A program made the translations under genes and the position numbers. Below the pieces are notes generated by a model. It had not been told where the DNA came from. It did not search any database and saw nothing but the letters and a program-made list of their open reading frames with translations. From Candidatus Pacearchaeota archaeon (GTDB taxonomy: Archaea; Nanobdellota; Nanobdellia; Pacearchaeales; GW2011-AR1): DNA of 47,451 nt. Of the stretch, positions 1 through 47,451 are shown one piece after another; the stretch's first letter is position 1; the number at the start of each line of letters is the position of its first letter. Where the stretch lies: contig VGKS01000002.1 of assembly GCA_016866935.1 (NCBI GenBank), positions 1-47,451 of the forward strand, read 5' to 3'.

Positions 1-179
1 AAAAACCGCTCCCTATCACAATAGATTCACTTACCTGAGAATTATATATTATAAAAGGAGTTATCTCATTTATTATAATCCCTGAATCTGGTTGTAGTAA
101 GACTCTTTTATCAATAAATAAAAAAGTAAGAATTGCGACAAAAAATAAAAATTGAAAGAATTAATATCAAACTCTTCAT
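1..179 (-). pseudogene. N-terminus of a membrane-anchored protein with an IPT/TIG-like start; frameshifted in a T6 run; runs off the window edge
   Basis: ATG at 179 gives MKSLILILSIFIF and stops soon after. Removing one T from the T6 run (140-145) gives VAILTFLFIDKRVLLQPDSGIIINEITPFIIYNSQVSESIVIGSGF, open to the edge. The I-x-x-I-x-P...I-x-GSGF pattern resembles IPT/TIG domains. Confidence 0.45.
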
Positions 180-225
180 ATAGATATAAGAATTTTAGTC
201 TATAAATAGCTTATTTTAAGCAATT

Positions 226-1356
226 TCAATCAAATCTGTTGTTGATATAGTCAATTAATGAGTTCCCATTAAGTTTTATTGTAGATGGCCCGTTCCTAAT
301 ATAAAACTCCTCTACACCATTATCTTTCAAGAAGACTCTTTTATTGCTAGAAATACATTCTATTTTCAAAATCTTTTTACTCTCTATTTCAAACAATTCA
401 TAATTAACAAAATGCATAAAATGAGGTCCAATAGCGTTCTTTATCATATTATTCAAATGCAGTTTCAATTTATCATCACTTACAAAAGCATCTTTATCTA
501 AACCTAAAATATCTCCATTATCATTTACTCCGACAATCAAAGTTCCCCCATCAGTGTTCAAATATGCAACAATAGTCTTTAGTATAGAGTTTTCAATATT
601 CTTATCAGTAGAATTAGTATGTAAATTAGTTCTCAAAGAAGATTTGAATTCCAATTTTACACCTTCCCCAGAAGAGATTAGAGATTTTATCTTTTCATCA
701 TCATATTTTTTCTCGGAGTTAAGCAACTTAGGATTTTTCCTCATTAAGCCAACTATTAACCCACTCATGGGATTTATCAGCCCTTTTTTCTTGTAAATAT
801 ATCCTAAAGAAGAAACAAACAAAGCAGATGCACCGGTTATTATCAAATCAATTGCAACAACTCCCGTTCCAATCTGTTGCAAACCAAATCCAAATATATT
901 ATCTAAAGAAAATTCTAGAACTTCCCAGATAGCTCCAAGGGTGAAAGATAGAGCAAAAGCCAAAGTTACAACCATAAACGGGCTTGAGTTAAGATGCTCG
1001 TGTTCTTCAAGAACTAAGACCACTGTCAAACCAATGAAACTAAGTGCAATTGTAGCTATTGTTTTTAGTAGAATATCCCACCACCACAAATTAGCAAAAG
1101 CACCTCTTACCTCTCCTAAGAATAATGCTCCATAAATTACTAAGATTATAGTTATCTGTACTTCGCTTCCAGTCTTTATTCCAAATTTGTTCAAGAGTCT
1201 TGGAGTGAATGTAGAGACAAAAGCGAATATGCAGAAAGCCATTGCCAAATCTCTTCCTCTAAAGAAGGCACTTATAAATCCCAATATTAAAACCAACCTA
1301 ACGGCATTAGTTACAATCAGCCCAACAGACATTCTAGAAAATATTCTTTTAAGCAT
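226..1356 (-). CDS. Multi-TM (DUF2238-like) membrane domain fused to a C-terminal AlbA_2/Schlafen-like domain
   Basis: Several hydrophobic helices with WWD...GAIWEVLEF...DLII. The C-terminus has EGVKLEFKSS, IVAYLNTDGGTLIVGVNDNG and FYIRNGPST, typical of AlbA_2. Confidence 0.8.
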   Translation of the reverse strand: MLKRIFSRMSVGLIVTNAVRLVLILGFISAFFRGRDLAMAFCIFAFVSTFTPRLLNKFGIKTGSEVQITIILVIYGALFLGEVRGAFANLWWWDILLKTIATIALSFIGLTVVLVLEEHEHLNSSPFMVVTLAFALSFTLGAIWEVLEFSLDNIFGFGLQQIGTGVVAIDLIITGASALFVSSLGYIYKKKGLINPMSGLIVGLMRKNPKLLNSEKKYDDEKIKSLISSGEGVKLEFKSSLRTNLHTNSTDKNIENSILKTIVAYLNTDGGTLIVGVNDNGDILGLDKDAFVSDDKLKLHLNNMIKNAIGPHFMHFVNYELFEIESKKILKIECISSNKRVFLKDNGVEEFYIRNGPSTIKLNGNSLIDYINNRFD

Positions 1357-1435
1357 AAAAATAAGAATCTCTCAATTATAAAAGAATTTTGATACTAAAC
1401 AATCTCTTTTTAAACTATAAAATAGTCTAATAAAT

Positions 1436-2386
1436 ATGAGAGTAAAGTTTGCATTTTCATCAAGAAAGACTAGAAAGATAGATAGTCATAATAAGCATAG
1501 GCAGGAGTATCCTTCTTTAGCAAGAGAAGTAATCTCATCTTCTGATATAATCCTTGAAGTATTAGATGCGAGATTCATAAAAGAAACAAGAAACTTCAAG
1601 ATGGAAGAATACGCAAGAGAGCATGGAAAATTATTAATTTACATTTTGAACAAAGCCGACCTAGTTGACCATAAAAAAATACAGGAATCAAACGAGTTGG
1701 AAGATATTCAGCCATATATTTTTGTTTCATGTAAAAGAAATCAAGGAAGAAGAGAACTAAGAACATTGATAAAAATTCAGGCAAACAGATTTAAACGTGC
1801 AAGAAAGAAAGAAGCAGAAGAACAAGCAAAAGAAAAGAAAGATGAAGAAGAAAACGAGTTAAAACATTTACAATTACATAAGCACGGAGTAGGATATAAA
1901 AAATTCTTCAAAACTGGTGACGAAGTGCATGTTGGAGTAATAGGTTATCCAAATGTAGGTAAGAGTTCAATAATTAATATGTTAACAGGAAAAGGAGCAG
2001 CAAGAACATCTCCAAAGGCAGGTTTTACAAGAGGAATTCAAAAAGTAAGACTAGCAGAAAAATTAATGCTTCTAGATACACCAGGAGTTATGTCGGATGA
2101 AGATGCAGCAGCTTCACAACTAGCACATTTAAAAAAACATGCAATGATAGGAGTAAGAACCTATGACTCTACAAAGAATCCTGAATTTGTTGTAGCTCAA
2201 ATTATGCATGACAATCCCAATCTATTTGAAAGCCATTATAATATACAGGCAAACGGAGACTCTGAAATATTATTGGAAGAGTTAGGTAAAAAAAGAAGCC
2301 TTCTGCTAAAAGGCGGAATAGTTGATATGGATAGAGTAGCGCGCCTTGTTCTCAAAGACTGGCAATCAGGAAAGATAAGAAAATAA
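1436..2386 (+). CDS. Circularly permuted ribosome-biogenesis GTPase, YlqF/RbgA family
   Basis: Motif order: VLDAR, G4 NKAD, G1 GYPNVGKSS, G2 GFTRG, G3 DTPG; C-terminal LKDWQSGK. Confidence 0.92.
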   Translation: MRVKFAFSSRKTRKIDSHNKHRQEYPSLAREVISSSDIILEVLDARFIKETRNFKMEEYAREHGKLLIYILNKADLVDHKKIQESNELEDIQPYIFVSCKRNQGRRELRTLIKIQANRFKRARKKEAEEQAKEKKDEEENELKHLQLHKHGVGYKKFFKTGDEVHVGVIGYPNVGKSSIINMLTGKGAARTSPKAGFTRGIQKVRLAEKLMLLDTPGVMSDEDAAASQLAHLKKHAMIGVRTYDSTKNPEFVVAQIMHDNPNLFESHYNIQANGDSEILLEELGKKRSLLLKGGIVDMDRVARLVLKDWQSGKIRK

Positions 2387-2388
2387 TT

Positions 2389-2646
2389 TTACTTTTCCGT
2401 GTGGAAATCAATATAACCCCTTACATCACAAAGTAAATTAGCAATATTTTCTTGAGAAGTTATGTCATAAGGAACATTCTTTTCAAAAAGTAAAATCTCC
2501 TTTTCCAGATGACTAATTAAATCTTTTTTAGAAGTTGTTACATCACTATTATCTACAACTCCTGCAGGTAAGCTTCCTCCAATCCACTCAACTTCCTCTC
2601 TCGTTAAATTGTAAGCATATTGAAGTCCAAAAATCTTTGAAAACAA
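2389..2646 (-). CDS. Hypothetical protein
   Basis: 85-aa ORF ending 2 nt from the GTPase stop; TTG start; no recognisable motif. Confidence 0.4.
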   Translation of the reverse strand: MFSKIFGLQYAYNLTREEVEWIGGSLPAGVVDNSDVTTSKKDLISHLEKEILLFEKNVPYDITSQENIANLLCDVRGYIDFHTEK

Positions 2647-2828
2647 CCATCAAAAAGTTAGCCAATGGAGAAATAAGTGGAAAACCTCTTACAGAACAAC
2701 TTAGCGGTTTTTATAGTGTAAGAGATGGAAATTACAGAATTATTTACAGAAGTTTTGATGATAAAATTATTCTCTTCGATATGGGCCATAGAAGTAAGGT
2801 TTACAGGGATTTTAATAAAAACCAATGA
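2637..2828 (+). pseudogene. RelE/ParE-family toxin, apparently lacking its N-terminus
   Basis: GKPLTEQLSGFYSVRDGNYRIIYRSFDDKIILFDMGHRSKVY is a clear RelE C-terminal signature. The upstream part of the ORF overlaps the opposite-strand ORF and is not RelE-like. Confidence 0.65.
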
Positions 2829-2892
2829 TGCGCGGGCTAAAAGTTTAACTCACCATCATATTTAAATCCATTAACTCTTTAATATCTAAAAG

Positions 2893-3240
2893 ATGGCTAA
2901 TCCAGATTTAATCAAGTTTATTCTTGAAGCAAGAAAAAGAGGATTTACAGATATAAAAATTACAGAATCTCCCTTAAGTAATGGATGGTCAATGCATGAA
3001 ATACACTCCGGCTATGAAGCGTTAAGACAACATCATTTCAAGAAAGGAATAACAATCTGGCTCGACAAAGAAATAATAGATTTGTTAGAAAAAAGAGCAA
3101 AAAGAAATTTGATGACGCTTCCAGAGCAGATAGAGGAGATAGTAAGAAGAAGTATTGCTAGCCAAAGGCCAACCCAACAAAAAGAAAAGTTAGATGATAT
3201 GCTTGTCGGCTTATTTTCAAGAAAATACAGAAAGAACTAA
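2893..3240 (+). CDS. Hypothetical protein with a C-terminal ribbon-helix-helix-like segment
   Basis: ITIWLDKEIIDLLEKRAKRNLMTLPEQIEEIVRR fits the RHH pattern; TTTAAAT about 30 nt upstream. Confidence 0.7.
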   Translation: MANPDLIKFILEARKRGFTDIKITESPLSNGWSMHEIHSGYEALRQHHFKKGITIWLDKEIIDLLEKRAKRNLMTLPEQIEEIVRRSIASQRPTQQKEKLDDMLVGLFSRKYRKN

Positions 3241-3275
3241 ATCCACCATAAATTAATCTCTCTTATTTATAAAAA

Positions 3276-3473
3276 CTATTTCTTTTTATGATGGTATACG
3301 TGAACTATCTTTCTTTTTCCTGGAATTATTATTCCTACAATAAGTAAAAATAAACTAAGCAAAATTAAAGGAATTCCCAAGATTGCTCCTACTATGGTCG
3401 TGGTCAAAATATAACCTATTAAGAAACAGACTAGAGCACCAATTATCCAAGATGTTCTCATAATAAACTCCAA
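3276..3473 (-). CDS. Small two-TM membrane protein
   Basis: Two hydrophobic helices and a basic tail; overlaps the end of the CcdA-like gene. Confidence 0.7.
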   Translation of the reverse strand: MEFIMRTSWIIGALVCFLIGYILTTTIVGAILGIPLILLSLFLLIVGIIIPGKRKIVHVYHHKKK

Positions 3474-4231
3474 GTCAATCCGTAATTAGCGCTTGATATT
3501 CCAAAGGTTATTGTTCCATTTGCCCACAATATCAGAGCTATTCCCAACGCTATCATTATCAATCCAATGAATAATCTCATCCATTTCTTCTGTTTGTCTT
3601 TCCATGCTTTAACAGATTCAGCAGAAACTCCAAATGCTACAATACAAAGTATTATTATCAAAGGCAATACAAATATGAAATTGTAAAGCACAAGTAACCC
3701 GAATACTTCCATGCTAAATCCAACTTTTGTGAGTAGCGTTGTAATAGCTAAATAAGGTCCTCCTGTACAAGGTAATTCAACAGCGGCTACGAATATTCCC
3801 AATAATATTGCTCCTGGAACGGATACCTTCCTCACCATTTTCTTTATCTGTTCAGCTCTTCTAGCAGGAATAGCTAAAGTAATTCCTTTACCATACCAGA
3901 AAAAGTCTTTTGCTTCAATTATTCCTAATATAATTACTAAAACTCCAACAACCCAGCTCAAAGGCTCTGAAATATTAAACTTCTGTATGAATACAAGTAG
4001 ACCAAACCCCGCAATTAAATATGTAAGAAATACAGCAGAAATGTAAATCAATCCAACCTTAACCATCTTAGCCTTATTTTTGCTTAATGCAAGGAGGGTA
4101 GAAATAAGTAAAACTAAAACTCCAATGGCGCAAGGATTGATTGAATCAATTGCAGCAGTTAATATAACTATAGGTAAAGCAGGTAAATTAACAGCCATTT
4201 CAGTAACCATGTGTTTAATTTCTTCCTCCAT
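3458..4231 (-). CDS. CcdA/DsbD-like transmembrane thiol-disulfide electron transporter
   Basis: DSINPCAI and VELPCTGGPY paired Pro-Cys motifs in a 6-TM protein. Confidence 0.85.
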   Translation of the reverse strand: MEEEIKHMVTEMAVNLPALPIVILTAAIDSINPCAIGVLVLLISTLLALSKNKAKMVKVGLIYISAVFLTYLIAGFGLLVFIQKFNISEPLSWVVGVLVIILGIIEAKDFFWYGKGITLAIPARRAEQIKKMVRKVSVPGAILLGIFVAAVELPCTGGPYLAITTLLTKVGFSMEVFGLLVLYNFIFVLPLIIILCIVAFGVSAESVKAWKDKQKKWMRLFIGLIMIALGIALILWANGTITFGISSANYGLTWSLL

Positions 4232-4271
4232 TAGAGAAATTTAACAATTGAAAATTAAAGATTTTCATATT

Positions 4272-4691
4272 TTACTTAGCAACTGGAGCAATACATCCAG
4301 AAGCAACAGCAAGCTCTTCAAACGTTGGTTCTCCAATCAAGCGAGTATTAGGATTGTTATTAAATTCAAATGTAGCATATGTTTCTATTCCTTTTTCAAT
4401 GCAAAGTAAGGATTGTTCATTCTCTTTGCGAGGGTCACACTCAACATATTCAATGTATCTAAATCCTTCTCCAAAATTCTTCTTTACCTTAGCACAATGA
4501 GCACACCAGAATGCTCCATACATCACTCCGCCTTTTTCAGTAATACATTGCGCAAAAGTATCAATATCTTCTTGTGCATAAGAAACTCCAGACGAACCAA
4601 TAATAAATAATATAACAATTATAGCAACAACCAATAAAACTCCAATTATCATCATCCCTTTTCCTTTTTTTTGACTTACTTTTTTAACCAT
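4272..4691 (-). CDS. Membrane-anchored thioredoxin-fold protein (CAHC)
   Basis: N-terminal TM, then MYGAFWCAHC...YVEC...C..KGIETYATF, the type found with VKOR. Confidence 0.85.
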   Translation of the reverse strand: MVKKVSQKKGKGMMIIGVLLVVAIIVILFIIGSSGVSYAQEDIDTFAQCITEKGGVMYGAFWCAHCAKVKKNFGEGFRYIEYVECDPRKENEQSLLCIEKGIETYATFEFNNNPNTRLIGEPTFEELAVASGCIAPVAK

Positions 4692-5199
4692 TTTTAATTT
4701 TAAAAGACAATATCAAAGATATTATTATTGTTAAGTCCAGAGCTAGGCAAAATATGCAATATGTTTTGAGTATGTAATGCTGTATTAGAAAGAGGTAAAA
4801 TCCATACACTATTGAAAACACCATTATTCCTTTTATCCATTTTGCATTTGCCTCTCTTTTAACAAATAGAAACTTGCTCTTTTTATAGTTTAAGTTTAAC
4901 ATCAGAACGAAAAATAAAGTAAGCAATCCAAGAAAAGCATTAGTTGTTATAAAATCAAAGAAAACATTTATCCCTGAAATATCAATCAAAGGCAAAGGCA
5001 AATTAAAATCAATAGTCAATAAGTATGAAATTCCATCCAAATTTGCATAGGGGCTTTTATTGACAATTCCACAATCCAAATTATTTCCAAAGCTACAGAA
5101 CTTTGAAGCAGTAGCTGAAAAGTGCTCATAAATTAGAAAAGCAGAAATCAGAATTCCAATTATCAGAAATACACTCAATAATTTTCTTTGCTTATACAT
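4684..5199 (-). CDS. Vitamin K epoxide reductase (VKOR) family protein
   Basis: Loop cysteines CSFGNNLDCGIVNKSPY and C-terminal TM CxxC (YCIFC). Confidence 0.88.
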   Translation of the reverse strand: MYKQRKLLSVFLIIGILISAFLIYEHFSATASKFCSFGNNLDCGIVNKSPYANLDGISYLLTIDFNLPLPLIDISGINVFFDFITTNAFLGLLTLFFVLMLNLNYKKSKFLFVKREANAKWIKGIMVFSIVYGFYLFLIQHYILKTYCIFCLALDLTIIISLILSFKIKNG

Positions 5200-5641
5200 T
5201 ATGTTTTTTCTCCCTATCGCGAACGTGGCTTCCTACAATCATTCCGGCACCAATAAGGATAAGGTTCTTGATTATATACTGGCCTTCAAGAGTCATAACA
5301 AAGGGGAACTTTATATAAATTACCTTTGGAAGTAAAATCAAAGGCAAGAAAGTTCCTATCATCTGAAATGCCATTAAAAACAAACCAACTCTAACAAAAG
5401 GTCTATACAATATACAAATTCCTATAGCAACTTCCCACCATCCCAACAAAGGAACAAACCATGAAGAATCAACAAAATAAACAGTTTTAGCTACAAGGTC
5501 ATTAGCACCACCTAATCCAAAAGGTTTCAAAATTCCAAACCAAATAAATACAAGAGCAAGGGAATACTTCAAAAAATAATATCCCCAATGTTTTAACCAA
5601 GCGGTTATCTCTTTATCAATATGATATAGTTTTTTATTCAT
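5192..5641 (-). CDS. DoxX/YkgB-like membrane protein
   Basis: LALVFIWFGILK...LGWWEVAIG...TLEGQYIIKNLILI. Confidence 0.8.
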   Translation of the reverse strand: MNKKLYHIDKEITAWLKHWGYYFLKYSLALVFIWFGILKPFGLGGANDLVAKTVYFVDSSWFVPLLGWWEVAIGICILYRPFVRVGLFLMAFQMIGTFLPLILLPKVIYIKFPFVMTLEGQYIIKNLILIGAGMIVGSHVRDREKKHNV

Positions 5642-5724
5642 CTTACCTCAAGACATTATACAAGTAATTGTTTAAAAATCTAATTAATGTAAAAATTTAT
5701 TAAATAAGATTATCAAAAAAGATA

Positions 5725-6239
5725 GTGAATAATCTAATAATCACTGAAAATATTAAATTCAAAGATTATAGCGTTAAAGTAATGTTTTCGATGATGCAGA
5801 CTATTCAAAGTTAAATAATATTACTCAAGTCTATGGATTTATTTTTAATGAAAATAATGATTTACTTATAGTAAAATGCGGAGAGGACAAAGAGTGGTGT
5901 TTGCCCGGAGGTGGACCAGAATCAGAAGATAATGATTGGAAAGAGACATTAATTAGAGAAGTTAATGAAGAAGCCAGCGTAGAAATTAAAGATGTTACTC
6001 CTTCTGGATATATAGAGACAATATCTCTCAATAACCTTTCTCATCCAAGAATTGGAGTAGGAATAAGAGCAGTTGCAAGACTCAAGAAAATAAATAGTCA
6101 AAAAATTGATCCCACAACAGGTACAATCTCTAAAAGAAAATTCATTAAAACAAGTGAATTTTTAGATTATTGTAGATGGTCTAAAAACGGCGAAGCCCAG
6201 TTTAAAATAGCACTAAAAACTCTAAGAACTTTAAAATAA
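5725..6239 (+). pseudogene. NUDIX hydrolase with a 1-nt frameshift near 5785-5788
   Basis: Nudix box LPGGGPESEDNDWKETLIREVNEEASV. Its frame is open back to 5778 (FDDADYSKLNNITQVYGFIFNENNDLLIVK) with no start codon. A GTG-started N-terminus at 5725 lies in another frame and joins if one base is added. Confidence 0.75.
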
Positions 6240-6241
6240 AA

Positions 6242-6325
6242 CGCCCAGACCCGGATTTGAACCGGGGAATCCTTTTGGGAAACGGGATTAGCAATCCCGC
6301 GCCGTAACCGCTGGGCCATCTGGGC
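6242..6325 (-). tRNA. tRNA-Ser(GCT)
   Basis: Acceptor GCCCAGA/TCTGGGC+G; anticodon arm CGGGA-TTGCTAA-TCCCG; long variable arm; T arm CCCGG-TTCAAAT-CCGGG; no intron; CCA not encoded. Confidence 0.96.
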
Positions 6326-6453
6326 TTTTATAAAAATATGTAATAATAATGACTTTTAAGGTTATCCTTTTCCGAAATGCATACCCTTAAATACCCAAAA
6401 TTATCAAAGTATTTAGGCGAGAGCCAGAACAAGTGAACGGAGGATATAGCGAA

Positions 6454-6702
6454 ATGGAAAGACAATTCGGCGGAGAAAGAAGATCATTCGGAGGACCACG
6501 CAGATTTGGCGGTGGACAAAGAAGATTCAATTCTGGACCAAGAGAAATGCACAAAGCAGTTTGCTCAGAATGCAAACAAGAATGCGAAGTGCCTTTCAAA
6601 CCAACTGAAGGAAGACCAGTTCTTTGCTTAAACTGCTTCAAAAAGAAGCGTGAAAGCGAAGGCGGCGGATTCCACAGAAATAACAGAGATTCAGATCATT
6701 AA
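6454..6702 (+). CDS. CxxC-x17-CxxC zinc-finger protein with an Arg/Gly/Phe-rich N-terminus
   Basis: REMHKAVCSECKQECEVPFKPTEGRPVLCLNCF; repeated FGG units; start may be 6433 or 6454. Confidence 0.9.
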   Translation: MERQFGGERRSFGGPRRFGGGQRRFNSGPREMHKAVCSECKQECEVPFKPTEGRPVLCLNCFKKKRESEGGGFHRNNRDSDH

Positions 6703-6716
6703 GATTTAAATCAAAG

Positions 6717-7322
6717 TCAAAAATTATTTTTATTTTTATACAATTTATGGGCAAGGAAAGCCCCCACAAGTGCTCCAAACATGTTGAATATCAAATCAAG
6801 CCCTGTGTTATATAAATCTCCAACTCCAGTTTTATTAAGAGAAACAAATGCGATAAACTCAATTATCTCATTCAAAGCACCAAGGCCCATGCTTCCGAGC
6901 CATGAAATAAAGATTATCAGTTTTGGATTTTTTAATCCACTTGCATTTATTGATTTCAAAAGTTGATATATTAAGAAAGAACATACAAAGAATCCATAGA
7001 AATGGACAACTTGGTCCATCTTCAAAATGTAAAACTGTCCTTCCCCTTCAAATATTTTAATCAGCTTCAGAGAATAAAGAGTTGTTCCATCAATTCTGAA
7101 TCCTCCTGCGACCATATGTAGAATCCCCCAAATAGAGAGCATCCACAAAATTCCATTACTCAATCTGGACTGTTTTAAATTAAGTCCAATTATTGTTCCA
7201 ATAATTACTATTACAAAAATATACCATACAAATTCATAATTATTTATTGAAACATAATAAATAAAAAATCCAAGCAAGTAAATTGCGTTAAAAATCAATA
7301 TCCATAAATGTGACTTTTTCAT
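6717..7322 (-). CDS. DUF2238/YjdF-like inner membrane protein
   Basis: LHMVAGG...DQVVHFYGF...LGALNEIIEF...DLIFNMFGA. Confidence 0.8.
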   Translation of the reverse strand: MKKSHLWILIFNAIYLLGFFIYYVSINNYEFVWYIFVIVIIGTIIGLNLKQSRLSNGILWMLSIWGILHMVAGGFRIDGTTLYSLKLIKIFEGEGQFYILKMDQVVHFYGFFVCSFLIYQLLKSINASGLKNPKLIIFISWLGSMGLGALNEIIEFIAFVSLNKTGVGDLYNTGLDLIFNMFGALVGAFLAHKLYKNKNNF

Positions 7323-7389
7323 GTCAAAATTCCTTTATAATATTTAGAATTTTGATCAGGAAAAAAACAAGATATTAAAATTGTTTTTT

Positions 7390-7620
7390 TCATTTTTTTC
7401 CAGACACTTTTTCAGCCCTTTCAATCATTTCTTTCTTTAATCCAATAAAAACTCCTCCATCCTTGGAGCCAATGTATGTATTTTCTCCCGGCTTTATTAT
7501 CTCATTTAACTCATCTAATTCAATATCAATGTGAGTCACAGTAGCTCTAGATTTTCCTTTAAGATGAACATAAACATCAGCTTTGCCCAAATGTATCTTT
7601 CCTTCACTAGGTCCACTCAT
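7390..7620 (-). CDS. Hypothetical protein
   Basis: 76-aa ATG ORF with coding-like composition; TTTTAAAA about 25 nt upstream. Confidence 0.75.
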   Translation of the reverse strand: MSGPSEGKIHLGKADVYVHLKGKSRATVTHIDIELDELNEIIKPGENTYIGSKDGGVFIGLKKEMIERAEKVSGKK

Positions 7621-7673
7621 AAATTATTAAGAAAGCCAAACTTTTAAAAGCCTTCCACAGCCAATAATATTAT

Positions 7674-7749
7674 AGCGGGGTGGAGCAGCCTGGAGTGCTC
7701 ACCGGGCCCATAACCCGGAGGTCGCGTGGTTCAAATCCCGCCCCCGCTA
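7674..7749 (+). tRNA. Initiator tRNA-Met(CAT)
   Basis: A1:T72 pair (AGCGGGG/CCCCGCT); anticodon stem CCGGG/CCCGG with three G-C pairs; loop CCCATAA; TTCAAAT T-loop. Confidence 0.95.
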
Positions 7750-7814
7750 TTATTTGTTAATTTTTAGAGAGGGATTTTTCAAATACTTTATATTCTCAAG
7801 AATTATAGAAATTT

Positions 7815-8714
7815 ATGAGTTTCATAAAAAAGGCAGGTGTTTTTGTCCTTGCAGCAATTTCTATATCTCTAATTTTAGTTTTATCCTTCAGTTTCACATT
7901 AAACTCTTTTCTTTATTCTCAAATTTATTTCCAAGCTTTAGAAGAATCAGGAGTTTACGAATCTCTTCAAAATGGAATTGGCTCGGAAGAATTATTCTTT
8001 ATTTATATGCCAAATGGACCAAAGGCATTATTTGAAGACCTATTTTCTAAACTAATGTCTTATCTTAGGTTAGAAACAGATATTCTTGAATTAAAAGTTC
8101 AAATAAACGAAGAAAAACTAAGGAATTTCTTTTTAGATTATATAGGTACACTTCAACAATGTAGTGGTAATCAAGATCCATTTGGAGAAGAACCTTGCCT
8201 GCCAGAAGGAATTGATGTAGAAACATATCTTGACCTATACATAGAAAGTAAAAATCTAAATTTCTTTGATGAAACAGAAGTAGACTTAGTAAATATATAT
8301 GGTATAGAAGAAGGTTCAGAAGGAAGACTAGCAATTGATAGTTTGAGAGAAAAAATAAGTTATTTCAAAACAGCCCACATAATTTCATTCATTATCTTGA
8401 TATTTATATTATCTTTAATTTTCTTGTTACAAAAAAATACAAGAAAGTTCCTAAGAACTATAGGAGTAATTACTATAGTTCCTGCATTTGCACTATACAT
8501 CGCAATTTACTATCTAAGCATTTTAAGGTCAGAGAATATTTTACCATTAAATGACCTGCTTACTCTGTCAATTTACAACGCGGTAAAAGAAGTTCTTTCA
8601 AACAAACTAATGGTTTGCATGATTATTTTGCTAGTTGTAGGAATAAGTTCAATGGTTCTTTCATTTGTAGTAAAACAAAAACAAATCCCCAAGAAAGTTG
8701 TGACTTCAAAATAG
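7815..8714 (+). CDS. Membrane protein with an extracellular acidic domain
   Basis: N-terminal TM, soluble domain containing C-x10-C, then three C-terminal TMs. Confidence 0.8.
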   Translation: MSFIKKAGVFVLAAISISLILVLSFSFTLNSFLYSQIYFQALEESGVYESLQNGIGSEELFFIYMPNGPKALFEDLFSKLMSYLRLETDILELKVQINEEKLRNFFLDYIGTLQQCSGNQDPFGEEPCLPEGIDVETYLDLYIESKNLNFFDETEVDLVNIYGIEEGSEGRLAIDSLREKISYFKTAHIISFIILIFILSLIFLLQKNTRKFLRTIGVITIVPAFALYIAIYYLSILRSENILPLNDLLTLSIYNAVKEVLSNKLMVCMIILLVVGISSMVLSFVVKQKQIPKKVVTSK

Positions 8715-8748
8715 AAACTTTTATATATCTTAAAATTTTCAAATAATT

Positions 8749-8871
8749 ATGTGTATGGCATGTCCTTCAGAGAGAGTATCGCAATATGCTCGTACTAGTG
8801 AAAACAGTCCTGAAATGATGATAGTCCCAAGAAAATATATGAATCAGCAAGGATACAGACAAACAGCTTAA
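8749..8871 (+). CDS. Putative 40-aa small protein
   Basis: MCMACPSERVSQYARTSENSPEMMIVPRKYMNQQGYRQTA; TTTTATATAT box about 25 nt upstream; fills the intergenic gap. Confidence 0.5.
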   Translation: MCMACPSERVSQYARTSENSPEMMIVPRKYMNQQGYRQTA

Positions 8872-8921
8872 TTTACAAGAATTTCAATAATCTTTAAATA
8901 AGAAATTAATCTCCTTAATTT

Positions 8922-9494
8922 ATGGTTTTAACAACAGCCCATTCAACTAAAATTTGTCTGGACACAAACTATCCATCATTAGAAGAAGCATTAGAACAAA
9001 GAATAAAAGATAATGACGGCCCAGATTTATGGGAAAAAGATATAAGAACTGGGGATTTCGTTCTTTATGCCCCTCAATCAAAACCACTTCTAATCCAAGG
9101 GTCTGCTATAAGAGGAAAGGATATACAAGTACATGAGTTAAACTCAGATGAATTATATGTTGATAAAAAATTTGTAAGAAGATTCAGAGAAAGTTTTCTA
9201 CCATTTCCTGTCATTCCACTATGGGTAGACTCAGATAACGCCAGAGATTTTAAATATAATATTGTTGGAAAAAAACAATTATCTCGTTATATAGAAGTCA
9301 CAAATGAAAATTATGGGATTGACAGAATACAAATATTTGCTTTAGGTTTACATAATCTGGTAAATACAAAAAAAGCACCATTCCTAAGACAAATCAAATT
9401 ATTGGGTGTTCAAGAAGGCAATTTCAACAAGGCAGGAATATGTGCAAGTGCACCCCCAAGATTTTTAGATATGCATAACCCTAAAACTCTTTAA
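8922..9494 (+). CDS. Hypothetical protein
   Basis: 190-aa ORF; TTTAAATA about 25 nt upstream. Confidence 0.75.
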   Translation: MVLTTAHSTKICLDTNYPSLEEALEQRIKDNDGPDLWEKDIRTGDFVLYAPQSKPLLIQGSAIRGKDIQVHELNSDELYVDKKFVRRFRESFLPFPVIPLWVDSDNARDFKYNIVGKKQLSRYIEVTNENYGIDRIQIFALGLHNLVNTKKAPFLRQIKLLGVQEGNFNKAGICASAPPRFLDMHNPKTL

Positions 9495-9517
9495 ATAAAC
9501 TAATTCATTATCAGAAC

Positions 9518-10186
9518 ATGTACTTATTAGGAATAGATGATGCAGGTCGCGGACCTATTTTAGGTCCAATGTATCTCGCGGGTGTTATGATAAAAGAAGC
9601 TGAAAACACTAAGTTAAAACAGATAGGCGCCAAAGATTCCAAACTTCTAATTCATAGTCAAAGAATAAAAATAGCAAAGGAAATAGAAAAAATATCTAAA
9701 TTTCATATAGTAGAGAGTTCTCCAGAAGAAATTGACAAAGCGGTAGAAACAATAAATCTGAACACTTTAGAAGCAAAAAAAGCAGCTGAAATTATTAATA
9801 AGTTAAACAATAAAAAAGACAAAATAAAGGTAATAGTAGATTGTCCTTCAGTAAACACTCTTGCATGGAAGAATAAAATGATTTCTTTTATTGAGCATAA
9901 AGATAATCTAACAATATTCTGCGAACATAAAGCAGATTTCAATCATCCAATAGTTAGTGCAGCTTCAATTCTGGCAAAAGTAGCACGAGAAGAGTCAGTA
10001 GAGAAGATAAAGAAACAGTTTGGAAATATTGGCTCGGGATATCCTTCAGATCCAATAACTATAGATTTCATTAAATCTCAAGGAAAGGACTTAGAAGAAA
10101 CAGGAATTGTAAGAACAAGTTGGGCTACATGGAAGAAACTATTCCCTCAATCAAGCAAAAGCAATAAACAAAGTAAACTTTTCTAA
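9518..10186 (+). CDS. rnhB: Ribonuclease HII
   Basis: GIDDAGRGPILGP, KDSK, EHKAD, VSAASILAKVAR, GSGYPSDP; C-terminal PIP-like KQSKLF. Confidence 0.96.
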   Translation: MYLLGIDDAGRGPILGPMYLAGVMIKEAENTKLKQIGAKDSKLLIHSQRIKIAKEIEKISKFHIVESSPEEIDKAVETINLNTLEAKKAAEIINKLNNKKDKIKVIVDCPSVNTLAWKNKMISFIEHKDNLTIFCEHKADFNHPIVSAASILAKVAREESVEKIKKQFGNIGSGYPSDPITIDFIKSQGKDLEETGIVRTSWATWKKLFPQSSKSNKQSKLF

Positions 10187-11506
10187 TTATCTATGAACAA
10201 CACCCTCAAATAATATGTCTTCAACTGTAAGAACATCATCTATCCCAGGACCATAACCATGAGCAACAAATTTAACTCCTATTAATTCTTCTATTCTTCT
10301 AACAAAATCAGCCGCTGGTTTTGTCAAACCCTTTCCATCGATGAATCTATCCCAAGATGGATGTTCCTCAAATACTGGTTTGGCTCTAGCTATTACTTGT
10401 CTATTGTGGAAAGACTTATCCCACTTGGTATGCCTTACTCCATCAACATCATATGCTACCACTATTTTGACTGGAAGTCCCTCTCTAGCAAGATCTTCCA
10501 TTCTATCTCCACAGCTACTTATGAACCTGTCAAGTTCAGCCCCTTTGACAGCATGTTTTAATGCAACTACATCAAGCCATCCTAAGCTTCTCGGTTTACC
10601 AGTAACTGTCCCCCTTTCCTCCCATTTATCTCTTAATCTTGCTTCAAGATCAGAGTCTTGTATTTGACCTATAAATGGCCTATCTCCACCAATACTACTT
10701 TCATAAAACTTCACCACCCCAATTCTTTTATTCAATGAAATTGGAGGAGTAGCTGATCCAGAAGAGGTAACCCCTGGATAAAGTCCTTTATCTATATCAA
10801 GTTGGAATCCTTGTGCCCCCTCAAGCAAAACGAATCTTCTATCTTCAGCCAATACATCTTCTTGTAACACACAATAGTCTCTTAATGCAGCAACTAGTGG
10901 CCTGTAAGAGTCAGCCAAATTCTCAATAGAAGAATGAGGTTCAGGAGCACCAAGAGGAAATCTTTTGCTTAAAGCCTCAATAAAACCTTCTCTATCTAAA
11001 AATTCAGCAAATCTTACTCCAACTCTTCCCGCTTTATCGACCGCAGTTTGTTTAATGCCCCTTCCAGTAGATTTATGCTTACCATCTGTTCTAACGCTAT
11101 TACTTGAGTCATCTTTCACATGGTAGTCCAAAGTCATATGAGCATTAGAAGCTATACCAAATCTTTCAGGAGTTATTTCCACGCCTTTTTCCCTCAAACT
11201 CTGAATTTCTCTAACAAGCCTAGTAGGATCTATGAATGTTCCTTCCCCCATTAAATTGTAAGTTCCTTTAACAAGTATTCCAGATGGGACTTGACTTAGA
11301 GCATATTTTACGCGACCTATCCAGGCAGTATGTCCTGCTCCAGCTCCACCTTGATATCTCATCACTAAAACAGGAAGTTCGAGGCTACTAGAACTAGCCA
11401 ACTCATTCGCTAATTGAACCGCTCTTTTAGCTAAGTAAACAACCCTCACACCCTTTCCTTCATCACCTGTTTGTGCTCCTTCAACAGCAATCCTATAAGT
11501 GTACAT
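10187..11506 (-). CDS. purA: Adenylosuccinate synthetase family protein (divergent)
   Basis: GDEGKG, QGG..AGHT, STGRGI, EGAQG.LDID.G.YP.VTSS, GTVTGKPR..GWLD. Start placed at ATG 11506 from the TATA spacing. Confidence 0.88.
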   Translation of the reverse strand: MYTYRIAVEGAQTGDEGKGVRVVYLAKRAVQLANELASSSSLELPVLVMRYQGGAGAGHTAWIGRVKYALSQVPSGILVKGTYNLMGEGTFIDPTRLVREIQSLREKGVEITPERFGIASNAHMTLDYHVKDDSSNSVRTDGKHKSTGRGIKQTAVDKAGRVGVRFAEFLDREGFIEALSKRFPLGAPEPHSSIENLADSYRPLVAALRDYCVLQEDVLAEDRRFVLLEGAQGFQLDIDKGLYPGVTSSGSATPPISLNKRIGVVKFYESSIGGDRPFIGQIQDSDLEARLRDKWEERGTVTGKPRSLGWLDVVALKHAVKGAELDRFISSCGDRMEDLAREGLPVKIVVAYDVDGVRHTKWDKSFHNRQVIARAKPVFEEHPSWDRFIDGKGLTKPAADFVRRIEELIGVKFVAHGYGPGIDDVLTVEDILFEGVVHR

Positions 11507-11609
11507 CTTGACTAACCAATAAAATTGATATTTAAACATTCATACAATCTAAAATAACTACACCAATAATACCGACAACATTTAAAATATTGAATTCTAG
11601 CTTATTGGA

Positions 11610-14588
11610 ATGACATATGTCAAAAAGATGGTGATTCAAGGATTCAAATCCTTCGCAAAGAGAACAGAAGTTATATTTGATCCAGGAATCAATACAGTTG
11701 TGGGTCCAAATGGTTCAGGAAAGTCCAATGTGTCAGATGCATTATGTTTTGCTCTGGGAAGATTATCTGCTAAATCAATACGTGCAGAAAGAACAACAAA
11801 CCTTCTTTTTTCAGGAACAAAGTTAGTAAAACCAGCGAGAGAAGCTTTCGTTGAAGTAACGTTTGATAATTCTCAAAAAACATTCAATCTTCCGACAGAC
11901 GAAGTTACAATATCTAGGATAATAAGGTCTAATGGTCAAGGTATCTATAAAATTAATAATGAAATAAAAAACAGAGGAGACATAATAGAATTATTAGCCC
12001 ATGCAGGAATAGACCCCCATGGTTTCAATCTAGTCCTACAAGGTCAGATACAATCCATAGTAAAAATGCATCCAGAAGAAAGAAGGAAAGTAATAGAGGA
12101 AGTATCCGGAATATCGGTTTATGAAGCAAGAAAAGAAAAATCATTACATGAATTAGAAAAGACAGAAGAAAGATTAAAGGAAATAGGAGCAGTATTAAGA
12201 GAAAGAAAATCATTTCTTAATAACCTAGAAAAAGAAAGATCTCAAGCACTAAAATATAAAGATTTAGAAGAAACAATTAATAGATGCCGTTACTCAATTT
12301 TAGTTAAGAAAATACTAGAAGTTCAGAAAGAAATTGACTCAGCTAAAAAATCATTAGAAGAAAAGAAAAATCAAAGAGAGAAAATTAAGACCAATTTATC
12401 AGAAATTCAAACAGAAATTGACTCAATGACTGCAAAGATAAATGAAATGAATTCTATGATAAAGAAATCAAGCGGAGTTGAACGTGAAACATTACAAGAA
12501 AGAATAAATGTTCTACGTGGAGAGATAGAAGGTCTAAAAGTAAGGATAGAAGCAACTCAAAAAAGAAAGATAGAATTCGAAAAGAGAATAGAACACCTTA
12601 AAGCATCAGTTCCTGAATATAGAAGGGAAATAGAAGAATTAAGCAAAGAATCTCCTATGCTTGCAAAAAAACAAGAAGAAATAAAGAGAAAAAAAGCAGA
12701 ATTAGTGGCATTAGAAGATCAAAAGAATAAACTTTTATCTGTAAAGACTGAATTATATTCAATTAAAGAAAGGTTAAAAGAAAAAGAATCTAGAAATCAC
12801 AAGTTGGAGGTCGAATCAGACTCATTGCTCAAACAAATAGAGAATATTTCACGTGAATTCCAGTTTAAGACAGAAGAAGAATGTCAGAATAAAATATTTA
12901 ATCTTGAAAAAGAATCTGACTCCGCAAGACTAGAAGTTGAAATTTTTGCTAAAAAGGAAATTGAACATAATAGGGCTTTAGCAGCCAGTGAATCACAGAT
13001 AAGAACAGCTGAGAAGATAAAAGAGCAAATCCTAAAAATAGATATCTGCCCATTATGTCAAAACCAAATGACTGCTCAACATATAGAGCATGTTACTAGA
13101 GATTCTCTAAATAAAATAGAAGAAGGAAAATTAGCTATTGAAAAAGAAACCTATAATATAAAAGAGTTAAGACAAAAAAGAGAAAACTTAAACAAAAAGG
13201 CATTTGAATTAAATCAATTAATAAGTAAATTAAAGCATGAATATTCAAATCACAAGATTGCTAATGAAAAACAGCGCTATCTTAAATCAATTCTGGTGGA
13301 AACAGATGTGATAAAGAAAGAAATATCAAATCTAAGCGCTAAGAAAGAAGGACTAGAGAACAAGTCTATCGACGTCACCTCAATAACGGAACAATATAAC
13401 TCTAAATTAAGGGAAATAGAAGAAATATCTTCAAGAACAACTGAAAATCTAGACCAAACTCTGAAATTCAAAGAACATGAATTAGAAAATATCCTTGAAA
13501 ACATCAAAAACTCTGAAAAAGGACTTGAAGAGTTACATGAAGAAATAGTAAATATGAAAGAAAGACTTGAAGAAAAGAGTTCATTCCTTTCTTCTAAAGA
13601 AGCAGAAGAGAGTGAATTAAATAAAAAGTTTAAGAAGCTTTTTGAAGACAGAGATAAAATACAATCTCAAATCCAAGAAAATAATTATGATATTTCAGAG
13701 AGAAGAACGGAAATATCTCAGATTACAGACCAGATAAATTATATTGAAATAGGAATAGCAAAATTATCAGCTTCTCAAGAGTCCATTCAAATAGAATTAA
13801 AAGATGTCCCAGAATCCGAGCCTATAAGGGCAAGTATTGAAGTATTGCAACAAAAGTTAGAGAAGGCTAAACAAGATATGCACGAAATTGGAGCAATTAA
13901 TATGAGGGCTCTAGAGGTATACGAACAAATCAAAATAGAGTATGATAAAGTAAATGAAAAGGTAGAAACTCTTCAGAAAGAAAAAGAGGAGATTCTTAGA
14001 ATTATTGTTGAAATAGATCAAAAGAAGAAAAAGACATTTATGAAGACATACAAAGGAATTAATGAACTATTTACAAGAAATGCTTCAGAACTTTATAGTA
14101 AGGGTAAAGCTTTCATGAAACTCGAAAACGAAGAAGACATATTCCAGGGAGGAGTAGACATAGTTATACAACTTGGAAAGGGTAAATACTTTGATTCTGG
14201 CTCATTGTCAGGCGGAGAGCAAACACTTATTGCTCTATCAATGCTTTTCGCTATACAAGAGTTCAAACCTTATCATTTCTATGTATTCGATGAAATAGAT
14301 GCGGCTCTAGACAAGCGTAACTCAGAAAGACTAGCAGGTCTAATTAACAAGTATATTAGAGCAGGTCAATACATAATTGTTACGCACAACGATGCCTTAA
14401 TAATGAACTCCCAGTTCATTTATGGGGTGAGTATGCACGATGGAATATCAAAAGTCCTAAGCTTAAAACTAGACAAAGAAATACAAAAATCAGTTCAAAA
14501 CGAATTAAATAATCAATCGCAAGATCAAAATTATCAACAAAACTCAGAGAATAGTATCAATCCTCAATCTCCTAATGAGGTTCAATAA
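11610..14588 (+). CDS. smc: Smc-type chromosome segregation ATPase with a central CPLC motif
   Basis: GFKSFA, Walker A GPNGSGKSN, Q-loop LVLQGQI, GAINMRA, signature LSGGEQ, Walker B/D-loop VFDEIDAALD; long coiled coils. Confidence 0.9.
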   Translation: MTYVKKMVIQGFKSFAKRTEVIFDPGINTVVGPNGSGKSNVSDALCFALGRLSAKSIRAERTTNLLFSGTKLVKPAREAFVEVTFDNSQKTFNLPTDEVTISRIIRSNGQGIYKINNEIKNRGDIIELLAHAGIDPHGFNLVLQGQIQSIVKMHPEERRKVIEEVSGISVYEARKEKSLHELEKTEERLKEIGAVLRERKSFLNNLEKERSQALKYKDLEETINRCRYSILVKKILEVQKEIDSAKKSLEEKKNQREKIKTNLSEIQTEIDSMTAKINEMNSMIKKSSGVERETLQERINVLRGEIEGLKVRIEATQKRKIEFEKRIEHLKASVPEYRREIEELSKESPMLAKKQEEIKRKKAELVALEDQKNKLLSVKTELYSIKERLKEKESRNHKLEVESDSLLKQIENISREFQFKTEEECQNKIFNLEKESDSARLEVEIFAKKEIEHNRALAASESQIRTAEKIKEQILKIDICPLCQNQMTAQHIEHVTRDSLNKIEEGKLAIEKETYNIKELRQKRENLNKKAFELNQLISKLKHEYSNHKIANEKQRYLKSILVETDVIKKEISNLSAKKEGLENKSIDVTSITEQYNSKLREIEEISSRTTENLDQTLKFKEHELENILENIKNSEKGLEELHEEIVNMKERLEEKSSFLSSKEAEESELNKKFKKLFEDRDKIQSQIQENNYDISERRTEISQITDQINYIEIGIAKLSASQESIQIELKDVPESEPIRASIEVLQQKLEKAKQDMHEIGAINMRALEVYEQIKIEYDKVNEKVETLQKEKEEILRIIVEIDQKKKKTFMKTYKGINELFTRNASELYSKGKAFMKLENEEDIFQGGVDIVIQLGKGKYFDSGSLSGGEQTLIALSMLFAIQEFKPYHFYVFDEIDAALDKRNSERLAGLINKYIRAGQYIIVTHNDALIMNSQFIYGVSMHDGISKVLSLKLDKEIQKSVQNELNNQSQDQNYQQNSENSINPQSPNEVQ

Positions 14589-15131
14589 TTATATCCATTT
14601 ACGGGCTTTCTTTTCAATATTATATGCAATAGTTATTGCAATCAAAATTACAGAGATAAGTTAAAATAAAACTAATGAAATGATAATCCATATCCTTACT
14701 CAAAGATAATACAACTATGCTGTACCAAGTTACAATAGATATGCTTCCAGCTATTGCGGAACCGGTCAAAACAGATTGGGCGCAGTATTTTGTACCTTTT
14801 ATGACGCACTTATCCAAATGAGGAGAGACTAATCTCTGCAAATATATTCCATTTAAAGTAACAATAAAAACCAGGCTCATTTAGTAATAAATAAAGGGCT
14901 AGATAGTAGGGCTTTATTTTGTAAAACAAGCAATATTCCTGTCAAGTATATTGCAACTAAAGAAATATTTATCAAATTGCCTATCAAAGGGTAAATTGAT
15001 ACAAGAGTCCTCTCAAGCTTCTTCTTTCTTAAACCAACTATGTGTAAATAATCAACTAAAGTCGCAGAACCAACAGCAACCATTGCTGCAATAATATGAA
15101 ATATTACAGTAATCAAAAAAACATCAACCAT
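14589..15131 (-). pseudogene. Membrane protein broken by two frameshifts (about 14880 and about 14650)
   Basis: ACT AAA TGA versus ATG: one extra A fuses the ORFs as LFITKMSLVFIVTLNG. A second shift restores a TM tail VILIAITIAYNIEKKARKWI ending at 14589, flush with the smc stop. Confidence 0.7.
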
Positions 15132-15207
15132 AAAAATAAATAGGTTCTATCTTTAAAACCCCCTCTACCTAAAGTCCCAAAATAAAAAATAAAAATTGGG
15201 TAGGTAA

Positions 15208-16422
15208 TTAGTAATAGCTTTCGCCAGATTCGTTAGCTTTCGCAGGCTTTCTAGTTAGCAATACTATAAGAACCACAAGCAATACAACAAATACTATTGC
15301 AAGTATAATTGTAAGAACAACAGCAGCGTTTCCGCCAACTGATCTTCCTTCAACATTTGCAACAAAGCTCTTTTCTCCAACAACATTGTTTTCAGAGTCA
15401 AGAACAGTAACCTTGAAGTTGTAAGATCCTTCTCTAGCAGCCATAGCTGTCATGTCGACAGTCTTGCTTGAGCCAGCAGGAACAACAACTACAGAATCAT
15501 CGAAATCAACAGTCAAGCCGTTGTCTGATTCAGTTACTAAGTTGTATACTAAGATTCTATTACCAGAGTTCACAATTGTCAAACTGTATAATCCTTCAGA
15601 TCCAGCAGAGAATGTTCTGCTTGATGGAGAAGCAATCATAGCACTGTTTGAGTTTCCACTTACAATTTCAACTCTTCTAACAGAAACTGTTTCAGAATCG
15701 GAGTTGTATGCTTTAACTTCAACTGTGTAGAGACCAGGAGCAGCGCTTGAAGGGATTGCTAAAAGGATTCTTCCTTCTATTGAATCATCTTCAATTTCGT
15801 TATTCACTGACTCGTTAGCAGCAAGGTCTTCAAGGAAGACTCTTTTACTTACTGTGCCGTAGCCAGGGATGTCAATGCTTGCGATAACAAATGTATCTCG
15901 TGCAACATAACGACCGCGGTTCTTTACAACTACTTCAACTGGCAAAACTTCTCCAGCGCTTATTCTTGAAGGGCTTTCTACTGAAAGGAATTCAAGAGCA
16001 TAGCTTTCTCTTTGTACTACAAAGACTGCTGTGAAAGTTGTTCCGCCAAGTTGGTTTTCAACTTTAACTTCCAAGATGAAATCTTCGTTTAAGTCGATAT
16101 CATATGGAACGTCGATTGAAAGTCTCTTGCTGTATGTTCCACCAGCAATAACATCAAAACGACTTGTTGTGTCGGAAAGACTTGGTTCTCCAAGAACTCT
16201 AGCTCTTACGCGTACATCGTTAGCATTTGCTATAGCGTTAAAGACAACGTCCATTTCTAGACTTTGTCCAGCATCTACTGCAAATCTTTGACCTTGTATC
16301 AGTGGAACTGAATCAATCTCAACATATGAAACTGTTGCGAAAGACTGAGCGCTAACAAAAGGTGCAACGAATAACATCGCAATTGCAATAACAAACAAAC
16401 CTACAAAGTTTTTTGTATTCAT
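15208..16422 (-). CDS. Cell-surface protein with tandem Ig-like (CARDB/NEW3-like) domains; possibly S-layer associated
   Basis: Signal peptide; beta-rich repeats (VEVVVKNRG, PSSAAPGLYTVEV, LTIVNSG, EGSYNFKVTV); C-terminal TM plus ESYY tail. Confidence 0.8.
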   Translation of the reverse strand: MNTKNFVGLFVIAIAMLFVAPFVSAQSFATVSYVEIDSVPLIQGQRFAVDAGQSLEMDVVFNAIANANDVRVRARVLGEPSLSDTTSRFDVIAGGTYSKRLSIDVPYDIDLNEDFILEVKVENQLGGTTFTAVFVVQRESYALEFLSVESPSRISAGEVLPVEVVVKNRGRYVARDTFVIASIDIPGYGTVSKRVFLEDLAANESVNNEIEDDSIEGRILLAIPSSAAPGLYTVEVKAYNSDSETVSVRRVEIVSGNSNSAMIASPSSRTFSAGSEGLYSLTIVNSGNRILVYNLVTESDNGLTVDFDDSVVVVPAGSSKTVDMTAMAAREGSYNFKVTVLDSENNVVGEKSFVANVEGRSVGGNAAVVLTIILAIVFVVLLVVLIVLLTRKPAKANESGESYY

Positions 16423-16551
16423 TCTTAGTTATATCCAAAATTTAGTTAATTATGCTTAAAGTATGTGTTTTATAAACTTTCCGGTGATAACATTTTTACC
16501 TCTCTATATAGTGACAAAAACCTTTATTAAGTATACTTTAGGCTACTTTGT

Positions 16552-16779
16552 ATGGTTAAACCCTCAAATATAACAACAATCAAGCTTGATAAAGAGACTA
16601 AGTCGCGCTTAGACAAGCTTAAAATTCATGAAAAAGAGAGCTACGATGAGATCTTACAGAAGATTCTATACATCCTAAACCTATGTAAATCAGGCTCAAA
16701 TGAGGCTAAAGCAAGACTTATAGCAATAGATAAAGCAAAAGCTCTAAATCAGATAAAGAAACAATTAAAATCATCATAA
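16552..16779 (+). CDS. Small ribbon-helix-helix DNA-binding / antitoxin-like protein
   Basis: TTIKLDKETKSRLDKLKIHEKESYDEILQK; divergent from the surface-protein gene. Confidence 0.8.
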   Translation: MVKPSNITTIKLDKETKSRLDKLKIHEKESYDEILQKILYILNLCKSGSNEAKARLIAIDKAKALNQIKKQLKSS

Positions 16780-16836
16780 AACCAATGGTTTTGTGATTAC
16801 AGTTGATAATCTGAATATTAAAGATTTCAACTAGTA

Positions 16837-17283
16837 TCAATAATTAATTAATTCTTCTCTAATCTCCCCAATATTGGTTACTATATATCTGTAAAGTTTC
16901 TCAATAACTATTGATTGTAATCCTTCCTTTAACTCACCGTTACAAGCAGCTAGGTTCTTTCCAGGGTATCCTGAAACTCCAACAGGGTGCGAACATACCA
17001 TATTCTGACCTTCGTATAATCTTAGGTCAAGATTACTTTCTTTAGCATTAAGCAATGTAACTTCAACATCACATCTCTTGTTTGATGTCCCAATTATCCC
17101 ATATTTCCAAGAAGCTTCTTTTTCTCCATCATTAATAAAAGTGGCAGGTCTACATTTTACCATATGTGCTTCAAAACATGCAAAATCAGTACATCTTACT
17201 GGGGTAAAAGTAGCATAAAGCGTGACAGAGGCAACAATCAATATGAGTAATGCTATAGCCTCTTTCTGATATCTCATCCTCAT
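16837..17283 (-). CDS. Membrane-anchored Cys-containing hypothetical protein
   Basis: N-terminal TM then six Cys. Start placed at ATG 17283, about 25 nt after TTTATATA. Confidence 0.75.
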   Translation of the reverse strand: MRMRYQKEAIALLILIVASVTLYATFTPVRCTDFACFEAHMVKCRPATFINDGEKEASWKYGIIGTSNKRCDVEVTLLNAKESNLDLRLYEGQNMVCSHPVGVSGYPGKNLAACNGELKEGLQSIVIEKLYRYIVTNIGEIREELINY

Positions 17284-17381
17284 AACAGTAATAGAAAAAA
17301 CTAGTATATAAAACTTGCTCAGTATTCTCAAGTTTTGTACTAGAAAATAATCATAAACTTTCTTTCTATAAAACTAACTAA

Positions 17382-18512
17382 TTAAAGTCCAATTAATTCA
17401 ATATTTGTCTCGACTGCGGCGAAGTTTTTAGCAGCAATATATGAAACACCCTTTTCTTCACAAGCCTGGACTATTTGCTTAGTTGCAATTCCATCAATTA
17501 TAACTGCAACAATGTTTCCTCTAACTCTGTTTAATGCAGGAACAACTTCCACACTTGAAATAGAGCGAGAAACAGATAAATCTGCATTAAGCAATAATGC
17601 TTTCTTGCTTCCCTTTATTTCCTCATATTTTTCCTTAAGAGCCTTTGAAAAGTCTCCTGAGAATGGGGCAACTTCAACATGCTCTTCAGAGTCTCTAGAG
17701 TTTCTGTACAAAAAGTCCTTAGCAGGCATTCTTCTTCTTAATGCAAGTAATATTTCTTTTCCTTCAAGTTCTTCTACTTCTTTTCCATCAGGAGCGACAG
17801 CAATATAAACAATTCTAGCATTTTCACAAACATTCTTGGCAATTAATTTTCCACCTCTATCTCCATCTACAAAAAGGGTTAACTCCTTGTCCTTACTTAA
17901 TCTAGCAATCTCCTTAGGAAGTTTAGCTCCATTCATTCCAATAACATTATTGACTCTGTTCTTCAAAAGGTTAACAACATCAGCCCTACCTTCAACAACA
18001 ATTATTTCATCTCCAGATAAGTCTCCAGCAGGTAACTGTTCTTCTCCATATTCTTGTATTTTAGCAGCCCTGCTTTCTTCTTTCAAGGTCTTAGACATAC
18101 TTCCAGACGAAGTTGAATCTAAACCTTCAAGCAATGCTTTAGCTCTTTCAATTATGAAATCTCTTTTACTACCTCTAACATCTTCAATCTTACTTACGGT
18201 TACTTTAGCCTCACTTGGACCAATTTTATCAATTGTTTCTAGTGTAGCAGCAATAATAGTTGTTTCAGATTTGTCGAGTGCAGAAGGTAACTTAATTTCT
18301 CCAACAGTTCTTCCGTCCACCGTATTCAAATCAACTTCAATTCTACCAATCTTTCCCTCTTTTTGAAGTTCTCTCATTTCCAATTCAGTACCTAAAAGAC
18401 CTTCAGTCTGACCGAAAATAGCCCCAATAACATCAGGTTTCTCTATAGGGCCTTCAGCAGCAAAGCTAGCAACAATCATGTACTTTATTGATACCGGGCT
18501 TACTTTTGCCAT
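17382..18512 (-). CDS. dnaG: Archaeal DnaG-type primase (TOPRIM)
   Basis: KPDVIGAIFGQTEGLLG, GRIEV, IIVVEGRADV, FVDGDRGG, APDGKEVEEL. Confidence 0.96.
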   Translation of the reverse strand: MAKVSPVSIKYMIVASFAAEGPIEKPDVIGAIFGQTEGLLGTELEMRELQKEGKIGRIEVDLNTVDGRTVGEIKLPSALDKSETTIIAATLETIDKIGPSEAKVTVSKIEDVRGSKRDFIIERAKALLEGLDSTSSGSMSKTLKEESRAAKIQEYGEEQLPAGDLSGDEIIVVEGRADVVNLLKNRVNNVIGMNGAKLPKEIARLSKDKELTLFVDGDRGGKLIAKNVCENARIVYIAVAPDGKEVEELEGKEILLALRRRMPAKDFLYRNSRDSEEHVEVAPFSGDFSKALKEKYEEIKGSKKALLLNADLSVSRSISSVEVVPALNRVRGNIVAVIIDGIATKQIVQACEEKGVSYIAAKNFAAVETNIELIGL

Positions 18513-18665
18513 GTTTTTTGTGTCTCCTTTAGATAATAGGTAGAAATCGTTGTCTCTATACAGACAAAAATTGAGTCAAAAAGACTCAAATAACTGTGAG
18601 TGTGAGTGATAATTTGTCTACCAAATTTATCGTGATAAGAAGAAATCGTTTTGAGCGTATTTAAA
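18513..18665 (-). promoter_or_regulatory. dnaG promoter plus a long structured 5' leader with SD
   Basis: TTTAAATA at about 18658-18665; stems GGTAGA/TCTACC, TTGAGTC/GACTCAA and TTGTCT/AGACAA; AAAGGAG about 11 nt before the ATG. Confidence 0.5.
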
Positions 18666-18723
18666 GCTTGTGTTTAGTCAAAATCCTCTAAATCCTTAAA
18701 TAACATTAAGTAAAAAAACCAAA

Positions 18724-19053
18724 GTGAGATACATATTTTTAGGGAAAATAAAAGAGTGTCCAAGGGTTGAGATGGTAGGAAGGTTCGCCCTCCACACAGC
18801 TTCTTGTAATGAATTAGGCGTGATTGATTTGGAAATGCAAACAATAGAAGATGTTCATTACGGGTTTGCTGATTTGCAGTCTCTAAAGAACACTTTAAGT
18901 AATTATAGAGACACATCATTAATTGTAAATGGAATTCCAGAAGATTTGTTTAGAAGATTTGTCCCAGATAACGAATATGTAATGGGTAGATTATCCCCAA
19001 CAGAAGTAAGTTCTCTTTTGAGCAAAGAACCTTTAGAATCAAGAGTATATTAA
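18724..19053 (+). CDS. Hypothetical protein
   Basis: 109-aa ORF; TTAAATAA upstream; start uncertain (18724 or 18772). Confidence 0.6.
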   Translation: MRYIFLGKIKECPRVEMVGRFALHTASCNELGVIDLEMQTIEDVHYGFADLQSLKNTLSNYRDTSLIVNGIPEDLFRRFVPDNEYVMGRLSPTEVSSLLSKEPLESRVY

Positions 19054-19216
19054 TCGTCAAAATTAATTACGTTTTCTATTTTACACACAAATCAATATCA
19101 AAAGAAGGCATCAAAAGAAAAACGTTTATCCTTTAAATATTTTATTATTACCCTCCGTCGGAAAATATCGAGAAAAACATTTATATATCTAACAGTAAGA
19201 AAAGAGTTAGGTTAAA

Positions 19217-19315
19217 ATGGTGATGCCTGTAAAAGAGCCAAAAATAGAAGAGGAAGAGCGCTTCGAAGCGGACGTTGATGGCCTCTGCGAAGATCTTGAC
19301 TTGGATGTATTTTAA
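19217..19315 (+). CDS. Putative 32-aa acidic peptide
   Basis: MVMPVKEPKIEEEERFEADVDGLCEDLDLDVF; TTTATATA about 30 nt upstream; locally more GC-rich than the flanks; T-rich tract after the stop. Confidence 0.55.
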   Translation: MVMPVKEPKIEEEERFEADVDGLCEDLDLDVF

Positions 19316-19389
19316 TTTTTAAAATGCTATTTTTTCAAGCATTTTATTTTTCATAATCTTATTTATCTAATTTTTACTTTATTTTAGAA

Positions 19390-19995
19390 TTATCTACCTA
19401 AATTTCCAATATTTCCAGTTCCGCCAGCCATTTTATCTTTAAGCGTATGGTACTCGCGAACATTCCCAAGTTTGTAATATAAATCAAGTAATATGCTCTG
19501 CACTTGATTCTTCTCTTCAGCACTTAAATCAAGAGATAACATTTTTTGGAATATTTCTTTAGCGTTATTTCTTCTATCAGCTTTCAAGTAAGCTTGAGCC
19601 TGGCCAAAATGATATCTTTTGTAAGCTTGCTTCATCTCAAATTTCTCCCTATCATTTCCAAGAGCTAAAGCCTGTTGGAATAATCTTTCAGCCTCGACAA
19701 ATCCATTTCCTCTTATATTAAATTCAACAGCTTTCATAAACTGACTTATTTTATCCTTAAATGTAGTTGTAATATCTGCAGCCGCACGTACAGTCTTCGC
19801 AGCATCAAGAAACATTGCTTTCTGCTCGTATATTCTTGTCAATTCAAGTAAAACAAACCTTCTAGTATCATAATCAAGTTGTGACTTTACAGCTCTCTGT
19901 AAGTATGACATCTTTACATACTCACCCATATTTTTTATTTTAGCATCAATTTCTGATCTAGTTCTTTCAGCAATTGGCCTATCAACTATGTGCAT
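19390..19995 (-). CDS. Alpha-helical repeat (TPR/SNAP-like) protein
   Basis: Repeating helical pattern (YEQKAMFLDAA, AERLFQQAL, AKEIFQKML, LYYKLG). Confidence 0.75.
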   Translation of the reverse strand: MHIVDRPIAERTRSEIDAKIKNMGEYVKMSYLQRAVKSQLDYDTRRFVLLELTRIYEQKAMFLDAAKTVRAAADITTTFKDKISQFMKAVEFNIRGNGFVEAERLFQQALALGNDREKFEMKQAYKRYHFGQAQAYLKADRRNNAKEIFQKMLSLDLSAEEKNQVQSILLDLYYKLGNVREYHTLKDKMAGGTGNIGNLGR

Positions 19996-20035
19996 GTCGA
20001 AGAAAACTAATCTCTATTTATAATGTTTATTGTTG

Positions 20036-20584
20036 TTAGAATAAATGTTTGTTTAATAGGTGAGTTACGGTCATATGTACTGCTTGTTCAAGATATCTTT
20101 TTCTATCAAATCTTCCGCCAGTCAGCCCATGTATTATTCCATTACCATAACCAATTCTTTCTTCGTCGGTCAGCCCTGCTCTTCTCCATGCTTCATCAAG
20201 CTGCACTTTTTCCCTTTGTATTATTTCAGCAACTATTCTTGGAATAACAAAACCAGAATTTTGACCAATATAAATTCTTTTACCATCAAATATTACACAT
20301 GCAGCAAAGTTCATTCTTGGTAAACTTTCACCATTTAAAGGCACTTTATACAATCCAGATTCTAATCCAACACTATAGTTGCAATCTCTGAATGCCTGTC
20401 TAGCTCTAAATTCTGCTCCAGCCCATATTTCTTCCATCCCACGTGGCTGTTCTGGAATTATGCTTTCTGGAACAGGAACTTCAATTCCTCTGAATTCAGC
20501 ATCAATAAAATCTTGATATTTTAGAAATGCTTGTCTTACTGCTTCAAACTTAACAGGGTTTTTAGAACCAATATTAATAATCAT
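20036..20584 (-). CDS. yjjX: Inosine/xanthosine triphosphatase, YjjX family
   Basis: IGSKNPVKFEAV, EQP, GAEFRA, VGLESG, GIIHGLTGGRFDR. Confidence 0.9.
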   Translation of the reverse strand: MIINIGSKNPVKFEAVRQAFLKYQDFIDAEFRGIEVPVPESIIPEQPRGMEEIWAGAEFRARQAFRDCNYSVGLESGLYKVPLNGESLPRMNFAACVIFDGKRIYIGQNSGFVIPRIVAEIIQREKVQLDEAWRRAGLTDEERIGYGNGIIHGLTGGRFDRKRYLEQAVHMTVTHLLNKHLF

Positions 20585-20823
20585 AATTGAATTTAAAATT
20601 CAAGATATAAAATAATTAGTATGATGTAATATTTAGTACAAATAGGGGTGTTAGTTTCATACAAAGTTCGAAATGCTAAAAAGCTTTTTCGTAGTTAAAT
20701 AATCTTTAAACCACACCTCTATATTGTGAATATTACAAATTAACCAAGCTTTTCTTATATATAAATCTATCTAATATGCTCTTAATCATCAATAAAGTTT
20801 ATTTTAATACCTAAACTCGTGTA

Positions 20824-20973
20824 TTAGTCTTTATTAAACTTCTTTTCTAAAAATCTATACCCTTTAATTATCCCCATAGTAACAAGAGAGTAAGCCAAAA
20901 ATCTAAATGCTTGCTGAGGAATTAATGAAACAGCATTTTCCAAAACTTCGATTATAGGATGAAGATTTTTCAT
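20824..20973 (-). CDS. Putative 49-aa small protein downstream of tuf
   Basis: MKNLHPIIEVLENAVSLIPQQAFRFLAYSLVTMGIIKGYRFLEKKFNKD; one hydrophobic stretch. Confidence 0.35.
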   Translation of the reverse strand: MKNLHPIIEVLENAVSLIPQQAFRFLAYSLVTMGIIKGYRFLEKKFNKD

Positions 20974-21005
20974 TTTAAGTTTTAGAACAGTTTAATTGAG
21001 TAAGA

Positions 21006-22283
21006 TTACTTCTTAGATGTGATCTCTAAGCACACACCAGCTGCAACAGTGCTTCCAGCGTCTCTTACTGCAAATCTAGCCATATTTGGGTTTGTAGCCT
21101 GTGTTTCTAATACAAGGTTTCCAATTGGTTTTAGTCTAACTTTCGCAATATCACCATTCTTCAAGAAATCAGGGTTTGAAACCTTTGTTCCATCAGGTGA
21201 TTGTTTTTCAATTAATTCTACGAATTGGCATGGCACTTGTGCAGTGTGTACGTGGAATACTGGAGTGTATCCCTTAGCAATAACTGTTGGGTGTGAAATT
21301 ATAGCAACTTGAGCAATAAACTCTTGTACAATAGATGCAGGTTGAGCAGCGTCACAAACTACGTCTCCTCTAGCAATATCTTTCTTACCTACTCCTCTAA
21401 TGTTAATACCTACGTTGTCTCCAGCTTCAGCTTGAGGCATTTGTTCATGGTGCATTTCAATAGTTTTAACTTCACCATTGATTCCTGAACCACTTCTTCC
21501 AGGCAATATAACAACTTTCTGTCCTAACTTCATTATTCCTGTTTCAATCTTTCCAACTGGAACAGTTCCGATACCTGTAATTTCATATACGTCTTGTAAT
21601 GGCATTCTTAATGGTAATGATGTTGGTTTGTTAGGTTGCTCAAATAAGTCTAATTGTTCTCTAATTGTAGGTCCCTTGTACCATGGCATGTGTTCAGACT
21701 TCTTAACAACATTATCTCCAAGGTATCCAGCAGCAGGGATGAAAGCCATCGTTTCTGTCTTGTATCCAGCTTGCTTTAGAATTACTGAAACATCAGCTAC
21801 AACTTTCTTGTAAGCATCTTCTTTCCATTGAACAGTGTCCATCTTGTTAACAACAACTGCAATTTGTTTAACTCCCATTGTTCTAAGTAACCAAGCGTGT
21901 TCCTTTGTCTGAGGCTGAACTCCTTCCTGAGCTGCAACTGTTAAGAAAGCTGCGTCAGATTGTGAAGCACCAGTAATCATGTTCTTAATGAAGTCCTTGT
22001 GTCCAGGAGCATCAATTATTGTAACTTCGAATTTATTAGTAATTAATTTTTGATAAGATAAGTCAATAGTAACTCCTCTTTCTCTTTCTTCCTTGAATTT
22101 GTCCATAACATAAGCGAATTCGAATCCAGCTTTGCCATGCTCTTTAGCAATTACTTTAAGCTTATCAAGTTCTTGTGGAGGGATAGCTCCAGAATCGAAC
22201 ATCAATCTACCTATTGTAGTACTCTTACCGTGGTCTACGTGACCCACGAAAGCAACGTTTATTGTTGGTTTTGTTTTTGCCAT
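21006..22283 (-). CDS. tuf: Elongation factor 1-alpha
   Basis: [36 protein letters not shown]. Confidence 0.99.
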
Positions 22284-22458
22284 TTTATGTAAACAGGTTT
22301 ATTTTAGAGGGTATATAAATATTGCGTTTTTATGATATTTATTCTAGGTAACACAAATTATCCTCGTTTAAATTTTTCTTTTTTCAGAACAAAATTCGTT
22401 TAATGGAGGATAATTTAAAAATGTAAAAATATAAATAACTTAAAATTTAATCAGATAA

Positions 22459-23223
22459 ATGAATGAAATAGCTTTAACATTATTTGTTTCTCTAGCAATT
22501 CAAGTAATCCTTTTCATACCAGCTTTTATTTTCAGAACAGATAAACTAACTGATTTTTCATATAGTTTAACCTTCATAGTTCTTACATTATTTGTTTTAC
22601 TCACAAATAATCTCTCTGCAGGAAAAATAATTCTTGCTTCAATGATTTTGATATGGGCTTTAAGATTAGGAATTTTCTTATTCATAAGAATAACTAAAAT
22701 AAAAAGAGATAAGAGATTTGACGGAGTAAGAGAAAATTTCACAAAGTTTGCTAAATTCTGGATTTTACAAGGAGTAGCTGTTTGGTTAATTCTTCTTCCA
22801 AGTATATATTTTATGACTCAAGATGTACAATTAACAAAATTAAGTTACTTAGGAATTTTAATTTGGATATCTGGATTAATAATCGAGGCTATTTCAGATT
22901 CTCAAAAGTTTTCATTTAGTCAGAATCCAAAAAATAAAAATAATTTTATTTCAATAGGCTTGTGGAAATATTCAAGACATCCAAACTATTTTGGAGAAAT
23001 GCTTTGCTGGATTGGAATTTACTTATTCACAATATCAAGTTTATCTACAATACAAGCATTAATCTCAATAATATCTCCTTTGTTCATAATTTTAATTCTA
23101 CTTTTTGGAACAGGAGTTCCTAAATTAGAACAATCTGCAGATTCTAAATTTGGGAAATTAAAAGAATATCAAGAATATAAAAGAAGAACTTCTTTAGTGA
23201 TACTATGGCCAAGAAAAAGATAA
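22459..23223 (+). CDS. DUF1295 / steroid 5-alpha-reductase-like membrane protein
   Basis: WALRLG, DKRFD, EAISDSQKF, GLWKYSRHPNYFGE. Confidence 0.9.
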   Translation: MNEIALTLFVSLAIQVILFIPAFIFRTDKLTDFSYSLTFIVLTLFVLLTNNLSAGKIILASMILIWALRLGIFLFIRITKIKRDKRFDGVRENFTKFAKFWILQGVAVWLILLPSIYFMTQDVQLTKLSYLGILIWISGLIIEAISDSQKFSFSQNPKNKNNFISIGLWKYSRHPNYFGEMLCWIGIYLFTISSLSTIQALISIISPLFIILILLFGTGVPKLEQSADSKFGKLKEYQEYKRRTSLVILWPRKR

Positions 23224-23591
23224 TCTCGTTTTTAGCAGTTTTTGTTTCATTATTAATCCTAGATTTTTTGGTGATTTCTAACCTAGTCTTTCCATTATAT
23301 GAAGAAGGTATTTCTCAATTATTAAATGAAGATGTAAATATTTACTCTTCATTAATCGCCTGGTTCTTAATTGCTCTAGGAGTTTCAATAATTATAGTTC
23401 CGCTTTCTAAGAATAAAATTGATAGTTTCAAAAATGGAGCCATCTTTGGATTAGTATTGTACGGAGTTTATGATTTTACAAATTATGCTATAATAAAAGG
23501 CTGGACGATAGAGATGGTATTGTTTGATGTTTTATGGGGCATAATTCTTTGCGGAACGATTAGCGTAATAGGTAAATCATTCGTAAAATAA
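23205..23591 (+). CDS. DUF2177-family membrane protein
   Basis: GAIFGLVLYGVYDFTNYA...W...DVLWG. Confidence 0.85.
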   Translation: MAKKKIISFLAVFVSLLILDFLVISNLVFPLYEEGISQLLNEDVNIYSSLIAWFLIALGVSIIIVPLSKNKIDSFKNGAIFGLVLYGVYDFTNYAIIKGWTIEMVLFDVLWGIILCGTISVIGKSFVK

Positions 23592-23808
23592 GTAATTCTT
23601 TTCCAGATAATAAATAATTAATTATATTTTGTTTTGCCGGTATTTACAATTAATATTTTCTTGTCTTTGGGAATCTTATCTTTCATTTGTAAATTTACTC
23701 TTTAATCATCTCCCAAAATTTACAAAAGAAGTCTTTATGAGGATTTAATTATAACTACGGAATGGTAACAATAGAGAGGTTTAAATACCCTTCTGTAAGG
23801 AGAAATTT

Positions 23809-24594
23809 ATGGAAGAAAGCGAGCGAACAAACAAAGGAGCATTTGACAGAGTTATAGCTCTGCAAATTAGAAGAAAGTATGGCATGACACAGAGAAGACT
23901 AAAAGAAATAACTGGAATTAATGAGAGTACGATTTCACATTACGAGAATGGGCACTCTATCCCAAGAGCACAAGATCCATACGGATTTGTCAATCGCGGT
24001 ACTGCAGGGTATCTAAAATGGCTTAGCGACCATGGATATAACCCATACAATCTTGATTTTGAATCTTTGTCTTCTTTACCAGTTAAAGCCTCCCCAGAAA
24101 GTAAACCTAAAAAGGATGAAGAAAGACATTTAGTACAGGCAAAAATGTTAGCGGGACGAGAAGAAAGACCTGAGAACCTTGACGAGATATTAGGGCACGT
24201 TAGAGAACTAAGAAGGGTAGTTTCAGAACATCCTATTGTTCTTAAATCAGATGCAAATTATTTAAGAGAGTTATACACAGAGCAGATTAATAGAAGAAGA
24301 GATAATTTAAGATTTTTTATGTATGAGGGAGAAAGAATACCTTTTGTATTAGTCAATAGTAGGGATTTAAGGGGATTTACAGGGAGGGTATTGCATAATC
24401 TCTATTTTGTTGCTGAAGATTTAGCTCCAGAAGAATGGCAACAAAAAATTGTAGCCTATCATGAGTCTTTATGTGCAATAAAAGGGCATGAAGTTGCTAA
24501 AGAAATGGAAATAAAGTTAGCTAAAAAACTAAAAGTAAAGAAAAAATATGAATTATGGCGAAAAAAAATTGACGAAATGTCTGAAGATCTCTAA
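23809..24594 (+). CDS. XRE-type HTH protein with an unknown C-terminal domain
   Basis: IRRKYGMTQRRLKEITGINESTISHYENG; C-terminal YHESL...GHEVA. Confidence 0.8.
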   Translation: MEESERTNKGAFDRVIALQIRRKYGMTQRRLKEITGINESTISHYENGHSIPRAQDPYGFVNRGTAGYLKWLSDHGYNPYNLDFESLSSLPVKASPESKPKKDEERHLVQAKMLAGREERPENLDEILGHVRELRRVVSEHPIVLKSDANYLRELYTEQINRRRDNLRFFMYEGERIPFVLVNSRDLRGFTGRVLHNLYFVAEDLAPEEWQQKIVAYHESLCAIKGHEVAKEMEIKLAKKLKVKKKYELWRKKIDEMSEDL

Positions 24595-24678
24595 TTTAGT
24601 AATCAGTCATACTGCAAGAAAATAAATTGAATTTTATACTAAACAAATATATTTAAACTCAAATTGCAAAAACAAAAT

Positions 24679-24858
24679 ATGGAAAAAAATCAGGAGATGA
24701 TTGTAGAAGTTGGGGAGTATAGTTTAATAGCAAATACTGATAAAAACTTTGAAGTTACCCATTTAATTCTAAAGGCAGCTAATGGTTCAAAGAGAGTTTG
24801 GAAAGTTAAAGAATTAAGTGAAAAAGAAGCCAAATTTGATATTGAAAAGTTTGCTTAA
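24679..24858 (+). CDS. Hypothetical protein
   Basis: 59-aa ORF about 25 nt after TTTAAA. Confidence 0.6.
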   Translation: MEKNQEMIVEVGEYSLIANTDKNFEVTHLILKAANGSKRVWKVKELSEKEAKFDIEKFA

Positions 24859-25235
24859 ACAAATTTTTGTAAATAACTCTCCAGCAAAGACTTCATTTCT
24901 TTCCATCTTATATTTACAGCTTGTTCTGAAATATTGGGAATTTCCAATTCTCCGGCAATAATAATCACATCATCAAGTTCATCGCCATATCTATGCGGCA
25001 TAAAGTAACCAGTTATAATGTAAGAAGTTTCCATTATACAAGTCTTATCATTAGGAGTTTGATCAATTAACTTTAAGCAAATCTTCGCTATTCTTTTCTT
25101 TAATTTTTCATCTTTAATTGGTATGCTAGGTTTTCCCCAATATTCCTCTAAAGCCTTTCCAATTTCTTTAAGTTCTTTTTTATTCTCTTCTTCTAATTCA
25201 TCAGAGGCCTTCTTGAAATTTTCTTTTCTTTTCAT
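24855..25235 (-). CDS. Hypothetical protein
   Basis: 126-aa ORF starting 4 nt downstream of the RHH gene. Confidence 0.7.
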   Translation of the reverse strand: MKRKENFKKASDELEEENKKELKEIGKALEEYWGKPSIPIKDEKLKKRIAKICLKLIDQTPNDKTCIMETSYIITGYFMPHRYGDELDDVIIIAGELEIPNISEQAVNIRWKEMKSLLESYLQKFV

Positions 25236-25239
25236 AATT

Positions 25240-25440
25240 TTAACAATATTTACTAAAAGTATGAACTAAAGGTTTCTTATCAACAGTTTCATTTTTGACA
25301 TCATTCTTTCCCTTTACCTTAGTTATTTCAGATCTAATAAAGTTCTCAACTCTTTTACTCATACTAATTCCATTTTTTTTACAATGAGCAGAAAACTGTT
25401 TATACGCTTCTTCATCGATATTGAATGTTTTTATCACCAT
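25240..25440 (-). CDS. Ribbon-helix-helix protein
   Basis: KTFNIDEEAYKQFSAHCKKNGISMSKRVENFIR. Confidence 0.8.
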   Translation of the reverse strand: MVIKTFNIDEEAYKQFSAHCKKNGISMSKRVENFIRSEITKVKGKNDVKNETVDKKPLVHTFSKYC

Positions 25441-25557
25441 CTTTCTTAATACTTATATAACATTAAATAAAGTTAATAAACCTTTTCATAAGAATTAAAC
25501 AGAACTTTAAAGAAAATCCGTTGAAATAAATTATTAATTAAACTTATATAACTTTAT

Positions 25558-25896
25558 TTAAGGATTAAGGGGAAAGAGTCTTTCAGGATTACTACTAAAT
25601 TTTTTCCATAAATCATCAATAACATTTCTTGCTCCAGTCAATGTTTTGGAAGTTAATTCCACTGTATATCCAAATCCCTCTCTTGCATTTATAGCAGCCC
25701 TTACAGTATATTTTCCAAGTTTTAAAGTTGCATTGCCTAAAATTCTTATCCCAAGCAAACCACGATGCCTATAAGGTCTGTCAAGAATTATCTCCTCAAC
25801 ATCAGTAATATCATTCATTTCATACAAAGCTTCCCCAATTCTTTCAGTAAGGTACCTTGACAATCCACCCCTTACTTTACTATAATTTCTTTTCAT
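25558..25896 (-). CDS. Hypothetical protein
   Basis: 112-aa ORF with its own TTTATTAA box. Confidence 0.7.
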   Translation of the reverse strand: MKRNYSKVRGGLSRYLTERIGEALYEMNDITDVEEIILDRPYRHRGLLGIRILGNATLKLGKYTVRAAINAREGFGYTVELTSKTLTGARNVIDDLWKKFSSNPERLFPLNP

Positions 25897-25947
25897 TTTG
25901 ACAAGAAATCAATATAAGTCAAATTAATAAATCTTGTTACTTAGAAG

Positions 25948-28137
25948 TCACTGATTAGCAGCAAGCCCCTTTCTATCTCTAATCTTGCGTACAACATTCT
26001 CTTGCAATTCACGAGGAAGTTGTTTGAATTCCTGTGTTATCAAAGATGAAACTCCTCTACCTTCAGTAATGCTTCTTAAATCTGATGCCCACCCAATCAT
26101 CTCAGCTACTGGTATCTTAGCCTTAATGAATACGTCAATTCCTTTCTGATCTACATCAATTAGAACTCCTCTCTTAGAAGCAATAAGTCCAGTAACAGAG
26201 CCCATATAATCAAGAGGTGCTTCAATCAAGTGAGTCTGTATAGGTTCTAGTACTGCAGCTCCACCTTTATTCATTGCATCAAACATTCCCAATCTTATAG
26301 CAGGGTAAATCTGAGCAGGGCCTCTATGCATATGGTCCACGTGTAATTTAGCGTCATGTAATATGAATTTTGTTTTCATTAATGGTTCTTTAGCCAACGG
26401 ACCATTATCAACTACAAGTCTCCATCCATCAATTATAGATTCAATTACTTCAGAAAGTAATACTAGACCTCTTGTTTGGTCCTGGAATACATTTCCTTTG
26501 TAAATATCTCTGTAAGCGCGTGCTTCCTCGTTTGAAATTCCCAAATCTGAAAGTTTTTTCCATATATCTTCTGGTTTCTTTTTCAAACGACCCTCAGGAA
26601 TACTTCCGCTTTCAATAGCCTCATAAACATTATCTTCAATAGGCATCATTTCAAGGAAGAATATGTTGTGTCCGTTTCCAGTTCTAGATTCAACTTCTCC
26701 AGAGGCCTTACTGATTGTTTCTCTGTATACAATGATTGGATTACCCATTTTTACTTCAAGACCTTTTTCAGTCTTGATTCTACCTTCAATAATTTCTAAG
26801 TGTAATTCTCCCATACCAGAAAGTAAGTTTTCTCCTGTCTCTTCATTAATTTCAATCTTAACGCTAGGATCTTCTTTTCCAACTTTTCTCAATACTTCAA
26901 TCAACTTAGGTAAATCTTGAGGTTTTGTAACTTCAATAGATTTAGTAATAACTGGTTGGAATATGTGTTTCAATTCTTCAAATGGAGTTTGCTCAGTTAG
27001 AGTAATGGTTTCTCCAACTTCCACATTCACTCCAGAAATAGCAAGTACGTTTCCAGCAGGAACTTCATCTAACTGTTCAGGTTTAACTCCGTTATATACA
27101 AGAACTTGTTGAACTCTAGACTTCTTTTTATTGTTATTACAATAAATCTCCATTCCGGTTTTCATAGTTCCAGAATACAATCTTCCAGCACAAACTTCTT
27201 TACCTGATCTAGGATCAATAACAATTCTAGTAACTACAAAAGCAAGTTCTCCATTCTTATTACATGTAAGCAAATCTTGCCCCATTTTCGAGTCTGAATC
27301 TCCTCTCCATATTCTACCAATTCTATATTTCTGAGCTTCTAGGGGGTTAGGTAAGTGTTTAACAGCCATATCAAGAACTACTTCATGTAAAGGAGCATTC
27401 TTCCATACCCATTCTTTTCTCTTTTCTTCTTCTAATTCATACATTTTAATAATATCTCCAAATGAAATATTTCTCTTCTTCATGAATGGAACAGATAATG
27501 CCCAGTTTTCTCTAGCAGAGCCAAAAGCAACGCTCCCGTCTGCTACGCTTACTCTCCATTTGTCAGCTAGTTCTGGTTCAGCAATTTGTAAAATCAAATT
27601 ATTAAAATCAGCAATAACTTTAGCAAATCTTTCTTGCATTTGCTGCGGAGTAACTTTCAATTCCTTAATCAATCTATCAACTTTATTTATGAATAAAACT
27701 GGTTTTACTCTTTCTCTTAAAGCCTGCTTAAGCACTGTTTCTGTTTGAGGCATGATTCCTTCAACAGCACAAATCAATACAAAAGTTCCATCAATAGCTC
27801 TCATAGCTCTCGTAACGTTTCCACCAAAGTCAATGTGCCCAGGGGTATCAATTAAATTAATCAAATATTCTTTTCCTTCATATTCGTGACCCATACTAAC
27901 ATTAGCAGCGTCTACAGTCATCAATCTTTCTTGCTCGTCCTTGTGTAACCATGTACTCATTCCTTCTTCTAAATCTCCAGCATTTTTGTTAGCCATCATA
28001 CCAGCTGCAGCGAGTAAGTTATCTGTAAAAGCGGTTTTACCATGGTGTATGTGAGCAGAAGTTGCAACATTACGAATATTGTGCTGATTACTTGTCAGTC
28101 TCTGAATTTTCTGTAAACTTGTTTCTTTGTCTGCCAT
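25948..28137 (-). CDS. fusA: Elongation factor 2
   Basis: AHIHHGKT, EQERLMTV, DTPGH, NKVD, EDP, GMGELHL, diphthamide loop HRGPAQ, LRSITEGRG. Confidence 0.98.
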   Translation of the reverse strand: MADKETSLQKIQRLTSNQHNIRNVATSAHIHHGKTAFTDNLLAAAGMMANKNAGDLEEGMSTWLHKDEQERLMTVDAANVSMGHEYEGKEYLINLIDTPGHIDFGGNVTRAMRAIDGTFVLICAVEGIMPQTETVLKQALRERVKPVLFINKVDRLIKELKVTPQQMQERFAKVIADFNNLILQIAEPELADKWRVSVADGSVAFGSARENWALSVPFMKKRNISFGDIIKMYELEEEKRKEWVWKNAPLHEVVLDMAVKHLPNPLEAQKYRIGRIWRGDSDSKMGQDLLTCNKNGELAFVVTRIVIDPRSGKEVCAGRLYSGTMKTGMEIYCNNNKKKSRVQQVLVYNGVKPEQLDEVPAGNVLAISGVNVEVGETITLTEQTPFEELKHIFQPVITKSIEVTKPQDLPKLIEVLRKVGKEDPSVKIEINEETGENLLSGMGELHLEIIEGRIKTEKGLEVKMGNPIIVYRETISKASGEVESRTGNGHNIFFLEMMPIEDNVYEAIESGSIPEGRLKKKPEDIWKKLSDLGISNEEARAYRDIYKGNVFQDQTRGLVLLSEVIESIIDGWRLVVDNGPLAKEPLMKTKFILHDAKLHVDHMHRGPAQIYPAIRLGMFDAMNKGGAAVLEPIQTHLIEAPLDYMGSVTGLIASKRGVLIDVDQKGIDVFIKAKIPVAEMIGWASDLRSITEGRGVSSLITQEFKQLPRELQENVVRKIRDRKGLAANQ

Positions 28138-28189
28138 TTAATATTTTACAAATTTTGATTTTGATAAATCGTTTTATTAAAGATGGTTT

Positions 28190-28483
28190 TTAAACGTTGC
28201 CCTTTCTTTTTATTTTTGACATTGGAGTATGTCTTGGAGCGTCAAAATATAATCTAATTCTATTTGGAGAACTTTCTTGTTGATTGTTAGATATTTTTAC
28301 TTTACCATGCTCTCCAAAAGAATATTCTATCCCATAATCATCTAATGTAATTTGAGCGTCTCCAACTGTAACAACAGCATATTTTCTATTATTCTTAGGG
28401 CTAATACCGACATCATCAACAACAAAATCCAAATCTCCTACTCTAATCCCATCTCCTTTTCTTAAACACCATGTAACTCCCAT
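28190..28483 (-). CDS. Small beta-rich protein resembling a tandem CsrA/RsmA fold
   Basis: VTWCLRKGDGIRVGDLDFVVDDV and YSFGEHGKVKI...NRIRLYFDAPRH resemble CsrA [21 protein letters not shown]...NQVRIGVNAPKE. GAGGGA lies 8 nt before ATG 28483. Confidence 0.55.
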   Translation of the reverse strand: MGVTWCLRKGDGIRVGDLDFVVDDVGISPKNNRKYAVVTVGDAQITLDDYGIEYSFGEHGKVKISNNQQESSPNRIRLYFDAPRHTPMSKIKRKGNV

Positions 28484-28500
28484 AGAAATATCCCTCAAAA

Positions 28501-29094
28501 TTATCTAGCAGAATCTGCTTGTTTTTCAGCTTCTGTCTTTTTATTAACAGCATAACTATCCATACTTCCTTCAGAAGCTGCAATTATTTCTTTAGCAAGA
28601 CATTCAGCCATCTTGCTCTTCTTTCCGAATGACTTTTGGAAAGAACCCTGAACCATCCATCTAATTGCTAAATTAACTCTTCTCAAAGGAGAAACGTCAA
28701 CTGCTTGAGGATATCTAGCTCCACCATATTCAATTGTTGTAATCTCATCTCTTGGAGAACCATTCTCAATTGCCTTAACTAAAACTTGAACAGGATTCAC
28801 TTTCTTTCTATCAGCAATTATTTGCAAAGCATCTATTATTGTCTGCATATTTCTTCCATATTTTCCAGAAGAATGAGAAGTAATTATCTTGTGTTTTTTA
28901 CCAACATGTCCGGGAACTGCAAGTCTATTTGCAAATCTTTCAATTATGTGCACTTTTGTCTGAGTAAATTTTCCAACGTTTCTTCCGTGAGATTTAACAA
29001 GTAATTTTGGTTGAATATTTATGTAAGGTGCAAGTGCAACATCTGTAACTTTTACTTCTGTCATGTCGTATAAATCAAATATCTTAAAACTCAT
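28501..29094 (-). CDS. rps7: 30S ribosomal protein uS7
   Basis: NPVQVLVKAIENGSPRDE, GGARYPQAVDVSPLRR, C-terminal ADSAR. Confidence 0.98.
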   Translation of the reverse strand: MSFKIFDLYDMTEVKVTDVALAPYINIQPKLLVKSHGRNVGKFTQTKVHIIERFANRLAVPGHVGKKHKIITSHSSGKYGRNMQTIIDALQIIADRKKVNPVQVLVKAIENGSPRDEITTIEYGGARYPQAVDVSPLRRVNLAIRWMVQGSFQKSFGKKSKMAECLAKEIIAASEGSMDSYAVNKKTEAEKQADSAR

Positions 29095-29372
29095 TGTGTC
29101 AAACCCCTTGTATTTCTTAGCCTTAATGTGACAGACCTATTTCTTACATTTACAGCATAAACATAATCTCTAGCTAATAGGGCATTTCCATCTGAAAGAT
29201 AGACCCCATTATCTGTAGGGATTAAGATCTCATCAATTACAGAACCATTATAAGCAACTCTAACTGGTCGACCATCAGCTATTATTCTTACATTTTTGGC
29301 TCTTCTTTGTTCGCTATTTTGTGATTTAACTCTTCTTTGAGAGAATAATGGTAATGTAAGAAATTCAGTCAT
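29091..29372 (-). CDS. Hypothetical basic beta-rich protein inserted between rps12 and rps7
   Basis: ATGA overlaps at both ends. Confidence 0.75.
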   Translation of the reverse strand: MTEFLTLPLFSQRRVKSQNSEQRRAKNVRIIADGRPVRVAYNGSVIDEILIPTDNGVYLSDGNALLARDYVYAVNVRNRSVTLRLRNTRGLTQ

Positions 29373-29557
29373 GCTACTGCTCCTGCATAGCCAAGTCTAA
29401 TTCTAACTTTAGCACCTGCTCTGTCTGTTTCTTTGATTCCAGTTATGCTCAATGGTCTTTTAAATATGGTATCATTAAAGGTAGCTAAATATTTACTAAT
29501 CCTTTGTCTTGAGCTTAAGTGCACTCTATCATTTCCAGAATCGGGAGTATAAACCAT
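29369..29557 (-). CDS. Hypothetical basic protein inserted between rps12 and rps7
   Basis: TAATG overlap with the rps12 stop; ATGA overlap with the next ORF. Confidence 0.7.
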   Translation of the reverse strand: MVYTPDSGNDRVHLSSRQRISKYLATFNDTIFKRPLSITGIKETDRAGAKVRIRLGYAGAVA

Positions 29558-29979
29558 TATCTTCTTCCCTTTTCTATCTTACCTTTCCACAATAAGTGAA
29601 GTGGCTGATCATTTACTTGAATAACTCTGAATCTAATACCTCTGATGTTTCCTTTAGATCTTCCTTGCTTTCCACCAATTCTTTCAATCATAACTTCATC
29701 GTGTTCATCAACAAATTTTTGAGCTAAGTTTCCAGGGATAAATGCTCCAACGCTAATTCCAGATTTTACAAGCTGAACTTTGCAACATTTTCTCATTCCG
29801 CTAGATGGCTGAGCAGCTTCTTTTTGAAATTTACTTACAACAATTCCTTTAGCTTGAGAAGCTCCACCAAGAGGATCTGCTTTAACATTAAGTTTCAGAG
29901 TTCTAACTTTGTAAGTTCTATCGTTCCATCTGAACTTCTTTCTATTCTTCATTAATTTCTTAGCGTTGAATAAACCCAT
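29557..29979 (-). CDS. rps12: 30S ribosomal protein uS12 (divergent decoding loops)
   Basis: DPLGGASQAKGIV, RKCCKVQL, AFIPG, DEHDEV, KGKIEKGRR; located after nusA. Confidence 0.96.
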   Translation of the reverse strand: MGLFNAKKLMKNRKKFRWNDRTYKVRTLKLNVKADPLGGASQAKGIVVSKFQKEAAQPSSGMRKCCKVQLVKSGISVGAFIPGNLAQKFVDEHDEVMIERIGGKQGRSKGNIRGIRFRVIQVNDQPLHLLWKGKIEKGRR

Positions 29980-30024
29980 GCATAAACCTTCGGTAAAATT
30001 GGTTTTTAAACCTTACTCTAATGA

Positions 30025-30438
30025 TTAAACAACTTTAACTTCTTTGCCGAAATAATCTTTTATAATCGCACTTAATTCCAAAAGTCTTGTTTTATTTCTT
30101 CCAATCAGCGTAGCAGCGCGTTCACGAGAACCTGCTGTAATAACATAAACTCCTTCTTGTAATTCAAAATTATCAAATCCAGCAGGAGAAACAACACTCT
30201 CAACAAATCTTCCGATAGAGTTCAAATCATCATCTGCATCTTTAATTACTCTAATTCTCTTTCCAAGCTGTTCTGAAATAGCTCTAGAGATTTGAGGATT
30301 AGCAGTCTTGCCAAAAAACCTTGCAGGAACAGCAAAATAAATTGTGTTGTTGTAAATGAAACACTTAGTTGCACGAACTCTAGCAATGCGCTCGAAGAGA
30401 TTTATGTATCTCATTGTCTGCATATCAATTATCGCCAT
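30025..30438 (-). CDS. nusA: Archaeal NusA (two KH domains)
   Basis: MRYINLFERIARV..KCFIY, LIGRNK; position between rpoA and rps12. Confidence 0.9.
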   Translation of the reverse strand: MAIIDMQTMRYINLFERIARVRATKCFIYNNTIYFAVPARFFGKTANPQISRAISEQLGKRIRVIKDADDDLNSIGRFVESVVSPAGFDNFELQEGVYVITAGSRERAATLIGRNKTRLLELSAIIKDYFGKEVKVV

Positions 30439-30545
30439 GTTCAGAATTTTCTAGTATTGTATGCATACCAGTTTAGTTCTGAACTGCTAATAACTTCAGT
30501 TATTTCCATTTTATTATTTGTATTTCATCAAACCAGTTTATAAAA
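30439..30545 (-). promoter_or_regulatory. nusA leader: TATA box, 22-codon uORF and a long hairpin abutting the start codon
   Basis: TTTATAAA at 30538-30545; uORF 30509..30441; GTTCAGAA/TTCTGAAC and CTGGTAT/ATACTAG stems at 30439-30484. Confidence 0.5.
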
Positions 30546-30549
30546 TTAA

Positions 30550-33500
30550 TTACTCTTTTTTAGATTTGTTCTTAACCTTCTTATCCACTAGAGCACCTGT
30601 AACTTTTACAAGCAATCCTGGAAGACCAGTTCCTACTGGTATTGGCTGGTTGAGTATAATATTTTCAATTACAGAAGCTAAGTCATCTTTCTTTCCTTGT
30701 ATTGTAGCATTAACAAACTGTTTATCAGGTGTTTCGAATGCTGCACGAGCGAAAATACTTGATTTAGATGAAATAATTCCCATTCTTGTAACTCCCTTAA
30801 CCAATCCTGTGTTTGTCATAGCATCAGATATCAAATCTAAGTGTCTCTCGTCGATATCTAAACCCTGAGAATCAAGAACTTTCTTAATTTCTAGTAAAAT
30901 TGCTTCTCTAGCAGCTTCAATTCCAAGAACAGCTGCAACTTCATGAACGTTGTTTGTGAATACGCGGTCTTTGTCAACTCCTTTGAACCCAATTACTTCT
31001 TTCAAGTTTGATCCAGAAGTCAAAATAACGAAGTCACGTCCTCTGTGAGCAACAACAACTTGAGATATTTGCTTTACTCCTGAAATTATAGTGTTCTTTA
31101 ACTTTTCTTTAACCTTATACATTTCTTTGAATCCCATTTCAGTTGCCTTCAATATGATTGTATTATCTTTTTGCTTAGCGTCAAATCCTTTTTCATTCAA
31201 TCTTTCTGCAATCTTACTAGCACCAACATGTACCCTTTTCAATGCGTCCGAGTCTAATTCTATCTCTATCTTCTTTCCAGAGAAGTCCATCTTTACTTCA
31301 GATGCAATCTCTTCAAGCTTAACTTCTTTCAACTTTTCAGCAATATTTCTTGCATCTTTTTCATTGTTAGAATCTTTGTCCAAGTATATTTCCATTGCAG
31401 GCGTTGAAGGTTCTTTTCTAGCGTCGAATATTTCAATCAAACGAGGTAAACCAAGTGTAACTTGTACTTCAGCAACTCCAGCAGAGTGGAATACGTTCAA
31501 AACCATCTGTGTTGAAGATTCTCCAAATGACTGCGATGTTGTAACCCCAACAGCTTCTCCGGGTTGTATTTTCCTTCCAGCGTGTAATTCAGATACGTCT
31601 TTTCCATCTCCACCATATGAAAATTGAACAATATTTTGTGAAGCGTCTCTTACAGTTCCATCATACTCTACTTTCAAGTCTTGCAAAGCTGAAACAAGTC
31701 TTCTATACAAGTAACCGGATTTAGGAGTTCTAAGAGCTGTATCCATAAGTCCGTCTCTTCCAGTAATTGCTCCAAAGAAGAATTCAGTTGGTTTTAATCC
31801 TTCGAAGAATGAAGACTTAATGAATCCTTTTGCTTCTGATCCAACATCGCCTTTCTTGAAGTGAGATGTTGTTCTTCCATTGTAACCAAATCCAATACGC
31901 TTGTTCCATAAAATCTGCTGACCCACACAACAACCAATCTGAGTAATGTTAGTTGCAGATCCAGCTGCTCCAGACGAAATCATGCTTCCAATAGCAGAAT
32001 CTTTAGAAATATTTTCTTTTACAACTTTACCAACTTCAGTTCTTACTTCATTAAGCACTTGAGATATCTTAATTTCCTTAGTTTCATTAACATCTTTACC
32101 AGGCAATAATTCTAAGTCTCCAGATTTAGCCATTTGATCTATCTTCAATGTCTTTTCATAAGCAGTTTCTATAATCTTTTTAGTAATTTCTCTTACTTTA
32201 GGATTAACATCTAGATCACGTAAACCTAATGAGAACCCTCTTCTTGTAATATATTGGGTACCAAGAGCAGCAGCCTTCTGGATAGAGTCTATAGCAACAT
32301 CGCGTCCATGCTCTTTATCAATTTGTTTAACCATAATTCCCTTTTCCAATCCAAGAGTGTTTTCATCTGTAAGTTCTTTAGGAACTTTAGTAACCTCACT
32401 CTTAGGTATTACTTGAGCAAATACTTCTGTTCCATCCATGTTCTTAGCTGAAGCTTTGTTAACAACTCCGGAAGCGAATAATACTTGGTCAGCATCAGCT
32501 TTAGATAAAGAATCTTTTCCAAGAACATAGTTTCCAGTCAAGGCGTCAGTAATCAAACCAATTAAGTTCGAGTTGTTCTTAGAAGATATAATATTGTGTT
32601 TAATATTTAATAATGTCTCAGCTTCGCTTCTTGCTTCTTCAGTTTGAGGAGAGTGTATGTTAACTTCATCTCCGTCGAAGTCAGCGTTATATGGGAATAC
32701 GACTGCAGGGTGTAACCTAAATGTCTTGTATGGAAGAACCCTTACATAGTGAGCCATCAAACTTTGTTTGTGAAGAGAAGGGTGCCTGTTAAACAATACA
32801 ACATCCCCATCAACTAAATGCCTTTCAACTTTGTATCCAGGAGCAAGTTCAGCACAAATCTCTTCTTTTAATTCTTCAGTAATTCTCTTCTTCTTTCCAT
32901 CAGGTCTTACAACATAATTAGCTCCAGGGTGGGTATCTCCTTTTCTTACAAGAGATTTCATATACTCCAAATTAGCAGTTGTAACTCCTTCAGCCACAGT
33001 GATTATTTTCGCAACTTCAAATGGAACTCCAACTTCATTTAATGCTAAATACGGGTCAGGGGAAACTACGGTTCTAGCAGAAAAGTTAACTCTTTTACCT
33101 GCCAGGTTTTTTCTAATTCTTCCTTCCTTACCTTTAATTCTTTCAGTAATAGTCTTAAGAGGTTGTCCGGATCTGTGTCTTGCAGGCGGAATCTTAGAAA
33201 TGTTATTATCAAAGAATGTTGTAACATGATACTGTAATAAGTCCCAAAGATCTTCAATAATTACTTCAGGAGCTCCAGCGTTCAAGTTTTCCCACAATCT
33301 TTGGTTAGCTCTAATGATATCAGAAATCTTATGAGTTAAATCGTCTTCAGATCTTTCTCCAGTATCAAGAGTAATTGAAGGTCTCATTGTTACACTAGGT
33401 ACTAATAATTGTGAAAGTATTGCCCACTCAGGTCTGAAAGTTTTAGGATTAACTCCTATCTTCTTTATTTCCTCGTCTTTGATTTTAACAAGCATTTCTC

Positions 33501-33993
33501 TTATTTCGTTAGGGAATAATCTCTTCTTTCCAGTATAGAATGAGGTAGGTTTCTCTAGTTTTATTTTTTCAAGATCAACATTACAGTGAGGGCACTTCTT
33601 TTTATCGCGAGCCTTCTTAGCTCTTTCAATAGGGGTATATTTCTTTTGTTTTTCGTCTTCTAAAGTCAATTTACCGCATGCATGACAGAAACTTCTAAGG
33701 AATAATTCAATTAACGGAATATATTTGATATGCACAATTGGTCTAGCCATTTCAATGCTTCCAGGGTGTCCAAGACATTCCTTAAGACGACCTCCGCAAG
33801 TTCTACATCTAACTCCAGGGTCAACCGCTCCCAAACGAAGATCCATTAAACCACCATCCACAGGGAATCCATCTATATCATATAGTTCTGGTGTAACTAC
33901 TTTAGCAGTTGATAGTTTCTTAATCTGTTCAGGATTAACCAAACTAAATCTAAGCGATTTTACTTGTTTCTTAACTACGTCAGGGTTTGCCAT
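30550..33993 (-). CDS. rpoA: DNA-directed RNA polymerase largest subunit, A' and A'' fused
   Basis: CRTC...CLGHPG, GKRVNFSAR, NADFDGD, bridge helix DTALRT..SGYLYRR, continuing into A'' motifs PGEAVG, GLPRLIE and AAFE. Confidence 0.98.
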   Translation of the reverse strand: MANPDVVKKQVKSLRFSLVNPEQIKKLSTAKVVTPELYDIDGFPVDGGLMDLRLGAVDPGVRCRTCGGRLKECLGHPGSIEMARPIVHIKYIPLIELFLRSFCHACGKLTLEDEKQKKYTPIERAKKARDKKKCPHCNVDLEKIKLEKPTSFYTGKKRLFPNEIREMLVKIKDEEIKKIGVNPKTFRPEWAILSQLLVPSVTMRPSITLDTGERSEDDLTHKISDIIRANQRLWENLNAGAPEVIIEDLWDLLQYHVTTFFDNNISKIPPARHRSGQPLKTITERIKGKEGRIRKNLAGKRVNFSARTVVSPDPYLALNEVGVPFEVAKIITVAEGVTTANLEYMKSLVRKGDTHPGANYVVRPDGKKKRITEELKEEICAELAPGYKVERHLVDGDVVLFNRHPSLHKQSLMAHYVRVLPYKTFRLHPAVVFPYNADFDGDEVNIHSPQTEEARSEAETLLNIKHNIISSKNNSNLIGLITDALTGNYVLGKDSLSKADADQVLFASGVVNKASAKNMDGTEVFAQVIPKSEVTKVPKELTDENTLGLEKGIMVKQIDKEHGRDVAIDSIQKAAALGTQYITRRGFSLGLRDLDVNPKVREITKKIIETAYEKTLKIDQMAKSGDLELLPGKDVNETKEIKISQVLNEVRTEVGKVVKENISKDSAIGSMISSGAAGSATNITQIGCCVGQQILWNKRIGFGYNGRTTSHFKKGDVGSEAKGFIKSSFFEGLKPTEFFFGAITGRDGLMDTALRTPKSGYLYRRLVSALQDLKVEYDGTVRDASQNIVQFSYGGDGKDVSELHAGRKIQPGEAVGVTTSQSFGESSTQMVLNVFHSAGVAEVQVTLGLPRLIEIFDARKEPSTPAMEIYLDKDSNNEKDARNIAEKLKEVKLEEIASEVKMDFSGKKIEIELDSDALKRVHVGASKIAERLNEKGFDAKQKDNTIILKATEMGFKEMYKVKEKLKNTIISGVKQISQVVVAHRGRDFVILTSGSNLKEVIGFKGVDKDRVFTNNVHEVAAVLGIEAAREAILLEIKKVLDSQGLDIDERHLDLISDAMTNTGLVKGVTRMGIISSKSSIFARAAFETPDKQFVNATIQGKKDDLASVIENIILNQPIPVGTGLPGLLVKVTGALVDKKVKNKSKKE

Positions 33994-33994
33994 T

Positions 33995-36900
33995 TTATTG
34001 TTCGTATTTGTTCTTTAGTTCAAATGATGTTAATATATGTAATCCAAGTAGTTCTTCAACTAACAACTTGAATGCATATGCAACTTCAATTGGTTCAATG
34101 TCATTTCCTCCGCAAATAGGACAATAAATCTTGTTTCTAATTCCATCTTTAATTCCGATGTTTCCGCAAGATGAACATATATGGATAACGGTCTTGTCAG
34201 AGTCATATCTTTCCTTCAATAATAGGGATGCTCCATGGGCAACTAAAGCTTGCTGCTCCATTTCTCCTAATCTTAATGCTCCCCCTCTTGCTCTTCCTTC
34301 AACTGGTTGACGAGTCAATAATGTTACTTTACCTGAAGCTCTAGCCTGCAACTTGTTCTTAACCATGTGAACAAGTTTCAAATAATACATGTTACCAACA
34401 TAAATTCTAGCATCCATCTTTCTTCCTGTGACTCCATCATACATTTCTTCTTTTCCATCAAAGCTAAAGCCCATATGGGTAAGTTGTTTTTCTAAGTCTT
34501 CAACTTTAGCACCTGTGAATGGCGTTCCATCAATAAATCTTCCTGTAATTGCTCCAACTTTTCCTGCTAAGACTTCAATCATATAACCAACAGTCATACG
34601 AGAAGGAATACCATGGGGATTGAAAATCAAATCAGGTTTAACTCCTTTATTTGTGAATGGAATATCTTTAGGATCTGCAAGTAACCCAACTACTCCTTTC
34701 TGTCCGTGAGGTGTAGAGAATTTATCTCCGGGCTCAGGTAATCTATGGTCTCTTATTCTTACTCTAGCAATCTTGTTCCCTTCTGAATCAGTTGTAATGA
34801 ATACAGAGTCTACTATTCCAGATTCGCCTTGTTTAATAGCAACGCTTCCCTCTTTCTTCGACTGTATGCTTAAGTTTCTTGCTTCAGACAAGAACTTAGG
34901 AGGCGTTGTTTTACCAATAATAACTTCGGATGAAGATAATTGAGCTTCAGGGTAAACAATTCCATCATCTTCTAAGAACCTATAAGATGCTTCAGTTCTA
35001 TATCCAGAAACATCTTTCTCGGGAATAGTTATCTCGTCTTTTAATCCACCAGCATAATTGAATTCAACAGACTCGTATGGTTTGAAGTATGTACTTCTGC
35101 CCATTCCTCTTTCGACTGAAGCTCTATTAAGAATTGTAGCGTCTTCTAAGTTATATCCTTCATATGGCATAACCGCAACTACAATATTCTGTCCAGCAGG
35201 ATATAATTTCAATGTATCAAATACGAATGACTTTACAAGTGGGTTCTGAGGATAGTGAAGAACAGATGAGTTTGTGTCCATTCTTACAAGATAGTTAGCA
35301 GCATAAATTCCAAGTGACTGTCTTAATGTTTTACTTCCTCTTAATAATCTAGAAGCCTGGTCATGATTTGCAAAAGGCACAAGTGATGTTACTAATCCAA
35401 ATATAGCAACAGGGTCAATTTCTAAATGAGTATTCTTATCGCTAACTTGCTCAGGCGTCTGAGCAACAAATGCATCTTCTTCCTCAGCAGCATCGATATA
35501 TTCTACAACTCCTTCTTTAATTAATTCTCTCCAGTTTAATGATCCTTGTTCTAACAATACTAAGTGTTCATCTTTAAGTTTTGATGCTCCATGTTCAACG
35601 ACAATCAAAGGTCTCAATACTCTTCCAACCTCTGTTGAAATAACAATAGTCTTAGCAGGACTATCACTGGTTATGCTTAACTCAAGAGGGAAATGTGCTT
35701 TTCTTCTTTCTTTTCTAACAGCAGAAACAAATGCATCAACATCTTTAGCCATTCCAATATATTTACCGTTGAAGAATACATCTTTTCCAGATTCTTCATT
35801 TAATCCAAGAGATTGTATTGTTTTTACTGTTGTTTTCTCATCTAAGTCAATTGAGTTTGATATCCTTGATAATATAGCAAGGTTCTTTCTTAATCCAATT
35901 TCAGTTCCTTCAGGTGTTTCTGTAGGACAGAACCTACCATAATGTGTAGGGTGAAGAGTACGTGCAAGGAAGTTCTCTTGTTCATCTGGAAGCATAGAAG
36001 ACACTCTCTGTAATGAAGATAACATATCAAGATAGTTGTTCTTCGACATGTTCTGAGTAACTCCAGATCTTTCTCCAATCCAGGCTCCTGTAGCAATAGC
36101 GCTTTCAACTCTGTGTGTGAACAAAGTAGATTTAGCAACAGTCTTTACTGAATAGAATTTTTTTCTCTTTGCAACTTTCTGCAATGTATATTGAATATCT
36201 TTTACTAATATATTCATATTTACCCTAAATAAATCAGCTAACAAATCTCCAGACAATTTAATTCTCTTATTAGCATAATGGTCTTTGTCTGTTCTCAATC
36301 CATCATCTTGTTTAGCTTGTAAGAATTGTTTAAGCATTTTACATAAGTTAATAGCTTTCTCCATTCTGTTTTCTTTTGTTAAACCAATGTGAGGCAAGAA
36401 GTATGAATCAACTCTCTGTTTCACTCTATCTAATATTTCCTTTTCCGTTCCTTGTATTCCAGATAATTCAGCAACCTGCATGAATGCACCCTTAGGTTGC
36501 TGTATCTTAGCATATTCGTACAAGTTAACAATAACAGCATCATCTTGTCTTCCAATATACTTAGCAATTTCAGCTTCAGTTAATATCCCAAGAGCTTTAA
36601 TCATAACAAGAGCTGGAATATTCTTTAATCTTGAGAATGTAACTTCCAATATGCCTTCAGCTGTTTCTGAAATAGTAGTAGGAATTCTATAAGGTCCTCT
36701 TTGAGAAAACATACGTAATGTTAATCCTCTTCTGCCTTCTTCTATAAATGGCTGGTTAGGAGCAAGATCCTCAGCCATAACAATAACTCTTTCATTTCCG
36801 TTAACAATAAAGTATCCTCCAGGGTCAAGAGGATCTATTAATGCTTCTCTTAATTCATCTTTACTCATATCATGAGTGTTACATATATCGCTTTTTACTA

Positions 36901-37246
36901 TAACTGGTATCCTTCCAATTTCAACTTCAGCGCTATCAGAATTATCTCCAAAATTAACTGTTATCTCTACATAGATTGGAGCAGAATAAGTTATTCTTCT
37001 CAGTCTAGCTTCAGTTGGAGTTATTAATGAAATGCTTCCATCTGATTCAGTAACATTAGGCTTTCCAATTCTTACTTTTCCAAATTTTATTTTTACCTCA
37101 TCTTGGGGAATAGTATCGTTAAGTTCGTAAACAATTTGCTGCATCCTTCTTGTAACAAAATCGTTGAAACTTCTAATACTTGATTCTACTAGTGAATGTT
37201 GTTGTAAATACTTCTTTATCAGAATGTGTTTATCAGCAACGCTCAT
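33995..37246 (-). CDS. rpoB: DNA-directed RNA polymerase subunit B (unsplit)
   Basis: GGYFIVNGNE, CPTETPEG, GYNLEDA, GDKF...HGQKG, RLGEME; C-terminal Zn ribbon. Confidence 0.99.
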   Translation of the reverse strand: MSVADKHILIKKYLQQHSLVESSIRSFNDFVTRRMQQIVYELNDTIPQDEVKIKFGKVRIGKPNVTESDGSISLITPTEARLRRITYSAPIYVEITVNFGDNSDSAEVEIGRIPVIVKSDICNTHDMSKDELREALIDPLDPGGYFIVNGNERVIVMAEDLAPNQPFIEEGRRGLTLRMFSQRGPYRIPTTISETAEGILEVTFSRLKNIPALVMIKALGILTEAEIAKYIGRQDDAVIVNLYEYAKIQQPKGAFMQVAELSGIQGTEKEILDRVKQRVDSYFLPHIGLTKENRMEKAINLCKMLKQFLQAKQDDGLRTDKDHYANKRIKLSGDLLADLFRVNMNILVKDIQYTLQKVAKRKKFYSVKTVAKSTLFTHRVESAIATGAWIGERSGVTQNMSKNNYLDMLSSLQRVSSMLPDEQENFLARTLHPTHYGRFCPTETPEGTEIGLRKNLAILSRISNSIDLDEKTTVKTIQSLGLNEESGKDVFFNGKYIGMAKDVDAFVSAVRKERRKAHFPLELSITSDSPAKTIVISTEVGRVLRPLIVVEHGASKLKDEHLVLLEQGSLNWRELIKEGVVEYIDAAEEEDAFVAQTPEQVSDKNTHLEIDPVAIFGLVTSLVPFANHDQASRLLRGSKTLRQSLGIYAANYLVRMDTNSSVLHYPQNPLVKSFVFDTLKLYPAGQNIVVAVMPYEGYNLEDATILNRASVERGMGRSTYFKPYESVEFNYAGGLKDEITIPEKDVSGYRTEASYRFLEDDGIVYPEAQLSSSEVIIGKTTPPKFLSEARNLSIQSKKEGSVAIKQGESGIVDSVFITTDSEGNKIARVRIRDHRLPEPGDKFSTPHGQKGVVGLLADPKDIPFTNKGVKPDLIFNPHGIPSRMTVGYMIEVLAGKVGAITGRFIDGTPFTGAKVEDLEKQLTHMGFSFDGKEEMYDGVTGRKMDARIYVGNMYYLKLVHMVKNKLQARASGKVTLLTRQPVEGRARGGALRLGEMEQQALVAHGASLLLKERYDSDKTVIHICSSCGNIGIKDGIRNKIYCPICGGNDIEPIEVAYAFKLLVEELLGLHILTSFELKNKYEQ

Positions 37247-37449
37247 GCCACCACCCTAAAATAAACATTTATTTTGTCTCTGAATTTTCTTTCAATTTGA
37301 ATAACGTCTCCAGAAGCACAACCCTCAGGCAATGCACCATCATCAGCTTTTATTCTCGGTAATTGTGAAACGGATATATTATATTTCTCTAGAATTTTCT
37401 TAACCTCTTCGGTTTTTAGCTTTGTATGTTTTGGTTGGAGGGCGTGCAT
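37243..37449 (-). CDS. rpoH: RNA polymerase subunit H (Rpo5)
   Basis: HALQPKH, QLPRIKADD, GDVIQIER, YFRVV; ATGA overlap with rpoB. Confidence 0.96.
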   Translation of the reverse strand: MHALQPKHTKLKTEEVKKILEKYNISVSQLPRIKADDGALPEGCASGDVIQIERKFRDKINVYFRVVA

Positions 37450-37581
37450 TTTTAATCGAAAAAATCATAATTGTTTATGACTTTGAAGGTAAAATAGAAT
37501 TGCAAAAAGTGGTTTTTAAATGTTGCGCTTTAATGTCGGTATGCAAAGTTTAAGTATGTTGATATAAAAAGTCAACTTTGC

Positions 37582-37756
37582 TTAAATGGCCCCGATGGTC
37601 TTCATGCTCCGCAGTGAGGAGCTCCACAGCGTAAGCGAGGAAGTCCGCAACAAGAGAGAATGAAGATATATTCAAATTGTAAAAGTTTAATGGCATCAAA
37701 AGTTACTTGTTCACTTTTGTGTGTTCAAATCCCTCATTGTTAAATGGCCCCGATGG
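37582..37756. mobile_element. Small structured element or integration scar bounded by a 17-bp direct repeat of the tRNA-Lys 3' end
   Basis: TTAAATGGCCCCGATGG at 37582-37598 and 37740-37756; internal GC-rich hairpins. Confidence 0.6.
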
Positions 37757-37819
37757 GATTTGAACCCACGACACCCGCGTTAAGAGCGCGGTGCTCTGAC
37801 CAGGCTGAGCTACGAGGCC
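37745..37819 (-). tRNA. tRNA-Lys(CTT)
   Basis: Acceptor GGCCTCG/CGGGGCC+A; anticodon arm CCGCG-CTCTTAA-CGCGG; T arm GTGGG-TTCAAAT-CCCAT. Confidence 0.96.
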
Positions 37820-37899
37820 GTATAATTAATGTCCAAAAATCTGTATTTAACTGTTGCTATTTAGTATAATTTTTAAACTATTTAATAGAAAAAATTTCT

Positions 37900-38310
37900 A
37901 TGATTGGATCAATAGATCACAAAGCAGATATATGTCTTTTTTTAGAACCTTCTGAAATTGTGGCTATGGCTTCTGCAACTCTTGAAGGAGTGCTTATTAT
38001 GGCTCACAATATTAAAAGTCAAGGAACATTTTCTATAACTGTAAATAATGCACGCCAATATGAAAATGGAGGAGGAATAGGTATAGAAGATCAGGGTTAT
38101 CATAGAAATGCTACGGACTTTAGGATAAATGTTTTTGTAGGAGACCAATTCTACCGCCTTCTTGTTTCAAACGGAGGAATAGGAACAAGAACTAGATTAA
38201 GAGATGGAAGTAAAATTGATATTAGTGATATTTCTAAGCTAGAATCAACTGAAAGAATGTATTTAGAAGATTTAATCTTTTATAGAGATAATAAAGATAG
38301 GTTACATTAA
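37900..38310 (+). CDS. Hypothetical protein
   Basis: 136-aa ORF; TTTAAA about 25 nt upstream. Confidence 0.75.
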   Translation: MIGSIDHKADICLFLEPSEIVAMASATLEGVLIMAHNIKSQGTFSITVNNARQYENGGGIGIEDQGYHRNATDFRINVFVGDQFYRLLVSNGGIGTRTRLRDGSKIDISDISKLESTERMYLEDLIFYRDNKDRLH

Positions 38311-38311
38311 T

Positions 38312-38629
38312 TTACTTAATCTTTTCAGCTAACTTAACAATATCATTCTCACTTAAAGCTCCAACCTTCATATCTACAGCTTTTCCATTCTTGAATGCAA
38401 TAGTTGTAGGAATACTCATGACTCCAAAATTCATCGCAACATCTTGTGCACCATCGACATTAAGCTTTGCAAACTTAACTCCGGTAACTTTGCCAGAGGC
38501 TTTCTCAAAGTTAGGGGCCATTATTTTACAAGGACCACACCAATCCGCATAAAAGTCAACAATTACTGAACCTTTGGCAATAGAAGAGTTAAAATTCTTT
38601 GATGTTAAAACCTCAATATTTCCAGCCAT
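38312..38629 (-). CDS. trxA: Thioredoxin
   Basis: VDFYADWCGPCK, MSIPT, FKNG. Confidence 0.97.
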   Translation of the reverse strand: MAGNIEVLTSKNFNSSIAKGSVIVDFYADWCGPCKIMAPNFEKASGKVTGVKFAKLNVDGAQDVAMNFGVMSIPTTIAFKNGKAVDMKVGALSENDIVKLAEKIK

Positions 38630-38785
38630 AAAAGATTAGATAAAAAACAATTAATAAATATTACGGTTCACTTAATAATAACTTGTCAACAAACAATCAA
38701 ATAACTTATATAGTAAATTTAATTGATAAGGGAATGAAAAAAAGGGTTGAAGATAAAAATCTAAAAATATGTTATGTTCTAATTT

Positions 38786-39007
38786 TCATTCTTTTGCTAT
38801 TTCTTCAATATAATTATTCCCAAATTTATCAACGCAAACTCTAGGATATATTTGTATTACAGAATATCCTTCATTAATACATTCATCAAGACCATCAATC
38901 TCATTATCCATTTTATTATCAAAATATTTTCCAGCCTCGTAAAGTGCAAAAGCTCCGGCTGAGTATACTATAATCATTATCACTACAAATCCAATTATTT
39001 TTATCAT
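38786..39007 (-). CDS. Small membrane-anchored protein with a two-Cys domain
   Basis: TM followed by ECINEGYSVIQIYPRVCVDKFGNNYIEE. Confidence 0.7.
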   Translation of the reverse strand: MIKIIGFVVIMIIVYSAGAFALYEAGKYFDNKMDNEIDGLDECINEGYSVIQIYPRVCVDKFGNNYIEEIAKE

Positions 39008-39122
39008 GTCAAAAAAGAATTATTTTAGTATTTAAATGCAGAGAAGACTTCGATTATCTTTGAAGTAAAAATATTACAACTTTTAACAATACATTTATTA
39101 ATTAAAAAGATTAATTGTTAAA

Positions 39123-39824
39123 ATGAGAAAGAACATACTTTTTTTGATAGTTCTAGTAATTCTTGTATTAATATCAGCTTATTATTCTCTGAATTATTCT
39201 CAAGAAGAAAATCTTGGATGGATTGAGGGCAATTTGTTAAATAGCGAAGTAGTTAAGGTCAGTGAGTGCAACTATAATTCTGAAGAAGTTTATTACTTTG
39301 AATCTCCAGAATGTTGCGATTTTATAAATCACTTATATAATTCTAAAGGAGAGATTATATGTTCTTTTGGAGGAATAGCTGGAACAAATACCTGCCCTGA
39401 TTTTGATATTTCCTCATGCATTAAAAATATTTGGAATATTCCAAATAACGATAATCTTACTAATTGCAAAGTATGGAAAGACGACTGTAATACTTGTACA
39501 AAACAAGGTTGTACAGAAATCGCATGTTCTGAACGTACAGGAATTAAGTGTATTGAGTATAACTCAGAAAGTAATGCAGAATATAAAAATTTAGAAGAAT
39601 ATGCTTTGTCAATAGATTACTCATGCAATAAAGATTCAGACTGTGTTATAAAAGACATTCATAACTGTTGTGGCTATTACCCTGCATGTGCAAATAAGAA
39701 TGCAAGAACAGATCCTGATTTTGTAAGCAAATTCTGTTCTGAAGAAGGATTATATTCGGTATGTGGATGGGCATCAATAAAAAGTTGTGGGTGTCTAAAT
39801 AATAAATGCCAAGGCGTTTTTTAG
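39123..39824 (+). CDS. Secreted/anchored cysteine-rich multidomain protein
   Basis: N-terminal TM; more than 20 Cys arranged in three modules. Confidence 0.85.
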   Translation: MRKNILFLIVLVILVLISAYYSLNYSQEENLGWIEGNLLNSEVVKVSECNYNSEEVYYFESPECCDFINHLYNSKGEIICSFGGIAGTNTCPDFDISSCIKNIWNIPNNDNLTNCKVWKDDCNTCTKQGCTEIACSERTGIKCIEYNSESNAEYKNLEEYALSIDYSCNKDSDCVIKDIHNCCGYYPACANKNARTDPDFVSKFCSEEGLYSVCGWASIKSCGCLNNKCQGVF

Positions 39825-39878
39825 ATCTCTAAACTAATCATATTCTTTCTAAAATAATATAAAATTGTTAAATTTTAA

Positions 39879-40417
39879 TTACTTTCTTCTTCTTTTATCA
39901 ATATCGAAAATTTGGTTAAGACTTTCAAGTTCATCAGCATATTCGCCATAACCTTTAACAATCTTCTCTCTAGAAGGAAAAGTATATCTTACTACTTCAG
40001 CAACTTCAGTCGGAAAAACAGCTGCTTCAACATCTTCAAGTGAAACCCTATATATCTCGCCTCTAGCTTCATTTCTACTACTTGATAATTTATCTCGTCT
40101 TACTACAAATAATCCTCTTCCAAAATCCCAGTGACCAACTGCCCCATTATATTCTATTCCAAGCTCTCCATAGTTTTCTTGATATTTATAATGTCTTAAT
40201 TTGCCGTCTATAAAGATTTTAGCAACTGTTTGAAAACCAGTGGATTCAACACCGTGAGCCATCAATTTAAGCCCAAATCTTTTATTAAATTCAACTCCTG
40301 CTTGGAACAATCTTTTTCTTTCTTCATCACCAAAAAAACATATTGTGGTCCATGACGTCTAACTAGTTCTTGATGCATATAATCTGAAATTAGCTGAAAT
40401 CCATTATCGTCTTTCAT
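39879..40417 (-). pseudogene. Hypothetical protein with a frameshift in a T7 run (40332-40338)
   Basis: The ATG 40417 frame (MKDDNGFQLISDY...GPQYVF) follows a TTTAAAA box and joins the 39879..40310 frame (FGDEERKRLFQAG) if one T is added. Confidence 0.6.
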
Positions 40418-40476
40418 AAAAAAAACACTAAAAATGGCCGTTTTAAACCTTTCTATTAGTAACTACTAAGAAGTAA

Positions 40477-43350
40477 CTATTCACCACAACCACTTCTCTG
40501 TGTTTGATTACAAGAATTACACTTTATTGCGCAATTACCTATTCTCTTCGCAGAACCGCCACATAATCCACACACAAGTCCTTCATCACTCGTAAACAAT
40601 GTAAGCTCTCTTTGCTCTTCTTTCAAAGCAGGAATTTCAATTGTAGGAATCTCAACTTCTATCATTTGAGTTTTACCAAATGTATTAAGCATGAACTGTG
40701 AAATGTAATCCACAATTGAAGAAGCGGTTCTTATTGTTGTTCTGCTCTTATCTAATTCTCCTTGTTCTTCTCCGTTTCTTACAAATCCGCTAGGTTCAAA
40801 CTTCTGATGCCTGAATTTACCAAACAATTCGTTAACTGAAACTCCATACTGTAAGTTCATTGATGAAGATAAAGCCCAAGCATCAATTAAACCGCGAACA
40901 GTAGAACCTTGTTTAGCCATTGTTACAAATATTTCTCCAGGTCTACCGTCATCATAAAGTCCTACAGTCAAATAACCTTTCTGATCTGCAAGTTCAAACT
41001 TATGAGTAATTGACTTTCTTGTTTGAGGCATATATTCTCTAGATTGTTTAACCGTAACAACTTCCGCTTTCTTTGCCATCTCCCCTTCAGTCTTTTTAAC
41101 ATTCAAAGGCTGAGATCTTTTTGAGTTCTCACGGTAAATTGCAACAGCTTTTAGTCCGCGTTCCCATGCAAACATGTACGCATCCATTATCTCTTCAATC
41201 GTAGCAGATTCAGGCATGTTAATTGTCTTAGAAATTGCTCCAGAGATATATGGCTGGCAAACTGCCATCATTAATACATGTCCTTTGTAATGAATAGAAC
41301 GTTTGCCTTTAGCAGCCTTAAATGCACAATCAAATACTGGCAAATGTTCCACTTTCAAGTTAGGAGCTCCCTCAATAGTATCATTTTTATTAATATAATC
41401 AAGAATATTTTTCACATCTACCTCATCATACCCCAATCTACCAAGGGCAAGGCCAACAGAACGATTAACTATTTTTAACATTCCTCCTCCAGAAAGAACT
41501 TTGTATTTGACAAGAGCGATATCAGGTTCAATTCCTGTTGTATCGCAATCCATCATAAATGCAATTGTTCCTGTAGGAGCTAAGACTGTGGCCTGAGAAT
41601 TCCTAAATCCATATTGTTTACCAAGTTCATAAGCATCGCTCCAAGAATCCCATGCTTCATTTACCAAAAATCTCAAATCATAAGGAATTTTATTTACATC
41701 GATGTCTTTTACATGATCACGATGCATTGCAATAACTTGAAGCATTGAATCCCTATTCTCAGCATATCTAGGGAAAGGACCAACAATTGAAGCAATATTA
41801 GCAGATGCCTTGTAAGCCTGTCCGCACATCAAAGCAGTTATAGCAGCTGAAACTGCTCTACCCTCATCAGAATCATAAGGCAATCCAAAGCTCATTAATA
41901 ATGCTCCTAAATTAGCATATCCTAATCCAAGAGGTCTAAAATCATGAGAGTTCTGAGCTATCTTTTCAGTTGGGTAAGAGCTTCCATCTACAAGTAATTC
42001 CATAGAAGTAATAAATCTATCAACAACTTTCTTAAAAGACATAGCATCAAATTTTCCCTCACTAGTCAAGAATTTCATCAAATTAATAGATGCTAAGTTA
42101 CAGGCAGAATCATCTAAAAACATGTACTCGCTGCACGGATTAGACGCATTAATTCTACCAGAAACTTTTGAAGTATGGTATTTGTTTATTATAGTATCAA
42201 ATTGCATTCCAGGGTCACCACAAATATGCGTTCCCTCAGCAATCTTACGCAATATATCCGTTGCCTTAAATGTATCAGAAACCTTACCATCCTTCACAAA
42301 CTTTGTCTGCCATTCTCCATCAGTTTTAACAGCATCCATGAAAGAGTCAGAGGCTCTTACAGACATATTACAATTCTGGAAAGCAATAGAAGCATAGGCT
42401 TCTCCATTCATTCCTCCAGAATATCCTTGTTCAATCAAAGCCCAAGCTTTCTTCTCCTCTTTTTGCTTAGACTCTATAAAATCAATAACATCTGGATGGT
42501 CAACATTCAGAATTTCCATTTTAGCTGCCCTTCTAGTCTTTCCTCCGGACTTAATAGCTCCAGCATAAGCATCATATCCTTTCATAAAAGATAAAGGACC
42601 GCTACTCTTTCCCCCCCCAGTCAATTTTTCCTTACTGCTTCTTAGAGTAGAACGATTAGTTCCAGTACCAGATCCAGCTTTGAAAAGATTAGCTTCAGCT
42701 ACTTGAACAGTCATAATAGAATCCATTGTATCTTCCATACTTTGAATGAAACATGCAGAACACTGAGGTCTATCCATTGTTTTTTGAGATTTGACTACTT
42801 TTCCGCTAGCCTCATCCCAAACATAAGCTGAGACTCCTCCAGCAATTGGATTATATTCCTGTATTCCAACATTAAACCAAACAGGAGAATTGAAAATAGA
42901 CATCTGATTTAAACATATAGAAGCTATCTCATCTCTTAATGAATCAGCCTGCTCTTGACTGAAATATCTTTGTTTTACTGCCTGTCTTCCTATAAATCTA
43001 GAAACTCTTCCTATAATCTTCTCAACAGAGTCCTCTCTTTCTCCTTTAGCCTGGTCACCCCAAAAATATTTACTAGCAACAACTTTCAAAGCAAGACTGC
43101 TCCAAAAATCAGGTTTCTTTACACCCTTCTGAGTAAACACAACTTTACCCATGTCATCTGTAACTGCAACATCTTCAGACACCCAGTTTATCTCTTTACC
43201 AAACATATCATATTTGTAAGCGCCTCTTCCAAGTCTTGTAAAGTATCTATCTACTAAAGAATTAGGATTTGCAAATTCACTTGTTTGTTTTGAACCGAAT
43301 GAAATAGAATTAGAATTGTTATCTTGGTTTGTGTTATTTTCAAAATTCAT
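40477..43350 (-). CDS. nrdJ: Adenosylcobalamin-dependent (class II) ribonucleotide reductase with C-terminal TSCPD-like domain and Zn ribbon
   Basis: FNSPVWFN, PQCSACF, KSGGKTRRAAKM, SNPCSEY, ACNLAS, APTGTI, GAISKT; C-terminal CGLC...CNSC...SGCG. Confidence 0.96.
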   Translation of the reverse strand: MNFENNTNQDNNSNSISFGSKQTSEFANPNSLVDRYFTRLGRGAYKYDMFGKEINWVSEDVAVTDDMGKVVFTQKGVKKPDFWSSLALKVVASKYFWGDQAKGEREDSVEKIIGRVSRFIGRQAVKQRYFSQEQADSLRDEIASICLNQMSIFNSPVWFNVGIQEYNPIAGGVSAYVWDEASGKVVKSQKTMDRPQCSACFIQSMEDTMDSIMTVQVAEANLFKAGSGTGTNRSTLRSSKEKLTGGGKSSGPLSFMKGYDAYAGAIKSGGKTRRAAKMEILNVDHPDVIDFIESKQKEEKKAWALIEQGYSGGMNGEAYASIAFQNCNMSVRASDSFMDAVKTDGEWQTKFVKDGKVSDTFKATDILRKIAEGTHICGDPGMQFDTIINKYHTSKVSGRINASNPCSEYMFLDDSACNLASINLMKFLTSEGKFDAMSFKKVVDRFITSMELLVDGSSYPTEKIAQNSHDFRPLGLGYANLGALLMSFGLPYDSDEGRAVSAAITALMCGQAYKASANIASIVGPFPRYAENRDSMLQVIAMHRDHVKDIDVNKIPYDLRFLVNEAWDSWSDAYELGKQYGFRNSQATVLAPTGTIAFMMDCDTTGIEPDIALVKYKVLSGGGMLKIVNRSVGLALGRLGYDEVDVKNILDYINKNDTIEGAPNLKVEHLPVFDCAFKAAKGKRSIHYKGHVLMMAVCQPYISGAISKTINMPESATIEEIMDAYMFAWERGLKAVAIYRENSKRSQPLNVKKTEGEMAKKAEVVTVKQSREYMPQTRKSITHKFELADQKGYLTVGLYDDGRPGEIFVTMAKQGSTVRGLIDAWALSSSMNLQYGVSVNELFGKFRHQKFEPSGFVRNGEEQGELDKSRTTIRTASSIVDYISQFMLNTFGKTQMIEVEIPTIEIPALKEEQRELTLFTSDEGLVCGLCGGSAKRIGNCAIKCNSCNQTQRSGCGE

Positions 43351-43363
43351 TCTTTTTGGCCTC

Positions 43364-43382
43364 TTTTTATCGTCGATAAAAA
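43364..43382. promoter_or_regulatory. Perfect palindrome just upstream of the nrdJ SD (candidate operator)
   Basis: TTTTTATCG-T-CGATAAAAA, directly followed on the minus strand by GAGG and, about 8 nt later, the ATG. Confidence 0.45.
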
Positions 43383-43498
43383 ATATTTCTAATTATTTTT
43401 TTCAACTTATCGCACACAAACAAATTCTATATTTAAACTTTTATATGGTTTAGAAAACACCAAATTAATTTTCCAGTAGTAATCGCTTTTTGTTCGTT

Positions 43499-44377
43499 TT
43501 ATTTCTTTACCATGGCAGTAAATTGAGCATCATCAGGTAAATCCAAAGATATTTTCTTAACCTCATTATTTATTTTAATAAATTCTTCATATGTTATATT
43601 ATTTTCTCTTTTATATTTACACCAATCGCAATATTTTCCACCACAAGCCGGCCATTCAGTAGCATTTTCGATGCTTTTTACAAGTTCAAGAGTATCCTTC
43701 TTTAACTTTTCAAGCTGCTCTTTGTTTCTTTCAGAAACAATTTTCTGATTGAAATTTAGAAAATGCCATATTAATCTAACTTTAATGTCTTTTCCAAAAG
43801 TCTCACGCAGCCCAATATCATAAAATGCAAGTTGCCTGTCTTTCTCAAAATCCTCTTTCTTTTTCATTGACTGATTAGTCTTATAATCATGAACCTCATA
43901 AACTCCATCTTCTCCTAAATCCAATCTATCAATAAATCCTTGAATCTTGTATTTTCCTTCTTCGTCTAAAGGAAAAAGAATTTTATGTTCTATAGCAATT
44001 ACTTTTTGATTAAAAGGTTTATTTTTAGTATAATAATCTACTAAGAATCTAATTCCTTTATTGTAATTATCTATTTCATCCCCATTAATTATTCCCACAT
44101 CTTCTTTTTCTATGTTTTTTATCCAGTTTTCTGTAAAGTATTCAATCAGTTCATCTACAGTAACTTCTCTATGTTTTACTTGATGATAAAGCCATTCCAG
44201 TGCTTCATGAGTCATTGTACCCAAGAATAGAGGCATTGCAGTTGGAATAGGTGGAGAAAGTTTATCAATATACCTTAATTTGTAGAACTCAGGACATGAT
44301 TCATAAAGCCACAAACGAGAATGCGAGAATATCTTCTCACCATTTTTTTCATCACTTTTTCCATTTCTTACAGCCAT
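43499..44377 (-). CDS. PD-(D/E)XK nuclease, RecB/AddB/Cas4-like
   Basis: FSHSRL..YESCP, LGTMTHEALE, IQGFIDRLD, VHDYKT, QLAFY, C-x4-CDWC. Confidence 0.92.
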   Translation of the reverse strand: MAVRNGKSDEKNGEKIFSHSRLWLYESCPEFYKLRYIDKLSPPIPTAMPLFLGTMTHEALEWLYHQVKHREVTVDELIEYFTENWIKNIEKEDVGIINGDEIDNYNKGIRFLVDYYTKNKPFNQKVIAIEHKILFPLDEEGKYKIQGFIDRLDLGEDGVYEVHDYKTNQSMKKKEDFEKDRQLAFYDIGLRETFGKDIKVRLIWHFLNFNQKIVSERNKEQLEKLKKDTLELVKSIENATEWPACGGKYCDWCKYKRENNITYEEFIKINNEVKKISLDLPDDAQFTAMVKK

Positions 44378-44512
44378 TTAATCAATCACCATGTCACAAA
44401 CACAAAAGCCCATATTATAAAAATATGTCTATGAACTCTTAATAGAATGGTTTTTAAAGTAGTTAACTTTACAATAATTAATAACTGTTCTGGTATGTTC
44501 TGCTATACAGGA

Positions 44513-45027
44513 CTACTTTTTTGATAAGGCTTTCTTTAGATTAATTGACCCATCACATGATTTTATGAGTAAATAAGAGGAACTTTTAGGAAAGAAAGCA
44601 TTTATTACTCTTTTCATATTTTTCTGAACTAATTTAATTGCAGGAATAAAATCTTCATCTCCTGAAACTATTATTGCTACATCATAAAGATTTTCATAAT
44701 CTCCTTGGATTAAATCTGTTGCTAAATAAACATCATCTCCTTTTATGATATATTCTATCTTTCCATCCTCAAGTAAAATTTTCTTAAGATTACACAAGAC
44801 TACATTAAAGTTTGGAATCTTCTTTAGTTTATCCAAGAATACTAGATGATTATTATATTTACCAATATCCTTCTCTTTGTCTAATAAAGCAACATAATAA
44901 TTACAACTTTCCTTTTAGTTTCCAATTTTTTAATTAATTCTTCAAATCTAATTTTAAGTCCATATCTTTTTAAATTATTATCTAAATTGCTTCCATCTAT
45001 AAAAATTGCAACTCTTTGATCTTGCAT
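44513..45027 (-). pseudogene. NYN/LabA (PIN-like) domain protein, frameshifted at about 44900
   Basis: N-terminal RVAIFIDGSNL from ATG 45027 is in one frame; YYVALLD...KGDDVYLATD...IIVSGDEDFIPA is in another. Confidence 0.8.
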
Positions 45028-45057
45028 ATAATAGACATTATACCCAAGTTATAAAAT

Positions 45058-45135
45058 TTATCTTCTAGCTACTCTTCTAGAAACTTTTCTCTTCAAGATT
45101 GCTTTTCTTCTGCTTCTTCTAATAATTTTTCTCAT
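45058..45135 (-). CDS. Putative 25-aa Arg/Lys-rich peptide
   Basis: MRKIIRRSRRKAILKRKVSRRVARR; TTTAAAAA box about 25 nt upstream. Confidence 0.5.
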   Translation of the reverse strand: MRKIIRRSRRKAILKRKVSRRVARR

Positions 45136-45165
45136 ATCAAATAAATGTAAAAATTGTTTTTAAAC

Positions 45166-46278
45166 TTATCTAATGAGCTCATTCAAAACTTTCAAAAAAT
45201 AATCAACATCTTTTTTTGTTAAATCAATAGATAAGGAAACTCTAATAGAACTATTCATCTCTTTACTAGATAATCCAATCGCCTTAAGAGCAGAATCTTC
45301 AACTTCTTTTTTAGAATCACAAGCACTCCCTCTAGAAACATAGATTCCTTTTGCAGATAAATCAAACATTAATCGTTCGGAGTCAACTCCATCAAAACAG
45401 ACAAAGATATTATTTGCAAGTCTTTCTTCATCAGGTCCAATTATTCTTCCTCCAATTTTAATTAATCCTTCAGTCAAGTATTTTCTAATTTCATCAACTC
45501 TTTTCCAATCTTCTTTCATACTCAATTCAATAGCCTTGCTCATACCAACAATTCCAAGAGTATTCTCTGTTCCACTCCTAAGCCCTTTTTCTTGCCCTCC
45601 ACCATGAATAAGTGCAGAAAACTTAATTCCCTCACGAACATAAAGTATTCCAATTCCCTTTGGCCCTCCAATCTTATGGGCAGAAGCTGAAAGTAAGTCA
45701 ATATTCCAATCATGAACAAGAATTCGCATTTTACCAAAAGTTTGAGCAGCATCAGTATGAAATAAAACTCCTTTGCTCTTACAAATATCTCCAATCCTTT
45801 TCAAGTCCTGCACAGTGCCAAAGATATTATTTCCATGCATCACAGAAACAAACAAAGTCTCAGAATCAATATTTTTTTCAATAAAATCAATGTCAACAAA
45901 CCCATCCTTATATACAGGAATTTCTATTATTTTATATCCCCAATTTGCAAAAAGTTTAGCAGTCTCACGAATAGAAGGGTGTTCAATAGATGAAATTAAT
46001 ATCTTTTTTTTCTGCGAAGTATGTGCAAGCCCAGAAAAAATCCAATTGTTTGATTCTGTAGTACCAGAAGTAAAATATATTTCATGTGCCTTTGCCCCAA
46101 TTGCTCTTGAAATTTGAGTTCTAGATTCTAAAACTAATTTAGAAGCTTTATCCCCTAAATCATGTGAAGAACTAGGATTTCCGTAATTAGAAAGCATAGC
46201 TTCATTCATAACTTTAACAACTCCAGGATAAACCTTTGTAGTAGATGCATTATCAAAGTATAATTCTTTCATAATCAA
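45166..46278 (-). CDS. iscS: Cysteine desulfurase (IscS/NifS group I)
   Basis: YFDNASTT, YGNPSS, FTSGTTES, HTDAAQ, SAHKIGGPKG, RSGTEN, SRGSAC. Confidence 0.95.
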   Translation of the reverse strand: MIMKELYFDNASTTKVYPGVVKVMNEAMLSNYGNPSSSHDLGDKASKLVLESRTQISRAIGAKAHEIYFTSGTTESNNWIFSGLAHTSQKKKILISSIEHPSIRETAKLFANWGYKIIEIPVYKDGFVDIDFIEKNIDSETLFVSVMHGNNIFGTVQDLKRIGDICKSKGVLFHTDAAQTFGKMRILVHDWNIDLLSASAHKIGGPKGIGILYVREGIKFSALIHGGGQEKGLRSGTENTLGIVGMSKAIELSMKEDWKRVDEIRKYLTEGLIKIGGRIIGPDEERLANNIFVCFDGVDSERLMFDLSAKGIYVSRGSACDSKKEVEDSALKAIGLSSKEMNSSIRVSLSIDLTKKDVDYFLKVLNELIR

Positions 46279-46389
46279 ATATGTTCAATAGGGCTTTTAA
46301 CACTTGCCTTTATTAGATGAGGCCCTATAAATTAACCATATATAAATTATACTAGTAAGGCTTTTAATCTTAACAATCTAAAATTAATT

Positions 46390-47148
46390 ATGAAACTTCT
46401 ATCCTGGAACGTAAACGGAATTCGCTCAATAATAAAAAAAGATTCTATTAAAAATATTGAAAAAGAAAACCCTGACATAATATGCTTGCAAGAAATAAAA
46501 GCCAATCAAGACCAAGTAGACAAAATCTTTGAAGGCTACGAGAACCATATATGGAACTCTGCAGAAAAGAAAGGCTATTCAGGAACCGCCATATTCAGTA
46601 AAATTAAACCTTTATCGGTAAAGTTTGGAAAAGAATTACTTGAAGATAATGAGGGCAGAGTTATTGTAGCAGAGTTCAATCATTTCTTTTTAGTAAATGT
46701 TTACACTCCAAATTCTCAAAGAGGTCTATTAAGACTAAAAGAAAGATTAGTTTGGGATAAGAAATTCTTAGCCTTAATGAAAAGTCTTGAAAATAAAAAA
46801 CCAGTTGTATTCTGTGGAGACTTAAATGTGGCACATAAAGAAATTGATATTGCAAGACCAAAAGACAATGTAAAAAACGCAGGTTTCACTCCAGAAGAAA
46901 GAGCAAGTTTTGACAATTACATAAGTCATGGATTCATAGATTCATTCAGACACTTTAATCCAAATGCTAAAGACAGCTATACTTGGTGGAGTCCTATGCA
47001 TAATGCAAGATCAAAGAACATAGGTTGGAGAATAGACTATTTCTGCATTTCAAATTCATTAAAGAGTAATTTAACTTCTGCACATATTTTAAAAGAAATT
47101 AATGGAAGCGATCATTGTCCAATTTCGATAAACTTAAAGTTCAATTGA
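46390..47148 (+). CDS. xth: Exodeoxyribonuclease III / AP endonuclease
   Basis: SWNVNGIR, LQEIK, GYSG, YTPNS, GDLNVAH, GWRIDY, SDHCP. Confidence 0.97.
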   Translation: MKLLSWNVNGIRSIIKKDSIKNIEKENPDIICLQEIKANQDQVDKIFEGYENHIWNSAEKKGYSGTAIFSKIKPLSVKFGKELLEDNEGRVIVAEFNHFFLVNVYTPNSQRGLLRLKERLVWDKKFLALMKSLENKKPVVFCGDLNVAHKEIDIARPKDNVKNAGFTPEERASFDNYISHGFIDSFRHFNPNAKDSYTWWSPMHNARSKNIGWRIDYFCISNSLKSNLTSAHILKEINGSDHCPISINLKFN

Positions 47149-47451
47149 GATTACAACCAGAAATCTTAATCAATTCTTCAAAGTTTTTAACTCCATAAAC
47201 TATTTGTTTTCCTATCTGCCAAGCAGGAACTCCCCCTTCAGGGCACTCTTGAGCCTTCTCACACAATATTGTATTGATATTATCTTTTGCATTTCCAAAC
47301 AATTCAAGTTGAGACTCACAATCAGGGCATGTCCTAGAAGTGTAAAGAACAGCATTCTTTTCATTTAAACAAGTAGCAAGCTTTTCTTTCTCGTCTTCTC
47401 CCAATACATACCCAGTAGTTTTAGAAAACCAATCTGAAAAATAGTAAAGAC
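47141..47451 (-). CDS. Membrane-anchored thioredoxin/glutaredoxin-fold protein (partial, 5' end off window); paralogue of 4272..4691
   Basis: LATCL...LY....CPDCESQLELFG...VPAWQI...ISGC; frame open to the window edge. Confidence 0.8.
   Translation of the reverse strand, partial: LYYFSDWFSKTTGYVLGEDEKEKLATCLNEKNAVLYTSRTCPDCESQLELFGNAKDNINTILCEKAQECPEGGVPAWQIGKQIVYGVKNFEELIKISGCNLN

Follow-up and report, generated by a model that had tools for sequence, protein, structure and literature searches.

Natural substitutions in both decoding-centre loops of ribosomal protein uS12 in a clade of Candidatus Pacearchaeota

The sole rps12 gene found in a Candidatus Pacearchaeota assembly (G000) encodes a ribosomal protein uS12 in which five residues of the decoding-centre loops, K42, N45, A47, D88 and P90 in E. 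coli numbering, are replaced by A, S, G, N and R, respectively. These consensus loop residues are highly conserved in uS12, though they do not define the family. The derived residues are fixed and under strong purifying selection in the clade that carries them, and we consider it reasonably probable that the protein is a working uS12 in which two steps of mutually compensating changes have re-wired the contacts at the decoding centre. Lysine 42, the PNSA loop and the GD(I/L)PG loop are near-invariant parts of the accuracy centre, and they are known almost wholly from laboratory mutants. The gene was examined within a stretch of 47,451 nucleotides, referred to throughout as the window.

The rps12 gene (140 aa; 29557..29979, minus strand) matches the Pfam family Ribosom_S12_S23 (PF00164, E = 1.2e-31) with 109.1 bits against a cut-off of 22.3, covering profile positions 2-109 of 110. 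A PDB search with the protein returned 81 distinct sequences at E<=0.001, the best of which are archaeal uS12 proteins (E = 4e-42, residues 2-140 aligned). It lies in the archaeal rpoB-rpoA-nusA-rps12-rps7-fusA cluster and has the same neighbours in relatives. In the window, rpoB (33995-37246), rpoA (30550-33993) and a NusA-like KH protein (30025..30438, minus strand) precede it; the latter has a weak match to KH_5 (20.6 bits, below the cut-off of 27) and adjoins rps12 in relatives also. Downstream are rps7 (uS7; 28501..29094, minus strand; PF00177, E = 6.6e-36) and aEF2, identified by its Pfam domains (25948..28137, minus strand), followed by aEF1A (21006-22283). Close homologues carry the public names Candidatus Pacearchaeota or Nanoarchaeota. 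Profile match, full-length PDB similarity, operon place and occurrence as sole copy all place the protein in the uS12 family.

The first-pass annotation, made from the letters alone, had let its claim stand or fall with the absence of a second rps12 and with read support for the altered codons, and as far as the data reach both points held. A six-frame search of the whole assembly (685,645 bases in 43 contigs, 88.6% complete) with PF00164 at E<=10 gave one match, the window rps12, and the same type of search found one uS12 gene in each relative, the two matches in G008 being overlapping pieces at contig ends. As the sole copy found, this uS12 is hence a working ribosomal protein. Seventeen lake-water metagenome runs contain at least half of the window's sampled words. 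Contigs covering the rps12 region (29540-29990) were compared from four of these, and all four agree with the window without a single differing letter; one of the four (X1) carries a possible-source flag and three (X15, X16, X17) do not. The fraction of sampled words present in the RNA runs X19 and X20 was 0.04.

Loop 1 (the PNSA loop, residues 54-64) occupies 29788..29820 on the minus strand and reads EAAQPSSGMRK, with the codons GAA GCT GCT CAG CCA TCT AGC GGA ATG AGA AAA from 29820 to 29788. Loop 2 (the PGVR loop, residues 109-117) occupies 29629..29655 on the same strand and reads KGNIRGIRF, with the codons AAA GGA AAC ATC AGA GGT ATT AGA TTC from 29655 to 29629. Relatives have EAKQPNSAMRK and KGDIPG(I/V)R(F/Y) instead. 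The changes, all read on the minus strand, are K42A (A56, 29812-29814), N45S (S59, 29803-29805) and A47G (G61, 29797-29799) in loop 1 and D88N (N111, 29647-29649) and P90R (R113, 29641-29643) in loop 2, with E. coli numbering that follows the published motif names (PNSA = 44-47, PGVR = 90-93, D88, K42/K43). Outside the loops, the Asn of the KNG turn is replaced by Ser (N73S; S73, 29761..29763, minus strand), a fourth clade-specific change at an invariant site. All five loop substitutions had been reported by the first-pass annotation, and DNA and coordinates bear them out. Its description of both loops as universally conserved was overstated, since among PDB entries the uS12 of Pyrococcus reads PNSG and that of another archaeon reads EARKPNAA, and Micrarchaeota have forms of their own. 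In Pyrococcus A47G occurs by itself.

Several residues are unchanged, namely P58, S60 and R63 in loop 1 and G114 and R116 in loop 2, so that P44, S46, R49, G91 and R93 in E. coli numbering are retained. P44 and S46 contact the codon-anticodon helix. The canonical archaeal uS12 of the Pyrococcus furiosus/abyssi 30S subunit (PDB 4v6u) aligns with the window protein in full length (residues 2-140, E = 4.7e-42), and the two have the length class, the operon place and the five retained residues in common; they differ by K42A, N45S, D88N, P90R and N73S.

Among 41 genomes searched, comprising the genome itself and others of its genus, family and order, 37 gave a uS12 match. Both derived motifs are present, unchanged, in 13 complete genes (G000-G004, G006, G009-G014 and G016), whilst G005, whose gene is cut at a contig end, has the derived loop 1 and coverage that stops before loop 2. 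Since the same two motifs recur in 13/13 complete clade genes, a sequencing or assembly artefact is excluded for them. G008, which has the same genus label, and G018 and G021, from other genera of the family, have EAAQPNSAMRK and KGDIRGIRF, that is, K42A and P90R only. The loops are canonical in G015 (same genus label), G017, G022 and G024. Other families of the order are mostly canonical at both positions (K...P), many with GDIPC (G91C, found in 8 genomes of the order); G036 has K42R, G019 has GDLSGVIY (P90S) and G033 has GDMGGVRY (P90G). When the 13 clade genomes are aligned with 23 others, position 59 is S in the former and N in the latter and position 61 is G and A, without exception; position 111 is N in 13/13 and D in 23/23, and position 73 is S in 13/13 and N in 23/23. 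Sites 45, 88 and 73 are therefore invariant in the 23 other genomes, and sites 42 and 90 are canonical in most of them.

To these data we added the 120 best hits from a collection of 5.8 billion proteins, giving with 36 genome rows a set of 156. The residues at positions 42 and 90 are A/R in 64 rows, R/P in 44, K/P in 40 and A/P in 5, with K/S, K/G and A/gap once each. Arginine 90 never occurs without A42 (K/R in 0 of the 156 rows), and A42 occurs without R90 in five. These five A/P sequences show that A42 is viable without R90. The combination K42A+P90R is widespread in the family. The five-substitution state is confined to one clade: it is found in 19 rows, 13 from genomes and 6 from the protein collection, and the uS12 tree unites them in one group (SH-aLRT 91). 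One public contig of 766 nt (P0005) has loop 1 in the derived form, whereas its loop 2 is canonical and its C-terminus divergent; it may be a chimera or a recombinant. The entries P0121, P0166, P0181 and P0199 accord with the occurrence of inteins in uS12.

A species tree was built from concatenated uS4, uS5 and aEF2 of 28 genomes (1120 columns). On it the five-substitution clade is a single branch (14 genomes, SH-aLRT 99), whose sister is G015 (K/P; support 94), followed by G008 (A/R; support 99) and then by the pair of G017 (K/P) and G018 (A/R). Carriage of A42/R90 needs at least three changes on this tree. Forcing all A42/R90 carriers together was rejected (lnL lower by 114, p-AU 9e-72), in a test that was framed after the tree had been seen. 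Positions 42 and 90 could have switched jointly several times, or whole rps12 alleles could have been exchanged by recombination or transfer; because both positions lie within one gene of 420 nt, allele replacement is able to mimic joint switching. A sign test for coupling of the two positions on the poorly resolved uS12 tree found only two independent pairs on supported branches and had no power. As judged from these sequences, the origin is a two-step one, with K42A+P90R first and N45S+A47G+D88N later and once, and within the first step the data fit the order A42, then R90.

The derived residues have been kept over considerable divergence. Between the window rps12 and that of ten clade members, synonymous differences amount to 0.26-0.76 per site and non-synonymous ones to 0-0.036, and uS12 proteins are identical in four genomes, although identity falls to 76-92% for the adjoining NusA and uS7. 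The codons of the derived residues vary within the clade: A56 is encoded by GCT, GCG or GCA, S59 by TCT, TCG, TCC or AGC (both the TCN and AGC families), G61 by GGA or GGT, N111 by AAC or AAT and R113 by AGA or AGG. In G018 and G021 the codon of R113 is CGT.

The same positions are known from bacterial genetics and structural work. E. coli ribosomes with K42A or R53A are reported to be hyper-accurate; K42 contacts the C912 phosphate electrostatically, and hydrogen bonds of the D88 carboxylate with N45 and R49 form the network that holds the PNSA loop to the PGVR loop (PMC4224418). According to the same source, 96% of bacterial sequences have Lys at position 42 and 4% have Arg. In Thermus, bulky substitutions of P90, P90R included, are described as causing streptomycin dependence, and such mutations are suppressed internally by mutations at K42; dependence mutants of E. 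coli are also listed at P41, K43, P44, N45 and G91 (PMC3884664). In the rRNA, the methyl group of m7G527 is placed in a pocket formed with uS12, adjoining Asp89, which corresponds to D88 (PMC7550191), G527 and C522 of h18 form a Watson-Crick pair within the pocket that binds streptomycin (PMC5435857), and loss of G527 methylation is reported to give low-level resistance (PMC7550191, PMC5435857). All of this contact information comes from bacterial ribosomes, and archaeal uS12 has Q at the position of E. coli K43.

The laboratory rpsL genotypes of E. coli, Salmonella and Thermus thermophilus (P90L/R/W dependence with K42 suppressors) are thus altered at the same two positions as the archaeal protein, in which R113 and A56 supply the bulky residue at 90 and the loss of Lys42 described in PMC3884664. 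The order suggested for the archaeal family, A42 before R90, fits the suppression seen in the laboratory. Unlike those mutants, the archaeal A42/R90 state is natural, fixed in many species and under purifying selection, with no known drug. No report of natural K42A/P90R was found in the literature searched, and among work naming both DPANN and uS12 none concerns the decoding loops by its title or abstract. A natural variant at the lysine of KQPNSA has been described by Martinez-Miguel et al. 2021 (PMC8570412), where K60R is reported to increase accuracy in flies, worms and yeast and Arg is given as the only evolutionarily selected alternative to this lysine, in (hyper)thermophiles only. The same lysine is replaced in the window protein, by Ala and in company with P90R, and the DNA is found in lake-water metagenome runs; Arg is also common at this site among Pacearchaeota relatives (44/156). 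The Ala of the clade contradicts that paper's statement on Arg as the sole alternative in nature.

The first-pass annotation had also proposed that rRNA changes might compensate for the altered uS12, and this stood in part. The genome has one 16S gene (G000:C5), which was aligned with the 16S of relatives, an E. coli sequence being included to supply the numbering. In the 530 loop, position 522, the pairing partner of G527, is U in 4/4 clade sequences; among the remaining 16S of the order with coverage there, 15/15 have C, including those of the genomes with A/R only (G008, G018 and G021). When 401 genomes of the order were searched for a 19-mer with U522, 6 had it, every one a clade member (G000, G002, G009, G011, G013 and G016), a denominator that overstates the comparison as many of these genomes have no assembled 16S. 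The top of h44 (about 1404-1411 and 1489-1497) and nucleotides 910-915 of h27 do not differ between the clade and G024, a relative with canonical loops, which leaves no conspicuous compensating change there. C522U is one of 39 private columns common to the four clade sequences, about 16 of which are at sites where the 12 other 16S of the order do not vary; several belong to stems in which both partners changed so that pairing is kept (688/699, 921/1396, 988/1217 and 1310/1327). Since C522U and N45S+A47G+D88N each arose once, their co-occurrence amounts to a single event and could be coincidence. A further change, C1382A, is found in 7/7 16S sequences from A42/R90 carriers covering the site and in 0/12 others.

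Outside uS12 and h18, the proteins compared offered little in the way of partners. Each protein was scanned, over one and the same choice of genomes, for columns whose residue is common to the whole clade and found in none of the others. This gave 5/140 for uS12, four of them at otherwise invariant positions (N59S, A61G, N73S and D111N). The corresponding figures were 0/158 for uS4 (located by TIGR01018, as PF00163 gave no match), with none at conserved positions, 1/245 for uS5, at a variable site, and 11/729 for aEF2, two of them at conserved positions (E665K and D701T, both in domain V). The remodelling thus appears focused on uS12 and not part of a general loosening. The suggestions that uS4 or uS5 might hold compensating changes and that EF-2 might compensate find no backing in these counts, and aEF2 was set aside as a conspicuous partner, as it has no clade-specific change at a conserved position in the domain IV region. 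Nor did the idea of compensation by inserted neighbouring proteins survive: tblastn against the loci of 29 relatives gave no match to any of the three ORFs (62, 93 and 102 aa) that flank rps12 and rps7, and they are found only in G000, being absent from the 12 other genomes with the same motifs. The small ORFs adjoining rps12 are strain-specific.

Nothing in the tRNA set or in the open reading frames examined points to altered fidelity or frame maintenance. With introns allowed, ARAGORN predicts 40 tRNAs, which together serve 20 amino acids, and under table 11 no examined gene of the window or its vicinity has its frame interrupted. One four-base anticodon tRNA was called only in the intron-less mode; it vanished once introns were allowed and is an artefact.

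A second DPANN lineage offers a comparison. Micrarchaeota uS12 has EQKQPHSG(L/I)(I/V)KC in loop 1 and GS(I/M)PG(V/I)R(Y/F) in loop 2 (N45H, R49I and D88S, plus A47G), a form found in 59 of 80 loci examined. As in the clade, the loop-bridging residues are changed together; unlike the clade, most Micrarchaeota keep K42 and P90. Their 16S has C522 in 4/4 sequences read, with C518G or C518A in 2/4. As Micrarchaeota with D88S keep C522, replacement of D88 needs no change at 522, and a general link between the two sites was rejected. A broad search of 1.84 billion cluster representatives gave 1062 hits at E<=0.001, of which the best 150 were examined. Positions 45, 49 and 88 were aligned in 127 of these, as N/R/D in 116, H/I/S in 4, A/T/S in 1, C/R/D in 2 and N/G/D in 1, the remaining 3 being frameshifted artefacts. 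Within these 127 (from the best 150 of 1062), all five genuine replacements of D88 go with replacement of both N45 and R49. On these sequences, DPANN archaea have at least two independent re-designs of the decoding site.

How the substitutions might act together can be proposed, the matter of which residues would touch which being taken from the papers on bacteria. In the first step, shared with other genera of the family, K42, the presumed anchor of loop 1 to the rRNA backbone, became Ala, and the adjoining loop gained an Arg in place of P90. A42/R90 would then be an epistatic pair and the natural counterpart of the suppressor/dependence pair, a reading we adopt because in bacteria P90R alone cripples tRNA selection and K42 changes suppress P90 mutants. 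In the second step, limited to the clade, D88 and N45, presumed to bridge the loops as hydrogen-bond partners, became Asn and Ser, together with A47G, and C522 of the rRNA became U, which would turn the C522-G527 pair beside residue 88 into a U-G wobble. The five substitutions can accordingly be read as two pairs already known to interact and a single mild change (A47G), and because the changes form two steps and two such pairs, they may offset one another instead of simply adding up. The end state is probably a working ribosome with its set-point shifted modestly toward the slow, accurate ('restrictive') side, and one that is probably insensitive to streptomycin-type drugs and neither defective nor error-prone. 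Altered fidelity, as proposed by the first-pass annotation, would be a plausible outcome. More tentatively, the changes may amount to a rebuilt decoding latch, in which the positive charge has moved from K42 to R90, the Asp-Asn bridge has been replaced and the 16S pair has become a wobble, with restrictive, accurate and slow decoding as the outcome.

Other explanations account for some of these observations. Under nearly neutral drift in the small populations of tiny-genome symbionts, the five substitutions and C522U would be uncoupled accidents, which would agree with the variation of DPANN uS12 loops in several lineages (G91C, P90S in G019, P90G in G033, PHSG/GSIPG in Micrarchaeota) and with the 39 private 16S changes of the clade. 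Drift is nevertheless an unlikely explanation, given strong purifying selection on the derived residues across 13 species-level genomes, the concentration of changes in uS12 with almost none at conserved sites of uS4, uS5 and aEF2, the absence of R90 without A42 (0/64), and the fact that the paired positions are exactly those that the bacterial papers report as interacting. The incompleteness of the assembly (88.6%) and the mixed loops of P0005 might be taken to indicate a pseudogene, a chimeric assembly or a divergent paralogue whose canonical companion was lost in binning. We give this very little credence, as G000 and each clade relative have one six-frame match in a conserved operon position and as the gene, which is under strong purifying selection, is corroborated by 13 independent genomes and by 4 metagenome runs.

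Natural resistance to a decoding-site antibiotic, either streptomycin-like or a binder between uS12, h18, h27 and h44, is improbable: archaeal ribosomes are generally poorly sensitive to streptomycin, there is no known producer or exposure, and the same residues hold the decoding site together, so that overlap with resistance sites is expected under any model. In its favour, K42, N45 and P90 are described as bacterial streptomycin resistance or dependence sites (PMC3884664), and D88 and G527:C522 are placed in or beside the streptomycin pocket (PMC7550191, PMC5435857). The changes may instead have been selected for more accurate or slower decoding, as has been proposed for the K-to-R change of thermophiles. 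The hyper-accuracy reported for K42A in E. coli (PMC4224418), the gain in accuracy reported for K60R (PMC8570412) and the frequency of K42R in the same family (44/156) are in keeping with such tuning. We regard it as an unlikely account all the same, since the heat argument of PMC8570412 would hardly apply to DNA from lake-water metagenomes; compensation and adaptation cannot be separated by sequence alone.

The re-wiring of uS12 in two compensating steps, which we favour, matters in several respects. PMC8570412 puts forward Arg as the one residue that replaces this lysine in nature, and then in (hyper)thermophiles only, a generalisation that needs correction. For the study of translational accuracy, the interest lies in natural decoding-centre genotypes of a known protein, uS12, in a new variant form. 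U522 is a mismatch to the region of the commonly used 515F primer, which may matter for amplicon surveys of the clade. One archaeal family holds a natural graded series, from K/P through R/P, A/P and A/R to A/R with N45S, A47G, D88N and 16S C522U, in which every form is under purifying selection, and this series opens decoding-centre epistasis and accuracy set-points to transplantation tests. If the tentative proposal of a rebuilt decoding latch is correct, the clade would have reached in nature, and in the absence of any drug, the equivalent of streptomycin dependence combined with its suppressor, its constitutively restrictive decoding would suit a slow symbiotic life, and the family would give a stepwise view of how a fitness valley was crossed at a site that ranks among the most conserved in the ribosome.

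C1382A (E. coli position) was found in all seven 16S rRNA sequences that cover the site and come from genomes whose uS12 carries A42 and R90. These comprise four sequences from the clade bearing all five uS12 substitutions (K42A, N45S, A47G, D88N and P90R), together with those of the relatives G008, G018 and G021. The change was seen in none of the 12 remaining 16S sequences of the order (0/12). A further difference is order-wide: each of the 18 genomes in the order whose 16S sequence includes the 3′ end has C at E. coli position 1499 (e.g. loci L032 and L033-L049). Across the order this 3′ end reads GTCGTCACAAGG, compared with GTCGTAACAAGG in E. coli, and some 16S sequences carry a GTTG or GTCGA variant of the stretch. 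Outside the order, 16S sequences were inspected from Micrarchaeota, with all five source genomes chosen through a search for the uS12 loop variant PHSG/GSIPG and the motif pair read in four of them. Here C518, one of the bases monitoring the wobble pair, is replaced in L152 and L153 (genomes G043 and G041), by G in one and by A in the other, and is retained in two more.

The 16S rRNA gene of the window's own genome (G000) is also split, outside the window, by an insertion of ~825 nt immediately 3′ of G1401, in the decoding/P-site region (contig C5, ~2963-3787, equivalent to 2810-3634 of locus L032). As read from the DNA letters, the insertion encodes a putative LAGLIDADG-like motif. An insertion of ~700 nt occupies the identical site in the relative G002, whose 16S contains additional insertions, and G008 has large insertions positioned farther upstream than that of G000.

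Within the window, rps12, rps7 and fusA are interspersed with three small ORFs on the reverse strand, of 62 aa (29369-29557), 93 aa (29091-29372) and 102 aa (28190-28498). The start and stop codons of the 62- and 93-aa ORFs overlap those of adjoining genes. None of the three has a Pfam match, and no homologues were found at the loci of 29 relatives, among which the rps12-rps7 spacer ranges from 0 to ~900 nt. On the same strand, RNA polymerase subunit A is a single ORF of 1147 aa (30550-33993) with Rpb1 domains 1-5; A′ and A″ are separate genes in most archaea.

Loop 2 of uS12 varies further in other families of the order. GDIPC (G91C) occurs in eight genomes (G026, G027, G029, G030, G032, G034, G037 and G039), whilst G019 has GDLSGVIY and G033 has GDMGGVRY. 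A public 766-nt contig encodes a uS12 (P0005) that combines the derived loop 1 EAAQPSSGMRK with the canonical loop 2 KGDIPGVRF and diverges at its C-terminus. This protein represents either an intermediate or recombinant form, or a chimera created during assembly. Loop 1 is itself interrupted in P0121, a public Pacearchaeota-like uS12 of 468 aa with 71% identity to that of the window, where ~330 aa, apparently an intein, are inserted exactly between N45 and S46. Three Micrarchaeota-like uS12 proteins of ~650 aa (P0166, P0181 and P0199) have such an insertion immediately past the ..KC of loop 1. Long open frames were likewise observed for aEF2 in two relatives, of 1221 aa in G015 (contig C27, L169) and 1218 aa in G030 (contig C8, L176). 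In both, the N-terminal 50-70 residues match apart from the remaining protein, which suggests that these aEF2 genes contain an intein.
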